From assembly GCA_963772365.1 (NCBI GenBank), contig CAVYXA010000003.1:704001-768000 (forward strand): a DNA stretch of 64,000 nucleotides. Reading direction: 5' to 3'. Origin of the DNA: an uncultured Verrucomicrobiae bacterium (lineage in GTDB: Bacteria; Verrucomicrobiota; Verrucomicrobiia; Chthoniobacterales; UBA10450). Every line of letters starts with the position of its first letter. The stretch's first letter is position 1. Made by a program: the position numbers and the translations under genes. Shown here in pieces: positions 1 through 64,000 of this stretch. The notes under the pieces were generated by a model. That model made no database searches. It saw nothing but the letters and a program-made list of their open reading frames with translations, and was not told the DNA's origin.

Positions 1-169
1 TTTCCATTTTGACGCGGTCGCCAACAGTAAGCCGGATAAAACGTTTTCGCATTTTTCCGGAGATGTGGGCGAGCACCTGACGGGCATTGTCAAGATCGAC
101 ACGGAACATTGTACCGGGCAGCACGGAGGTTATCGTTCCTTCGATTTCGATCGATTTTTCCAAAGCCAT
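1..169 (-). CDS. infA: Translation initiation factor IF-1 (3' end runs off the window)
   Basis: Not in the ORF track. Manual minus-strand translation from ATG at 169 gives [56 protein letters not shown], with the IF-1 signature LAHISGKMR...GDRV. Confidence 0.95.
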
Positions 170-236
170 GGGTCTTGCGACCAGCGGGCCGACGCTCAAG
201 TGGAATTGAGCGTCGGCCGCGGTCAAATTTTCGGAC

Positions 237-542
237 TTACCGGCGATTACCGGCAAACGGGCGCCGACCGCCTCCGCCCCCGTAAGGACGTGGACGTTCT
301 TCGCGCGGGCGCGCTTCATTGACATTGAGCGCGCGACCGTTGACGTCCTTGCCGTTGAGAGCGGCGATGGCGGCTTCAGCCTGGGCTTTATCGTTCATTG
401 TGACGAACGCAAAACCGCGCGATTTGCCGGTCATGCGGTCCATCATAAGAGAGACTTCGCCGACCTGGCCGTGTTGTTCGAAAAGATCCTGGAGATCGTT
501 TTCAGTGGTCTCAAAAGAGAGATTACCAACGTATAGTTTCAT
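237..542 (-). CDS. RRM-domain RNA-binding protein with Gly/Arg-rich tail
   Basis: RNP2 LYVGNL, RNP1 [16 protein letters not shown], Gly-rich C-terminus. Confidence 0.95.
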
Positions 543-780
543 AGTGATTTGCTTTGGAAAAAAACTGCCAGCTTCAGAGCCGTTCCCGGGAATCGGGTTT
601 CAAATCACCACCGAGGAGAGCCTCGCCTGACGATCTACCATGCAACGAACGATACAGATGTATCCAATAATCGGCTGGAGCATCGTCTGTTTTGAGATTA
701 GTGCAAACGACGTTTTCGAGACGCTGACAAGTTAAGAGCCGCAGATCGAACGTGATTGCCATTGAACCCGAAGGTATGGC

Positions 781-1566
781 ATGACTGGGACAAGCGTGAA
801 AGAGCGGCATGAAGAGATTGCGTCGGCGCTGCCGAGGGACCTGGATTCGTTGCCACGGCTAAAGGGGTTTCGTCTGCGCGGAATAGAGATGACGCGACTG
901 GAAACGTTCATCGATGCTGCGTTCGCTTTTGCCGTCACCATGCTGGTCATCGCGGCCCAACAAATTCCCGATGCTATGGAGAAATTGCTGGGCGCGTTTA
1001 GGAATGTGCCGACCTTTCTTTGCAGCATCGCCGTGATTGGGATTTTCTGGCGTGGCCATTGGCTGTGGAGCAGGCGTTATGGTCTGGAAGATGGCGTCTC
1101 GATTTTTATTAGCTGGAGCATGCTGGTCACGATCCTCGTTTACATCTACCCGCTCAAAGCCGTTTTCGGGGCGATGTGGTACCTTCTAAGTGACGGCCAG
1201 GTCGGCGCGACGCTTGGGCCCAGCACCGATGCACAGGTCAGAATGCTCTTCGCCGCGTATGCGATTGGTTTTACCGCGATCGCGCTCGAAATTCTGCTGT
1301 TGAACCTGCGGGCCTGGCAATTGCGCGAGGCGTTACGTCTGGATGCGCTCGAACGACTGCGGACGCGCCGTGAAATAACCGGATGGAGCATCCCAGTCAA
1401 CGTTGGGATTCTGTCGTTGATTCTGGCGGTCACGCTGCCGAGATCGCAGCTGGCCTGGAGCGGCTGGGTTTATTTTTCAATGGCCATTCTTGTGCCGCTT
1501 CATTCCATCTTTCGTAAACGGTCGATCGCGCGAACGCTATGTAAACCAGTGACGAGTGATGGGTGA
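781..1566 (+). CDS. TMEM175 (DUF1211) family membrane protein, probable K+ channel
   Basis: RLETFIDAAFAFAVTMLV matches the TMEM175 TM1 motif RxxxFSDxxFAxxxTxL; about 6 hydrophobic segments. Confidence 0.8.
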   Translation: MTGTSVKERHEEIASALPRDLDSLPRLKGFRLRGIEMTRLETFIDAAFAFAVTMLVIAAQQIPDAMEKLLGAFRNVPTFLCSIAVIGIFWRGHWLWSRRYGLEDGVSIFISWSMLVTILVYIYPLKAVFGAMWYLLSDGQVGATLGPSTDAQVRMLFAAYAIGFTAIALEILLLNLRAWQLREALRLDALERLRTRREITGWSIPVNVGILSLILAVTLPRSQLAWSGWVYFSMAILVPLHSIFRKRSIARTLCKPVTSDG

Positions 1567-1578
1567 CGAGTGACAAGA
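1555..1578. repeat. Heptamer-type repeat AGTGATGGGTGACGAGTGACAAGA (copy 1)
   Basis: 23/24 identical to 3020-3043. Confidence 0.7.
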
Positions 1579-1588
1579 GTTCCTAGCA

Positions 1589-1901
1589 TCAGAACCCGAC
1601 AAAGAGCGAAGCTATGCGCTGGCGTGTTTTAGCATCAGGAAGCCGTCCGACGCCTGCGGCCATGTTATCTTCGAGATCCTGTGGATTATTTTGTAGCCGG
1701 GATCACACAGGTAACGGCCGGGTGCGCCACGATCCATTTCAACAAAAACTGCGCCCAGAAGTGGCAATCGAATTCAGCAGCCCACGCCGGCAATGGCTTT
1801 GCCGAAATGACTTGAAACACACCGCCGCCGCCAAATGGCCGATTGATGAGGACGCCCATGCCGAGATCCTGGGCGAGCGGCAGGATACGTTGAGCCGCGC
1901 T
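1589..1901 (-). pseudogene. 3' remnant of an aldo/keto reductase gene
   Basis: Manual translation: AAQRILPLAQDLGMGVLINRPFGGGGVF...WAQFLLKWIVAHPAVTCVIPAT, then after a frameshift NPQDLEDNMAAGVGRLPDAKTRQRIA. This is a typical AKR C-terminus; the N-terminal part is absent. Confidence 0.8.
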
Positions 1902-3005
1902 TCAATCCACCTCCATCCCTTCGTATTTGATTCCGTGTGCTTCGGACACCGCACGGCAGGTGAGGAGTCCATCGCGTGTGTTGATTCCGCCGATGAGCGC
2001 CGGCTGCTTTTTGCAGGCGCCGTCCAAACCGAGATCGGCCAGCAACTCGACGTATCGATACGTCACGTTGGTCAATGCCTGTGTGGCCGTGCGGGCGTAG
2101 GCCGCGGGCATGTTTGCCACGCAATAATGAGTTACGCTTTCTTCCACGTAGACCGGATTCATGTGCGTGGTCGGTCGAGACGTTTCCGCGCAGCCACCCT
2201 GGTCGATGGAGATGTCGACGAGCACGCTGCCGGGCTTCATTTTTCGCAGCATCGCGCGAGTGATTAGTTTGGGCGCCTTCGCTCCGGGCAAAAGGACGGC
2301 GCCAATGAGCAAATCACATTCTGGCATTAGCTCATGCAGATTTGCTTCGTTTGAATAAAGCGTGTTGGTGTTCCCCATCGCGAGGTCGAGATAACGTAGC
2401 CGTTCCAAATCGACATCGAGAATTGTCACATCCGCTCCGAGACCGGTAGCCATTCTAGCCGCATTTACACCGGAAGTTCCGCCGCCTACAACTACCACTC
2501 TGCCCGGCAGAACTCCTGGCACTCCGCCTAACAGAACGCCGCTGCCGCCATTGTACTTGGCCAGAAAATTTGCGCCCATGACCACGGACATGCGTCCCGC
2601 GATTTCGCTCATTGGTTCGAGCAACGGAAGCCGATGACCGATCTGGATGGTTTCGTAAGCGATCCCGGTCACGCCTGATTTCAATAATGCTTCGGTCAAT
2701 GGTTTACTGGCTGCGAGATGCAGATAGGTGAAGAGGATCTGCCCTTTGCGCAAAAGCGGGAACTCGGCCTTGAGCGGTTCTTTTACCTTCACGATCATGT
2801 CGGCCCGCCGAAAAACTTCTTCAGCCGCATCGACAATCTCCGCCCCAGCTTCGCGATATTGATCGTCAGTGTAACCCGAGCCGACGCCAGCATTTTTCTC
2901 CACCAGAACGGAATGGCCGCGTTTCGCTAATTGCGCCGCCGCCGAGGGAAGGAGGGCGACGCGCTGCTCTTGCTCCTTGATCTCTTTTGGTACGCCAATG
3001 ATCAT
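1902..3005 (-). CDS. ald: Alanine dehydrogenase
   Basis: MIIGVPKEIK...EQRVAL, KVKEP, LFTYLHLA, PMSEIAGR, LLGGVPGV, IDQGGC, HYCVANMP. Confidence 0.97.
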   Translation of the reverse strand: MIIGVPKEIKEQEQRVALLPSAAAQLAKRGHSVLVEKNAGVGSGYTDDQYREAGAEIVDAAEEVFRRADMIVKVKEPLKAEFPLLRKGQILFTYLHLAASKPLTEALLKSGVTGIAYETIQIGHRLPLLEPMSEIAGRMSVVMGANFLAKYNGGSGVLLGGVPGVLPGRVVVVGGGTSGVNAARMATGLGADVTILDVDLERLRYLDLAMGNTNTLYSNEANLHELMPECDLLIGAVLLPGAKAPKLITRAMLRKMKPGSVLVDISIDQGGCAETSRPTTHMNPVYVEESVTHYCVANMPAAYARTATQALTNVTYRYVELLADLGLDGACKKQPALIGGINTRDGLLTCRAVSEAHGIKYEGMEVD

Positions 3006-3019
3006 GCCCGGAAGTGAAA

Positions 3020-3043
3020 AGTGATGAGTGACGAGTGACAAGA
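3020..3043. repeat. Heptamer-type repeat AGTGATGAGTGACGAGTGACAAGA (copy 2)
   Basis: 23/24 identical to 1555-1578; imperfect inverted partner at about 3056-3072. Confidence 0.7.
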
Positions 3044-3071
3044 AAAAACGCTAGCCACTCGTCGCTTGCGA

Positions 3072-3635
3072 CTAATTTAGCGACGGATCGTCCGGAGCGG
3101 CGGCGAGCATTTTGTACCACGGTCCCAGTTTGTTCATGATGTCGAACCAGAGTCTGGGTAAGCGCTCCTGCTTAAGCATCGAGCGGTTTGGTTTTTGCAC
3201 GAGCCAGGCATTTTGTTTCATCTCGGCCTCTAATTGTCCGGCACCCCAGCCGGCATACCCGAGGAACGCGTAAACTGGCTTTTCGCCCGCGCTCATCGCT
3301 GCATGATCCAAGGTTGCGCCGGAGTTGATCGTAAAACCGTGACCTTTCTCCCACTCGAATGTAGCCAGCATCACCTGATCGGTTCCGACTGGACCGCCGA
3401 GGAATACGGGCACATCGGCCAAACCCTCGGGCGGTGTTTCGCTCACGAGCTCGGAAATCTGCTTATCCAATGGTCGATTAATAATCACTCCCATCGCCCC
3501 TTCCTCTGGTTCGTGCGTCGACAGGAAAAGGACCGCCCGGCGGAAATTCGGATCCAGCATATTGGGATGGGCCACGAGTAAGGAGCCGGCCAAGCTCCGG
3601 TCAGCTTTCGCATCCTGCCCCATACGATTTCGCAT
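3072..3635 (-). CDS. YqgE/AlgH (DUF179) family protein
   Basis: LLVAHPNMLDPNFRRAV, GVIINRP, GGPV, GYAGWGAGQLEAE, PSLN terminus. Confidence 0.93.
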   Translation of the reverse strand: MRNRMGQDAKADRSLAGSLLVAHPNMLDPNFRRAVLFLSTHEPEEGAMGVIINRPLDKQISELVSETPPEGLADVPVFLGGPVGTDQVMLATFEWEKGHGFTINSGATLDHAAMSAGEKPVYAFLGYAGWGAGQLEAEMKQNAWLVQKPNRSMLKQERLPRLWFDIMNKLGPWYKMLAAAPDDPSLN

Positions 3636-3740
3636 AGAAAAACTAGAACGCTCAAAGTCGCCCGGCGCAAGCGGAATGCCAGCCTTTCGGCATCCTCAGT
3701 TGCCTAAAATTCCTCCTCGTTTAGAGGCAATTCTGGCATC

Positions 3741-3769
3741 TGGACGAATTCTGACCGGTGTTCTATAAT
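3741..3769 (+). promoter_or_regulatory. Sigma70-like promoter TGGACG-N17-TATAAT (second candidate TTGCTA-N17-TATCAC at 3785-3813)
   Basis: Perfect -10 box and 4/6 -35 box at exactly 17-nt spacing; no + strand gene downstream. Confidence 0.55.
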
Positions 3770-3775
3770 TTCCCC

Positions 3776-3893
3776 AAAATTTTGTTGCTACCAGACGCGA
3801 ACTCGGCTATCACGAGCGCAGTTTTTCACGATTGTTCTGGGGGGAACAGCCGCCCTTCACGTCCGATCGGACGTGGGGGGCGGTAATTTTTTT
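3776..3893 (+). ncRNA. Candidate small RNA (about 75-120 nt)
   Basis: Lies between a + strand promoter and a + strand terminator, while both flanking genes are on the - strand. Contains hairpin TGTTC-TGGGGG-GAACA. Confidence 0.45.
3850..3893 (+). terminator. Rho-independent terminator
   Basis: Stem CCGCCCTTCACGTCC / GGACGTGGGGGGCGG (15 bp; two G-U pairs form only on the + strand) followed by TAATTTTTTT. Confidence 0.8.
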
Positions 3894-3956
3894 GCCGAAA
3901 TTTTCTGTTGAGAATAGCTCGCGCGGAAAGCGTGAGTTCCAATGCAAAAAGAAGAT

Positions 3957-4040
3957 TGGGCAGGGCTGGATTCGAACCAGCGAAGGCGTAAAGCCAGCAG
4001 ATTTACAGTCTGCCCCGTTTGGCCACTTCGGTACCTACCC
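3957..4040 (-). tRNA. tRNA-Tyr (GTA)
   Basis: Reverse complement GGGTAGGTACCGAAGTGGCCAAACGGGGCAGACTGTAAATCTGCTGGCTTTACGCCTTCGCTGGTTCGAATCCAGCCCTGCCCA; long variable arm; CCA not encoded. Confidence 0.98.
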
Positions 4041-4108
4041 GTCGCTGCGAGGGTTTCTGATATAACTCAGCGGCTCTCGCCCGCAAGTAGTTTGCCGCCG
4101 CTTCGAAC

Positions 4109-5294
4109 TTACCCGAGAAACTCCGCGATACAGTTTACCACAGCTCGTTGAGCTTCGCGGGAGATCTCCGGATAAATCGGCAGCGCCAGGTTCTCGCGCG
4201 CCGCTCGTTCTGTCTCAGGAAAATCACCGGCCTTGTAGCCCAGATACTCAAAGCACTGCTGCTCATGTAAACCGAGCGGATAATAAATTGCCGTCTCGAT
4301 CTCGCCTTTGGAGAGGTGTGCGCGCAGCTCGTGACGTCTCGGCGTTCGTATGACGTATTGATGATAAATGTGATGGTTCGCCAGGCCTCGAGTACCGATA
4401 AGGCTCCGCCGGAAGCCTGATCTTGTTTGTCAGACCGGTTCGTTCAAATTCGTTTCGATAAAAATCCGCCACGGCTCGACGGGCAGCGGACCAGGCATCG
4501 AGATGCGGCAGCTTAACTCCGAGGATCGCCGCCTGGATTTCATCGAGCCGGAAATTGCCGCCGATAAAGTGATGCTCGTAACGCGGTTCCATTCCGTGTT
4601 CCCGGCAAATACGCAGTTGTTTGGCCAAAGAGTCGTCCCGGCAAACAATCAGTCCGGCATCACCGGCGGCACCCAGATTCTTCGATGGATAAAAGCTGAA
4701 GCAACCGACGTCGCCGATCGCTCCGGCTTTCACCTTGCCCTGTGCGCTGGGATATTCGGCCCCAATTGCCTGAGCAGCATCTTCTATGAGCAAGAGATCG
4801 TGTTGCCGCGCGATCTCGATGATTGGATCCATGTCGCAGCACAATCCAAAAAGATGCACCGGAATGATGGCGCGAACTGCCCGCCCGCTCTCATCGAGTA
4901 ACTTGCCACCGGATTTCTTGCAACATCTGTCGATGTAGCGATTCAAGGCCGCGGGCGAGATATTAAATGTTTCCGGATCAATATCGATGAAGTGCGGTGT
5001 CGCACCGACTCGCGCAACAGAGGCAGCGGTAGCAAAGAAGCTGTAGGCTGTCGTCAGCACAGCGTCGCCGGCGCCGATTTCAAGGGACATTAACGCTGCC
5101 AGCAACGCATCTGTTCCAGATGAAACGCCGATGGCATGAGGAACTTCACAATAACTGGCAATCGCTCGCTCGAATCTCCCCAGCTTTGGTCCAAGAATGA
5201 AACGCTGGCTGGCCAAAACTTCGTCGATCTCAGCGCGAATCGGGGCCGCGAGAATACGATATTGTTCAGACAGGTCAAGCATCGGCACACGCAT
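4109..5294 (-). CDS. DegT/DnrJ/EryC1/StrS PLP-dependent aminotransferase (one frameshift near 4385)
   Basis: [38 protein letters not shown]. The C-terminus HIYHQYVIR...IYYPLGLH...LALPIYPE continues in another frame to TAA at 4109-4111. Confidence 0.9.
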
Positions 5295-5427
5295 TGCGCG
5301 AAAAATCCGCTAAATAGCCTGACTCGTCCAGTAGCGAGCATGCCAATTGCTCACCTTGTGCAACGTGAAGCTTCGGCCGTGATCGGACGCATTGACCGAA
5401 GGCTTCTGCTACATTAACCTCGTGCCC

Positions 5428-5604
5428 ATGCGTTTGATCCGTGGCCTGTTTTGGCTGGTTTTGTTTATCCTTTTTACGTTCAGTTTTGTCGTGCTTTTTG
5501 AGTACGGCCCCCACGATTTCGTTAACGGATTCCAAAAAGAGTTCGCCCGGTTAAAGACATTTGTCGTCAAGCAAACCGAACAAGCGAAAAAGCCGAAGAA
5601 GTGA
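5428..5604 (+). CDS. Small membrane protein
   Basis: MRLIRGLFWLVLFILFTFSFVVLFEYG, one TM segment and a basic tail. Confidence 0.65.
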   Translation: MRLIRGLFWLVLFILFTFSFVVLFEYGPHDFVNGFQKEFARLKTFVVKQTEQAKKPKK

Positions 5605-5638
5605 TCCCGGTGATTTCACCGCACAAGGAGTGGCGAGC

Positions 5639-5950
5639 ATGCCAAAATACCTGATCGAACGCGAGATTCCCGAGGCCGGCAAACTCTCGCCGGAGCAACT
5701 TCAATCGATTTCACAGAAATCGTGTTCTGTGTTACGTGATCTCGGGCCGCAGATTCAGTGGGTCGAAAGTTATGTGACTGACGACAAGATCTATTGCGTG
5801 TACGTTGCTCCGGACAAAGAAATGATTCTCAAACACGCCGAGCAAGGCGGGTTCCCAGCCAACCGAATATCCGAGATCCGGGCAATGATTGATCCAACGA
5901 CCGCCGAAAGCCGGGACGTTAGGCAATTTTTGAATTTGCGCCGCTCGTAG
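5639..5950 (+). CDS. DUF4242 domain protein
   Basis: MPKYLIEREIPEAGKLS...IQWVESYVTDDKIYCVY...HAEQGGFPANRISE; SD AAGGAG upstream. Confidence 0.85.
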   Translation: MPKYLIEREIPEAGKLSPEQLQSISQKSCSVLRDLGPQIQWVESYVTDDKIYCVYVAPDKEMILKHAEQGGFPANRISEIRAMIDPTTAESRDVRQFLNLRRS

Positions 5951-5956
5951 AAATCT

Positions 5957-6568
5957 TCAACGCCACTTCGGTAGATATTTCCAATTGTGTGGTTTGCCCT
6001 GCGAAAGGCACAGGATCGATTTCTCCAGACGTTGCTTTCGCGTTTCCTCGCGCTTCGCCTCAGTTAGCCATTCTACGTACTCCCCCTGCTGACCGGGCGC
6101 GAGACTTTCGAATGTCTTCCTGGCTTTCGCATTTTTGCCCAGAGCCGCTCGGAAGTAAGCGGGAATTTTCGGCTTGGCTTTCCTGCGCGGTTTCGAGCGC
6201 GTCAGCGTTTTTAGTCCGGCTTCGTTTAGCTCTGCCGCCTTACGCACATAGGCGATCAGAGTGTGGTCGCCGGGCAAATCATCGAGCGATGTGATTCGTC
6301 CGAAATGCCCCATTGCTGTTCGATCGGAAAGCTTGTTTCCGTCGAAGATCAGTTCCGCTTTCCAGAATCCAAACGCGCAATGGTGTTTGAAAGCGGCCAT
6401 TCCGCACAAGATCCCACGGTGCTCAAAATGAGGGAAGTTCCACTTGATTGTTTCTTCCACATTTGGACAGGCCGAGTGGACGATCCTGCGCAAACGTCTG
6501 AGAACCGGCCGCGCGAATGACGAGGCTTGATCGATGTATTCATCCACGCGTGGATTCCTGCGCGCCAC
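5957..6568 (-). CDS. YdeI/OmpD-associated family protein (DUF1801 plus OmdA)
   Basis: VDEYI...EETIKWNFPHF...AFKHH, then C-terminal EYVEWLTEAKREETRKQRL. Confidence 0.85.
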   Translation of the reverse strand: MARRNPRVDEYIDQASSFARPVLRRLRRIVHSACPNVEETIKWNFPHFEHRGILCGMAAFKHHCAFGFWKAELIFDGNKLSDRTAMGHFGRITSLDDLPGDHTLIAYVRKAAELNEAGLKTLTRSKPRRKAKPKIPAYFRAALGKNAKARKTFESLAPGQQGEYVEWLTEAKREETRKQRLEKSILCLSQGKPHNWKYLPKWR

Positions 6569-6666
6569 ATCCTAAGTTTTTAGCGAATCGAAGATTATTT
6601 AGAAAACCTTTTTTGAGCCGGCACTTTATGCGTGCAAAAGAGGCGCGCCTGATTCAGAACATGGCT

Positions 6667-6813
6667 ATGAACATCACAAAGAACCTCGGAATGCTTCTGC
6701 TGGCGATCTGGCTCATTCTTACCGGAATCATCGGAGTCTCCGGCCTCACCCTTGGCATAGTCATGCCGATTCTGGCCATCGTGGCCGGAATTTTGATTCT
6801 GATCGGCAAGTAG
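6667..6813 (+). CDS. Small two-TM membrane protein
   Basis: MNITKNLGMLLLAIWLILTG...ILAIVAGILILIGK. Confidence 0.7.
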   Translation: MNITKNLGMLLLAIWLILTGIIGVSGLTLGIVMPILAIVAGILILIGK

Positions 6814-6831
6814 CTTCGGTGGTGGGGATTC

Positions 6832-7491
6832 TTACAAGACGCCGACTGCCCGGGAGATCAGCAGCACCACAATACTGAGCGAAATAAAAACCTGCATCAT
6901 CGCCAGTACCTTGGCCCAGCGAGCCAAAACGGGCGCGTCGGTCGGGCCGAAGGTCGAGCTATGCGTGAAAGCGACAAAAAGATAATCGATAAACCGCGGT
7001 CGCCATCGCGCGCAGGCAAACTGTGAGCGCTCATCGTGGGGGATTTGCATCTGGGGAAAAAGAAAGCTCGTACTGCCGAATTTCTTTTGTTCATGACGAC
7101 GAGTCGGACCGCCGCCGTCGAGTCGCCAGTACCAAAGCGCGAAAACGATGATGTTGGTCAGCCAGAGCAACCCGCCAGACCTCAGCAGTTGGAGCCCTGC
7201 TTCGCGATGTGAAGGAAGTGCTTTCACCAGCAAGCCTACTGAGCCGATCAATGCGACAGTAATAATCCCGCTAATAATGAAACCGAGCCAGCGGTTAAAT
7301 GAGTGACGACCAGTGCGATGACTCACGACTGTAGGAGCGAGCATGACGACAATCAGCGTCGGCAACAACCAAGTGGGTCCTACGATAAGATTACTCGGCA
7401 ACGCCAGGTAAATCGCGCCCACTGCGAGAAGTGCGAGCAGCGCCTGCCAGCGCGGTTCCGGTTTGTCGATGTGATTCTGTTCGCGCGCCAC
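6832..7491 (-). CDS. DUF1345-like membrane protein
   Basis: FALWYWRLDGGGP, FLFPQ, WRPRFIDYLFVAFT...FGPTD, WAKVLAMMQ. Confidence 0.75.
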   Translation of the reverse strand: MAREQNHIDKPEPRWQALLALLAVGAIYLALPSNLIVGPTWLLPTLIVVMLAPTVVSHRTGRHSFNRWLGFIISGIITVALIGSVGLLVKALPSHREAGLQLLRSGGLLWLTNIIVFALWYWRLDGGGPTRRHEQKKFGSTSFLFPQMQIPHDERSQFACARWRPRFIDYLFVAFTHSSTFGPTDAPVLARWAKVLAMMQVFISLSIVVLLISRAVGVL

Positions 7492-7642
7492 TGGGACCGT
7501 TTATAGCAGGGAACGCGCGCATTGGGAATCAGCATACGCAACGGCTTCGATAACTCGGTCCCGACTTCGCATTTGACCGCTTGTCGCAATATGCCTGTGC
7601 CCATTATCCTAAACGGAACGGCGGGCGGTGCCGCGGCTACAC

Positions 7643-8263
7643 ATGCGCAAAGTTTTCATTCCGGTAACCATCTTCATTGTTCTGGGTGGTGGACTGTCGA
7701 TCTTATGGCTTTGCAGTGGTCGGCAGTTGTCGATGTTCGTCGATCGATTCCGGACGATTCAAACGGACTCAACTCCGATTCGAGAGCTTCGTTATGAAGG
7801 CTCGGGCAGTGGAGGCGTTTTCATTGTGAACGATCTTTCTTTGAATTTAACGCCTGCCACCAACGAAACGCCGAAGCCGGATATTGGGACAACCAAGAAT
7901 GATCAGCTCGCTCTATCGTTCAGTGGAAAGGTTTTTTCCTTTGGTCCGGTGCACACCGTTTCCGGTGAAATTCTTGCCAGCGCGCCTCCGTCCAGCGACG
8001 AAGCGCGGCTGGTTGTTCGGCACAGCATATTGAGATGGATTGAGCCATTCCACTTCAATTTCATGACCGGTAATTCACCCACATGGCGACGCCATTCTTT
8101 TTATCAGATCACCTGGAAGAAAGCATCTGGAGCGAAACTGGAAATGCTCTGGCGTTACGAGCAAAATTTTTACCAAGGCAGCGGTTGGAGCAGCGCTTCC
8201 CTCACTCGGGAGAATTCCAGCGGTCTGATTCGGATCGACCTGCAACTTTCGGCGAAGGACTAA
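7643..8263 (+). CDS. Hypothetical membrane-anchored protein
   Basis: Open frame with an N-terminal hydrophobic segment; no recognised motif. Confidence 0.6.
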   Translation: MRKVFIPVTIFIVLGGGLSILWLCSGRQLSMFVDRFRTIQTDSTPIRELRYEGSGSGGVFIVNDLSLNLTPATNETPKPDIGTTKNDQLALSFSGKVFSFGPVHTVSGEILASAPPSSDEARLVVRHSILRWIEPFHFNFMTGNSPTWRRHSFYQITWKKASGAKLEMLWRYEQNFYQGSGWSSASLTRENSSGLIRIDLQLSAKD

Positions 8264-8337
8264 ATCGCCATTCTGACGGTTTGTTTGGCAGAAACGGAGG
8301 TTGCGCCTGGCTGATTCTGCGGCCAGAAGAATTATTC

Positions 8338-9786
8338 ATGGCGACCGGGGAGATAATTGAATCGCAAGTTCCGGCACGTCTGGATCGGCTGCCGTGGGGC
8401 CGCTGGCATTGGCTCGTTGTCCTGGCGCTTGGGGCCACCTGGATTCTTGACGGCTTGGAAGTCACGCTCGCCGGTTCGCTCGGCGGGATTTTAACCCATC
8501 GCGAAACTCTCGGATTAAGCGATACCGAGGTAGGCGCAAGCGCGACTTGTTATCTGGCGGGAGCCGTTATCGGTGCGCTGCTCTTCGGGTATGCCACAGA
8601 TCGACTGGGACGTAAAAAATTCTTCTTTATCACCGTCGCAGTTTATCTGATCGCAACGGCTTTAAGCGCGTTTTCCTGGAACTTCACCAGCTATGCGATT
8701 TTTCGTGCAGTGACGGGCGCAGGCATCGGCGGCGAATACGCAGCGATTAATTCGGCAATTGATGAGCTCATTCCCGCGCGTGTGCGCGGTCGGGTAGATT
8801 TGATGATCAATGGGTCGTACTGGATCGGCGCGGCGTTTGGTTCGGCTGCGACACTGGTTCTGCTTGATCCACGAGTGCTCCCGATCTGGTTAGGCTGGCG
8901 TTTTGCATTTGGAATCGGCGCCACGCTCGGGCTCATCATCATTTTCTTTCGCCGCTGGATCCCGGAAAGCCCGCGCTGGCTAATGATTCACGGGCGCAAT
9001 TACGAGGCGGAACAGATTGTGATGGAAGTAGAACAAAGAATCGGTAAACAAGGGAGTGATGAGGCAGGGGGCCATTGGAATGCGCCGCTTGTCTCCACAC
9101 GTATCCGCACTCGAACGCATACGCCGTGGCACGAAATTTGGGACGCCGTCATTCACGAACATCGACGTCGCTCATTGCTCGGCTTTCTGCTGATGCTCAC
9201 GCAGGCGTTTTTCTATAACGCGATTTTCTTCACCTACGCTTTGGTCCTGATGCGGTTTTATTCTGTGCCGGAGAAAAATGTGGGTTTGTATCTCCTGCCA
9301 TTTGCTCTCGGCAACGTGCTTGGGCCGCTAATGCTTGGGCATCTATTTGACACAATCGGGCGCCGGCAGATGATCGCACTCACCTATGGGCTTGCTGGAA
9401 TTCTATTAGCTATCACCGGCTGGCTTTTTCATGCCGGGTTGTTAACTGCCCAAACGCAAACCATCGCCTGGACAATTATCTTTTTTATCGCATCAGCGGC
9501 TGCCAGCTCGGCCTATTTGACAGTGAGCGAAATTTTTCCGCTGGAGATTCGAGCGTTTGCCATCGCGATCTTTTACGCAATCGGGACTCTCGCCGGCGGC
9601 GTTGGCGCTCCGATTTTGTTTGGCTGGATGATCGGGACCGGCTCGAGCACCGCCTTATTCGCCGGGTATCTGGTGGCCGCTGCTCTGATGATTCTGGGGG
9701 CAATAACGGAGATATGGATCGGCGTCCCGGCGGAACGACGTTCTCTGGAGCATGTGGCCGCGCCACTCTCCAGCCGCGGATTGTAG
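8338..9786 (+). CDS. MFS transporter (sugar porter-like)
   Basis: RLDRLPW, TDRLGRKK, GAGIGGEY, IDELIPARVRG, PESPRWL, SEIFPLEIR. Confidence 0.93.
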   Translation: MATGEIIESQVPARLDRLPWGRWHWLVVLALGATWILDGLEVTLAGSLGGILTHRETLGLSDTEVGASATCYLAGAVIGALLFGYATDRLGRKKFFFITVAVYLIATALSAFSWNFTSYAIFRAVTGAGIGGEYAAINSAIDELIPARVRGRVDLMINGSYWIGAAFGSAATLVLLDPRVLPIWLGWRFAFGIGATLGLIIIFFRRWIPESPRWLMIHGRNYEAEQIVMEVEQRIGKQGSDEAGGHWNAPLVSTRIRTRTHTPWHEIWDAVIHEHRRRSLLGFLLMLTQAFFYNAIFFTYALVLMRFYSVPEKNVGLYLLPFALGNVLGPLMLGHLFDTIGRRQMIALTYGLAGILLAITGWLFHAGLLTAQTQTIAWTIIFFIASAAASSAYLTVSEIFPLEIRAFAIAIFYAIGTLAGGVGAPILFGWMIGTGSSTALFAGYLVAAALMILGAITEIWIGVPAERRSLEHVAAPLSSRGL

Positions 9787-9802
9787 ATGATCCCGGCTGT
9801 AT

Positions 9803-10223
9803 TCACGCTTGATATCTCTCCATGCCTTTCCAAGCTGTTTTCATTGCCGAGCGGGTCGCCCGTTCTCTCAAGTGAGCATTGCTTTTCAGGCTCAGCTTCT
9901 TCTTTATTCGCTCCTGAAACGTCTCAATTGTTCTCGGGCTAATAGCCATCTCCGTGGCAATTTCCGAAATGCCGGCGCCTTTTCCAAGGAAAGCGTAAAC
10001 CTCCCGTTCACGATTTGTTAAATTGTCGATTTTGGACCTGGTTTTTGCCCCCACCGCCAGCGAAGTTCACCAGGATCAGGTCACGAAGACCTTCACTAAC
10101 GTTGGGTTTGCCTGCGCAGATTTTCTGTAATGCGGCAATCAGTTCCGAACGCCGCCCATCGAAGATTCGTAAATAACCGAGCACCGCCGCGCTAACAACA
10201 TCGGGGCCGAAGTCCCGCTCCAA
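9803..10223 (-). pseudogene. Truncated and frameshifted NarL/LuxR-type response regulator
   Basis: LuxR HTH (LTNREREVY...EIATEMAISPRTIETFQERIKKKL) preceded in another frame by a receiver tail (ELIAALQKICAGKPNVSE); receiver N-terminus missing. Confidence 0.75.
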
Positions 10224-10444
10224 AATTTCTGGTGCACTCCCTCCTTTGGCCTAACGAGTCCAGCCGCCAGCGCTAATTGGGATGTCTCCCTTCTTTGCGT
10301 GCAGTGAGAACGAGAAATTGCTTTTCGTCGGAAGTCTTTACAGTTTTCACTAACTGGCATCCGAGCCGTCAATGAGCATATTTCAAGCGTAACATACTCT
10401 CTTATAGCAACTAACGTCCTGGATTGATTCGGTACAGCGCACCG

Positions 10445-10460
10445 TGGCCTTCTAATTGCT
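10445..10460 (+). promoter_or_regulatory. Sigma54 (-24/-12) promoter TGGCCTTCTAATTGCT
   Basis: GG-N10-GC with TGGC and TTGC boxes, 42 nt upstream of the CTERM gene start. Confidence 0.65.
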
Positions 10461-10501
10461 TACGAATTCCATGCACACACTAACACTTAACCAAATACAT
10501 T

Positions 10502-11183
10502 ATGAAAATACCGATGAGTTTGAAAGTAATCGCAGCAGCCGTGGCCTTGGGGTTGGCAACTTTGTCAAATGCGGGGGCCGTGGTTCTCTACAGCCAGGGA
10601 TTTGATGGAACGGGGAACGCCTATTCCAGTCAAAACGACACGGCCGGTTTCGGCAACTTCGCTACCACGTACGACAACTTCACCCTTGGCTTCAACGCTT
10701 CCGTACAAGATGTCCATTGGACCGGTGAATACTTTAATCCGCCAAACCAGGGACTTATTACGGCGTTTACCATTAACTTTTATGCCGATTCCGCCGGCAT
10801 GCCTGGAGGCCTGTTAATGTCCTACAGCATCAGCGGCAATGCGGGCGAGACGTTCCTCGGCAATTTTGCCGGGTTTCCCACTTACACCTATTGGGTCAAT
10901 CTGTCGTCGGCGTTTAATGCGGTAGCCGGCACGACGTACTGGATGTCGATTGTGCCCGATCTGGCTTTCCCGCCGCAATGGGGCTGGTCCGAGGGCATGG
11001 GTGGCGATGGTATCAGTTACCAAGACTTCTTCGGTGCCCGCAGCCCTTTAGCAGCGGATATGGCCTTTGATCTGACCGGGACCCCAGCAACGCCAGAATC
11101 TGGTAGTACCAGTTGGGCTTCTGGGTGTCGCCATGCTCGTTCTCGGCCTGCTACATCGGCGCATAGCAGCGAACAGGGCGTAG
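10502..11183 (+). CDS. Secreted protein with VPDSG-CTERM/PEP-CTERM-type sorting tail (one frameshift near 11111)
   Basis: Signal peptide, then a G/S/T/F-rich body. Removing one base gives TPESGST-VGLLGVAMLVLGLL-HRRIAANRA* (motif, TM helix, basic cluster) ending at TAG 11181-11183. Confidence 0.85.
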
Positions 11184-11253
11184 AGTCACCGAAGCACCAT
11201 AGGTAAATTTACCAGGGCCGCCGTTCGTTTCCGCGAACTGCGGCCCTTGGTTT

Positions 11254-11565
11254 TTAAACCATTGGGCGAAAACGTCCGACCACTTCCTGTAAACGCCCGG
11301 TAATCTGGCCGAGCGAACAAACTTCGGCAGCGTCGAGCAGTGCGGGGAAACAGTTTTCGCCTCGATCGAGAACCGCAGCGAGTTTGTCCAAAGCCCGTTT
11401 CCGTTTCTCGGCATTTTCCTTTTTGAATTTCGTCAACCGATCGACTTGCAATTGTTGTTTCTTTCGCGGTGTGCGCACCAGTTTCACATCGGGAATGCCG
11501 TCGCGTCCGTTACGATATTCGTTCAACGCAACAATGGGGCGTGTGCCGTCATAGATTTGCTGATG
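11254..11565 (-). pseudogene. 3' remnant of a methylmalonyl/isobutyryl-CoA mutase (IcmF-like) gene
   Basis: QQIYDGTRPIVALNEY...ENCFPALLDAAEVCSLGQITGRLQEVVGRFRP matches the mutase C-terminus; the upstream part is absent. Confidence 0.8.
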
Positions 11566-11661
11566 ATTGTCGGAGCGATCACGGAGATATGGATCGGCGT
11601 CCCGGCGGAACGATGTTCTCTGGAACAGGTGGCGGCGCCATTGTCGAGCCGCGGACTGTAA
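11560..11661 (+). repeat. Diverged second copy of the last 102 bp of the MFS gene
   Basis: 88/102 identical to 9685-9786 with no gaps; 3 amino acid changes, the rest synonymous. Confidence 0.95.
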
Positions 11662-11667
11662 AAAGGA

Positions 11668-12231
11668 TCACTGGAGCGACGGAATATCGCGGCTTTTCAC
11701 TGTCATTTCGCAGGTGTGAATAGCGCCGGATGGAGTCAGCTCGCTGGAGTAAAGATGGAATTCGTCGACCTTGAACATTCCCGCAGTGAACTCGGCGTAG
11801 GTCTTGAGAAACTTTCGCAACGTTCCAGCCGGTACGTCGTGGCAACGAGCAAGCGTCACGTGCGGATGCCACGGGCGCAGATCGGCGTCGAGTCCTACTG
11901 CAACGGCCGCATCCTGCACACGTTTGTGCAATTGAAATAGATGCGGGTGACCGCTGCCCACGGCGATCCAAACAATTTTTGGGGGACCATTGGCAGGAAA
12001 TTTGCCAAGCCCCGAAAGAGGCAAAACGAACTGCCGAAACTCGATCCTTCCGAGCTGTGAGCGAAATGCAAGACCGACATCTTCCGGGACGAGTCCAAAA
12101 AAACCAAGGGTCAAATGCATCTGCTCGGCTTCGATCCAGCGAACGCCGCGCATGTGTGGATCAAGATCGACAAGAGTTTGCCTGACGTAGGGCGGCGGGT
12201 TGATCGCGACAAACACCCGCTTCGGTTTCAT
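11668..12231 (-). CDS. thpR: RNA 2',3'-cyclic phosphodiesterase (2H family)
   Basis: RVFVAI, two HxT motifs (HLTL, PHVTLAR), LYSSELTPSGAIH. Confidence 0.92.
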   Translation of the reverse strand: MKPKRVFVAINPPPYVRQTLVDLDPHMRGVRWIEAEQMHLTLGFFGLVPEDVGLAFRSQLGRIEFRQFVLPLSGLGKFPANGPPKIVWIAVGSGHPHLFQLHKRVQDAAVAVGLDADLRPWHPHVTLARCHDVPAGTLRKFLKTYAEFTAGMFKVDEFHLYSSELTPSGAIHTCEMTVKSRDIPSLQ

Positions 12232-13103
12232 TGAATTTCCGCACCGGTTCGGGCTTCGTCGCCGCTGGCCTCTACGGGCCCGGGAAGTTGGTCATTCACG
12301 ATCTTCATCACTCGTGCAGTCATGTTCGGAAAAATTGCATTCGCTGTGATTAAAGCGCGCGCCATCAGGGGCATCACTAAAGCAGGTCGCCCGCGCTCAA
12401 TGGATGCGACAATTTTCCGGGCCGCTCGTTCCGCCGAGATCGAAACCAGCGGTATTCTCGCCGAGCTACTAAAGATCTTAAATTCAGATTTGTGGTCGCC
12501 TTTGAATTTGGCATGGACTTCCGAGCCAGTGCGCATTAAGCCCGGAGTGACCGTTGTCACGAAAATATTGTTGCGAGCCAACTCCGCTCGCAGCGCATCG
12601 GACAAGCCGACAAGCGCAAATTTGCTAGCAGTGTAGGGAGCCATGTGCGGGACGGCTACTTTGCCGCCGATCGACGCGATATTTGCTATCCGTCCGCCGC
12701 CTTGCCGGCGCATTAGCGGTATGACTTGCATCATCAATTCGAAAGGCGCCCAAAAATGCACGCCCATGCTGCGTTCGAAGTCCTCCCGTTTCATGTGTTC
12801 GAATGGGCCGACTTCAATGACGCCGGCATTGTTGATCAGAACATCGATCCTGCCGAAATGTTCCGCAGTCTGTCGGACGGCGGATTCAATTTGAGAACGG
12901 TCAAGCAGATCGCATTGAATCGTCAGAACACGCCTGCCGTGCTTCTCCAGCCTGCCTTTGGCGTGAGCCAGTTCGTCGAGATCACGGGCAATAATGCTGA
13001 CATTTCCGCCGCGCCGGCAAATTTCTTCCCCGATCAGCAAACCGAGGCCACGCGAACCGCCGCTGATCAGGGCGACTTTTTCTCGCATGGAAAGGGATGG
13101 CAT
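12228..13103 (-). CDS. SDR family oxidoreductase
   Basis: SGGSRGLG, NNAG, YTASK catalytic motif. Confidence 0.93.
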   Translation of the reverse strand: MPSLSMREKVALISGGSRGLGLLIGEEICRRGGNVSIIARDLDELAHAKGRLEKHGRRVLTIQCDLLDRSQIESAVRQTAEHFGRIDVLINNAGVIEVGPFEHMKREDFERSMGVHFWAPFELMMQVIPLMRRQGGGRIANIASIGGKVAVPHMAPYTASKFALVGLSDALRAELARNNIFVTTVTPGLMRTGSEVHAKFKGDHKSEFKIFSSSARIPLVSISAERAARKIVASIERGRPALVMPLMARALITANAIFPNMTARVMKIVNDQLPGPVEASGDEARTGAEIQ

Positions 13104-13115
13104 CAGAACCTCGAT

Positions 13116-13577
13116 CTACCCATGCCTGCGATTGAATCGGGCGACTTCCCGGGCGGTTTCGCGATCGACGGCGCGTTTCTTCAAATCCGCGCGCTTATCA
13201 CGCGCAACTTTCCCCTGGGCCACTCCAAGCTCGGCCTTTAGTTTTCCATTTTTCCAGTAGAGCTTAAGAACAACGAGCGCGCGCCCTGCGACCTGTGTTT
13301 CGCCATACAACTTGTCGATCTCCTGTCGATGTAACAATAATTTGCGGACACGTTTGGCAGGGGGAATTTCATGACTCGCCTGTGGGTAGGGCTGGATGTC
13401 GGCATTATAGAGAAACGCTTCACCCTGCTCGATTCGGGCAAAGGCGTCACTGATGTTTGCCTTGCCTGCCCGAACAGACTTTACCTCGCTTCCTTTGAGC
13501 TCGATTCCGGCCTCATAGCGCTCGAGTATGTGATAATCGCGCAGCGCTTTGCGATTGAGAATCGACTCGGCAGCCAT
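13116..13577 (-). CDS. smpB: SsrA-binding protein
   Basis: NRKA..DYHILERYEAGIELKGSEVKSVR, RKLLLH, GK..RDKR. Confidence 0.97.
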   Translation of the reverse strand: MAAESILNRKALRDYHILERYEAGIELKGSEVKSVRAGKANISDAFARIEQGEAFLYNADIQPYPQASHEIPPAKRVRKLLLHRQEIDKLYGETQVAGRALVVLKLYWKNGKLKAELGVAQGKVARDKRADLKKRAVDRETAREVARFNRRHG

Positions 13578-13642
13578 TCGGTAATTTTAGGCCGTCTATG
13601 CCAGACGCCAAGAGAGCCGCCCAAATTAGATCATCCGCCGGT

Positions 13643-13858
13643 TCAGTCGTTATCAGCTGATCCACCGAGAGATTCGTAGGCGAGCTTCCCGGCGATGATT
13701 TCCTTGAGGGCGATATCGGTGAGCGACATTCGGGGAGTCGTCTCGACCATCGGGCGATGTCCCAAGCCGAGCTGACGCACGCGCTTGGAGACAACGTTGA
13801 TCAGGAGTTGCTGGTTGGGGATCACTTGAGCGGCTTCCTGAAGGAGTTGAGTCGTCAT
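13643..13858 (-). CDS. rpoZ: RNA polymerase omega subunit
   Basis: 71 aa with LINVVSKRVRQL...IALKEIIAGKL. Confidence 0.85.
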   Translation of the reverse strand: MTTQLLQEAAQVIPNQQLLINVVSKRVRQLGLGHRPMVETTPRMSLTDIALKEIIAGKLAYESLGGSADND

Positions 13859-14092
13859 ATGGCGCAAGGAAACGACGGCGCGGAGCGCGTTCGTCGGGAA
13901 TTGAAGAATAGTCGCCACGCCGTCGAGAGTAGGGGGAGCAATTTGCGGGGAAAGCATGGCGAAAAATGAGTGTTGACTCTGCGAGCGGGCAGACCCCTTG
14001 TCAACCCATTTGTTAATTGTTTGCGATCACCCTTATCGCGGCAATTGCCTGATCCGCTTTATGGACGAATGAGCAAAAAGTGGGGTTGAAAA

Positions 14093-14166
14093 TCGGGCTG
14101 GTGGGATTTGAACCCACGGCCTCCTGGTCCCGAACCAGGCGCTCTACCAAGCTGAGCCACAGCCCG
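14093..14166 (-). tRNA. tRNA-Pro (CGG)
   Basis: Reverse complement CGGGCTGTGGCTCAGCTTGGTAGAGCGCCTGGTTCGGGACCAGGAGGCCGTGGGTTCAAATCCCACCAGCCCGA. Confidence 0.98.
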
Positions 14167-14328
14167 CTAAAGATTATTTTCGATCTCCTCAGCTGTTCCC
14201 GGCAGAGTATCTCGCGCATTCGCGGGTTAATGGCAAGCTCTCTTCCTGAAGTGCCTTAACCAGGCGGACGGTGCGGATAAACAGAATTGAAGTGCTCCTT
14301 CTGCCGAGCGTCTATTAGGATTCAAAAG

Positions 14329-15060
14329 ATGAGCAGCAACACCATTGATCAAGCCGTTCTTACCACAATCGCGATTACTGGTTTTGGCGTGGCATTCTTT
14401 CATGCGGCGATTCCAACTCATTGGTTGCCCTTCGTTCTTACAGCGCGAGCCCAACGATGGAGCCATGCTAGGGCATTGGTTATAACCGCTCTTGCTGGAA
14501 GTAGCCACGTCTTGTTCACGGCGGTTTTGGGGTTTGTTCTCACTCTCATTGGCTTTGCTGTGCACGAAAAATTCGGCGACTGGTTTCCGCGGATTGCGGG
14601 CGGGGCATTGCTGTTCTTTGGATTAATCTATCTTTACCGGCAGATCATCGGCAACGTGCACGGTCATACTCGAGTGCCTGGCGAAGATCCTCAGGTTCAT
14701 GCCGCCCATCATGTTGATGAACGTGCCCTGAAAAATCCGAAGTCATTGTCGATCCAAACCATGCCCCCGCCAGTTTCCGACCGAGTCGCGATTACAAGCC
14801 TAATCGCGCTCCTCACGTTTTCGCCCTGCGAGAGCTTCGTTCCCTTTTATGTTTATGGCATCCGCTATGGTTGGTTTGGTTTCGTTCTGTTGACCCTTAT
14901 TCTCTCTGTCGCAACTGTGGCCGGGATGATTCTGTTCACCTGGCTCACCCTCGCCGGGCTCCGCCGAATTAACCTTGGCTTGCTGGAGAAATACGAACTT
15001 GGATTGATGGGACTGTTGCTCTCCATGGTCGGTGTGCTGATCGTGTTATTTGAGAAGTAA
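14329..15060 (+). CDS. Putative Ni/Co transporter-like membrane protein
   Basis: HAAIPTHW motif in TM1, His-containing loop, SPCE motif. Confidence 0.7.
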   Translation: MSSNTIDQAVLTTIAITGFGVAFFHAAIPTHWLPFVLTARAQRWSHARALVITALAGSSHVLFTAVLGFVLTLIGFAVHEKFGDWFPRIAGGALLFFGLIYLYRQIIGNVHGHTRVPGEDPQVHAAHHVDERALKNPKSLSIQTMPPPVSDRVAITSLIALLTFSPCESFVPFYVYGIRYGWFGFVLLTLILSVATVAGMILFTWLTLAGLRRINLGLLEKYELGLMGLLLSMVGVLIVLFEK

Positions 15061-15084
15061 CTTTGCAAGACGGCCAATCATCGG

Positions 15085-15978
15085 ATGAATCATGAACAAC
15101 ATGCGCGGGTAGATTTTGGCACCGCCTTTGCGATTGGCGTGGGATTGAATCTGCTGTTTGTCATCCTGCAGGTTATATTCGGTCTGTTTGCTCATTCCCT
15201 GGCGCTGATTGCGGACGCCGGTCACAATCTTGGTGACGTTCTCGGTTTGGTACTGGCGTGGATGGCAAGTGCGCTGTCACGCAGGGCGCCAACTGAACGA
15301 CACACCTACGGGCTGCGCAGTTCGTCGATTCTGGCGGCGTTGTTGAATGCAATCATGCTTCTCGTCGCCGTGGGTGCGATCGGCTGGGAAGCGATCCGCC
15401 GACTTGGAACCCAGGTATCTGTCGCCGCCACGACTGTAATATGGGTTGCCGCAGTTGGCGTGGTCGTTAATGCCGTTACGGCATTCATGTTTATGCCCGG
15501 ACGCAAACGCGATCTGAACATTCGGGCAGCGTTCATGCACATGGCGGCAGACGCTGGGATTTCGCTTGGAATTGTCGTGGCAGGCCTGGTGATATTGGTC
15601 ACTGGGCGACAATGGATAGATCCAGTAATCAGTCTGTTAATTGCAGCGGCGATCGTCTGGGGCACGTGGGGACTGCTCCGCGACTCGATGAACCTGGCAT
15701 TGCAGGCTGTTCCTCGCGGGATCGACGTTGGCGCGGTGAGAAATTATCTGGCCGCTCTTCCCCACGTGACGACCATCCACGATCTTCATATCTGGCCATT
15801 GAGCACTACCGAGACTGCCCTGACTGCGCATTTGGTGCGGGATGTCAACGACTGTGATTGTTCCCTCCTGCTGCTAGCTTCCAAAGAGCTTCATGAGAAA
15901 TTCGAAATTCATCACACCACGCTCCAATTCGAAACGCTCGACCATGAATGCAGCCTTGCTCCGGAGGAAACAGTTTGA
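15085..15978 (+). CDS. Cation diffusion facilitator (CzcD-like)
   Basis: SLALIADAGHNLGD, NIRAAFMHMAAD, HDLHIW, HHTTLQFE. Confidence 0.95.
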   Translation: MNHEQHARVDFGTAFAIGVGLNLLFVILQVIFGLFAHSLALIADAGHNLGDVLGLVLAWMASALSRRAPTERHTYGLRSSSILAALLNAIMLLVAVGAIGWEAIRRLGTQVSVAATTVIWVAAVGVVVNAVTAFMFMPGRKRDLNIRAAFMHMAADAGISLGIVVAGLVILVTGRQWIDPVISLLIAAAIVWGTWGLLRDSMNLALQAVPRGIDVGAVRNYLAALPHVTTIHDLHIWPLSTTETALTAHLVRDVNDCDCSLLLLASKELHEKFEIHHTTLQFETLDHECSLAPEETV

Positions 15979-16039
15979 TCTGCTGAAAATTGCATTGCGC
16001 CGATGCCTTTTCAGTGATTTGGTTCGCGGTTAATTTGAT

Positions 16040-16144
16040 ATGGGATCTCTCAAGAAACGTCGAAAAGCCAAGATTTCGAAACACAAACGCCGCAAGCGAA
16101 TGAAAGCGAACCGGCATAAGAAGCGTCTTCGATACAAGACGTAG
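16040..16144 (+). CDS. bS22 / AURKAIP1-COX24-like small basic ribosomal protein (34 aa)
   Basis: Below the ORF-track cutoff: MGSLKKRRKAKISKHKRRKRMKANRHKKRLRYKT*. Confidence 0.85.
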   Translation: MGSLKKRRKAKISKHKRRKRMKANRHKKRLRYKT

Positions 16145-16318
16145 GTCCGCTTTCGTTCGGTCAGATCGATAACCGTTCGGCTGAGAACCACTCGAGCGTT
16201 CATCTCTGGTTTTCAATGGTCGAATACATCCGAATGACTTTGCGTCCGCGAAATTTCTTTGCTCTTTACATCACGCTTTATGCGGAAATGATAAAGCAAT
16301 TAACGAAAGGATCTCACC

Positions 16319-16915
16319 ATGCAGCTTACATCGACGTTTAAATTGCGACTGTTGTCCCTGGCTTGTGTCTCAACTGCTCTTGCCCTGAGCGGAACGGCCT
16401 CGGGCCAGGGTATTGAAGGCGGACGAACAGGGACCTCAACAGCTGACAACCCTTTCCTGCGTCAGCACGATGAGCCGGGTAAAACTCAAAAGAAGATCGT
16501 TAAGATTAGCGACAAAGACGTGACGTTTATCCAAAGGGCTGCGACCGGCGACGAGCAGGAAATCGAAAACGGAAAAATGGCGATAAAGAAGGCGCAGAGC
16601 GCCGCCGTAAAGAAAGTTGCTTCACGGATGGTCCAGGATCATACACGCATGAATAACGAGCTCCTGGCGCTGGCCAAGAAAAAGGGTGTCGGTGTGACAA
16701 CCGGAACAATCAAAGCACAAAACATTGGTACCGCGGGATTTGACAAGGCCTATATCGACATGATCGAACGGGATCACAAAGCCGAGGTCGCCCAATTCGA
16801 GAAGGAAGCCAAGAGCGGTGGTGATGCCGATATTAAAGCTTGGGCAGCAAAGACACTACCGACGGAGAGGACTCATCTTGCAATGATCAAAGAGACCTCG
16901 AACCAAGTAAAGTAG
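16319..16915 (+). CDS. DUF4142 domain secreted protein
   Basis: Signal peptide; D..FI..AA...E, RMVQDH, FDKAYIDMIERDH, WAAKTLPTERTHL. Confidence 0.88.
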   Translation: MQLTSTFKLRLLSLACVSTALALSGTASGQGIEGGRTGTSTADNPFLRQHDEPGKTQKKIVKISDKDVTFIQRAATGDEQEIENGKMAIKKAQSAAVKKVASRMVQDHTRMNNELLALAKKKGVGVTTGTIKAQNIGTAGFDKAYIDMIERDHKAEVAQFEKEAKSGGDADIKAWAAKTLPTERTHLAMIKETSNQVK

Positions 16916-16989
16916 GGCTCGATCGGCGCGGCTCTTGACGCCGTGTCAGCGCCTTTCACGAGCACTTCGGTATCACAAGGCGCATTCGG

Positions 16990-18864
16990 CTACTCAACCG
17001 TCACGCTCTTCGCCAAATTGCGCGGCTTATCGACGTCGCGACCGAGCTCAACCGCGAGATGGTAGGCCAGAAGTTGCAGTGGGATCACACTGAGTACCGG
17101 CATCACGCAATCGGGTGCATCCGGCAGAGTGATGATTTCATTCGCAATCTCTTTCAGCTGTTTTGCTCCATTGCCGCTGGTTAACGCGATGATCGGCCCC
17201 TTCCGCGCTTTGACCTGCTCCATGTTATTCAGGTTTTTTGAGAAAATGGCGTCATCCGGTGCTATGAAGACCGATGGAAGATCCGGACCCACTAGGGCGA
17301 TGATTCCGTGTTTGAGTTCGGCGCTGGGATGACCTTCCGCGAAGAGATACGTAATCTCCTTCATCTTGAGCGCTCCTTCGAGCGCGATCGGGAAATTGAA
17401 TTGGCGACCGAAGAAGAGCATTCCGCTAACATCGACATATTTCCTGGCGATCTCTTTGATTGAATCGCTCAGCCTTAGCACTTCCTCGATTTGCTCCGGC
17501 AATGCTTCGAGGGCACCAATGATCCGGCTTCCTTCGGCTGTGGAAAGGAATCGCATTCGCCCCAGTAGGAGCCCGATCAGAGTGAGGATCACGAGTTGCG
17601 ACGTGAATGATTTTGTCGCCGCCACTCCGATTTCCGGTCCCGCATGCATGTAAACGCCGCCATCGCTTTCGCGCGCGATAGTGCTCGCGACATTGTTGCA
17701 AATTCCCAGCGTGCGATGGCCTTTCCGTCGGCTTTCCCGCAACGCGCCCAAAGTATCGGCAGTTTCGCCGCTCTGACTGATCGCGAACACCAGTGTGTCG
17801 TTGGACATCGGTGTATTTCGATGTCGGAACTCGCTGGCGTACTCGACTTCGGTTGGAACGTTGGCCAGTTGTTCGATCAAATATTCCCCGACTCGTCCCG
17901 CGTGTAGCGCCGTGCCACAGCCGGTCAGAATGATTCGCCCGACATCGCGCAATTCTTGCGGAGTCATGTTCAATCCGCCCAACTTGGCCGTGCACTCTTC
18001 CAGACTCAGACGACCGCGCATGGCATCGCGCACCGAGTGTGGCTGCTCAAAGATTTCCTTGAGCATGTAGTGTGGATAATCGCCCTTCTTGATGTCCTCA
18101 GCCGTGAATTCGACGCGGCTGATATGATGATCGCCAGTGTCACCGGCCAGCGAGCTGATTTCGAATTTGTTACGTTCGATGGCGACCACATCGAAGTCGT
18201 TCAAGTAAACCGCATCACGTGTGTAAGCGACGATGGCGCTTACGTCGCTCGCCAAAAAATGCTCGTCCTTGCCTACTCCTAATACCAACGGGCTGCCTCG
18301 CCGGGCGCCGATGATGAAATCGGGAATGTCAGCGTGCACAAGCGCGATGCCGTACGTTCCGATCACCTGTTTCAGCGCAGTGCGAACCGCGTTTACGAGT
18401 CTGGCCTTCTTTTGATCGACATCCACCGTTGTGGCGCAGGAATCGATATAGAGTTTCCCGATCAGATGGGCGAGGACCTCGGTGTCCGTGTCGGATCGAA
18501 AATTCGTATCGCCTTCTTGAATGAGTTGCTCTTTGAGCGCCTGATAATTTTCGATCACCCCATTGTGAACCAGCGCTAGTCTCCCGCTAGCGTCGAGATG
18601 TGGGTGCGCATTCTCATCCGTAACTTTCCCGTGTGTTGCCCAACGAGTATGGCTGATCCCAGACGATCCCGAGGGCGATTTCCCGGCTACCAATTTGGCT
18701 AATGATGCGATCCGCCCCGCACATTTTTGCGTTTCGATCTCGTGGTGCCCGTTGACGGTCGCCAATCCCGCCGAGTCATACCCGCGATATTCCAGACGGC
18801 GCAACCCATCCAACAAAATGGGTGCCGCCTCCGCGCGCCCGACATAGCCAACGATTCCGCACAT
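16990..18864 (-). CDS. glmS: Glutamine-fructose-6-phosphate transaminase
   Basis: MCGIVGY, LEYRGYDSAG, HTRWATHG, SQSGETAD, PRNLAKSVTVE. Confidence 0.99.
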   Translation of the reverse strand: MCGIVGYVGRAEAAPILLDGLRRLEYRGYDSAGLATVNGHHEIETQKCAGRIASLAKLVAGKSPSGSSGISHTRWATHGKVTDENAHPHLDASGRLALVHNGVIENYQALKEQLIQEGDTNFRSDTDTEVLAHLIGKLYIDSCATTVDVDQKKARLVNAVRTALKQVIGTYGIALVHADIPDFIIGARRGSPLVLGVGKDEHFLASDVSAIVAYTRDAVYLNDFDVVAIERNKFEISSLAGDTGDHHISRVEFTAEDIKKGDYPHYMLKEIFEQPHSVRDAMRGRLSLEECTAKLGGLNMTPQELRDVGRIILTGCGTALHAGRVGEYLIEQLANVPTEVEYASEFRHRNTPMSNDTLVFAISQSGETADTLGALRESRRKGHRTLGICNNVASTIARESDGGVYMHAGPEIGVAATKSFTSQLVILTLIGLLLGRMRFLSTAEGSRIIGALEALPEQIEEVLRLSDSIKEIARKYVDVSGMLFFGRQFNFPIALEGALKMKEITYLFAEGHPSAELKHGIIALVGPDLPSVFIAPDDAIFSKNLNNMEQVKARKGPIIALTSGNGAKQLKEIANEIITLPDAPDCVMPVLSVIPLQLLAYHLAVELGRDVDKPRNLAKSVTVE

Positions 18865-18927
18865 GCGATCGATTCTAATCTCGGCTAACCGGAGCCGCAA
18901 CCAACGTGCCAGACTGCCTCAGCTGGC

Positions 18928-21072
18928 TTATTTCTGTTCTTCTGACGGCGCAGCGGCCTTCGTCTTCTTATTCTGCGCGCCGATACCAAGGCGCTTTAAG
19001 AACGGCTGGATCGATTGCTTGCGCCCGAGAAATTTTTCGATCGACAACGCGACATCGCGCGAATCTCCCTTCTCATAAATCTCGTGGCGGAGACGCAGCC
19101 CAGCCTGGCGGTCCAGATATTTGCCCTTGGCTTTTTCGAAAACGGTTGCCATATCGGCAGCGATCGCATCGGCCCAGGCATAACCGTAATATCCGGCATC
19201 ATATCCATTCAGGTGGCCGAAATAGGTGACGAAAGTTGTAGTCGGATCGATCGGGAGAAAAACTTTCTCCAGAACTGGATTTGAGATGGCAACGCAATCG
19301 TAGGGCGCGCCTTCCGCATGAACATCGTGCAGAGCAAGATCAATATCCGCAAAAGCAAATTGCCGGCGATAAAACACGCCTGCCGTCGCCAGCTTCGCGT
19401 CGTTCATTTTCTTGATGGTCTCGGCCGGAATCTTTTTCGATGGATCGCGATAGTCCGCCGCAAACGTGTCGAGCACCTGCTTGTCCCAGACCCAGTTTTG
19501 CAGCATTTGCGAAGGTGCTTCCACAAAATCGCCAGGAACGTGGGTCCCAGCGAAGCGATTATATTTCGCCCTTGTCGTGATCGAGTTCAGAACGTGCCCG
19601 AACTCATGAAAAAGGGTCTCCACATCGGTATGCGTCATAAGGGACGGTTTGTCGGAGCTGGGCGGCGGAAAATTGCAAAGCAACGCCACCGTGGGGCGCT
19701 GATATTTTCCAGTCGGCAACAGTTTGCCGTTAATGATTTCGAATTCCGCAAAGTGATTGAATTTTCCTTCGCGGGGAAACATGTCGAGGTAGAAAATTCC
19801 CAGCGGCTCGCCCGTGCCGGAATCGGTCACGACGTAAAGCTGGAGATCGTCGATCCATTTAAATGGCGCTTGGACCTGATCAAACTTGAGCCCGAAAATG
19901 TTCTGGTAAATGTCGAACATTCCCTGAAGCACTCTCTGGTACGGGAAAAAGTTGCGCAGTTCTTCCTTGTTCACATTAAACTTTTGTTTGACCAACTGGT
20001 TGTCGTAGTAACGCCAGTCCCACCAATCGATCTTCACGTTTGGATCCTTCGTGTCGGCCGCTTTCATCTTTTGTAACTCGGCAACTTCAGCGGCGAACTT
20101 TGGTTGAATACCTGACACTAAATCGTTGATGTATTTCTTCGCGTTAGCCCCGGTCTTGGCCATTTTGATCTCGGTTTGGTAATCGTCCCACGATTTGTAC
20201 CCGAGCTTGAGCGCAATCTTGTTGCGCAATGCCAGCATTTGATTGAGCACCGGCACATTCGTGTCCTTCGCTAGCGTACTACGGGTAACATTTAGCTTTT
20301 TTCGTGTCGCTTCGCTCTTTGCGTTCTCTTCGACGGTCTGATACTGCCACGTCACGTTCGCCATTACTGTGTAAGCATCATCTCCGGTTTTGACGCCCGG
20401 CGACGCCAGGAAACTCTCCGGCAATCCATCCAGCTCGGCCTTGGTGAATACGATCGGCGCTTTCGCATTGACGATGTTGGTGTCGAAATCAGTTCCGAGC
20501 TTTGCCAGTTGTTTGCGCAGATCTTCCACTTCTTTGCGTTTCTCCGGGGGCAAAGCCAGGCCGGATCGCCGATAATCTCGCAGGGTTTCATCCAGCAATT
20601 TTTTATCTTCGCCGGAAAGCTTCGGATGCGTATCGGCGAAGGCTTTGATTGCCTTGTAAACGTCTTCGCGATAATCGATCCCGACTGCCCAATCCTGGAA
20701 AACCTTGATCGCATTTTCCCCCGCGGCACGCATGACTTCGTTCGGGTTCGCTTCCTTGATAATGGTGGCCTTGTTTGCTTCGTTCGACGCTTCGTAAGTC
20801 AGATCATCAAGAGCCATGACGGTGCTCTTAAAGGACACCTTTTTGAGGTCCTGACTTCCGATTGCATCCAGCGTCTTATTCGCCTTCTCGATCGCGCTCT
20901 TCATCGAAGCTTCGACGGCCTCAGGTTTCTGATCCCAATCCGGGACCGTCAAAACGGCGTTCGCTTTCAATGCAGCAGCACGAAAATCATCGACCGTTTT
21001 TGGTTCTGCGCCGGAAAGATTGGAATTCAGCAGGGCGACGATCGGCAACAGGCAAAGGAGTGAGAATTTCAT
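18928..21072 (-). CDS. M3 family metallopeptidase (thimet oligopeptidase-like), exported
   Basis: Signal peptide, LFHEFGH, DFVEAPSQMLQNW, GYDAGYYGYAW. Confidence 0.95.
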   Translation of the reverse strand: MKFSLLCLLPIVALLNSNLSGAEPKTVDDFRAAALKANAVLTVPDWDQKPEAVEASMKSAIEKANKTLDAIGSQDLKKVSFKSTVMALDDLTYEASNEANKATIIKEANPNEVMRAAGENAIKVFQDWAVGIDYREDVYKAIKAFADTHPKLSGEDKKLLDETLRDYRRSGLALPPEKRKEVEDLRKQLAKLGTDFDTNIVNAKAPIVFTKAELDGLPESFLASPGVKTGDDAYTVMANVTWQYQTVEENAKSEATRKKLNVTRSTLAKDTNVPVLNQMLALRNKIALKLGYKSWDDYQTEIKMAKTGANAKKYINDLVSGIQPKFAAEVAELQKMKAADTKDPNVKIDWWDWRYYDNQLVKQKFNVNKEELRNFFPYQRVLQGMFDIYQNIFGLKFDQVQAPFKWIDDLQLYVVTDSGTGEPLGIFYLDMFPREGKFNHFAEFEIINGKLLPTGKYQRPTVALLCNFPPPSSDKPSLMTHTDVETLFHEFGHVLNSITTRAKYNRFAGTHVPGDFVEAPSQMLQNWVWDKQVLDTFAADYRDPSKKIPAETIKKMNDAKLATAGVFYRRQFAFADIDLALHDVHAEGAPYDCVAISNPVLEKVFLPIDPTTTFVTYFGHLNGYDAGYYGYAWADAIAADMATVFEKAKGKYLDRQAGLRLRHEIYEKGDSRDVALSIEKFLGRKQSIQPFLKRLGIGAQNKKTKAAAPSEEQK

Positions 21073-21136
21073 AAACGTTGGGCAACATTTCTAGAGCGCG
21101 TCGCAAGAAACGCAAGCGCTCTCTGAATTATGCAAG

Positions 21137-22447
21137 TTACCGATACAAATCGTGGCGGGTTAATGGCAACCCTGTATTACCGCTGGAGTCCGGCTTTACC
21201 AGTAACGTCTGGTAAACTGAGATGTAATTACGCTGAAAGCCGTGAGCGGATCCGGCAATGTAAAGACGCCAGACCCGGTAAGTTGGTTCATCGACGAACA
21301 GCAATGCTTCGTTGCAATGAGCTTCCAATCGGCGAAGCCAGTGCCGCAGCGTGCGAGCATAATGCTCTCTTAAGCTTTCCACGTCCCGAACTTCAAACTT
21401 CGCCGATTCCGCCGCGCCTAACATAATTGGCAGAGCCGGAATATCACCATCGGGAAAGACATACGTTCCGATGAAGGAATTCTTTCCAGTCTCCGGACGT
21501 CTCACGGCGCCTTCCCCGATCGCCTGATTGAGAAAAATACCGCCGGGCTTGAGCGCCCGATAGGCAATCGCGAAATAATCTGGAAGCCGTTCGCGGCCGA
21601 CGTGCTCGGCCATTCCCACGCTCGCGATGGCATCGAACTGCGGCCAGCCATTTGTTCCGATCTCGCGGTAATCACGCACATCGACAGTCGCATTGTCTTG
21701 TAATCCTTCGTCTGCAATCCGCGACCGCGCCCATTCTGCTTGCGGCTCGCTCAGTGTGATGCCTTCCGCGCGAACCCCGAAATGCTTGGCAGCATAAATG
21801 ACGAGCGCACCCCAGCCGCATCCGATGTCGAGCAAACGTTGACCGGGCCGAAGCCGCAATTTGCGACAAATGTAATCGAGCTTTTGTTCCTGCGCCGCAT
21901 CGAGATCGTCGTTGGACGATCGGAAATATGCACAGGAATAAACCATGCGGCGGTCCAACCAGAGTCGATAGAAATCGTTCGATAAATCGTAGTGAAACGT
22001 CACCGCGCGCCGATCCCGCTCCGGTGAATGTTTTCGGCCCTTGATGCGCGGCACCAGTTTCCTGGCCGATCGTAAAATGGTCGATCTTCCGTCGGGTCGA
22101 GGCAGGCTCAGCAACAAACCACCCAGCTTCAGCTTTCGTTTCCAATCATCGAAAGGGCTGCGCAGCAAATCGCCGAAATGAAAGGCCGATTCAATGTCTC
22201 CTTCGACATCGAAATCGTCATGCAAATACGCCTCGGCCAAACCAATCTCAGTTCCGGATAACAACATCTGACCGAGCGCTCCGCGATGTTTGAGCACCAG
22301 CCAGGCAGCACGCGGTCGTTCATCCGGCCAGGCCTTCCCATTCCACAGGCGAATGCCAAGGTTCTCCAGGCAAGATCCTGCCAAAACCTCGTTCAGGATC
22401 CGGATTGTTTTCTCCTCGACCGAGTTTTCCGAGGAGATCGTATGCAT
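21137..22447 (-). CDS. cfa: Cyclopropane-fatty-acyl-phospholipid synthase family methyltransferase
   Basis: HYDLSNDFY, MVYSCAYF, LLDIGCGWG, YVFPDG, HYARTL. Confidence 0.92.
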   Translation of the reverse strand: MHTISSENSVEEKTIRILNEVLAGSCLENLGIRLWNGKAWPDERPRAAWLVLKHRGALGQMLLSGTEIGLAEAYLHDDFDVEGDIESAFHFGDLLRSPFDDWKRKLKLGGLLLSLPRPDGRSTILRSARKLVPRIKGRKHSPERDRRAVTFHYDLSNDFYRLWLDRRMVYSCAYFRSSNDDLDAAQEQKLDYICRKLRLRPGQRLLDIGCGWGALVIYAAKHFGVRAEGITLSEPQAEWARSRIADEGLQDNATVDVRDYREIGTNGWPQFDAIASVGMAEHVGRERLPDYFAIAYRALKPGGIFLNQAIGEGAVRRPETGKNSFIGTYVFPDGDIPALPIMLGAAESAKFEVRDVESLREHYARTLRHWLRRLEAHCNEALLFVDEPTYRVWRLYIAGSAHGFQRNYISVYQTLLVKPDSSGNTGLPLTRHDLYR

Positions 22448-22515
22448 GGTTAAGCCAGCGCATCCGCCTTCATCTGCGTGTCAACACGAAATCTCAAGCC
22501 GAAGACATGCGCCAC

Positions 22516-23070
22516 TTAAATCATCCCTAGCTTCATTCGGCCCGCTTCACTGATCATGCTTTGGTTCCAAGGCGGGTCCCAAACGAGCTGGACCTCGGCT
22601 TCATCCACCCCGTCGATCGTAAGAATTTTACTTTGCGCATCGTGTGCAATGGCTGGCCCCATGCCGCATCCCGGCGCAGTTAAAGTCATCTTCACTTCCA
22701 CACGGGTTCCGCCATCGTCCTTCTTCATTAATCGGCAGTCGTAAACCAAACCAAGATCGACAATGTTTACCGGAATTTCCGGATCGAAGCATTGGCGCAG
22801 CTGGTTCCAGACATCTTCCTCGGAGACTTCGCCATTTGTTTTCGCGGCGGCTTTCGCTTCGGGTTTCGCTGCCAGCTTGTCGATCCCGAGTGCGTCGATA
22901 TCCTTTTCAGCCACGCGGGATAGACCGTAGGAAGTCGCGATCGTATAACTTCCACCCAGTGTCTGTGTAATTACGCCTTTCGTTCCGGCGCGAATGGTGA
23001 ATTTCTGCCCGCTAGGGATTAGGATTACCTCGCAATCGCGCTTCAGCTCAAATTCAGTGTTTTCGTACAT
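22516..23070 (-). CDS. sufT: Fe-S cluster assembly protein SufT (long form)
   Basis: ITQTLGGSYT, DPEIPVNIVDLGLVY, MTLTAPGCGMG, VWDPPW. Confidence 0.9.
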   Translation of the reverse strand: MYENTEFELKRDCEVILIPSGQKFTIRAGTKGVITQTLGGSYTIATSYGLSRVAEKDIDALGIDKLAAKPEAKAAAKTNGEVSEEDVWNQLRQCFDPEIPVNIVDLGLVYDCRLMKKDDGGTRVEVKMTLTAPGCGMGPAIAHDAQSKILTIDGVDEAEVQLVWDPPWNQSMISEAGRMKLGMI

Positions 23071-23156
23071 AACAATGCTTCAAATTAAACTTCGCGTCAG
23101 CAACTGCAAGCGGGTGCCAGGATCGACGATCTCTTGTCACTGACTTCCTGGAAGTT

Positions 23157-24092
23157 TTAACTAAACAACTCCTGCCCTTCGTCACCGTCGCCGTCTCGCC
23201 TAGCGAAAATTTCAAGTTCCTGGGCGGGCTCGGTTTCATGAATGCGCCCGTAATCAACGCTCAATCTGCCGCCGCCGTGTTCGGTATAGATTTCAACGAA
23301 GCGTTCGCCGAATCGAACATCGCGCCAGGTATAATCTTTTTGGGTTTGGACAGAAGCAGCGATCACGGGATCGATCCCGACCACCGAAACAAAAAACAAG
23401 ACCCGGCTGGATGCGAGCGACTCCGTTGTTGCCCCGAAGAGCGGACTTCTTTCATCAATAGTATGTCGCAAGGTCAACGCCGCCGGAAAAACGGTGAGCC
23501 GATCGAAATGTAATTTCAGAACGTAGAAATGCCGGAAATCGCCGCCTTCGATCAGCGGTTCGTCGCGCGAAAACATGATTCGAAATTCGGCTTCCACCAT
23601 GCTGTGATGGTTCTCATTCCCGATACGGACCATCAGCGTCGGTTTTCCATTCAACGGGGCGATCACGATGGATTTACTAAACACAACGCGTGCAGTGGGC
23701 CGCGAGAACCGGACAAAAATCAGGCCGGTCATGACGGCGATCAGGAAAAGGCCCGTCATGATCTCGATGGTGCTAACAATGTGACCATAAAGCGTCTGCG
23801 GATACATGTGCCCGTAGCCGACCGTGGCCAGCGTCTGGACACTGAAGAAGAAACAATCGAGAAACCAATGGCTTGTTGTCAGGCCGGAAATGCAATCCCG
23901 CTCGAGGCTATAACCTGACGCGAACAACAGATTCAGCCCGACATACATCGCGCCAGTCAACGCGGCGAACTGCGGCCAGGTCAACGCCAGCAGCCAGCGA
24001 TAAACGTCCCGCCATTTCCAGGCATCGGTATTGACCTTAACGAACTCGACCTGCCCAGATCGGACTGAAACCTCATTACGCGATCGCCTCAT
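23157..24092 (-). CDS. Inward-rectifier K+ channel (KirBac-like); start uncertain, up to 24146
   Basis: FFFSVQTLATVGYG filter, FVRFSRP, HTIDERSPL, FGERFVEI. Confidence 0.9.
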   Translation of the reverse strand: MRRSRNEVSVRSGQVEFVKVNTDAWKWRDVYRWLLALTWPQFAALTGAMYVGLNLLFASGYSLERDCISGLTTSHWFLDCFFFSVQTLATVGYGHMYPQTLYGHIVSTIEIMTGLFLIAVMTGLIFVRFSRPTARVVFSKSIVIAPLNGKPTLMVRIGNENHHSMVEAEFRIMFSRDEPLIEGGDFRHFYVLKLHFDRLTVFPAALTLRHTIDERSPLFGATTESLASSRVLFFVSVVGIDPVIAASVQTQKDYTWRDVRFGERFVEIYTEHGGGRLSVDYGRIHETEPAQELEIFARRDGDGDEGQELFS

Positions 24093-24238
24093 GGTGAATG
24101 CCACAACATACGGCACTGCCGAATTCTCAGCAAAATTGTCTTCCATTGCTACTCGACCGAGCGAGGCGGCAATCAGGCGTCGAACTAAGCTTGATAACCC
24201 CGGGGCTGCCTGGCAGACTCAGATGGCAAGGAGGCACA

Positions 24239-24655
24239 ATGAGAACAAAAAACTTTATTCCGAAAATCATTTGGTCTGCGAGCTGTGCTGCTGTGGTGTT
24301 CGGCTTTTTTTCCCAATCGGTTGCCGGTTCCGGAATGGTTACGTTTCAAGAGAGCAGCGACGCTTCATCGGAAAATGCAAAGCGGTTGATCGGTCATTGG
24401 CGGAAAACGACGATTGTTTTTGAGCGCCCCAAGGACGAACATTTGGTTCTGCATGCCGACGGCACTATGGAGAACTGGGTCGTTACAGCGGAGAGCCGCA
24501 GCGAACCTGTTACCGGCCGCTGGAGCGTAGAAGGCAAGACGTTGATTCTCAAGTTCGGCGATAACGAAAACTCCAATCCGTTCACGTTCTATGAGGGACA
24601 ACTCGTTTTCCCAAATATCTCGAATCGGCGCGGGTTCTGGGAAAAGATCGAATAA
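24239..24655 (+). CDS. Hypothetical exported protein
   Basis: SD AGGAGG, signal-like N-terminus, LIGHW...GRWSVEGKTL. Confidence 0.65.
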   Translation: MRTKNFIPKIIWSASCAAVVFGFFSQSVAGSGMVTFQESSDASSENAKRLIGHWRKTTIVFERPKDEHLVLHADGTMENWVVTAESRSEPVTGRWSVEGKTLILKFGDNENSNPFTFYEGQLVFPNISNRRGFWEKIE

Positions 24656-24695
24656 CGCTATCGCAAGATCTGCTGAGTGCGCTCTCGGGTCATTA

Positions 24696-25065
24696 GTGAC
24701 GTGTCCTTGTCATCGGCCTCGACCCCTATCGAGTGCCCGGCCCGTGGGACCCGAAGCCGGTTGCGGATGCGATCGAGATCGGGATGAAGGCTCTTGCCGA
24801 CCGCGGTTTTCACGCAGAAGCCTGTTTGGTGGGTCTCGACGGCAGGGACGACATCGAATCCCAAGTTACCGTCGCACTGCAAGGACGGTCCTGGGACTGT
24901 GTCATTGTCGGAGGCGGGATCCGGCACCCCGAGGAACAACTCGAGCTTTTTGAATCTATCATCAACTTGATCCGCCGATATGCTCCGCAGGCGGCCATCG
25001 CGTTTAACGACACGCCGCACAAATTAGCGGAGGCCGCAGCCCGAGCCACCGCGCGGCCACGATGA
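24696..25065 (+). CDS. Hypothetical protein (probable indel at the start)
   Basis: The frame reads RVLVIGLDPYRVPGPWDP...WDCVIVGGGIR from 24700; GTG at 24696 is one base out of frame. Confidence 0.6.
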
Positions 25066-25069
25066 CTTT

Positions 25070-25408
25070 ATGGACAGAAGTTACAAAGAAGACATTCCGA
25101 AGGCGAAAAGAGCACTTGAGGAATTAAAGAAGGAGTTCTCACGTGTCGCTTCGACAACAGACTGGACCATGCTGCGCATCGAGCCGTTGCTTGATCACGT
25201 AAAGTTTCTGGAACGATTGATTCGATCGCCGAAGTTTTCTCGGGAGACTACCAGGTTGAGGAGAGGGGTTGTGATGTTTCACTCCGACCTGGCATATCTC
25301 CGAGAAAACATCAAGGCACTGAAGAAGATTCTAGACATTGAACGGAAGGTTTACCAACGTCAGCCGGTTCGGCGGGCGCCGATAATGCTGGCAGGAAAGT
25401 GCGGCTAG
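25070..25408 (+). CDS. Hypothetical protein
   Basis: 112-aa helical, basic ORF tightly packed in a co-directional run. Confidence 0.55.
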   Translation: MDRSYKEDIPKAKRALEELKKEFSRVASTTDWTMLRIEPLLDHVKFLERLIRSPKFSRETTRLRRGVVMFHSDLAYLRENIKALKKILDIERKVYQRQPVRRAPIMLAGKCG

Positions 25409-25423
25409 TGAAGGGAACCAACA

Positions 25424-25693
25424 ATGACTGACCGCGGTTGTACGCACCTCAATTCAGTTGAAGCCGTGAAACAGCCAGAAATCCGCGAGTGTGCCGAGTG
25501 CGTGAAGATCGGCGATAGCTGGGTGCATCTGCGCACATGCCAGCAGTGCGGCGTGACGCTTTGCTGCGACAGCTCCCCAAATCGTCATGCGACGAAACAT
25601 GAGAAGGCGACTGGTCATCCCGTGATTGCGTCGGCCCAACCAGGGGAGCGCTGGCTGTATTGTTATCCCGACGACGCGTTCTGCGAATATTGA
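25424..25693 (+). CDS. UBP-type zinc finger protein
   Basis: CTH...CAEC...WVHLRTCQQCG..LCCDSSPNRHATKH...W.YCYPD. Confidence 0.92.
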   Translation: MTDRGCTHLNSVEAVKQPEIRECAECVKIGDSWVHLRTCQQCGVTLCCDSSPNRHATKHEKATGHPVIASAQPGERWLYCYPDDAFCEY

Positions 25694-25748
25694 AGTCCGT
25701 GGCGTGGGCTTCCAGCCCATGTCCCATCGGCAAGTATACCGACGCCAC

Positions 25749-26993
25749 TCAAAGTTTTGCTGGCTCTTCCAACAATTCGATCACGCGTTTTAGCAATCGC
25801 GCGGCGCCACCGCCGTCGATGCTACGATGATCGAAACTCAATGTGATTTGCGCTTCGGTTTTCGGGACGAATTCATTCTTCGATTCGTCCCAGACCGGAA
25901 CCTTTTTTCCGACGCCCAGACCGAGGAGCAATGTTTGATCGGGCAGGGGAATTGGTGTGCCCCATTCCACTCCGAACGTTCCGAAATTAGAAACCGTGGC
26001 TATGCCGCCGGCTTGCATATCCGGCGAAATGCGGCGCTGTCGTGCATGCTCGACCAGCTCCGAATATTTCGATTGCAGATCGACAAGCGATGTTTTGTCG
26101 GCGGCGCGAATGACCGGCACCATGATTCCATCCTGCGCTTCAACTGCGATGCCGATGTCGGTCGAATCCGATTGGACGACTCGATTGCCAATGAATTTCG
26201 CCGCTGCGCCGGGATTTTCTCCAAGAGCGAGCGCTAGCGCGCGCACCGCATAAAGTCCAGGCCCGGGTTTTGGATCTCGAGACTTCCGGTCTTGCAAAAC
26301 TGGATCGAGATTAACCGAGGAACCGATTGTCGAAAGCGGACGCGTCCAGCTTCGCCTCATTGCATCAGCCACACCTGCACGAAGCGCCGATGCATCCTGC
26401 GCAGTCTGATTGTCGATCTTCTGCAGGAAATTTTCCAGATCGCGGATGGTAACGCGATTGCCTGTACCGGTCCCGCTGATTCCGGCCAGATCGGCATTGG
26501 TTAAGTTCAATCCGGCCATCCGCGCGCGGACGCGTGGCGAAATGAAGGTCGCGCCTTTAGTTGTCGCAGGAACGGGCAGGCCGCCAGCAGACGCGCCCTT
26601 GGAAGGCGCGAATGTTTTGTAGCCTTCGCCGTCGATAGCAAAATGCGGCTTCGACTCGTGCACTTCTTCGTCAGCGCGCGCGGGAATTTCCTCCGCGACT
26701 TCTTTCTGCGGCGGAGGAGGTGTTTGCTTCACGAATCGCGCCGCGTCCGCTTCGCTGGCTTCCACGTAGCCGAGCACCGACCCGATCGGATAAGTCTCCT
26801 TTAGTTGCGCCGTGATTTTATCGATCTTGCCTTTGCACGGGGTCGTGACGCCCATCACAGCTTTCTGCGTCTCCACGTCGATGATTTCCTGATCGGCTGC
26901 GACTTCATCGCCTGGTTTCACCTTGATCTCAACAATCGTCGCTTCGGCAATCGATTCCCCCAGCTGCGGCATGATAATGGGAACTTGTGGCAT
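25749..26993 (-). CDS. 2-oxoacid dehydrogenase E2 (dihydrolipoamide acyltransferase)
   Basis: MPQLGESIAEA lipoyl domain (ETQKA), ISPRVR E3-binding region, SFDHRSIDG. Confidence 0.93.
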   Translation of the reverse strand: MPQVPIIMPQLGESIAEATIVEIKVKPGDEVAADQEIIDVETQKAVMGVTTPCKGKIDKITAQLKETYPIGSVLGYVEASEADAARFVKQTPPPPQKEVAEEIPARADEEVHESKPHFAIDGEGYKTFAPSKGASAGGLPVPATTKGATFISPRVRARMAGLNLTNADLAGISGTGTGNRVTIRDLENFLQKIDNQTAQDASALRAGVADAMRRSWTRPLSTIGSSVNLDPVLQDRKSRDPKPGPGLYAVRALALALGENPGAAAKFIGNRVVQSDSTDIGIAVEAQDGIMVPVIRAADKTSLVDLQSKYSELVEHARQRRISPDMQAGGIATVSNFGTFGVEWGTPIPLPDQTLLLGLGVGKKVPVWDESKNEFVPKTEAQITLSFDHRSIDGGGAARLLKRVIELLEEPAKL

Positions 26994-26997
26994 AAAT

Positions 26998-27966
26998 TTA
27001 TTCTCGGAGCAATTGTCGGGCTTTCGCGACGATATTTTTCGCGTTCGGCCGATGCGCGCTCCACAAGCTTGGATGATAGGGAATTGGCGTATCTTTGGCG
27101 TTGATCCGTTGCGGCGCGGCATCGAGAAGGTGAAATCCTTCCGCAGTTGCGCGGGCCATGATCTCTGCGGTAGCGCCGCCCCAGGGGAATGACTCACCGA
27201 CGCACAGCAATCGCCCAGTGCGCGCGACCGATGCGAGCACGGTATCGGTATCGAGTGGTTTCACGGTGCGAAGATCGACAACTTCAATTTCGAAATTGTC
27301 GCGAGCGAGCTCGTCGGCGGCGATTAAGGATTCCTGCACCATAGCGCTGTAACTCACGATCGTGAGATCGCGACCTTCACGCGCGATCCGGGCTCGACCC
27401 GTGGGCAGACCTTTCTCCGGAAGTTTCTCGGCCTTGAGATGGTAATAGAGATATTTGTGCTCGCAGTACACGACCGGATCGTCGATCGCAACGGCATCGA
27501 TTAACATCGTGTATGCATCCTCCACCGTGGCCGGCGTCATCACGATCAATCCCGGGTAGTGCGCGTAGATCGATTCCATCGATTGACTGTGAAATGGCCC
27601 GCTTCCTTTTGTTCCGCCGCTCGGCAATCGCACGGTGATCGGAATTGGAACATTGGTCCGCCAATAATGTGTCCCGGCGTTATTCAAAATCTGATTCAGA
27701 GCGATGCTGGAGAAGTCGGCGAACTGCATCTCGATGATCGGACGCATTCCTTGTATGGCCGCTCCGATCGCGGTGCCTACCATTGCGTCTTCGCTGATCG
27801 GTGTATTCAGAACGCGCCCGGGAAATTGCTTGGCTAAACCTTTCGTAGCTTTGAATGCACCACCGAAAGTTCCGCCGACGTCCTGGCCATAAATAAAAAC
27901 ACGTGGGTCGTCCCGCAGCAATTTCGCCTGCGCTTCGCGAATGGCTTCGAGATAAGTGATGCTCAT
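26998..27966 (-). CDS. 2-oxoacid dehydrogenase E1 beta
   Basis: GQDVG..FGGAF, NTPISE, EMQFADF, GPFHSQS, VDLRTVKPLD. Confidence 0.95.
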   Translation of the reverse strand: MSITYLEAIREAQAKLLRDDPRVFIYGQDVGGTFGGAFKATKGLAKQFPGRVLNTPISEDAMVGTAIGAAIQGMRPIIEMQFADFSSIALNQILNNAGTHYWRTNVPIPITVRLPSGGTKGSGPFHSQSMESIYAHYPGLIVMTPATVEDAYTMLIDAVAIDDPVVYCEHKYLYYHLKAEKLPEKGLPTGRARIAREGRDLTIVSYSAMVQESLIAADELARDNFEIEVVDLRTVKPLDTDTVLASVARTGRLLCVGESFPWGGATAEIMARATAEGFHLLDAAPQRINAKDTPIPYHPSLWSAHRPNAKNIVAKARQLLRE

Positions 27967-28002
27967 GGTGCGGATGACAAATCAATGACGAATGACGACG
28001 TA

Positions 28003-28120
28003 CGTTTTCGCGAAGCTTTCGGAGTGCGGTCGCGTCCTCGCGCCGCTTTTGCAAAATTAAATTTACGATGTGAAAGCGGTGCGAGGACGCCCCGCACTCC
28101 AAAGCACTTCGTGCGAAACG
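28003..28120. repeat. REPIN-like palindromic element, family A copy 1
   Basis: TTTCGCGAAGCTTTCGGAGTGCG...CGCACTCCAAAGCACTTCGTGCGAAA; similar to 41471-41601; flanked by ATGACGA-type heptamers. Confidence 0.85.
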
Positions 28121-28149
28121 AAAATTCCGATTTCGTCATTCGGGCTTCG

Positions 28150-29217
28150 TCATTCATTTTCGAACTGATCGGCCAATTGCCGCGTCGAGATTGCACACCA
28201 ATCTTCTTTGTCGCCCTCGGGCTGCGGATCGGTTTGCGCTGTCGCGATGGCTTCATCGACCTGGCGCGCGGCGTCTTCGCGCCATGATTTCAACGTCTCG
28301 GGATCAGCCAACTTCAGATCGAGAATTTTTTCCTCCGTTAATTTGACGCAATCTTGGGCGAACTTTTCGCGTTTGATTTCTTCGGTGACATATCTGGCAT
28401 CGTCATGTTCGCCATGGCCCGACAAACGCAAAATGGATGCGACGACCAGTTGCGGAGGACGCCCGGCACGAGCCCGTTGCACGGCGCTGCCGATCATATT
28501 CAGACATGCATTAAGGTCGGTACCATCGACAGTGCAGCCTTCAAAGCCGTAGCCAACGGCGCGCTCGACCAGATTTGCGCAGGCAAATTCGCGATCGTTC
28601 GGCGTCGAGTAGGCATAATGATTATTTGTCGCCACGACCACCAACGGCACCTGCTCCACGGCCGCGATGTTCATTCCTTCGTGGAATGAACCGGTTTGCA
28701 TTCCGCCTTCGCCGATGCTGGTGAGCCCAACGAAGTTTTTCTCGCCGCGGCCGCGTTTTGCCATGAGCGCGCCGACCATGACCGAGACCATCGAGCCAAG
28801 ATGACTGATCATCGCCAGCTGATTATTGCGCGGCCGGCCACGATGAATATTTCCATCGCGACCGCGCATCGGCCCGAGTCGCGAGCCGAGATAAGTCCGC
28901 GCAACATCGACAAGCGGTTCGCCAAACGCCGAGCGTCCGGCCTGGTCGCGAATCAACGGACCGAAAATGTCATTCTTTTCCAAAAACAATCCACACGCGA
29001 CGCTGACCGCTTCCTGGCCTTTTCCGATGTAAACGCCGCCTATGATCTGTCCGCCGCGGTAAAGGCTAACCAGCTTCTCCTCAAACACCCGCGTGAGCAG
29101 CATCCAGCGAAACGCTTCCAAAAACCGCGGATGGACCTGCGTCTTTTTCGGTGCGGATTTTACTGGCGCAGATTTGGTCGAAGTTTTTTTCCCTTTGCGC
29201 TGCGCCGTCTGAAGCAT
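28150..29217 (-). CDS. 2-oxoacid dehydrogenase E1 alpha
   Basis: GQEA, TPP motif variant GEG...NN, RLSGHGEHD. Confidence 0.93.
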   Translation of the reverse strand: MLQTAQRKGKKTSTKSAPVKSAPKKTQVHPRFLEAFRWMLLTRVFEEKLVSLYRGGQIIGGVYIGKGQEAVSVACGLFLEKNDIFGPLIRDQAGRSAFGEPLVDVARTYLGSRLGPMRGRDGNIHRGRPRNNQLAMISHLGSMVSVMVGALMAKRGRGEKNFVGLTSIGEGGMQTGSFHEGMNIAAVEQVPLVVVATNNHYAYSTPNDREFACANLVERAVGYGFEGCTVDGTDLNACLNMIGSAVQRARAGRPPQLVVASILRLSGHGEHDDARYVTEEIKREKFAQDCVKLTEEKILDLKLADPETLKSWREDAARQVDEAIATAQTDPQPEGDKEDWCAISTRQLADQFENE

Positions 29218-29363
29218 CCGCCAATTTTACGCAGGATCGACAATCGTGCGCAAAAATTGTTTCACCCCTTAGTTCGAAGGTGAAACGCGTTTTCCTCAAC
29301 GCGTCGGAGAAGAAAATGCGGCATCGCCCTACGTTAACATCGTCTTCGGAGAAGCCGATCCAC

Positions 29364-32300
29364 CTATCGGCCTGCTAAGGCGAGGTGCCGTTGGGTTGCA
29401 GTTTCGCCGTGACCGTTGCCGTTTCCATTTGAAGCTTGCTCGATGGCAACTTCACGCGGGCCGGTCAATTTCATCCCAACCAGTTTACTGACGCCTCGCT
29501 CTTCCATCGTCACGCCGTAAAGAATGTCGGCCTTGGCGATGGTGCGCTTGTTGTGGGTGATGATGATGAACTGGCTTTGCTCAACGAATCGATCGAGGAC
29601 ACGCACAAATCGATTGATGTTGCTCTCATCCAGCGGTGCGTCGATTTCATCGAGAATACAGAATGGACTCGGCCGGACCATGTAGATCGCAAAGAGCAAC
29701 GCCACCGCGGTCATGGCACGTTCGCCGCCGCTCAGCAGTGAGACGGCCTGCAATTGTTTCCCGGGCGGTTTCGCACTGATCTCGATTCCGCAATTGAGCG
29801 GATCGTTTTCGTCCATGAGTGACAGATCAGCCCTGCCGCCGCCGAAAAGTTCGGCAAACATTTCACGGAAATTCAGCCGGACCTGGGCGAACGTCTCCGC
29901 GAATAATTTTCGCGTTGTCGAATTGATCTTCGCAATGACATCAAGCAATTCGCGGCGCGAATTTGTGAGATCATTGTTTTGCGTTTCGAGAAACTTGTAA
30001 CGTTCCTCAAGCTCATCGTACTCCTGCACGGCCTCTAAATTGACCGGACCCATTTCGTCGAGACGTCGAGTCATCTCCGCAATCACAGTTTCAACTCCAG
30101 AGAGATCGACATCCGCGTTCCTTTCTGCCTTCAGTTGAACGCGCAATGTTTTTTCAAACGCCGCGTCATCCGTCACAAAACTGCGGAGATCGGTTTGGTA
30201 ACGCCGCTGCACACGTTCGACCAGATTGTCGATCTTCATCTGCAACTGCGATTCCCGCACCTGTTGCTGCGCCCTCTGATCGTGCAAGTCATTCAAGCCA
30301 TTTCGAACAGTTCGCAAATTCGTCTCCGTTTCGGTGGTCACGTTCAATTGCTGCGTCCTTTGCTCCACCAATGCAGTAATTGATTCTTCCAACCTCGTTC
30401 GCTGTTCAGTGTGACCTTCAATCTCTGCTTCGGCAGTCTTCGATTCGCCGGCTTGCGCGCTCAACCGTGTTTCGAAATCGGTAATCTCGGCCTTTCGCGT
30501 TGCGATCGTCTCGGCCAGTTCCGTTTCGCGATCGATCATCGGCTGACGTTGAGCAATGAGATTGTCGTGACGCTGCCGTTCCGTCGCCAACGCGAGGCGA
30601 AGATCGTTCAGCTTCGTGTTGGATACCTCTTCGCGCCTGATTAAGTCATCGCATGATGCCTGCGCTTCATTTTTCTGCGCCTCGTTCCCGGCCAGCGTTG
30701 TGCGTTCTGAATCTAATTCTTCTTCCAAATCCCTGACGCGCTGGTCCGCCGCCTCAAGTTGCTGGGCAAGAGTGTTCCGATCCGAGTTTAGATCCTCTAT
30801 CTTTCGTCGAACTTCATCTAATTCCCGCTCCAGAAACTGGATTCGATTTTCCGAAATGGATTGCTCCCGACCGGCGTTTTCAAAGTGAGTGCGCGCCTTT
30901 TCGAAAGCGCTGGTGGCCTTTTCCAAACGCAGCTTTGACTCGTCCTGCTTTTGCCTCAGCACCTCGCGTTGTTTGGTGAGAACGGAATATTCCGCCGTCA
31001 GAATGGAGATCCGCGATTTCCGCTCGAGCAACGAATCCGAAGTTGCATCGGCGCTGCCGCCGAAGACAACGCCATCGGCAGAAATGAATTCCCCCGCCAG
31101 CGTGGCGGCGGCCAGATCATCATTCTGTTTTTTCCATGCCAAAGCATGATTGAGGTCATCGCACAGAGCGACATTGTGCAGCAAGCGCTTACAAAACGGT
31201 GCCAGATCATCCGGCGCCTTCACATGGTCCGTTGCCCAGCCCAGCGAGTTCGCTGGCAGCCTTCCTGGTTTTGTGCCGTTTCCGTTGTCGAACTTCGAAA
31301 TGACCAATGCAGCCTGCCCTAGTTTATTCTTGGTTAACTTGGAGATGATCTCGGGAGCAAGGGCTGGATCATCTAAAACAATCGCGTGCAAATTACGGCC
31401 CAAAGCCGCTTCAATCGCGCGCACAAATTTCGGATCGACATCTAATTTTGATACCAATGCGCCCGCCACTGCGGGTTTAATTCGGGCCGGCTCGTCGAGC
31501 CCTTTCAGCACCTCCTGCGAACCTTTGGCCAAACCTTCGCCTTCTTCGTTTAACTGACGCAGAACTTCCAGGCGCGATTCCTTTTCGGTGAGCGCGCGAT
31601 CAAGCACAACGAGACTCGCTTCCGCATCGGCTAGGAGCTGCTGATGTTGCTGCAACGTTTCCTCGCGCGTCTTTGTTTCTGTCTTTAGAAGATCGACATT
31701 TTCCTGCGACTTCGCGATCGCTGCCCGAGCGGTGGCGATTTCTTTTTCAACGCGCATCCGGTTCTTGGTTGCTTCGGAAATGGCGGATTCGAGGTCGCTA
31801 CCATTTTCTCGAGTTGTCTCCCGGCGGATGGTGATGCCAGAAAGCTCATGTTCGAGCTCTTTGATTCGATTCTCGCCTCTCGAAAGCTCCGCGTCGATTT
31901 TCTCGATCTTCGCTCTAACCGCGGATCGCTCCGCTCGAATCTGTGAAATCGCTTCTGTAAGCTCGCCAAGTTCCAACTCCTTCGTCTTAAGAAGTTGGGT
32001 GGTCTTTGCGATCAGCGCGGTAGCCTGTTCGAGTTCCTTGCTTTGTTGACTTCGTTTGGCTTCGGCCGCTCCAATGTCTTTTCGGGCGCGCTCAATCAGT
32101 TCAGCCAATTCGACCGCGCGCTGCCGGTTAAATTCGATTCGACTGCGGTTTGTGCCGATTTCGCTCTGCAATTGCTGAAGTTCGGAGCGTCCGTCCGCAA
32201 TCTTGAGATCAATATCATCCAAGGTATGACGTTGCTCGCCAAGCGCGGTCTCGCCTACATCAATCTTGTTGCGCGCGGTGGCTTCGGATTCCTCCAGACG

Positions 32301-33047
32301 CGTAATTTGCGCGCGACAAGCGGCCAGGTCGTTCTCCAGTGATCCCAGTTGCTTTCGAGAGTGATGAGTGTCGAGCGTTCGCAAGTCCGCGTGCAGCGAC
32401 TGATAACGCCGCGCCTTGCCGGCCTGGCGTTGCAGCGAACCGATCTGGCGTTTCACTTCCTTGATGATGTCGCTCACACGAAGCAAATTCGCTTCAGTCG
32501 CTTCGAGTTTACGGAGTGCTTCGCGTTTCTGCGTTTTGTATTTTGTAATTCCGGCCGCTTCTTCAAACACCGCGCGACGATCTTCCGGACGCGAGCTCAA
32601 GATCATGTCGATCTTTCCCTGCTCCATCATCGAGTAGGCCGCGCGCGCCACACCTGTATCGGCGAACAGACTTTGGATATCGCGCAAACGGCACGCAGTC
32701 TTGTTCAGGAAATATTCGGAGTTGCCATCGCGATAAACGCGGCGGGTTACGCGGATTTCGTTCCAATCGACATCAAGTTCTTGCGCGCAATCGGAAAAGG
32801 TGACTGACACTTCAGCGAATCCGACAGGCTTGCGATTATCGGTTCCGTTGAAAATGACGTCAGCCATTTCGCCGCCGCGAAGCGACTTGGCAGATTGCTC
32901 GCCCAAGACCCATTTGATGGCGTCGAGGACGTTGGATTTTCCGCAGCCGTTCGGTCCAACAATGGCGGTAACGCCCTCGTGGAAATTGAAAGTGGTTTTG
33001 TCGGCGAACGACTTGAAGCCGAACAACTCAAGCGAGTGTAAATGCAT
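29364..33047 (-). CDS. smc: Chromosome segregation protein SMC
   Basis: GFKSF, GPNGCGKSN, coiled coils and hinge, LSGGE, LDEIDAPLD. Confidence 0.98.
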   Translation of the reverse strand: MHLHSLELFGFKSFADKTTFNFHEGVTAIVGPNGCGKSNVLDAIKWVLGEQSAKSLRGGEMADVIFNGTDNRKPVGFAEVSVTFSDCAQELDVDWNEIRVTRRVYRDGNSEYFLNKTACRLRDIQSLFADTGVARAAYSMMEQGKIDMILSSRPEDRRAVFEEAAGITKYKTQKREALRKLEATEANLLRVSDIIKEVKRQIGSLQRQAGKARRYQSLHADLRTLDTHHSRKQLGSLENDLAACRAQITRLEESEATARNKIDVGETALGEQRHTLDDIDLKIADGRSELQQLQSEIGTNRSRIEFNRQRAVELAELIERARKDIGAAEAKRSQQSKELEQATALIAKTTQLLKTKELELGELTEAISQIRAERSAVRAKIEKIDAELSRGENRIKELEHELSGITIRRETTRENGSDLESAISEATKNRMRVEKEIATARAAIAKSQENVDLLKTETKTREETLQQHQQLLADAEASLVVLDRALTEKESRLEVLRQLNEEGEGLAKGSQEVLKGLDEPARIKPAVAGALVSKLDVDPKFVRAIEAALGRNLHAIVLDDPALAPEIISKLTKNKLGQAALVISKFDNGNGTKPGRLPANSLGWATDHVKAPDDLAPFCKRLLHNVALCDDLNHALAWKKQNDDLAAATLAGEFISADGVVFGGSADATSDSLLERKSRISILTAEYSVLTKQREVLRQKQDESKLRLEKATSAFEKARTHFENAGREQSISENRIQFLERELDEVRRKIEDLNSDRNTLAQQLEAADQRVRDLEEELDSERTTLAGNEAQKNEAQASCDDLIRREEVSNTKLNDLRLALATERQRHDNLIAQRQPMIDRETELAETIATRKAEITDFETRLSAQAGESKTAEAEIEGHTEQRTRLEESITALVEQRTQQLNVTTETETNLRTVRNGLNDLHDQRAQQQVRESQLQMKIDNLVERVQRRYQTDLRSFVTDDAAFEKTLRVQLKAERNADVDLSGVETVIAEMTRRLDEMGPVNLEAVQEYDELEERYKFLETQNNDLTNSRRELLDVIAKINSTTRKLFAETFAQVRLNFREMFAELFGGGRADLSLMDENDPLNCGIEISAKPPGKQLQAVSLLSGGERAMTAVALLFAIYMVRPSPFCILDEIDAPLDESNINRFVRVLDRFVEQSQFIIITHNKRTIAKADILYGVTMEERGVSKLVGMKLTGPREVAIEQASNGNGNGHGETATQRHLALAGR

Positions 33048-33062
33048 TTGGGGGGCAGCGAA

Positions 33063-33091
33063 AATCTATTCTCGCAGCCTTGGAAGGTCAA
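33063..33091 (-). promoter_or_regulatory. Sigma70-like promoter of smc, TTGACC-N17-TAGATT
   Basis: Near-consensus boxes at 17-nt spacing just upstream of the smc ATG. Confidence 0.6.
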
Positions 33092-33201
33092 TATAGAGGT
33101 GAATTCGGGGTTACAAGCTTAAAATTATACAATTTGGAGTGGTCAGGGTGCCAACCAACCGCAGGATATTGGGGTGGGCGGGCGATCCCGAGTTAGCTGC
33201 C

Positions 33202-34527
33202 TCAAACCGATCCTCTATTAAAGGTCACCGCGATCCGGCGAACAAAGAATAGTAAGGAGGCGATCCCAAGACATCCGCCGGTGAACAGGAATTCCTTCAC
33301 CGTCGCGTTCGACAAAATCCAAACAATGACGGCGATCGCCAAAACCGGAATCAATGTCACGCCGGGAAATTCAAATGGCTTGCCATCGGTGCGAACGTCG
33401 CGCCGCTTCAACTCCAAAGCAGCCAGGCAACAAAGAATGTAGAGCAGAAGCACGGCCATGTTTGAGAGCACCGCCAATTCCTGAAATGTGGACCAGAACG
33501 AAAGTCCAAATGCGGTCACCGCATAGGCCGCGATGGCGACATCGGGCGTGCGAAACTGCGGATGGATATGCGCAAACCATTTCGGCAAAACGCCGTCACG
33601 TCCGAAGGCAAAGACTATTCGAGGTGAGCTCAGGATATCGCTAGTCACAAAGCCGAATGCGGAAATCGCCATGCCTGCGAGCATGATTGTCCGACCGGCA
33701 TTGCCGAGAAATCGCGAAGCCGCTTCGGCCAGGGCGGTATCACCAAATTTTCCCAATTCGTTGCCGAGAACACCGAGCCCGACGAGTTGGATCAAAATAT
33801 AAAGCAAAGTCGTTATGCCAAGCGCGGTGAAGATTGCTCTGGGCACCGTGCGCGCAGGATTTTTGACTTCACCGCTCGGCATCAGTGCGACTTCCACGCC
33901 GACGAAAGCGAAGATCAGTTGCAAAACACTGCGACCCAACAGATCGCCGTGGGGCCAGCCAGGCCAGGAGAGCGCCTGCGGATGAATGAAGAAAAGACCT
34001 GCCGCGATAAAGATCACCAGTGGCGCAAGCTTGATGACTGTGATCGTTTCGACTGCTTTGGCACCGGCGCGGACACCGCGAATGTTGATCGCGCCTAGAA
34101 ACAGCAGGATCGACAAGATCGTGATGACATGACCAACTCGTGTGGCCAGGATCGGAATGAGACTGCCCACTGAGCTGGCAATGAGCGTAACAATTCCGGA
34201 AACCGCAAGAATGGCGGTCAGAAAATAAAGCACACCGCCCAAAAACCCGACGTACCGACCGAAGGCCACTTCGACATAGGAATAAAGTCCGCCGGTGAGG
34301 GAGACGCGGCTTCCCGCCATGGCGAACGAAGTGACGAACAAACACATGGCCAGAGCGCAAATGACGTAGGCAAGCGGCGCGGCCGCGCCAATTTGAAACG
34401 CGACAACGGCCGGCAAGGCAAAAATGCCCGCGCCAACGGTCGAGTTGACAATATTGGCAGTTAGCCCGGGAACGCCGATGGCCCGTATTAAACCCGATTC
34501 TTCTTTCAGTGCCGGCGGCGTGGGCAT
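33202..34527 (-). CDS. APC family amino acid permease
   Basis: GAGIFALP, GGLYSYV, FAFVGVE, EVKNPARTVPRA. Confidence 0.92.
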   Translation of the reverse strand: MPTPPALKEESGLIRAIGVPGLTANIVNSTVGAGIFALPAVVAFQIGAAAPLAYVICALAMCLFVTSFAMAGSRVSLTGGLYSYVEVAFGRYVGFLGGVLYFLTAILAVSGIVTLIASSVGSLIPILATRVGHVITILSILLFLGAINIRGVRAGAKAVETITVIKLAPLVIFIAAGLFFIHPQALSWPGWPHGDLLGRSVLQLIFAFVGVEVALMPSGEVKNPARTVPRAIFTALGITTLLYILIQLVGLGVLGNELGKFGDTALAEAASRFLGNAGRTIMLAGMAISAFGFVTSDILSSPRIVFAFGRDGVLPKWFAHIHPQFRTPDVAIAAYAVTAFGLSFWSTFQELAVLSNMAVLLLYILCCLAALELKRRDVRTDGKPFEFPGVTLIPVLAIAVIVWILSNATVKEFLFTGGCLGIASLLFFVRRIAVTFNRGSV

Positions 34528-34594
34528 TCGCGCAGGTTGGGTGAGAAACGCCGAAGGTTCAACGCCCAACTTCCAGCACTTGAATCTCCTGACC

Positions 34595-34690
34595 TGTCAT
34601 TCTGAGCAAAGCGAAGAATCTCCAATCATTCTGCCCAAGCGCCCCCGGAGAAAATTAGAATGGAGATGTTTCGCTCTGCTCAGCATGACA
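34595..34690. repeat. REP-like element, family B copy 1
   Basis: TGTCATTCTGAGCAAAGCGAAGAATCT...AGATGTTTCGCTCTGCTCAGCATGACA inverted ends. Confidence 0.85.
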
Positions 34691-34747
34691 CGATAGCAAG
34701 CGGGTTGGACGTTGAACGATTCGGTTTCTTCCTCCATGCTTGACTCC

Positions 34748-36082
34748 ATGGAGCAAAAGTATCTCGAAGATTTGTACTCGTTTCTGAGGTTTCCCAGTGT
34801 TTCAACAGACGACAAATTCGCCGGCAACCTGCGGGATTGTGCGCAATGGCTATCGCAAAAGCTCGAACGCATCGGGTTGGAGTCAAAAGTCGTTCCCACT
34901 GCCGGACATCCCGTCGTCTGGGCGCGCAACAAACATCGACAAGACCGGCGCAGTGTTCTGATCTACGGCCACTATGATGTGCAGCCGCCCGACCCGCTGG
35001 AGCTGTGGGATTCCCCGCCGTTCGAGCCGGTCTTGAAGGACGGATACGTCTTTGCCCGCGGCTCGACCGACAACAAAGGTCAGATCCTCGCGCACATTCT
35101 CGGCATTCAGGAAGAGATCGAAAAAAAGGGTGACCTGCCGGTGAATGTCGATCTTGTCGTTGAAGGCGAAGAGGAAGTCGGCAGCACGAATCTGCCCAAA
35201 TTCCTGAAGGAAAATCGCGACAACCTGAAGTGCGATGTCGTTGTTGTGTCGGACACGGGAATGATTGCGAAGGGAACGCCAACGATGAGTTACGGATTGC
35301 GCGGCGTTGTGGGGCTGGAGCTCAAAGTCACCGGCCCAAAAATCGATTTGCATTCCGGTATTTACGGAGGAGCAGTGGCGAATCCGTTAGCGGCGATGTC
35401 GAAGTTGCTGGCGAGCGTGCACGATAAAGACGGCCACATCATGATTGCCGGTTTTTATGATGACGTGCAGCCGCTGGAAAAATGGGAACGCGAAATGTGG
35501 AGCAAACTCCCCGTTGATGCCGACAAGCTCGTGTTACAGGAAAGCGGCTCACCCGAGCTATTCGGCGAAAAAGGTTTCAGCACGTTCGAACGAATCTGGG
35601 CGCGGCCGACAGCTGAGATCAATGGCTTCGGCGGGGGGTATCAGGGCCAGGGCACGAAGACGGTGTTGCCGAGTTACGCTTTTGCCAAGCTAACCTTCCG
35701 GTTGGTGCCGAACCAAAAAGGCGACGCGATTGTCGATCTTGCTAAAAAACATTTTCAGAAAAATCTGCCGCCGGGAGTGACTCTCAAGTCCATCAGCGGC
35801 CATTCCGGTCCGTGGTATTTGACCGATCCGAACAGCGAATTCGGGAAAGCAGCACAGCGGGCGCTCAAAAAATCATTCAATCACGACGTCGCGCTAATCC
35901 GCGAGGGCGGCAGCATCCCGATCGTGTCCGATTTTCGAAACATTCTCGGCGCTGAGACGTTGTTATGCGGCCTGGCTTTGCCGGATTGCCGAGCCCATTC
36001 GCCCAATGAAAACTTTCCGCTGGAAAATCTGGAAGGCGGCATTCGAATGAACAAAGCCTTGTTGCAAGAGTTGGCAGGCTAA
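34748..36082 (+). CDS. M20 family dipeptidase (ArgE/DapE-like)
   Basis: YGHYDVQP, ARGSTDNKGQ, EGEEE, DLHSG, HSPNE. Confidence 0.93.
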   Translation: MEQKYLEDLYSFLRFPSVSTDDKFAGNLRDCAQWLSQKLERIGLESKVVPTAGHPVVWARNKHRQDRRSVLIYGHYDVQPPDPLELWDSPPFEPVLKDGYVFARGSTDNKGQILAHILGIQEEIEKKGDLPVNVDLVVEGEEEVGSTNLPKFLKENRDNLKCDVVVVSDTGMIAKGTPTMSYGLRGVVGLELKVTGPKIDLHSGIYGGAVANPLAAMSKLLASVHDKDGHIMIAGFYDDVQPLEKWEREMWSKLPVDADKLVLQESGSPELFGEKGFSTFERIWARPTAEINGFGGGYQGQGTKTVLPSYAFAKLTFRLVPNQKGDAIVDLAKKHFQKNLPPGVTLKSISGHSGPWYLTDPNSEFGKAAQRALKKSFNHDVALIREGGSIPIVSDFRNILGAETLLCGLALPDCRAHSPNENFPLENLEGGIRMNKALLQELAG

Positions 36083-36100
36083 GCGGCTGCGCTCGATTAA

Positions 36101-36203
36101 TGTCATTCTGATCCGTCAGCCGCAGGAGAAGAATCTCTGGCCATTTGTAGGCTGACCGCGTCAAATTAATAGCTGGAGATGTTTCGCTTCACTCAACATG
36201 ACA
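36101..36203. repeat. REP-like element, family B copy 2
   Basis: TGTCATTCTGA...GAAGAATCT...AGATGTTTCGCTTCACTCAACATGACA. Confidence 0.85.
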
Positions 36204-37201
36204 GGTGGTTGATTTTCGCGTTAATCGGCATCTGTCTTTTCGCGCCTGCGAGTCAGTCAGCCGAACAATCGTTAGGCGACAAGATCAAGAAATTTTTCGC
36301 TCCATCGCCGACCCCGACTCCGCACAAGAAGCGGAAGACAACATCGACAAGGAAAAAATCCTCACCTTCTTCCAAGGCGAAGTCGAAAAGTTCCCCGACA
36401 CCCTCTGCGTCGCCAAAACGTCATAAGAAGAGTTCGCCCAAGCCCACTCCGGAAGAAAGCGCAACGCCTTCGGCGAAAAAGAAAAAGCACAAGGCTTCGC
36501 CAACGCCATCAGGAACGGAAATTCCATCGCCGGCCCCAAGTGAAACTCCGACACCGTCCCCACATGAAACGGCCGGCGCGGAGGAAGGGTCGCGACCAAC
36601 GCCCACGGTTACAGAAACGCCTAAGAAAGAGCGGGCGCCGGTTTCGATTCCTCCAGAGCAAATCATCGGATACCAGGATTACCCAGCCCAGGTGAAGAAG
36701 GTGGTCGGTCTCGCGTTGGACCTGGCGGGTCGCGGGCTCGATTACAAATATGGATCAGCCGATCCGGATAGTGGCGGCATGGATTGCTCCGGCTTTGTTT
36801 ATTACGTGCTCACACAGACGGGTGTAGCGGATGTGCCCCGCGATTCGGCGGGGCAATATGCGTGGGTCCGGAAGTCGGGAAATTTCGAAGCAGTCATCAG
36901 CCACAAGGAAGACACATTCGAGCTGAACAATCTCAAGGCGGGCGATCTGCTTTTCTGGACTGGAACTTATGAAATCGATCGCGATCCGCCGATCACTCAC
37001 GCGATGATTTATCTAGGTCGGGAAAAGAATACCAAGAAACGGATCATGATCGGGGCCAGTGATGGCAGAACTTACCATGGCAAATCTCGTTATGGCGTAA
37101 GCGTGTTCGATTTCAAAATTACGCCGCCAGAGAAAACAAAGGAAGGTCGCTTAACCCCGACTTTTGTCGGTTACGGCCACGTGCCGGGATTAAGCGAATG
37201 A
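36179..37201 (+). CDS. NlpC/P60 (C40) cell-wall peptidase with K/S/P/T-rich linker
   Basis: Signal peptide, YKYGS...GMDCSG, GDLLFW, ITHAMIY. Confidence 0.9.
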   Translation: MFRFTQHDRWLIFALIGICLFAPASQSAEQSLGDKIKKFFAPSPTPTPHKKRKTTSTRKKSSPSSKAKSKSSPTPSASPKRHKKSSPKPTPEESATPSAKKKKHKASPTPSGTEIPSPAPSETPTPSPHETAGAEEGSRPTPTVTETPKKERAPVSIPPEQIIGYQDYPAQVKKVVGLALDLAGRGLDYKYGSADPDSGGMDCSGFVYYVLTQTGVADVPRDSAGQYAWVRKSGNFEAVISHKEDTFELNNLKAGDLLFWTGTYEIDRDPPITHAMIYLGREKNTKKRIMIGASDGRTYHGKSRYGVSVFDFKITPPEKTKEGRLTPTFVGYGHVPGLSE

Positions 37202-37298
37202 TCATCCGATGGGTCGATCTAACCCCGGGAAATGATTGTCTATTCTTTACACGTTGAAGAGGCGCACCGATACAAGCAAGCAGAGGAAGCTGACTAAG

Positions 37299-37387
37299 TA
37301 TCCCGTCGGCGACGCGTTGAGTCGTCACCGTGGTTTCTTTAAATGTGATGCTCATCGCATCGCATTCTTCGTCGTAGCTGATTTCAT
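37299..37387 (-). pseudogene. Truncated DUF2283-family remnant
   Basis: Adding one A after ATGAAA gives MKISYDEECDAMSITFKETTVTTQRVADGI; similarity stops there. Confidence 0.6.
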
Positions 37388-37398
37388 AGGACGTTGCT

Positions 37399-37605
37399 CT
37401 ACAAATTTTTGAACTCTTCTTCGCTTAATCTTGCCTGTTTCAGAATAGTCCGAAAAGTGCCACTCGGGACATCTTTCGTGTGCATCGCCACGTACGTTTG
37501 GCGGCCATCGGGGTGGCGCAATACAACATGCGATCCTGATTGCCGCTTCACGACGAAGCCGGCGCGTTGCAGCCGAGCCAGTACCTCACGCGCTTTGTAG
37601 GGCAC
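37399..37605 (-). CDS. hicA: HicA family toxin (mRNA interferase)
   Basis: [25 protein letters not shown]...[10 protein letters not shown]. Confidence 0.92.
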
Positions 37606-37834
37606 TTTCGGAAATCTCGATGGTTGAGAAAAAGAACTCCGACGGCAGTTCTATTGATTCGCCTGCAGCTTTCTTTTCCGCCAGCCAAAGCTTCACCAAA
37701 TCTTCTGCCGCCGCGCGCGCGCCTTCGATCCCCTCGCCGTGCGTCGTTAAGCCCAAGGCCGGCACATGGGCATAATAAAAACCGGAGGGGAACTCGCCAT
37801 TTTCGATTTTCTCAAAGAGGATTCCGTACGTCAT
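37586..37834 (-). CDS. hicB: HicB family antitoxin (short, no DNA-binding domain evident)
   Basis: [26 protein letters not shown]...W...GESI. Confidence 0.88.
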
Positions 37835-37943
37835 CGCACTATTTTATACCACTTCGATTGTTCTGTCGCGAATTTGAGGGCGGCAGCTGCAGTCGCCTCT
37901 GTGTGTCGTGTAAAAATCGATAGCAGTGACTAAGCTGTGACGC

Positions 37944-38498
37944 TCACAAGCCTCCAATTGGTGTTCCGTCGAGCGATAGTCCTAAACTTCTCCATAACCT
38001 CGTCACTAATTTACCTACGGTTACATCCCAGTCTTCTGACCAATAGAAGACCGGATCCATCTGCTCCCAACCACGCGCGATTGGATAGCGTCCCTGATAA
38101 CGCGCGACATCCGATAGTCTTGTGAGGATATGTCGCTCCGAACCTTTTAGTACCATTTCGGCATCATCACAAATCGCGGGCAAATTATGCCATTGTGGTT
38201 TCTTCTTCTTTTCGCAAGGCAATCCCGTATATCTGCCCTGATTTATTAAAGTATTTCCTTTGCTCAACCAAACTGCCTTCAGTAGGGCTTCTAATGCGAA
38301 AGCGGTAAGCAAGCGCTCTACTCCATCTGTTCTCATCGCCAGTGACACTGTTTGGACCGGTGTAGACGACCCAAGCACACGCTCCGTTTCCTTTTGGCGC
38401 TCCTGGCTCAAGATCATGCTTGCCCCGAAGAGACTAGAAGCAGATGCGGCCCAGTTGGCAGGATTGTTACCGATCTGCGTAAACCAAGTACTCGACAT
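37944..38498 (-). CDS. HEPN-like domain protein
   Basis: FALEALLKA, WHNLPAI and GRYP spaced as in HEPN helical bundles. Confidence 0.55.
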   Translation of the reverse strand: MSSTWFTQIGNNPANWAASASSLFGASMILSQERQKETERVLGSSTPVQTVSLAMRTDGVERLLTAFALEALLKAVWLSKGNTLINQGRYTGLPCEKKKKPQWHNLPAICDDAEMVLKGSERHILTRLSDVARYQGRYPIARGWEQMDPVFYWSEDWDVTVGKLVTRLWRSLGLSLDGTPIGGL

Positions 38499-38587
38499 AA
38501 TGAAACCGCCGTCTCTTTTGATCCTCGGTGCCTTTTTTGTGCCGTCTCTCACATCAGTCGCGGTTCGCAGTTTCGCCGCTGTACTGC

Positions 38588-40279
<1,692 letters not shown>

Positions 40280-40522
40280 TTATAATTCGGTTTTAGTGGA
40301 AGAATGCGCACCGGCGATTTTTACACGAAAATCAGAGTGGTGACAATTTCTAGCCGCTGATTCCTCGCGCGCGATTTCTTCCGATGTCGGCATTTAGTAG
40401 GCGAAATCCTACTCGAAAGTTCTGAGAATGGGAGTGGAAAAACTCTGAAGGGATCGTGTCTGTTCTCTCGCGAACGATGACGTTCCGGGTTTGATTCGGT
40501 GACGATTTTCGCTTCCTGGATT

Positions 40523-40726
40523 TCAGTCGCCGGGCTCGTCTTCCGGTGGGGCTGGCGAAGGCGACACAGTCGTTGTTTTCGATGTCGATGCTGAGGTTGC
40601 CGGAGCAACCAGCGACTGGTCATTGCGATAATATCTGGCGAGTGCCGCCGCGAGTATCGCCATCACGATGAGAGTTACCGCGCGCTGTTCGCCTTTCGTT
40701 AGTTCGAAAATACCCGGCAACTTCAT
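40523..40726 (-). CDS. Small single-TM protein
   Basis: ATGA overlap with the queC stop; [17 protein letters not shown] plus a TM helix. Confidence 0.6.
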
Positions 40727-41409
40727 TTTGACGCATACTGGATCGGATCGGCGACACCAGCTTCGCGAAATCCCTTCAGGCGCAACTGACACGAGTCGCA
40801 TTTGCCGCAGGCTAGGCCTTCGGGAGTTGGGTCGTAACAACTCTGGGTAAGCGAAAGATCGACACCGAGATCGATCGCTTTCCGGATGATCTGGGCTTTT
40901 GAAAATTTGATTAGAGGCGCGTGGATTTGAAACCGGCGGCCTTCGACACCGGCTTTGGTGCCGATATTTGCCAGCGTTTCAAACAGCGCAATGAATTCCG
41001 GCCGGCAATCGGGATAACCACTGTAATCAATCGCATTTACGCCCAAATAAATATGCGCGGCGCCAAGCACCTCCGCCCATGCCAGCGCATAGGAAAGAAA
41101 AATCGTATTGCGAGCCGGGACGTAAGTGATCGGAATGCCGCGCGCGATTTCCTCTTCCGATCGCGACTTTGGTACATCGAGATCATCCGTGAGAGCCGAG
41201 CTGCCGAAAACACGTAGATCGATTTGCGTGATTCGATGTTCTTTTGCGTCAAGCGATTTGGCTACGCGTCGGGCCGCCTCGAGTTCCTGCCGATGTCGTT
41301 GGCCGTAAGCGAACGACAAAGCGTATGCCTCATAACCAGCAGCGATCGCGATGGCCAGCGTGATCGCCGAATCAATTCCACCGCTTAACAGGACCACCGC
41401 GTGTTTCAT
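40723..41409 (-). CDS. queC: 7-cyano-7-deazaguanine synthase
   Basis: [36 protein letters not shown]. Confidence 0.97.
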
Positions 41410-41470
41410 TAGCGCGACTTTATCACGTCACGTCAGGCAAAGTCGATACATCGAAAAAAACGTTCTCAGG

Positions 41471-41601
41471 TTTTCGCGAAGCTTTGGGAGTGCGATGCCT
41501 TGGCATCGCTTTCGGGCATCAGTGTGATCTGTGACTGCCGGCGGCAGCGCGTCGAAAAAAGCGGCGCCAAGTCGCCGCACTCCAAAGCGCTTCGCGCGAA
41601 A
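41471..41601. repeat. REPIN-like palindromic element, family A copy 2
   Basis: TTTCGCGAAGCTTTGGGAGTGCG...CGCACTCCAAAGCGCTTCGCGCGAAA. Confidence 0.85.
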
Positions 41602-41610
41602 TTTCACCAC

Positions 41611-42024
41611 TTATTCGGTATTCGGATGTTGCGCCCGTACCGTTAAGGCAATTCCCCCGCGTGCCGAAAACCGCGCCGTAACGATTGCTTCTCGAGGCGC
41701 GCATGCCTTAACAAAATCATCTAGAATGCGATTGGTCACAGCTTCATTAAATGTCCGCTCGTTGCGAAACGAGGCGAGATAAAATTTGAGCGATTTGCTT
41801 TCGACGCAAAGCCGGTCGGGCACATAATCGATCTCGATCCTGGCAAAGTCGGCCTGACCAGTCACGGGACAAAGCGATGTGAAATCGTCAGTTTCAAAAT
41901 GAATTCGATAATTTCGCCGGGCCGGATTCGGAAATGTTTCCAAGCGCGCCTCGGACGGTGAAGCGGGAATTTTTGCTTCGCTCCGGCCGAGCAATGTTAA
42001 TCGCGATGATTTGGCCTTTGGCAC
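41611..42024 (-). CDS. queF: preQ1 synthase (nitrile reductase, type 1)
   Basis: LETFPNP, FTSLCPVTGQADFA, VESKSLKFYL, RGGI. Confidence 0.95.
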   Translation of the reverse strand: MPKAKSSRLTLLGRSEAKIPASPSEARLETFPNPARRNYRIHFETDDFTSLCPVTGQADFARIEIDYVPDRLCVESKSLKFYLASFRNERTFNEAVTNRILDDFVKACAPREAIVTARFSARGGIALTVRAQHPNTE

Positions 42025-42109
42025 GCTGGCAATTAACTATCCAGCGGCCGGAGTTCAACGACAACATGGCCACGCGTAAGGCGACGATTAAAAGCGATCT
42101 CTTAGCGAT

Positions 42110-42832
42110 ATGGACAACGATTTGAGTCGGCGGGCTCTGCTTAGAGCCGGTCTGATGGCTGCCGTCGCGGTTCCTTTCGTTCCGCTGCTTGGGAGCGCTG
42201 CGGAAGGAAAGAAGGAAGAAGAAGTTGCACCGGGCGAAGATTTAATGAGGGAGCACGGCGTGTTGAAGCGGATCTTGCTCATTTATGAGGAAGCGATTCG
42301 CCGGATCGATTCCAAGAACGATTTGCCGCCGGATACCGTGGCTGACTCAGCCAAGATTATTCGTAATTTCATCGAGGATTATCACGAAAAGCTGGAGGAG
42401 AACTTTTTGTTCCCGCGTCTCGAAAAGGCGAACCAGTCCGCCATTGGGCAGACTCGCCGTGGCGAGCTTGTCGATCTTGTGAAGGTGCTGCGCGAACAGC
42501 ATGAAGCTGGGCGACGAGCAACCGACGTCACGATGCGGTTCGCCACCAATCAGGCTCTCAAGAATCCCGGCGATCGGGCCAAGCTGATTGATTCGATGCA
42601 GCAGTTCATCCGGATGTACAATCCGCACGAAGCTCGCGAGGACACGGTGCTATTTCCGGCGTTCCGCAAAATCGTTACCCAACACGAGTACGACTCTCTC
42701 GGAGAAGATTTCGAGAAGAAGGAGCACGAACTCTTCGGCGAGGACGGGTTTGACCAAATGGTGGATCGTGTCGCCGGGATCGAAAAGAAGCTAGGCATCT
42801 ATAATCTGGCGCAGTTCACGCCGACGATTTGA
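42110..42832 (+). CDS. Tat-exported hemerythrin-domain protein
   Basis: LSRRALL Tat motif; LMREHG, YHEKLEE..LFP, QHEAGR, HEAREDTVLFP. Confidence 0.88.
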   Translation: MDNDLSRRALLRAGLMAAVAVPFVPLLGSAAEGKKEEEVAPGEDLMREHGVLKRILLIYEEAIRRIDSKNDLPPDTVADSAKIIRNFIEDYHEKLEENFLFPRLEKANQSAIGQTRRGELVDLVKVLREQHEAGRRATDVTMRFATNQALKNPGDRAKLIDSMQQFIRMYNPHEAREDTVLFPAFRKIVTQHEYDSLGEDFEKKEHELFGEDGFDQMVDRVAGIEKKLGIYNLAQFTPTI

Positions 42833-42866
42833 AGAACGCTTCTGTCGATGCTCCCTGTAGAATGCG

Positions 42867-43190
42867 ATGAAACGCATTTCGGTGATCGACATTATTGGCC
42901 ACGATCCGAAAACGGATGAGGCCGTGCTCGTGATGAACGAGCCGCAGGATTGGGACGGCTCGGCTGAACGGCTGCACGAATTGCAGGAGCGTTTCAATAC
43001 CTACGTATCGTTTCTGTTAGACGGCGAATTTGCCGAAACTCATCCTGAGCTTGCCGGGAAGCGCGCTCGGATCGAGGTCCGCTGCAAACATATGCCCGAT
43101 GGGCGCGCGCTCGAAATGCTGGGGATGATTCACGACCAACTGGCGTTTCAAGAGATCCGGATGGAAGTCGTCGTAAGAGGAAGCGACTAA
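42867..43190 (+). CDS. Hypothetical protein (DUF6572-like)
   Basis: VIDII...W...LQERFNTYVSFLLDGE...P pattern. Confidence 0.65.
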   Translation: MKRISVIDIIGHDPKTDEAVLVMNEPQDWDGSAERLHELQERFNTYVSFLLDGEFAETHPELAGKRARIEVRCKHMPDGRALEMLGMIHDQLAFQEIRMEVVVRGSD

Positions 43191-43609
43191 CTTTTCTCGC
43201 TGAGGGAACGAAAGTACCATCTTACATTCGGTTTAAAATAAAAATACCACGCTGAAGCGCAGCCGAGCAGAGTTGAGTTGATGAGAGCGCGCCACATGAT
43301 GATCGCGCTGATCCAGCCCAACGTTCGGGTGGCGATCGCATAAACAAAAATCAGGATCGGAATCGCCATCACCGGAATGCGCACCCATACTTTTCGCGAG
43401 GCGAGTCCATAAGAACTGAGCGCCATCAAAATGCCGATGACGGCAACCAACGGCGCGGCGACATGGAGCCAGTCGCTGCGTGTCACGATCTCGCCGCCCA
43501 TTCGCGGTGGCGCGATTCGCAGATAAACGAGCAAGATCGACAGATACATCCCAACAGTGGCCAATGCAGCTAGCCAGATGAGAATTCGGATCACGAAGGG
43601 TTGTTTCAT
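43187..43609 (-). CDS. Hypothetical four-TM membrane protein
   Basis: Hydrophobic segments; ends WYFYFKPNVRWYF. Confidence 0.6.
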   Translation of the reverse strand: MKQPFVIRILIWLAALATVGMYLSILLVYLRIAPPRMGGEIVTRSDWLHVAAPLVAVIGILMALSSYGLASRKVWVRIPVMAIPILIFVYAIATRTLGWISAIIMWRALINSTLLGCASAWYFYFKPNVRWYFRSLSEKS

Positions 43610-43693
43610 GGGTGAACCGGTCACAGGCCGGTTGGCTAAACATAGCCACGCCGCTGCGCGAGGTCGATACCTTCGCAAGCAGACGCGCGAACC

Positions 43694-44344
43694 TTAGTCC
43701 TTATGCCGAATCGAGCCGGCGCCGGTGATGTGCTTCTCGATCTTTGGCGGATGGCCGTGGTAATTTACCGTGCCGGCGCCGGTAATCGACACGCGCAATA
43801 ACTCACTTACGCTGATCTCGGCGTCGGCTGCTCCGGTGGTGGAAATTTCCGCCGTCCTGGCCTGCAAATGCTTTGCTCGCAAATCGCTCGCGCCGGTCAT
43901 GTCCGCCATTAATTCGCCAACGTTTCCATCCAGTGTTACATCAGAAGCGCCCGTGGCCTGGAAATAGAACTTCGCACCGGAAAGTTGCGGCACGCTCAGA
44001 TTGACCACGCCGGATATCTTTGCGCCGTCTCGAACTGGACTCGAAATAGCGACTTTAATTCGATGTGTTGGCCGGACATGTTCGCGTGTCCGCAGCCGGA
44101 GGCGATGATCGCTGATGGAACTGTCGATGTGCTGAAAAAGATTCTGATCCGTCGTAATCTTGAGTGAGGGCGGGCCGCTGTGCCATTCGATGCTGAAGGC
44201 GCCACCTGCCTGGATTTCGGAGAAATCGGCGACCGTTCTTTGATCCGTAGTGATATTGCCATTGCCACGAATGCCGAGGGCCCAGTTGCAGCCACTGAGG
44301 ACTAGGGCTATCGCGCCGAGAGCTGAGATTGTGATACGCTTCAT
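43694..44344 (-). CDS. DUF2807 (GIN-domain) lipoprotein
   Basis: Lipobox LSGC, GIRGNG, repeated TGAS/TGAG beta-helix units. Confidence 0.88.
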   Translation of the reverse strand: MKRITISALGAIALVLSGCNWALGIRGNGNITTDQRTVADFSEIQAGGAFSIEWHSGPPSLKITTDQNLFQHIDSSISDHRLRLRTREHVRPTHRIKVAISSPVRDGAKISGVVNLSVPQLSGAKFYFQATGASDVTLDGNVGELMADMTGASDLRAKHLQARTAEISTTGAADAEISVSELLRVSITGAGTVNYHGHPPKIEKHITGAGSIRHKD

Positions 44345-44430
44345 GGGAAAGTGGTAGTTCTTAAATAGGATGCGCTGAGGGGCGGTTTTGGATTCAGGAA
44401 TTTATTCGGCCGGCGCTGACATCAGGGTGG

Positions 44431-45450
44431 TTATTTGCGAATCGTCAGCTTCACAGTTTGCTCGAGGACTCCATCGACATAAAATTCGGCCCGATAATCG
44501 CCCGGAACCCAACCACCGGCGGGGCGTTCCAACGTGAACATCCCATGCGAATCCGGTGCGGCCGCCACCGCTGAGGCTTCGTCTACTTTGAAGTTAGGCG
44601 GGACTTCATCGACGCCCTCTGCGATCCAGACCACCCGGACTTTGGATTGCGGCCTCAGCCGATATCCTTTCCACCGAGCGTAGATTTTCGGAGCATCGGC
44701 GGAGATCACTGAAGCCGATTCACCTATTGCAGTATCCGCCAGATCTGCGGAAAGGTTCGGCGGAGTCCCCACCATCGACGGTCTGGGCCCGATTTTTGGC
44801 GCGCCCTTCAGTTCGAGAGTGGTGCGATCCATTAGATCGCCTTGACTCGACCGTTTCGTGGTTATCTCTTTGACGATGCCGGTCCCGGGCACGAACCAGC
44901 GATCAATCGTTGTCAGATTCGGTGATTTTTGCTCACCGTGAATGTGAAGGGCGCGAAACGTGCCGGCCGGAACATCGACATCCTCTTCGCCGACCACTAG
45001 GTAATGCTGATGCACTTTGAAGTTGTCGACCTCGCTGTCAAAGTCCCAGGTGTCGCCGGGTTGCAGGGATGCGGCAATTATCGTTTGCGGTGGATCGAAT
45101 TCGAGCGCCGTGCCGTCGAGATTGATTCGGCCCCAGCAAAGAATTCCGCGCGCGTCCACGGTAATCAGGTCCGTGTTCATCACCGCGCCGGCCCGATCCA
45201 TTTCAAAGATGAGAAGTTGTTTTCCGTCGATCTCCTTCATTCCGGCGATGCGATAGACAACGGACGAGGGCACCAGTTTGTCGGCATCGGCTTTGGCATC
45301 GGTGGGCTTCACGGTGTCGCCGATTTCATGGGTCAATTTGTAATCCCAGGTCGTTCCCTGTTTCGTGGGAATGAGCGGCGTTCCGAATGACCATCGGGTT
45401 GTCAGGAATAAAATTACAGAAACGATCAGTGGTCGGGACCCGCGCGACAC
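44431..45450 (-). CDS. Hypothetical exported protein (start uncertain)
   Basis: GEEDVDVPAGTF and WFVPGTGIVK motifs plus an Ig-like C-terminus (GDYRAEFYVDG). Confidence 0.65.
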   Translation of the reverse strand: MSRGSRPLIVSVILFLTTRWSFGTPLIPTKQGTTWDYKLTHEIGDTVKPTDAKADADKLVPSSVVYRIAGMKEIDGKQLLIFEMDRAGAVMNTDLITVDARGILCWGRINLDGTALEFDPPQTIIAASLQPGDTWDFDSEVDNFKVHQHYLVVGEEDVDVPAGTFRALHIHGEQKSPNLTTIDRWFVPGTGIVKEITTKRSSQGDLMDRTTLELKGAPKIGPRPSMVGTPPNLSADLADTAIGESASVISADAPKIYARWKGYRLRPQSKVRVVWIAEGVDEVPPNFKVDEASAVAAAPDSHGMFTLERPAGGWVPGDYRAEFYVDGVLEQTVKLTIRK

Positions 45451-45496
45451 AACCGCTCTACCAATCCGCAAGATTCTGCATATTTTGCCGCCGATC

Positions 45497-47065
45497 ATGA
45501 CCTGGAAATATGACACAGCACTGTCCATCCTCGTTTTGATTTTTTTCTCGCCGGCTGCTCTTTTTGCAGCAAAACCGCAAGGAAACGGGCGGCATGTAGT
45601 CATGGTTGTGTGGGATGGAATGCGTCCTGATTTTGTAAACGAAAAGGACGCGCCGGTACTGTGGAAACTGGCAAAAGATGGCGTTGTCTTTCGCAGGCAT
45701 CATGCCGTTTATCCTTCGGCGACGGAGGTTAACGGGGTTGCGCTTGCAACCGGTCTTTATCCGGAGCACAACGGAATGATTGCCAATCACGAATATCGCC
45801 CGGCCATTGACGGTAAAAAATCAATCGACACAGAAATTCCAGAAGTCGTGCGCAAAGGCGATGAAGCTACAAACGGTGGATACATCGCCGCGACCACAAT
45901 TGCGGAGCTTGCGCGGAAAGCGGGGCGGCAAACTGCCGTGGCGGGCTCAAAGGGAATTGCGCTGCTTTTCGATCGACATCTTGATGCAACACGGGAGCAA
46001 AACGGTGCGTCGCTTTTCGCTGGTTATACTCTGCCGGAGAAGGTCCTCAATCCCATCGTCGCAACACTTGGTATCTTCCCGCGTTGGGCAGAAGTGCCCG
46101 CAGCCCCGCGGGATCATTGGACGACCCAGGCGCTAACAGATTTCCTCTGGAAGAACGGCGTCCCGGATTTCTCGCTGCTGTGGTTGGCAGAACCGGATGC
46201 CAGCGAACACGAGTTTGCGCCCGGTTCGAAAGAAAGCCTGGCTGCAATTCGGTCGGCCGACGGAAATCTCGAGCAGGTTTTGGCGGCGTTAGATCGACAT
46301 GGAGCGCGGGAGATAACGGATTTGTTCGTGGTATCCGATCATGGTTTCTCGACCATCGAGCGCTCGATTGATTTGAAAAAGATCTTGAGGAAGGTTGGTT
46401 TCGACGCGGTAACGCAATTCGTCAGCGAACCGAAACGCGGACAGGTGATGTTAGTGGGGAACGGCGGCACCGTGCTTTTTTACGTGATTCAACACGACTC
46501 CAGTGTGATCGCGCGACTAGTTGCGTTTTTGCAGCGATCGGATTTTGCCGGCGTGATTTTTACAAAGCAGCCGATCAAGGGCGCGTTCCGGTTCGCCCAG
46601 GCCATGATCAACTATGATCGTGCACCGGATGTAGAGATGGCTTTTCGATGGAATAGGTCGAAGAATCGATCCGGCGTGTCGGGAATGATAGATGCGGACT
46701 GGAATCGAGCAGCCGGGCAGGGGACGCATGCGACGCTGAGCCGGTTCGATATGCATAACACGCTGATCGCTTCGGGTCCGGATTTCCGGCGAGGCGTATC
46801 TGACGATCTTCCTACTGGAAATGTCGATGTTGCCCCGACTGTTTTGCAGATCCTCGGGATAAAGCCGTGGCACTCTCTCGACGGCAGAGTTTTGGTCGAA
46901 GTGATGACGAATGACGGCACATTGCCACCGACGCCCGAGACCGAAATCGCTGAAGCAGAGCGAAAATTTCAAACCGGTGTTTGGAAACAAACGCTGATCT
47001 TGTCGCACGTCGGAAAAACAGTTTATATTGATGAAGGGAATGGCCAATTCCACCGCGCGAAATAA
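45497..47065 (+). CDS. Alkaline phosphatase superfamily / nucleotide pyrophosphatase-phosphodiesterase
   Basis: VWDGMRPD, PSAT, EPD..EH, VSDHG, GTH, DVAPT. Confidence 0.9.
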   Translation: MTWKYDTALSILVLIFFSPAALFAAKPQGNGRHVVMVVWDGMRPDFVNEKDAPVLWKLAKDGVVFRRHHAVYPSATEVNGVALATGLYPEHNGMIANHEYRPAIDGKKSIDTEIPEVVRKGDEATNGGYIAATTIAELARKAGRQTAVAGSKGIALLFDRHLDATREQNGASLFAGYTLPEKVLNPIVATLGIFPRWAEVPAAPRDHWTTQALTDFLWKNGVPDFSLLWLAEPDASEHEFAPGSKESLAAIRSADGNLEQVLAALDRHGAREITDLFVVSDHGFSTIERSIDLKKILRKVGFDAVTQFVSEPKRGQVMLVGNGGTVLFYVIQHDSSVIARLVAFLQRSDFAGVIFTKQPIKGAFRFAQAMINYDRAPDVEMAFRWNRSKNRSGVSGMIDADWNRAAGQGTHATLSRFDMHNTLIASGPDFRRGVSDDLPTGNVDVAPTVLQILGIKPWHSLDGRVLVEVMTNDGTLPPTPETEIAEAERKFQTGVWKQTLILSHVGKTVYIDEGNGQFHRAK

Positions 47066-47239
47066 ACGGCTTCGCGCATCATCAAGGCCGCTGCGCCTGA
47101 AGTAAGAGAATGTATCAGGTCCCGGATTCGGTCGTTTCGACGAAATGGGAAATTGCTCGTGTGGTCTTGTGGTGCGGGCAAGAATCATTGCCGCCGCTCG
47201 TTTGAAAACTAGAAGATAAGATCGACAGTGCACGCCGAC

Positions 47240-48382
47240 ATGCGCGCAATTCTAGCCCTGGAGGATGGAAGATTTTTCGAGGGCGAATCGTTTGGCGCAA
47301 ACGGCACCCGAGTGGGCGAAGTTTGTTTCAATACCGCGATGACCGGTTATCAGGAAGTGCTGACCGATCCATCGTATCGCGGCCAAATCGTCGCGATGAC
47401 CTATCCGCTCATCGGCAATTACGGAATCAACGCGCTCGATCAGGAAAGTCGCTCACCCCACGTGCGCGGATTTGTGATCGAGGAATTGAGCGAAACTCCG
47501 AGCAACTGGCGCTCGGAGATGTCGCTCGATGAATACTTGCGTAAATGGGATATTCCCGGTGTCCAGGGAATCGACACTCGCGCCCTGACTCGCCATCTTC
47601 GAACGCGCGGTTTGATGAAGGCATGTTTAACCACAGAAACGATTTCTCCCGAGGAAGCAACGCGCCGTGCAGTGGAAGGGGAAGGCGTCATCGGAATGGA
47701 TTACGTGCGCGAGGTTTCAACCGAAAAAGCCTACGAGTGGGATCCGCAAAACAAATTGAGTGCGCCATGGTCGATTAAGTCGCAGAACGGCGGCGAAGAA
47801 TCGAGACTCGCCCCGACTCGATTTCGAATCGTGGCTTACGATTATGGGATCAAAGAAAATATTCTGCGGCTGTTACGGCAGAAAGGATTTCACGTGACGG
47901 TGGTTCCGGCATCGACCACTGCCGAGGAAGTGCTCGCTCAGGATCCTGATGGCGTTTTTCTCTCAAACGGTCCGGGAGATCCGGCAGCACTGGGCTATGC
48001 GCACAAAGCCGTGCACGACTTGATGGGCAAGAAGCCGATCTTCGGAATCTGCCTCGGTCATCAGATCCTTGGGTTCGCTTTTGGAGGATCGACATTCAAA
48101 CTAAAATTCGGACACCATGGAGCGAACCAGCCGGTCAAGGATTTAAGCAGCGGCAAAGTCGCAATTACTGCGCAGAATCATGGATTCGCCGTCGATCCTG
48201 ACTCATTGGCGAAAGATGTGGAGATCACGCACCTCAATCTCAACGACGGGACGGTCGAAGGAATGCGGCACAAGGAATTACCGATCTTCAGTGTGCAATA
48301 TCATCCCGAAGCCGCGCCCGGCCCGCATGATGCGTCGTATTTCTTTCAGCAGTTCGCCGATTTGCTTGAAAAGGTGAAGTGA
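47240..48382 (+). CDS. carA: Carbamoyl-phosphate synthase small subunit
   Basis: [35 protein letters not shown]. Confidence 0.98.
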
Positions 48383-48427
48383 CCGGTTGTGAATTGACCG
48401 ACTGCAAATTCTATCCGAATTTCCAGC

Positions 48428-48835
48428 ATGTTTATCTCAAACCCAAATCATCCAGGTATTTTTAAACTCGCAACGGTGGTGACAATCAGCGCGGCTCTGG
48501 CGATTGCTCCGATGGCGCTCGCTCAGGAGCATCAACATGGGACAGACGCAGCCGGTTCGAAGCAAGTGACCGGCGAAGTGGTGGACATGATGTGTTACGT
48601 CGATCACAACGCCATGGGCGCAAATCATGGGCAATCCTGTGGCGCCAAATGCATCAAAGGCGGCGGCCCGGTTGGAATCGTGAGCAGTGGCAAAGCCTAT
48701 CTCGTGGTCGGCGAACACAAACCGATGAACGACGAGTTGGCTGAGTATTGTGGCAAGACGATCACGCTACAGGGGAAGATGGTGGAGCGCGGCGGAATCG
48801 CGATGATCGAGAACGCCGAGGTCGTTAAGAAGTAA
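48428..48835 (+). CDS. Hypothetical exported Cys/His-containing protein
   Basis: Signal peptide; GEVVDMMCY, H..CGAKCIKGGGP. Confidence 0.75.
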   Translation: MFISNPNHPGIFKLATVVTISAALAIAPMALAQEHQHGTDAAGSKQVTGEVVDMMCYVDHNAMGANHGQSCGAKCIKGGGPVGIVSSGKAYLVVGEHKPMNDELAEYCGKTITLQGKMVERGGIAMIENAEVVKK

Positions 48836-48917
48836 AAGGCAAATAACCGTTTCCCGATCGCAGTCGATTTCTTCGACTGCGATCTTGGCGCGGCCTGCGC
48901 TCAGGATGGCGACGCGG

Positions 48918-51900
48918 CTACTTGTAATACGCTCGCAGCGAGGGACGGAGTTTCCCGACTCGAAGTGCCGTTTCGATTTCTGAATCGGAAATCCCATTGT
49001 TGGAAAGTTTGCGAATCTCCTTTGTCTCAAGAGCTGCCAGCGCCAGGCCACCACGGAACAAAATGCGATTGGCCGTGAATGCCGGAATGCGTGGGCCGGG
49101 TGTAAGAATTCCCTGCAGGTTGAGCGGATCGGCTGCGCTGAGCGTGATCAACTGATCTTTCGCCGGCGTTTTACGGATTGAGCGCAATAAACCAATCGCT
49201 TCGGGAAGGGCGAACTGTTCGCCGCTCACACCGCCCACAAAATAACCGCCACGAATTTCGCCGCGCGCTTCCCAGCGGCGATAAATCCGTCCCAATTCAT
49301 ACCAATTCACTCCGAGACTTTCGCGTTCGAGCAAACGTCGAAACACTACGCCGTATCTCCGCAGGAGCAGGCGAGCAAACTTTTCGATGGCTTCGTCGCG
49401 GCGTCCGCTATCTTCCGTGGAGTTCCTGAGCAGCGACCAGCGCCCGGCAAATTCGATGCTTGCCAGATTAATCTTGCGCCGTCGTTTGGCCGCGTTTCGT
49501 CCGAAGGTAGGTCGTTTGTTTGATGGAACCAATAGGGCGCGCAAACCATCAAAGCTATCCGAGGTGACGTGGCCTAATGCAGCGAGTTCGCCCAGCGCTG
49601 TTTCCACTTGCGATGGAAGTAATCCTGTTCGGCGCACAAGTTCGGTAAAGAAAAGCGCGCCACCGGATGTGAGTGCATCCAATACAATTTGAGCCGAACT
49701 TGATACAGCTGTTGCTGAATCCAAGCGCGTTAGGCAAAGCCAATCTTGCAGATTTTCGCGTTGATATAGAGCGATGGGGCTGGTGCGAAGCGGCGCCGAG
49801 GCACGCCCGTTCGGATTGTGCGGCGCGCTCAGTCGTCCCCAGCCGACTCGCCCCGAAAAGCAGAGCCGATCCAGCCACTCGGGATCGTAGTCGACCACGC
49901 GAGTGCTTAACACGGCAGATTCCCATGCAGCCAAGGGCAACTCGCAACCATCGAGTTGTTCGAGAACGGATTGCAATCCATCCGGGCCTTCCGCACGATG
50001 ATCTGCATCGACACGTTGCCATGCAAACAGGAAACGGTAGAAATCCTGCGGCGAGACCGGCCGAATTTCGGCGCGCAATCTGTCGATCGTGAGCCGATGA
50101 ATCCGCGCCAGCAATCGGCGATCGCACCATTCCTGTTCTGTCGCGTTTGGATGAAACTTGCCGCGCAAAACGAAGCCTTCGGCTTCCAGTGCAAGCAAGG
50201 CGGCCTCAATGTCTGTGCCGTCCAGGTTCAATTTGCTTGCAAGATCGACAACTGTGATCGGTCCCGCGACCTCAATCCTTCCACGAACCAGCTCGCGAAC
50301 GGCATCAGAGCGTTCGCCGTTTTGTTGCGGCGCCGCCACCTCCGGTTCAAAGAACGCTTCCGGATAAATCGTTCGGAGCGCTGACGATCTCTCCGCTGCT
50401 GCCCAGAAAATCATTTTCTCAAAGCGTAATCGAATTACACGATCGGAATTCACCAAATCGATCAACAACTCGTCTGGAGCTGCGCCTTCTGTTTTGTCCT
50501 GATTTGCAGCAGTTCGCTCGATTTCTTCGCGCGTCATCACCCCGACAACCATGAGAGCATCATGCAATTCATCCGCATTTGTCGCCGTCGGCCATGCCTC
50601 CCGCTGGACCTTCTCAATCGCTGCCGCGTCCAGAATCCCAAGACCGTCGCTGCTCCGGCGGCTGCCGGACTCGGAAGCGCGACGCGTGTAAACCGCTTGA
50701 GTTCGGCGTTCTTCCAAAGGCGCGTTGTCCAGAAATGCGTATGGTCGCGCGTTTAGAATTTCAGCGGCCAGGGGAGACGGCTCAGGCAGGTCGCGAGCGA
50801 TGCAGCGAATCTCGCCATTCTCGATCTTGCGCAAAACTTCTTCGAGACCGTCGATGTCCATCGCTTCGGTCAAACAATCGTCGATGGTCTGTTTCACCAG
50901 CGGATGATCGGGAATCTCGCGATCGCCCACGATATGTTCCAAACAGGCGAGCTGATCCGGAAAAACGGCCGCGAGCAAATTCTCCGATTCCATGCGCTGC
51001 AATGGAGCGGCCAGCTTCGCGCCGCCGCGGAAACGTGGCACAGCGAGGGAGCGCGTCACGTTCCAGCGCCAGCGGATGGTGAACATCGGTGCATCCAGCA
51101 GTGCCTGAACCAGCACGTCGCGCACAGTTTTGGAATTCAGATATCGAAAAACTTCTTCGAGCGGAAACGAGTGCTGCGTGCCGAGCGAGATAACGATGGA
51201 ATCGTCAGTGGCCGCCGCTTGCAGCTCGAAATTGAAAGATCGACAAAACCGTTTTCGCAAAGCCAGCCCCCAGGCGCGATTAATTCGATTTCCGAACGGC
51301 GAATGCAAAACAAGCTGCATCCCACCCGATTCATCGAAGAACCGCTCCATCACGAGCGTCTGTTGCGTGGGAATTGCGCCGAGAGCGCGGTAGGTGTCGG
51401 AGAAGTAATCGGCAATCTGTTGCGCAGCTTCTGGCGCCAGCCCAATTTCGCGTTGAAGCCATTCGACAACACTTGCGCCTTCGCCAAGCAGATGCTCGAT
51501 CTCGATTCTGAGTTGAGAAATATCCCCAGATAATTCGGCTGTGCGCGCGGGCGCTTCGCCGAGCCAGAACGGAATTCCCGGTGGCTGACCTTTTGCATCC
51601 TCAACCCGAACGACGCCGGAATTAATTCGCAGGATTCGCCAGGAAGCATTGCCGAGCTGGAAAATGTCGCCGGCCAGACTTTCCACGGCGAAATCTTCAT
51701 TCACTGTGCCGACGAATGTTTCCGATGGTTCGACAATGACTCGATAATCAGCGTTGTCGGGAATTGCGCCTCCAGACGTGAGCGCCGTCAACCTCGCGCC
51801 GCGCCGGCCACGAATTCGATGATTGATTGCATCGTGATGAACCAAGGCGGCGCGTCGTCCTCGCTTTGTGCTAAAGCCTTCAGCCAGCATTTTCACGACG

Positions 51901-53267
51901 CTGTCAAATTCGTGGCGAGTGAGATTTCGATATGGCCAGGCAGATCGGATGAGCTCGAAAAGTTCGGTTTCATCCCGGTCCTGCGTAGAAGCAGCGGCCA
52001 CGATCTGCTGGGCCAGAACGTCGAGCGGCTTTTCCGGGATGAGTAAACGATCGAGCTCGCCGCGGCGAACCGCGCGTAGCAAAGCTGCGCATTCGACTAG
52101 CTCATCGCGGCTTAACGGAAAAATCCGACCCTTCGGCAGACCGCCGCGTTTGTGCTCAGCGCGACCAACACGCTGGAGCAACGTCGCGATCGATCGCGTC
52201 GTTCCCAGCTGACAAACAAGATCGACAGCGCCGATGTCGATTCCCAGTTCGAGCGAAGCCGTGGCCACCAGCGCTTTTAGATTCGCCGCGCTTTAGCCGG
52301 TCTTCTGCATCGAGACGCAGCTTCGCCGAAAGACTTCCGTGATGGGACGTGACCGCGTCTGTGCCGAGCAATTCGCTTAGATGCTGTGTTACGCGTTCGG
52401 CCATCCGTCGCGTGTTCACGAACACCAGCGTTGTTCTGATGCGCTTCGATCAATTCCGCGAGCCGGTGATAAACCTCCTCCCAAATTTCATTCGACATCA
52501 CTGCTTCCAGCGGTGATTTCGGGATCTCGATCGGCCAAATCCAGTTCGCGCCGGTGACCGATGTCGATGATCGCGCAATCAGGATTGCCAGTTTGCATCG
52601 ACATTGCGCGTCCCGACCAGAAATCGCGCCACTTCCTCGATTGGTTTTTGAGTCGCGGAAAGGCCGATGCGTTGAAGAGGGTGCGTCGGTTAGCGCGGCA
52701 AGCGCTCGATGCTCAAAGCGAGATGCGCGCCGCGGCGATCATCGACGACCGCGTGGATTTCATCGACGAATCAATGTCCGAACCGTGCTCAGCATTTGCC
52801 GGCCGGAATCGGAAGTGAGCAGGAGATACAAAGATTCGGGCGTGGTGACGAGAATGTGCGGCGGCATTTTTAATCAGAGCCTGGCGTTGTGCCGCCGTCG
52901 TGTCGCCGGTTCGAACTTCCGCGCGCACTTCGATGTCGCGTCCATCGATTTGCATGCAGCAGTCCACGAATTCCAGCAAGCGGTTCCTGAAGATTCTTGC
53001 GAATGTCGTTGCTCAGGGCCTTGAGCGGCGAGACGTAGACGATTTGCGTTTCGTCCGGCAATTCGCCTGCGTAGCGCCTTCCTGAAACAAAAGATCGAGC
53101 GAAGCCAGAAACGCCGCCAGCGTTTTGCCCGAACCGGTCGGCGCGGAAATCAGCACGTGGCGGCCGGATTGAATGTCTGGCCAACCGCGCATTTGCGGTT
53201 CGGTGGGCGATCCGAACGTTTGCTCGAACCAACTCGCGACCGCGGGATGAAATTGAAAGCGATGCAT
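48918..53267 (-). CDS. lhr: Lhr-family DEAD/DEAH helicase (several frameshifts 52270-53080)
   Basis: [46 protein letters not shown] and QRVGR are spread over successive frames; long Lhr C-terminus. Confidence 0.9.
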
Positions 53268-53308
53268 GAGAAAAATGCGACAACTAATTTACCCGCGGCT
53301 CCGCGCTT

Positions 53309-53416
53309 TGTCATGCCGAGCAGAGCGAGGAAATTCGCTATTGAAGACGGGTTCCAGAAGGAACTGTAGGTGATCAATCGCCTTTGAGAGGTCCCTCTAC
53401 ATTCGTTCGGGATGAC
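53309..53416. repeat. REP-like element, family B copy 3 (diverged)
   Basis: TGTCATGCCGAGCAGAGCGAGG...ATTCGTTCGGGATGAC. Confidence 0.65.
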
Positions 53417-54128
53417 CTGAAAGTCGCAACGCCATCACTTCGCGCAGCATTTTAGGCTGTCGCGCAAAAAATGGATCTTGCTGCCTTCGGCGTGATTCCA
53501 GCGAACGGGAATCTCGAGCAGACGCAGTCCAGCCTGATGGGCGAGATAAAGCAGCTCCACATCGAAAGCGAAACCCTGGAGTGCGTGCGGCTTCCAAAAT
53601 CGGACGGCAAACATCAAGCCGAAATGCTTTGAAACCGCATTGCGTGTCCCAGAACGGAAGCCCGGTTGCGATGCGCACAAAAATTGAACACGCGGCCACC
53701 TTGCTCGCGCTCCACGGTTGATGAACTCCGATTAACCTGCGATCCAGCGCTCGCGAACCAAAGGCGATGTCGATGGTACCGGTGGCGATTGGTTCGATCA
53801 GTTTCGGAATTTCTTCCAGTGGAGTGGAGAGATCGGCATCAAAAAACAGGCCGATCGGTTTTTGGGCAGCGATTAATCCCTTCCGCACCGCCGCGCCTTT
53901 TCCGCGATTGGGAAAATTTTCGAGTAATCGCGTCGCAATCTGCGCATTGGCCAAATTTTCGCGGGCGATTGCCGATGTTTCATCAGTCGAGCCATCGTTG
54001 ACGACAATGAGCTCAGCCTCCGGCGCATTGCCGGCCAAGTAATCGACCGTCAACCGGAGGGTCTCGCCAATTCGTGCTGCTTCGTTATAACAGGGGATGA
54101 CAGCTGAAAAGGGAGCGAGCGTTGTCAT
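53397..54128 (-). CDS. GT2 glycosyltransferase (polyprenyl-phosphate glycosyltransferase-like; frameshifted)
   Basis: VIPCYNEA, VNDGSTD, NRGKGAAV, FFDADLS, DTQCGFK, GFAFDVELL. Confidence 0.88.
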   Translation of the reverse strand: MTTLAPFSAVIPCYNEAARIGETLRLTVDYLAGNAPEAELIVVNDGSTDETSAIARENLANAQIATRLLENFPNRGKGAAVRKGLIAAQKPIGLFFDADLSTPLEEIPKLIEPIATGTIDIAFGSRALDRRLIGVHQPWSASKVAACSIFVRIATGLPFWDTQCGFKAFRLDVCRPILEAARTPGFRFRCGAALSRPSGWTASARDSRSLESRRRQQDPFFARQPKMLREVMALRLSGHPERM

Positions 54129-54206
54129 TCCGAGCGAGGTCGATGACTCCCGTGAAGTTACCGACGGGGCATGCAACGGGATGTCTCGACTGCCGCGCGA
54201 CATGAC
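54123..54206. repeat. REP-like element, family B copy 4 (diverged)
   Basis: TGTCATTCCGAGCGAGGTCGA...TCTCGACTGCCGCGCGACATGAC. Confidence 0.7.
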
Positions 54207-54215
54207 GGCTTGTCT

Positions 54216-55167
54216 TCACTTGTAGATTTCCACTACAAACTTACCATCTGGCGCGACATAACCGCGATACATGCCGGATGTGTTGAAGGGCAGCGACACG
54301 TTTCCTTCCCGATCAATCGCAATCAATCCACCGGTGCCACCGAGTTTGGCCACTCTCTCCAGAGCCGTCCGGGCAGCTTCTTCTAATTTCATTCCCCGGT
54401 ATTCCATCAATGTCGAGACATTGTCGGCCACCACTGCCCGGATAAAATATTCACCATCGCCGGTGGCGGAGACGGCGCACGTTTCATTGTTCGCGTAGGT
54501 GCCGGCACCGACCACTGGGGAATCGCCAATGCGACCCGCCAGCTTGTTAGTCGTGCCCCCGGTGGAAGTTGCCGCAGCCAGGTTCCCATTTTTGTCCAAG
54601 CGCAACTGCGCCGACTGTTCCATGTCGATCTTCATCGGTAATGATAAATTTTTTCCCGCCGGTGCCTCCTTCTTCAGCAGCTCTGATCTTTTCCAGCGCC
54701 TTCCAACGTTCGTCTGTGTAAAAGTATTTTTGATTCGGCAAAAGAGAGATGCCGTTTTGCCTGGCGAAAGCTTCCGCGCCATCGCCGGCCATGAATACAT
54801 GCCTGGATTTTTGCATCACCAGCCGGGCGAGAGAGATCGGGTGTTTGACGTGGCGTAAATTTGTAACCGCGCCCGCGTTAAGCGTTTTCCCGTCCATGAT
54901 CGCAGCATCCAATTCGTTCGTTCCCGCGTGGGTAAACACGGCGCCTCGTCCGGCGTTAAAATGTGGATCGTCCTCGAATGTGCGGACCGCGGCCTCGACC
55001 GCATCCAGGCTGGTGCCGCCTTCCTTGAGAATTTCATATCCGGCGGAAAGCGCGCGCTCGACACCCGCGCGATAATCGCGCTCGCGCTCCGGGGTCATTT
55101 TGCTGCGCTCGATCGTCCCAGCCCCGCCATGCACGGCCAGCCCAAAATTCTGTTGATTTTGTTTCAT
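54216..55167 (-). CDS. iaaA: Isoaspartyl peptidase/L-asparaginase (frameshift near 54600; possible signal peptide upstream to about 55253)
   Basis: AVHGGAG, FNAGRG, HGTVGAVAL then AATSTGG, GRIGDSP, SATGDGE in the next frame. Confidence 0.92.
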
Positions 55168-55371
55168 AGTTGTTTCGGACTTCTCGCCGCTTGCTACGGA
55201 TGCGACATCAAGACCAACTCCGCCGCGGCCAGAAATACCAATCCAGCCTTCACGAGCCGAAGCTTAAACTGCCCGAAGCGGATGTCGAAAGTTAAACCTC
55301 GCGGATTTGCAACAAGGTTAGGGCAACTTTCTTCTTTTCCGCACAGCGAACTGGGGCAACTTCCCGTTAAC

Positions 55372-56230
55372 ATGGCGAGTTTTACTGAAGGCAAGGCGGG
55401 ATCGAGCGAGACGCTCTCGGTAAATCCGCTGTTGTACGCGCGTGACGCGTTTCAGTTTACTCGAAACTTCTTCGTCGAAATGGGAAGTCTTTTCTGGTTT
55501 ATCGTTCACACGGTAAGGGAAACAGCCGAGCGCTTGCGGGATGGACGAGTGCCATTTCGGGCGTCGAGTTTTTTTCGTTACACCGAGCGAGCCGGCGTCG
55601 ATTCGGTGCCGTTGGTCTCATTGGTCTCATTTTTTCTCGGGCTGACCATGGCGCTTATTGACGGGCTATCAGCTTCAACGTTTCGGAACGGAAAGACTTG
55701 TTCCCGGGCTAGTCTCAATCGGCTTCACGCGCGAGCTGGGGCCTCTCATTACCGGGATTATGCTGGCTGCCCGGATCGGCGCAGCTTTCACTGCCGAGCT
55801 GGGAACGATGCAGGTTTCGGAAGAAGTCGAGGCGATAGAAGCGATGGGAATCGGGCCGCTGCGGTTTTTGGTCGCGCCACGCATGCTGGCGCTTTTCTTC
55901 CTGATGCCGTGTCTCTCTACGATGTCGAGTATCGCCGCCATCTTTGCCAGCAGTCTCGTGTGTCGGGCTTATTTCAATATTGCTTTCGTCTATTTTGTCG
56001 ATCTTGTGCGGGATTCGCTGCTCATCCGTGACATCATCACCGGCGTGTTGAAGAGCTTTATCTTTGGATTCCTGATCGCCGGCATCGCTTGCTACCGTGG
56101 TTTGAGTGTGCGGGGAGGCGCCGCCGGCGTCGGGACCGCCACGACGTCGAGCGTGGTCACAGCCATCACCACCGTGATCGGTTTTGATACTCTCTACAAC
56201 ATCGTTTACATCGTTTTCTTTCCCTTGTGA
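55372..56230 (+). CDS. mlaE: MlaE family ABC permease (frameshift near 55658)
   Basis: GVDSVPLV, RELGPLIT, AELGTMQVSEEVEA, GVGTATTSSVV. Confidence 0.9.
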
Positions 56231-57009
56231 GCGCTTCCAATTCCCATGTCGTCGAGCTGCGAGAAATCAAAATTCAGTTCGAAGAAAAGCAGGTGCTCGA
56301 CGGGATGTCGCTCAGTGTGAATCCGTGCGATCGGCTGGTAGTTATGGGTCAGAGCGGTAGCGGTAAGAGCACAATCCTGCGCCTGATTCTCGGTATCCTG
56401 CAACCCGATGAGGGCGCGGTCTTTTTTAAACAATTTGAGATCACGCGACTGCGCCGCCGCAAGCTGCAGCAGGTCCGGCGTCAGATTGGAATGGTCTATC
56501 AGTATTCAGCTTTGCTCAGCTCCCGCAACGTGCGCGATAACGTGGCCCTGCCTTTGGAAGAGCTTACCGAGAAATCGCGCACGGAAATCGATGCGATTGT
56601 CGATGAAAAACTGGATCTGGTGGGAATGCTGGAAGCGAAAGATCGGCTGCCATCGGAATTGAGTGGAGGCATGCGCAAGCGGGTAAGCCTGGCCCGCGCC
56701 CTCGTCATGGGGCCGGAGCTGATCTTATTCGATGAACCTTCTGCCGGCCTCGACCCTGTGATCAGCTCCGTCATCGACGAATTGATCATCGACTTAACCG
56801 AAAAGTCGAAAGTCACTTCCATCATCGTGACCCATGATATGGGGAGCGCCTTTCGCATCGGCACACGAATGGCTATGCTCTACCGAGGCAAAATCATTGA
56901 GGATGCTGAGCCGGAGAAATTCAAACAATCGCAAAATCCCGTTGTCGCTCAGTTTTTGAGTGGCAGCACCGAAGGGCCCTATTTTGGAACAGAGCGAAGA
57001 TGCAATTAA
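56227..57009 (+). CDS. mlaF: MlaF-like ABC ATP-binding protein
   Basis: GQSGSGKS, LSGGMRKR, FDEPSAGLDP, VTHD. Confidence 0.92.
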   Translation: MSASNSHVVELREIKIQFEEKQVLDGMSLSVNPCDRLVVMGQSGSGKSTILRLILGILQPDEGAVFFKQFEITRLRRRKLQQVRRQIGMVYQYSALLSSRNVRDNVALPLEELTEKSRTEIDAIVDEKLDLVGMLEAKDRLPSELSGGMRKRVSLARALVMGPELILFDEPSAGLDPVISSVIDELIIDLTEKSKVTSIIVTHDMGSAFRIGTRMAMLYRGKIIEDAEPEKFKQSQNPVVAQFLSGSTEGPYFGTERRCN

Positions 57010-58049
57010 GACAAGATGAAATAAAGACTGGTTTGCTCGTGGTCGGTACGGTGGCGGTGGTCGCATTCGTGTTCATTCTGCTCGGCGCGCCTGGCCTTTT
57101 TCGGCCGTTGGTGACCTATCGGATTTACGTCGATAATGCCGCTGGGATTAAACTCGGCGCGCCGGTGATGCTGGCCGGACGAAAGATCGGTCAGGTGGCG
57201 AAGTTATATTCGCCCGTCTCGCGCGAAGAGGAGCAGCGAGCTGAAGGAAGTGGCCAACACCTATCATCAATTGCCGGCAGTACGGCGACTCCATCTACCT
57301 CCGGTAACCGGACCGAAATACGAAGCCCGAATAGACGTCCAAGTGGACAGGAGAGCCATTGTCTATCGCGATGCTCATGCCCGGCTCGATGCAATTGGGT
57401 TTGCTCGGTGAAATGGCGATCGATATTACTCCGGGTACTGAGGCCGGGCCGGGCGCGGGATGGCGAAATTTTCGCCGGTGAGCGGGTGCCTGATTTTTCC
57501 GAAGCGGCTGCCAGAATGCTCGAGGTGATCAAGCCCGTTGCCGCGGAAGCCACTTCGACAATGAAGGAGCTCGCGACGACTCGCAAAATCTCAGCCGACT
57601 GACCGAACAGACTCGGAGCTCAATCTGGCGTTGGCGCGGTTTAAGAGCATTCGGCGAAAATCTTGTCGATCTTACCGCGCCAAACAGTCCGCTCTCGATT
57701 TCACTCAAAAACATCCAGAAAATCAGCGAACAGCTACTCGGCCAATAACAATCTCGCCGTCACACTGCAAAATTTCCGACGATTCATCGGAGAAATTGAA
57801 GGTCACCATGCGAGAGTTGAGCCGTCTGGCGAAAACATCAAGGAGTTTAGCGAGACGGTGAAGACACAACCGTGGCGGCTGATTTGGCCCAGCACAAAGA
57901 AATATCCTGAAAGCCGAAGGCGGCAGCCGCTCAGGAGACGATCACCGTGCGCAAGAGCACAAAAGTCGCGCCCAAACGGACCACCAATTCAGCTTCCAGG
58001 CGTTAGGCCGAAATGCCTCTGGCTCGCGTGGCGGGAGAATTATACTTGA
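57000..58049 (+). CDS. mlaD: MlaD/MCE family protein (multiple frameshifts)
   Basis: N-terminal TM helix, NAAGIKLGAPVMLAGRKIGQV, C-terminal QPWRLIW. Confidence 0.8.
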
Positions 58050-58704
58050 GGCTCCGTGATTTGAGTCCTTCGGGCAGCTCAAACAGGGAAGGATCGAAAG
58101 GAAGACCGTTCTCGTATTCCAGATAGTGAAGCGAAAACTCGAGCTTGCCATCCAGGGTCGACATCAATTCGAAGTGGTTTGCCGGTGTCCCTGTCCTCAT
58201 ACAGTGTTACCTCCGCTGAGCCGTATCTTCATTGAAAATGCATTTGCGTTTTGCCCTCGAAGTTCCGCGCGCCAAGGGCGTCGGAGTTTTGTTGCCGGAA
58301 AAAAATGATTTCATTTCCGAATTCGAGATCTCCGAAACCTTGTAAGGGTCGGGCTCCCAGGCTTTGTGGCGGAAGCCGTGATGTGGTGATGAACGTCAAA
58401 AACGGGGCCTTTGTCGAGGATGTGAATCGCGGTGCGATCTGCGAGATTGATCTGCCACGCGTCGGGCTCCTTCGTGATCCGCAAGCACGTGCATGCCATG
58501 TTTTGGATCCGGGCGGCCCTTCCACCCTGTTCATACTTTTGCCCGCTCGGTAGATTGTCGCCGGCTGTGTCAGCGGCGAATCCGCCGCAATCAGTCGGGC
58601 CGGAGCAGCCGATAGACGATTTTAGTCATCTCCAGACGTTGTCGGCCAAAGCCAGGATCCGAGAAATGAGATGCCGTAGCGATGAGCAGGCAGGGATAGA
58701 ACAT
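58003..58704 (-). CDS. Hypothetical exported protein broken by frameshifts
   Basis: Protein-like segments in successive frames (ITKEPDAWQINL, LEFGNEIIFF, LPFDPSLFELP). Confidence 0.5.
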
Positions 58705-58801
58705 GGTGTCGCGCGGGCGAAGAGGCCGAAACCTGGCAAAACAGCGAAGCATTGGAGCCGCGATCATTTCCATTTGTGCACGTTTTTGTTGCGGAGAGAG
58801 G

Positions 58802-59805
58802 TCAGGGGTTTGAACTTTCCTTCAATTCGGCAAAAATCAATCGCCCCCCGCCGTTTGCAGCGCGCTGGACACGATCACGGTTTCGGATTTTGCCCAGCCG
58901 AGTCCGGGCATGATTAACCACAATCATCGTTCCATCGGACAATATCCCACCGCCTGATGCGCTTCGCGACCTTCCTTAACCAGGCTGAGCTCCAACTCAT
59001 CTCCCACCACCACCACCGGACGAAGCGTCCGGGCCAAATCATTCAGGTTAAGGACGGAAACTTGCTGGAGCCGTGCCACCTGACGCAGCGCGGCATCATT
59101 GGTGAGCACTCGCGCCTGTAACACTTTGGCCGTCTGGACCAGGCGAGCATCGACAGCAGTTTCGCCATCGTTCGCGCTCTCATGAATCGTTAGCTCGATC
59201 TCGTGCGAGTTTTGCAGTTGGTTCAAGATCTCCAGGCCGCGGCGGCCACGCTCGCGTTTAATGTGATCACGTGAATCGGCCAGGATTTGAAGCTCTTCGA
59301 GACAAACCGCGGCACGATGAGCGCCGGCTCAGGAATCCGGTCGCGCAAAGCTCAGCGATGCGGCCATCAATGATCACATTGGTGTCGAGCAAAGCGGTTC
59401 GTGCTGGGTCGTTTCGCGGGCGAATCGCACATAGGGAATGATCAGAGAAAATTCGTCGCGATTGCTGCGCATCGCCAGCATCATCCCAAATAGCCAAACG
59501 CGGTGTAAACGATGAGTCTCGACCAGCCATTGAACGGTATCGCTTTGATAATGCAAAATATCTGAAGCGATCAAGAGGTTGGCGAAAAGCAACCCGAGCA
59601 ACAAGCCGAACGTTGCCGAGGAAAACGCGCGAAGGGAAAAGCCTTGGAGCAAACGATCGATCAAGACAATGATCAGACCGAAAACGATCCCGATACAATC
59701 CCCGGCCAGGGTTGTCCTGAATTTCCGTCGTAATATCGCGCCGATCGCCCCGCAGAACGTCACGAAGAGGATTCGTAATAGATTGACAGTGAGTAATGGC
59801 GTCAT
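58802..59805 (-). CDS. PIN/TRAM domain membrane protein (YacL-like; frameshifted)
   Basis: TM helices, LLDTNVIIDGRI, RGRRGLEIL, LTND, VLNLNDL, GREAHQAVGY, GRLIFAEL. Confidence 0.88.
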
Positions 59806-59809
59806 TTCG

Positions 59810-60720
59810 TTAGCGGCCCTCGCTCCGGCGCTTCGGTTTGCTTTGTTCGGCGGCTTTTTTGTCGACTTCGAGCCGCTGTCGTGATAAAACAGCACCCCAT
59901 GCACACGCAAATTATGGATCAGCGCCCGCAAATCATCGGCTAACTCTCGATTTCTCGAAAGTGTGGCCAATGCGCCTTTGCCTTCAGTGGCCTCATGGAA
60001 AACATCCGTGGCAGCTTGAGCACTCTTGCGGGCGTCGGCCATGACGAGCTGCATTTCATCGGCCGCTTTATGCGCCGAGCTCATGGTAGAATCAGCTTTC
60101 TCAATCACGCCATCGAGCTTCTTGGAAGATTTCGCCAGCGCTGTGGTTGTCTCGTTCAGATGTTCGATACTCTACTTGAGATCTTGCAGGGTCGCTTGAG
60201 AAAACACCTGTTGATTCAAGCGTGTGACTGCCGAGTTGACGTTCTTTACCGCTGTTCTCATGTCGCTGGCCAGAGCGCTTCCTTCCTTGGTCAGATCCGT
60301 GATACCAGCCTGTCGCGTGCCTTCGACGAAAGCATTTTTCTGGATGAACTTTTTTGGCTCACCCGGAGGCATCGTGACATTCACGAAACGGTCGCCCAGC
60401 AAGCCCGAACTGCCGACTTCAAATTTGCTGCCCATCGGGATCTTCACGTAATCATAAATCTGCAACGGCACATCTACGCCGTGACCTTCGCGGACCAGAT
60501 GCGGCCTGCCCGCCACGTGCCCGATCCTCGCGCCGGCCAGCAAGACATCCGATCCTTTCAACAATCCGCTCGCATCCCGGAACCCGACCGTGATCAGATA
60601 ATAGCGCTTAAACCCTTCGCCGAGCCGGCCGAATTGCAGCACCAAAGCCGCCAACATCGCCAGTCCAATAAAAACGAAGATGCCAACCTTGATTTCCAAA
60701 CCGCGCTCGTGCCGATTCAT
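59810..60720 (-). CDS. Second MlaD/MCE family protein (frameshifted)
   Basis: LEIKVGIFV, ASGLLKGSDVLLAGARIG, SGLLGDRFV, helical tail ending HGVLFY. Confidence 0.85.
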
Positions 60721-60938
60721 CCTTTCCAACTCTGAGCCTCAAATCCTTTTCCGGTCAAATCTCTGAGCACGAATGCGGCAGGCGGGTGGAACGCGATCGC
60801 AGCCTGCTCGCCGCGGCGAGCCGATCCACCTTTGCTCGGGTGGACCGTGATCTCAGAGCCCGTTGTCAATGAACGCGCCGGAGGCGCCAAGAATCTAAGT
60901 CCGATGTGTCGGCGAGGATTCGTCAAAGATTCACATTC

Positions 60939-61916
60939 ATGAACAGGAACATGATCCTCACTCTGGTGCTGTGTAGCGGAGTTGTCAGCGATGCCGCTTT
61001 ACAGGCACAGGAAGCCACGCCCGCGCCAGCCACAACTTCACGCGTGATCGTCACTGAAACGAACCCGGACAGCGGGCCCGACGCTTTGTCCGGAACGGAA
61101 GCGGAGCCGGTCGGTCCCGCGCAACAGCCCGAGTGGACAACGCGGCGCGTTTTTGCCGATACCGATATTTACGTCATCCCGCCGGGCACATTCGAAGTGA
61201 ATCAGTTTCTCGATTCATTTCATCCGAGAAACGGCACGCATCAAACCTTGTTAGAGACCGAGTTCGAGAATGGGTTGCCATGGCGAACGCAGTTTGATGT
61301 CGAGCTGGATTACAGCCACCTCGGCGGAAGGACGCGATACGACACCACTTTGCTGGAGCTGCCGCATGCGCTTGCCGACTGGGGAAAAATTCCATTGAAC
61401 CCGACTGTCAACGGCGGATGGAGATTTGTTCACGACGAGCCCGACGCCTTTTTCTTTCGGTTACTGCTGGCGGATGAATTTTGGCGACGCATTCATTTCG
61501 GCGCGGATTTGACCTTCGATCGACAGATCGGCGGCGAGCAGGAAACCTCCTGGGAATTCAATCAAGCCGTAAGCTGGATCGTTTTAGAGAAAACGCTGAG
61601 CATGGGTTTTGAGATGCGCGCAGAATACGAGAAGGATCGAGTCGATGCCGACGAAGAAGAAACGGGAGCCGCTTCCCGAAGAAAGAGGAAATATGAATAT
61701 TCGACCTCAGTCGTGATCGGGCCGTCAGTTTTGTTCAAGCCGACACAACGCACGCATCTGGCCATTGTCCCGATGGCCGGCCTGACCCATGACAGCCCGA
61801 GTCTGGATGCGTTTCTCGTTTTCGGAATCGACTTCGGCGCGCGCGAAGAAGGCGAATCCACACCAGAAAATCCCAGCGATGAATTCCCGGCGCTTGCGCC
61901 AAGCGGCCGCCGTTGA
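60939..61916 (+). CDS. Hypothetical exported protein, possible outer-membrane beta-barrel
   Basis: Signal peptide; alternating beta-strand pattern ending FLVFGIDF. Confidence 0.65.
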   Translation: MNRNMILTLVLCSGVVSDAALQAQEATPAPATTSRVIVTETNPDSGPDALSGTEAEPVGPAQQPEWTTRRVFADTDIYVIPPGTFEVNQFLDSFHPRNGTHQTLLETEFENGLPWRTQFDVELDYSHLGGRTRYDTTLLELPHALADWGKIPLNPTVNGGWRFVHDEPDAFFFRLLLADEFWRRIHFGADLTFDRQIGGEQETSWEFNQAVSWIVLEKTLSMGFEMRAEYEKDRVDADEEETGAASRRKRKYEYSTSVVIGPSVLFKPTQRTHLAIVPMAGLTHDSPSLDAFLVFGIDFGAREEGESTPENPSDEFPALAPSGRR

Positions 61917-61993
61917 GTTCGACGCCCGGTCAACTCCCGGGCATACATCCGATGCCGCGAGCGCCGACGAGCCGGAGAAAACCGCTTACCGTT

Positions 61994-62196
61994 CTAATGT
62001 GTCACCCACCGGGCACGCAATTGCCGCAGCAGGGCTGTCTTGCTCGCGACAGGAAGCTTTTTCACCCACTTGCCGTTAATGCGGATGCGAAAACTTTTGC
62101 TATTGGCAAAAGAAGATCGACAAGATCCAGCTTCAGTCGCTCTCCCGTTTGATGATTCTTTAGCGCAAGCGAATAATGCGCTTTGGGCCGCGGCAT
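61994..62196 (-). CDS. Small basic hypothetical protein divergent from the cassette array (one frameshift near 62112)
   Basis: SD-like AAGGGAG. Restoring one base gives MPRPKAHYSLALKNHQTGERLKLDLVDL-x-FANSKSFRIRINGKWVKKLPVASKTALLRQLRARWVTH* (67 aa). Confidence 0.6.
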
Positions 62197-62209
62197 GCTC
62201 CCTTTTACC

Positions 62210-62238
62210 GTGACAACTCGCCGCGGGCCAACTATAAA
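62210..62238 (+). promoter_or_regulatory. Candidate cassette promoter (Pc-like) GTGACA-N17-TATAAA
   Basis: 5/6 match at both boxes, 17-nt spacing, about 60 nt upstream of the attI-like site and pointing into the array. Confidence 0.6.
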
Positions 62239-62288
62239 TAAAAGTCTCCCGTGCACAGAAAAATATCCCACCTCATACAAAAATCGAG

Positions 62289-62306
62289 GTCTAATTATAG
62301 TTAGGC
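62289..62306 (+). other. attI-like recombination site GTCTAAT-TATA-GTTAGGC
   Basis: Core GTTRRRY preceded by a near inverse core, in AT-rich context, with no attC hairpin upstream. GTTAGGC is the reverse complement of GCCTAAC at the end of cassette 1. Confidence 0.7.
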
Positions 62307-62308
62307 CC

Positions 62309-62755
62309 ATGGCAACGAAACGCGCGGCTTGGATTATCGTGTGGGATTGGGTGTCGGAGACCCGCAAGCCCAAACGGCAACTACTCCACATTCTTCAGCC
62401 GCGCTGGAAGATCTCGCGCGTGTTGGAGCACATGAAGTTTCTATATCTCAATTCCGAGCTTTTCACCGTCTCTGGTCGGTTGCCATTCCTTACGCAGAAA
62501 GCTTGGCGGGGGCTCGTGTTCCTGCAAGGCCCGCGGATTATCATCGGCGATGATCCGCTTCTGAACGGATCGTGGGTTCATGATCTTCGCGTTGATCAAG
62601 TGGGTCCGGGTGAGCAGATCGTGCGCTGGACACAACCCGCTGGTCTTCGGTTTCGCCCTGGGACGAATGATAAGGAATACGTCGGCGAGCCCAGGGAACG
62701 CGGGTTTTGCCTTGCGGTCCGAGAAAAAGTCGAGGAACTGCGCGGAAGGGCCTAA
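62309..62755 (+). CDS. Cassette 1 hypothetical protein (148 aa)
   Basis: ATG 2 nt after GTTAGGC; stop TAA lies inside the attC inverse core GCCTAAC. Confidence 0.8.
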   Translation: MATKRAAWIIVWDWVSETRKPKRQLLHILQPRWKISRVLEHMKFLYLNSELFTVSGRLPFLTQKAWRGLVFLQGPRIIIGDDPLLNGSWVHDLRVDQVGPGEQIVRWTQPAGLRFRPGTNDKEYVGEPRERGFCLAVREKVEELRGRA

Positions 62756-62872
62756 CCACGCGATGGAGCTGACTGCGAGCCGGCGTACGACCTTGCTTTC
62801 CATGACCTCAACCCTTTCAGCCGCCGCAGAGAGCGCCCTCGCTCGCAGCAGCTCATCTTGTTCTCGTTAGAC
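62750..62872 (+). repeat. attC site 1 (123 bp)
   Basis: R'' GCCTAAC, L'' GAT[G]GAGCTG[A]CTGCGAGC pairing with GCTCGCAGCAGCTCATC, R' GTTAGAC. Confidence 0.92.
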
Positions 62873-62891
62873 GCTTCCTCGCGCCCCTTCA

Positions 62892-63434
62892 ATGGACGAC
62901 ACAGAAAAGCGCTTAGCCGAATTGAGTCAGCTTGAGACTCTGACGGATGCTGAAATGCAGGAGTTGGTGCGTCTTCGTCCCTTCGGGACATTTAAGACAC
63001 CCCCGAACTTACTGACACTTGGGGTCGTTGACCTCGACCAGGCCTTCCTCAACTACAAGGAAGGAGCGTCGCGATCTAAGCACGCATACAATGCTGGCTG
63101 CTTTATCGAGGTCATTTCGCTACGCTTGCAGCACATCGATTTTTGGCTTCGTAGTTTTTGGGTTGCCCGTAACCATAAGGGAAAGATCTTCGACGCCACG
63201 GACAAACGCACTTTTGGAGTCTTGGTTACCGATTGCGAGAAGCTTGGTTTTGACGCGTCTCTGGTTCAGCGCATGCGTTCATTCAACGTCTCCCGAGTAG
63301 AGAGCATTCACAAATACCTCCTCGGCGCGATCCGCTACGATGACCTCAAACCTGTCTGCGACGCCCACCAGGGACTTGATGCGGATGTCGGTAATTACGT
63401 GCGTGAACAGATCGGAGTTGTATGGACGTTCTAG
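62892..63434 (+). CDS. Cassette 2 protein, probable HEPN-domain RNase
   Basis: Helical; AGCFIEVISL...IDFWLR, TFGVL and an Rx4H motif (FNVSRVESIH). Confidence 0.7.
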   Translation: MDDTEKRLAELSQLETLTDAEMQELVRLRPFGTFKTPPNLLTLGVVDLDQAFLNYKEGASRSKHAYNAGCFIEVISLRLQHIDFWLRSFWVARNHKGKIFDATDKRTFGVLVTDCEKLGFDASLVQRMRSFNVSRVESIHKYLLGAIRYDDLKPVCDAHQGLDADVGNYVREQIGVVWTF

Positions 63435-63450
63435 CTGTACAACCGGAATC

Positions 63451-63573
63451 GTCTAACCATGCAGTCGAGCGAACGGCCACCCGCTGCGCGTTCACGTTTT
63501 GCGCGGCTCGTTCGGTTTTTCTGCCGGCCATGAGCGCTCCCGGTGGCCGTCGCTCACTTTATTCTCGTTAGAT
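63451..63573 (+). repeat. attC site 2 (123 bp)
   Basis: R'' GTCTAAC, AGT[C]GAGCGA[A]CGGCCACC pairing with GGTGGCCGTCGCTCACT, R' GTTAGAT. Confidence 0.93.
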
Positions 63574-63575
63574 CT

Positions 63576-63899
63576 ATGCGAATGCGTTCTCTAGTTCCGC
63601 TAGTCATCGCTGTCGCGCTGATTACCGGCTGCGATCGGTTGTCCCGTCCATCGGAAGCTGAGGTTCGGCAGCTTGCCGACCAGCATTCTCCAAATCATCA
63701 TCCCATTCACCACATTGAATACGGTCGGAGTTTCATCAGTCAGGGCGGCTCGGTAGAACTGAAAGCTGACGCCCCTAAAGGTACGAAAATATTTCCTGTC
63801 GAGCTCTACTTCACGAATGTGAATGGCTACTTCAAGATCGTTGCATGGGTTTTTAAAGATTCTTTTGGCCATTGGAAGTTCGTATTTCCCAATGAATAG
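63576..63899 (+). CDS. Cassette 3 lipoprotein (107 aa)
   Basis: ATG 2 nt after GTTAGAT; MRMRSLVPLVIAVALITGC lipobox; stop abuts ATCTAAC. Confidence 0.8.
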   Translation: MRMRSLVPLVIAVALITGCDRLSRPSEAEVRQLADQHSPNHHPIHHIEYGRSFISQGGSVELKADAPKGTKIFPVELYFTNVNGYFKIVAWVFKDSFGHWKFVFPNE

Positions 63900-64000
63900 A
63901 TCTAACCATGTGATGGAGCGAACCCCGAAAGCATTCGGGGCTGTACGCTTCCACTTTTGAGATGATTTCCACAGTTCCACTTCGCGCGACGCGCGCTACA
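63900..64000 (+). repeat. attC site 3 (partial, cut by the window end)
   Basis: ATCTAAC-CATGT-GATGGAGCGAAC start like attC1 and attC2; complementary to the cassette start GTTAGAT. Confidence 0.8.

Follow-up and report, generated by a model that had tools for sequence, protein, structure and literature searches.

The locus and its surroundings

The window is the whole 64,000-nt stretch of DNA that was analysed (G000:C3:704001-768000). Towards its end lies a small basic gene divergent from an attI site that heads an array with three attC sites. The features of this region are:

60906..61916, plus strand: convergent neighbour CDS, outside the module, no Pfam match
61994..62196, minus strand: small basic gene, 203 nt, lacking one base after codon 28, 67 aa when intact
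62197..62240, minus strand: ribosome-binding-site and putative promoter region of the small gene, from position frequencies in 92 distinct upstream regions
62210..62238, plus strand: Pc-like match GTGACA-N17-TATAAA, not conserved
62251..62280, no strand: three RTRYAY palindromic hexamers with a 12-nt period, starting at 62251, 62263 and 62275
62289..62306, plus strand: attI core GTCTAAT-TATA-GTTAGGC (L box GTCTAAT, 4-nt spacer, R box GTTAGGC)
62309..62755, plus strand: cassette 1 ORF, 148 aa, no Pfam match
62750..62872, plus strand: attC 1, fold z only -1.2
62892..63434, plus strand: cassette 2 ORF, 180 aa, no Pfam match
63451..63573, plus strand: attC 2, bottom strand folds, z -3.66
63576..63899, plus strand: cassette 3 ORF, 107 aa, no Pfam match
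63900..64050, plus strand: attC 3, last attC of the array, extending beyond the window end (64000)

The attI-like site that an earlier sequence-only reading had placed upstream of cassette 1 is present at 62289-62306, with its crossover G at 62300, and the three window hexamers fit RTRYAY at 6/6, 5/6 and 5/6 positions in the order of their starts. As that reading had described, cassette 1 lacks an upstream attC. The three attC sites are all downstream; their covariance-model scores are circular, as the three were among the 11 training sites of the model. An attC-like hairpin at 62225-62308 was considered and rejected, its fold z being about -1.2. The next gene is indeed an unrelated convergent CDS, the far-side flank in the window falls into no cluster with any of the 69 others, and the absence of an intI remnant is borne out by TIGR02249, which has no match on the window contig.

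The divergent ORF of about 67 aa was said to be hidden by a single frameshift, and this agrees with a single alignment gap between the window ORF and an intact 204-nt paralogue in the same genome (G000:C2:48720-48923). Ordinary genes near the window ORF are likewise split: frameshifts interrupt several between 54000 and 60730, which we take from their motifs to be an asparaginase-like gene, parts of an Mla-type ABC transporter and a PIN/TRAM-like gene, suggesting an indel-rich assembly.

The intact paralogue belongs to a second whole copy of the platform on C2, which is 73% identical over 319 nt and whose gene, with all 67 codons intact, heads a separate cassette array. On C1 there is a complete intI with an attI and an array of its own, in keeping with the remote integrase postulated by the sequence-only reading; a truncated intI with attI lies on C2, and none on C3. 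A third attI copy (L018, G000:C3:769740-769842), 1.8 kb past the window end, keeps about 90 nt of flank and has no small gene. It heads a cassette ending in a broken attC, whose product is presumably alpha/beta-hydrolase-like. Just before this site, a 47-nt piece repeats the end of an ABC-transporter gene located 2.4 kb downstream at 94% identity, which suggests a rearrangement. Between attC 3 and the third attI, where no attC was found, lie two tandem ORFs of about 190-200 aa (G000:C3:768306-769493) that look paralogous by eye. Furthermore, a cassette of the C2 array is interrupted by a 488-nt segment (L017:2438-2923, G000:C2:46438-46923) that is 97% identical to copies in two C1 cassette regions and looks like an insertion-sequence remnant.

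Conservation and distribution of the small gene

With the intact paralogue as query, 56 proteins were found at 60-90% identity, and profile searches yielded 150 representatives and 351 proteins at E ≤ 0.001. Across 51 intact in-register copies, identity at the three codon positions is 0.72/0.80/0.48 and the median dN/dS is 0.195 (256 unsaturated pairs of 1275). The ORF is thus conserved under purifying selection, and the lack of conservation that would have refuted the sequence-only reading is not seen.

The gene is patchily distributed, being carried by 59 of 301 sampled genomes of the window's family (three matches weak) and by 9 of 401 in a phylum-wide sample. Family f19, for which similar proteins bear Opitutae or Opitutaceae names, contributes 32 carriers among 201 genomes, and another class 6 among 201, all from one genus of family f45. 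No copy was found among the 40 relatives first searched; copies appear in the wider samples. With the queries used, viral contigs, phages and plasmids yielded no copy of the gene. In a protein tree of 67 columns, with many forks open and split copies left out, f19 and f45 each form one group. The G710 protein groups with a Chthoniobacterales copy, though the intI-linked attI of G710 differs. Two longer homologues turned up among 8000 scored candidates, both resembling over-long calls and neither with a fusion partner. In a single one of the 150 representatives, P0190, the C-terminal half of the small protein follows an N-terminus that resembles IntI.

Predicted structure of the small protein

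The model, built from a 72-row alignment (pLDDT 87.7), has strands at residues 6-13, 20-27, 35-40 and 50-52 and a helix at 53-66, giving a fold of a three-stranded sheet plus helix. Conserved Arg/Lys residues (3, 5, 13, 22, 34, 37, 39, 47 and 61) alternate with buried residues on the strands. The homodimer prediction scored 0.60 against 0.00 for the best control, a mark that 20 of 30 solved pairs and 1 of 23 single chains also attained; contacts agreed by 100% between runs (pLDDT 83), and the subunits are joined through strand 1 and the helices. This supports, rather than shows, that the protein dimerises, and a two-fold basic dimer of this kind would suit palindromic DNA.

Phage Xis/RDF proteins are small DNA-binding partners that modulate a tyrosine recombinase. 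Neither an Xis/RDF nor an Arm-DNA-binding profile matches the small protein in Pfam, PHROGs, NCBIfam or PDB sequences, where no family is common to more than one member. Fold searches with two models gave best Foldseek E values of 0.38-1.1 and best VIA Z scores of 4.4-4.5 to unrelated chains, with Xis/RDF and Arm-binding folds absent from the matches listed. PC4/PUR folds appear weakly (Foldseek E 1.9-3.3; Z 3.3, rmsd 4.5, 57 residues aligned), and a PurA profile matches 1 of 72 members, again weakly (E 0.0024). Atlas look-ups of the model reached 0.84-0.85 at best, to unnamed clusters, and gave no assignment.

Association of the gene with attI and attC

The loci compared comprise 50 from genomes and 80 from metagenomes (the best 80 of 153); they are kin and partly near-copies, and the counts below are not independent. 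A divergent attI core, defined as one on the opposite strand, 100-120 nt away, with at most two L-box mismatches, lies upstream of the gene in 96 of the 123 loci with at least 125 nt of flank (102 under a looser rule), and in 83 of the 96 at 105-108 nt. Eleven further loci are co-directional, with the site just past the stop codon and in the direction of the gene; 17 match neither arrangement, several of them truncated or cut off. The upstream region of the gene, with a purine tract at -11 to -3 and a CTGGC-like motif near -35, moves with the gene in the co-directional loci L131 and L151. All co-directional copies fall in one subclade of the protein tree, amid divergent ones, and the flip in gene orientation may have been a single event.

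Sites for attC were searched with a covariance model built from 11 attC sites of the window's genome. They occur on the array side in 58 of the 60 divergent loci with at least 1 kb and in 8 of 9 co-directional loci, whereas far-side sites occur in 4 of 69 loci, of which three are tandem platforms. Homologues of the small gene are thus closely linked to attI/attC arrays; the lack of such enrichment was an outcome that would have refuted the sequence-only reading. IntI was found by tblastn at none of 131 loci (many flanks are short; 56 have at least 2 kb on the far side), and with no relative carrying intI next to the gene a simple deletion is not indicated. A tRNA integration site was considered and rejected, the flank containing a tRNA at 2 of 131 loci.

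A search with the site alone was positive in 36 of 301 genomes and gave no control match. Of the 30 loci listed from it, 25 have the gene or a remnant within 700 nt, two have a site of the same type but no gene, and three are solo sites of another type. Ten of the 25 gene copies are split or partial, which suggests that the gene is often lost where the site stays and that genuine decay is common besides assembly error, to which some of these cases are perhaps due. Genome G283 supplies one of the site-first loci, and G151, G273 and G003 enter the family tallies; no claim is based on these alone. The three solo sites (L269, L276, L279) have an inverted repeat around a TTTAAA centre followed by the same core, and lie directly after ordinary genes with neither intI nor the small gene.

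For f19, the core is found within 3 mismatches in 22 of 30 loci against 0 of 60 control windows, one locus with too little flank having been left out. Other tyrosine recombinases, which by eye look phage-type, are encoded close to two f19 loci. As judged across all these loci, the gene-attI link holds in three families from two classes, with protein identity of about 30%, and survives inversion and many different flanks.

Several copies per genome occur, and G712 has three platforms in tandem. The tandem platforms of G712 and G713 (L236, L237, L239) are spaced at 2-4 kb and have 1-3 cassettes each, with a 300-nt tail in common. They adjoin at truncated attC sites, which in many cases follow the hydrolase-like cassette known from the window's genome. 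Seventeen loci have one neighbourhood in common, and in the five inspected (L025, L028, L077, L086, L089) the platform is convergent with what is, judging by its sequence, presumably a glutamine synthetase gene (glnA).

The flank of the attI core

RTRYAY hexamers stand at -49, -37 and -25 upstream of the platform cores. At least two of the three are present at 80 of 87 divergent sites, a count that is circular since the motif was derived there, and at 8 of 9 co-directional sites, against 0 of 21 intI-linked attI sites and 4% of shuffles. The palindromes remain with the core where the gene is flipped, and their centres lie 22, 34 and 46 nt from the crossover. From this comparison, palindromes at 12-nt spacing take the place of the usual attI flank at the platforms. 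The families f45 and f19 differ in detail: TAAATTTA-type palindromes repeat at 12 nt in f45, with pairs in 6 of 6 loci (AT-rich DNA, no shuffle control) and palindromes beside both the gene start and the core in 5 of 6; pairs were scored in just 9 of 30 f19 loci and mostly overlap the gene's own upstream region.

The promoter proposed earlier to fire into the array is borne out only as a sigma-70-like match in the window. GTGACA-N17-TATAAA is present at 62210-62238, but it is not supported as more than a chance match and is absent from the consensus scan, and none of 87 distinct homologous platforms reaches 9 of 12 positions with TA at the corresponding place.

Site use and the source of integrase

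The first cassettes are diverse (93 in 81 clusters), as are the far-side flanks (70 in 45 clusters). Within sets of loci such as L077/L078/L085, L028/L088/L089, L029/L097/L098, L127/L129 and L128/L150, the platforms are 97-100% identical over gene and spacer, and unrelated sequence begins just after GTTAG. A switch right at the attI crossover is the pattern left by integron insertion, which indicates that the site took up cassettes recently.

Platform cores of the window's family have the same geometry and consensus as the intI-linked cores, and the f19 core is of a different, AATAACACTG-TT type at platforms and intI loci alike. Genome G687 is closed, and its platform and intI locus, 1.2 Mb apart, have in common a 505-nt stretch of 99.4% identity that starts with the core and takes in the first cassette. 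The platform array of G710 contains attC sites that match ones from the three intI loci of that genome at 72-92% identity, and its platform core is of the window-family type, unlike its intI-linked attI.

By hand count, intI is present in 39 of 56 carriers versus 130 of 245 non-carriers in the window's family, and in 23 of 32 versus 78 of 169 in f19 (Fisher p 0.03 and 0.01, overstated because kin are not independent). No intI was found at E ≤ 1e-40 in 17 of 56 and 9 of 32 carriers (about 30%), including G051 and G107, which are 95-96% complete. Taken together, these comparisons suggest that a host IntI encoded elsewhere probably carries out insertion at the platform. The IntI proteins of f19 and f45 (L211-L217, L223) are 400-490 aa long, their N-termini being extended by some 100-150 aa, and by profile they are unrelated to the small protein.

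Comparison with known systems

A CALIN is defined by at least two attC sites with no intI nearby (PMC4889954, PMC8618304), and half of CALINs lie in IntI-encoding genomes (PMC4889954). They are explained by loss of intI, rearrangement or insertion at secondary sites, and IntegronFinder matches the attI of classes 1-3 only, and exactly (PMC4889954). The window array is CALIN-like in having three attC sites, no intI on its contig and IntI elsewhere in the genome. However, attC alone defines a CALIN, whereas at the head of this array stand a conserved gene and a conserved attI, in recent use and with a flank of its own. The module fits the CALIN definition, yet the concept does not explain it.

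Like a complete integron, the platform has a gene divergent from an L/R core ending in GTTRRRY, repeats upstream and entry at the G (compare attI1 with DR1/DR2; PMC12901181, PMC8946536). It differs in that the gene encodes a 67-aa non-recombinase, with no adjacent intI and no conserved Pc match of the sigma-70 type; and, in contrast to DR1/DR2, the platform repeats are palindromes spaced by 12 nt that are absent from the intI-linked attI of the same family. Cassettes inserted by IntI away from an integron recall attG sites and SALINs, but attG sites arise by chance, vary among themselves over their 18 nt and have a GWT core that does not resemble attI (bioRxiv 10.1101/2022.09.11.507474). An attG-type secondary site was rejected, since the platform core is the attI core of the lineage at a fixed distance from the gene. 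In the 11 co-directional loci an ORF is followed by attI as in delta-attI cassettes (PMC12901181); however, no attC or attI precedes the platform gene, which, tandem copies aside, heads arrays. The module as a gene cassette, either an inverted ORF or delta-attI, was likewise rejected, with RYYYAAC in 8 of 82 flanks against 14.3 expected and far-side attC in 4 of 69.

Factors known to act on integrons include FIS, IHF, H-NS, LexA, RecA and an unknown factor for the Vibrio attIA (PMC8876359, PMC8946536). As with these and with Xis/RDF, a small DNA-binding protein would modulate a tyrosine recombinase or its promoters, but the known ones are global host proteins or phage partners, whereas this one is encoded beside attI. 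No dedicated protein encoded beside attI is described in the available parts of PMC8876359 and PMC8946536, and no description of the module was found in the titles and abstracts searched, which covered subscription literature thinly.

A proposed satellite attI and its alternatives

Comparison across the loci shows that gene and attI form a conserved module, that cassettes turn over at the G/TT point and that no intI adjoins. The distinct minimal platform without intI that the sequence-only reading had put forward is therefore borne out as a recurring module (core in 96/123, IntI in 0/131). We consider it somewhat better than an even bet that the module is a satellite attI on which IntI acts in trans and where a dedicated homodimer, bound to the palindromes, modulates recombination. 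IntI from elsewhere in the genome would insert attC cassettes at the G/TT point, a step that the comparison supports well, and the small gene occupies the place of intI in a normal integron. The basic homodimer would bind the palindromes spaced by 12 nt that immediately precede the core, where integrons have an extra integrase-binding flank, and would tune use of the site by stimulating or gating IntI recombination, with possible further effects on cassette transcription and on its own expression. As the window gene is frameshifted, the intact paralogue could supply the protein in trans; gene-less palindrome-type sites and split or partial gene copies argue against a strict need for the gene in cis. 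Weighed against the satellite model are the gene-less sites, the carriers without intI, the core mismatch in G710, the weak palindromes of f19, the confinement of co-directional loci to one subclade and the kinship among the loci counted. More tentatively, and at well under even probability, the module may constitute a second attI class in Verrucomicrobiota whose own accessory protein, a homodimer of unassigned fold, would attach next to the core and there license or gate the action of IntI in trans. One integrase would then run several separately controlled cassette arrays, and an integron-specific recombination accessory factor would be encoded at attI, which is not described in the literature consulted.

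The protein could also be only a transcription factor on the palindromes of the same satellite attI, switching the cassettes (and its own gene) on and off in place of a constitutive Pc and leaving recombination unaffected. Without a conserved sigma-70 Pc in the 87 platforms, expression needs another route, and the palindromes lie beside gene start and core in 5 of 6 f45 loci and mostly overlap the gene's upstream region in f19. However, at 22, 34 and 46 nt from the crossover they overlap integrase-flank as well as promoter positions, and they replace the flank found at intI-linked attI; we regard this explanation as unlikely, though deserving serious consideration. Decidedly less probable is that gene and attI form a small mobile unit, moved as IntI-made circles or by another enzyme, whose protein serves movement and not cassette capture. 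The 45 clusters of far-side flanks, the multiple copies per genome (three in tandem in G712), the patchy occurrence (59/301), the grouping of the G710 protein with a Chthoniobacterales copy despite its differing intI attI, and the excision of ORF-attI units by IntI1 (PMC12901181) would all suit such a unit. It is opposed by the lack of a conserved far end (8 of 82 flanks, against 14.3 expected, have RYYYAAC no more than 300 nt from the stop), by the 17 loci in one neighbourhood (five inspected, beside the presumed glnA), by the single f19 and f45 groups in the protein tree and by the lack of matches among viral contigs, phages and plasmids with the queries used.

That the gene is a passenger of unrelated role beside an orphan attI, as in an ordinary CALIN keeping its attI, would agree with the solo attI sites of this and another type (5 of 30 loci listed). 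We nevertheless hold it to be quite improbable, for the link persists across three families and two classes at about 30% identity, through inversion and varied flanks, and the site has a flank motif of its own. A relic of a normal integron, with intI deleted and the ORF a fragment or chance frame, is largely refuted and carries hardly any weight. P0190, with its IntI-like N-terminus, and the truncated intI with attI on C2 of the window's genome are what such a relic might leave; against it, the profile finds nothing in the extracted IntI proteins (best E 0.16), the codon-position identities (0.72/0.80/0.48) and dN/dS (0.195) are those given above, and the flank is unlike that of intI-linked attI.

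Implications

The module is a real and apparently undescribed, phylum-spanning variant of the integron platform. In Vibrio, recombination of attIA with attC needs an unknown factor, and the attI1 repeats have been suggested to replace such factors (PMC8946536); the platform protein is a small, clonable candidate for a factor of the attIA type. The module could also serve as a switchable landing pad for cassette engineering. Arrays without an integrase are usually taken as leftovers, but here a whole class shares a conserved, recently used point of entry together with a conserved gene. For some CALINs this provides a concrete origin, and one IntI probably serves several loci.
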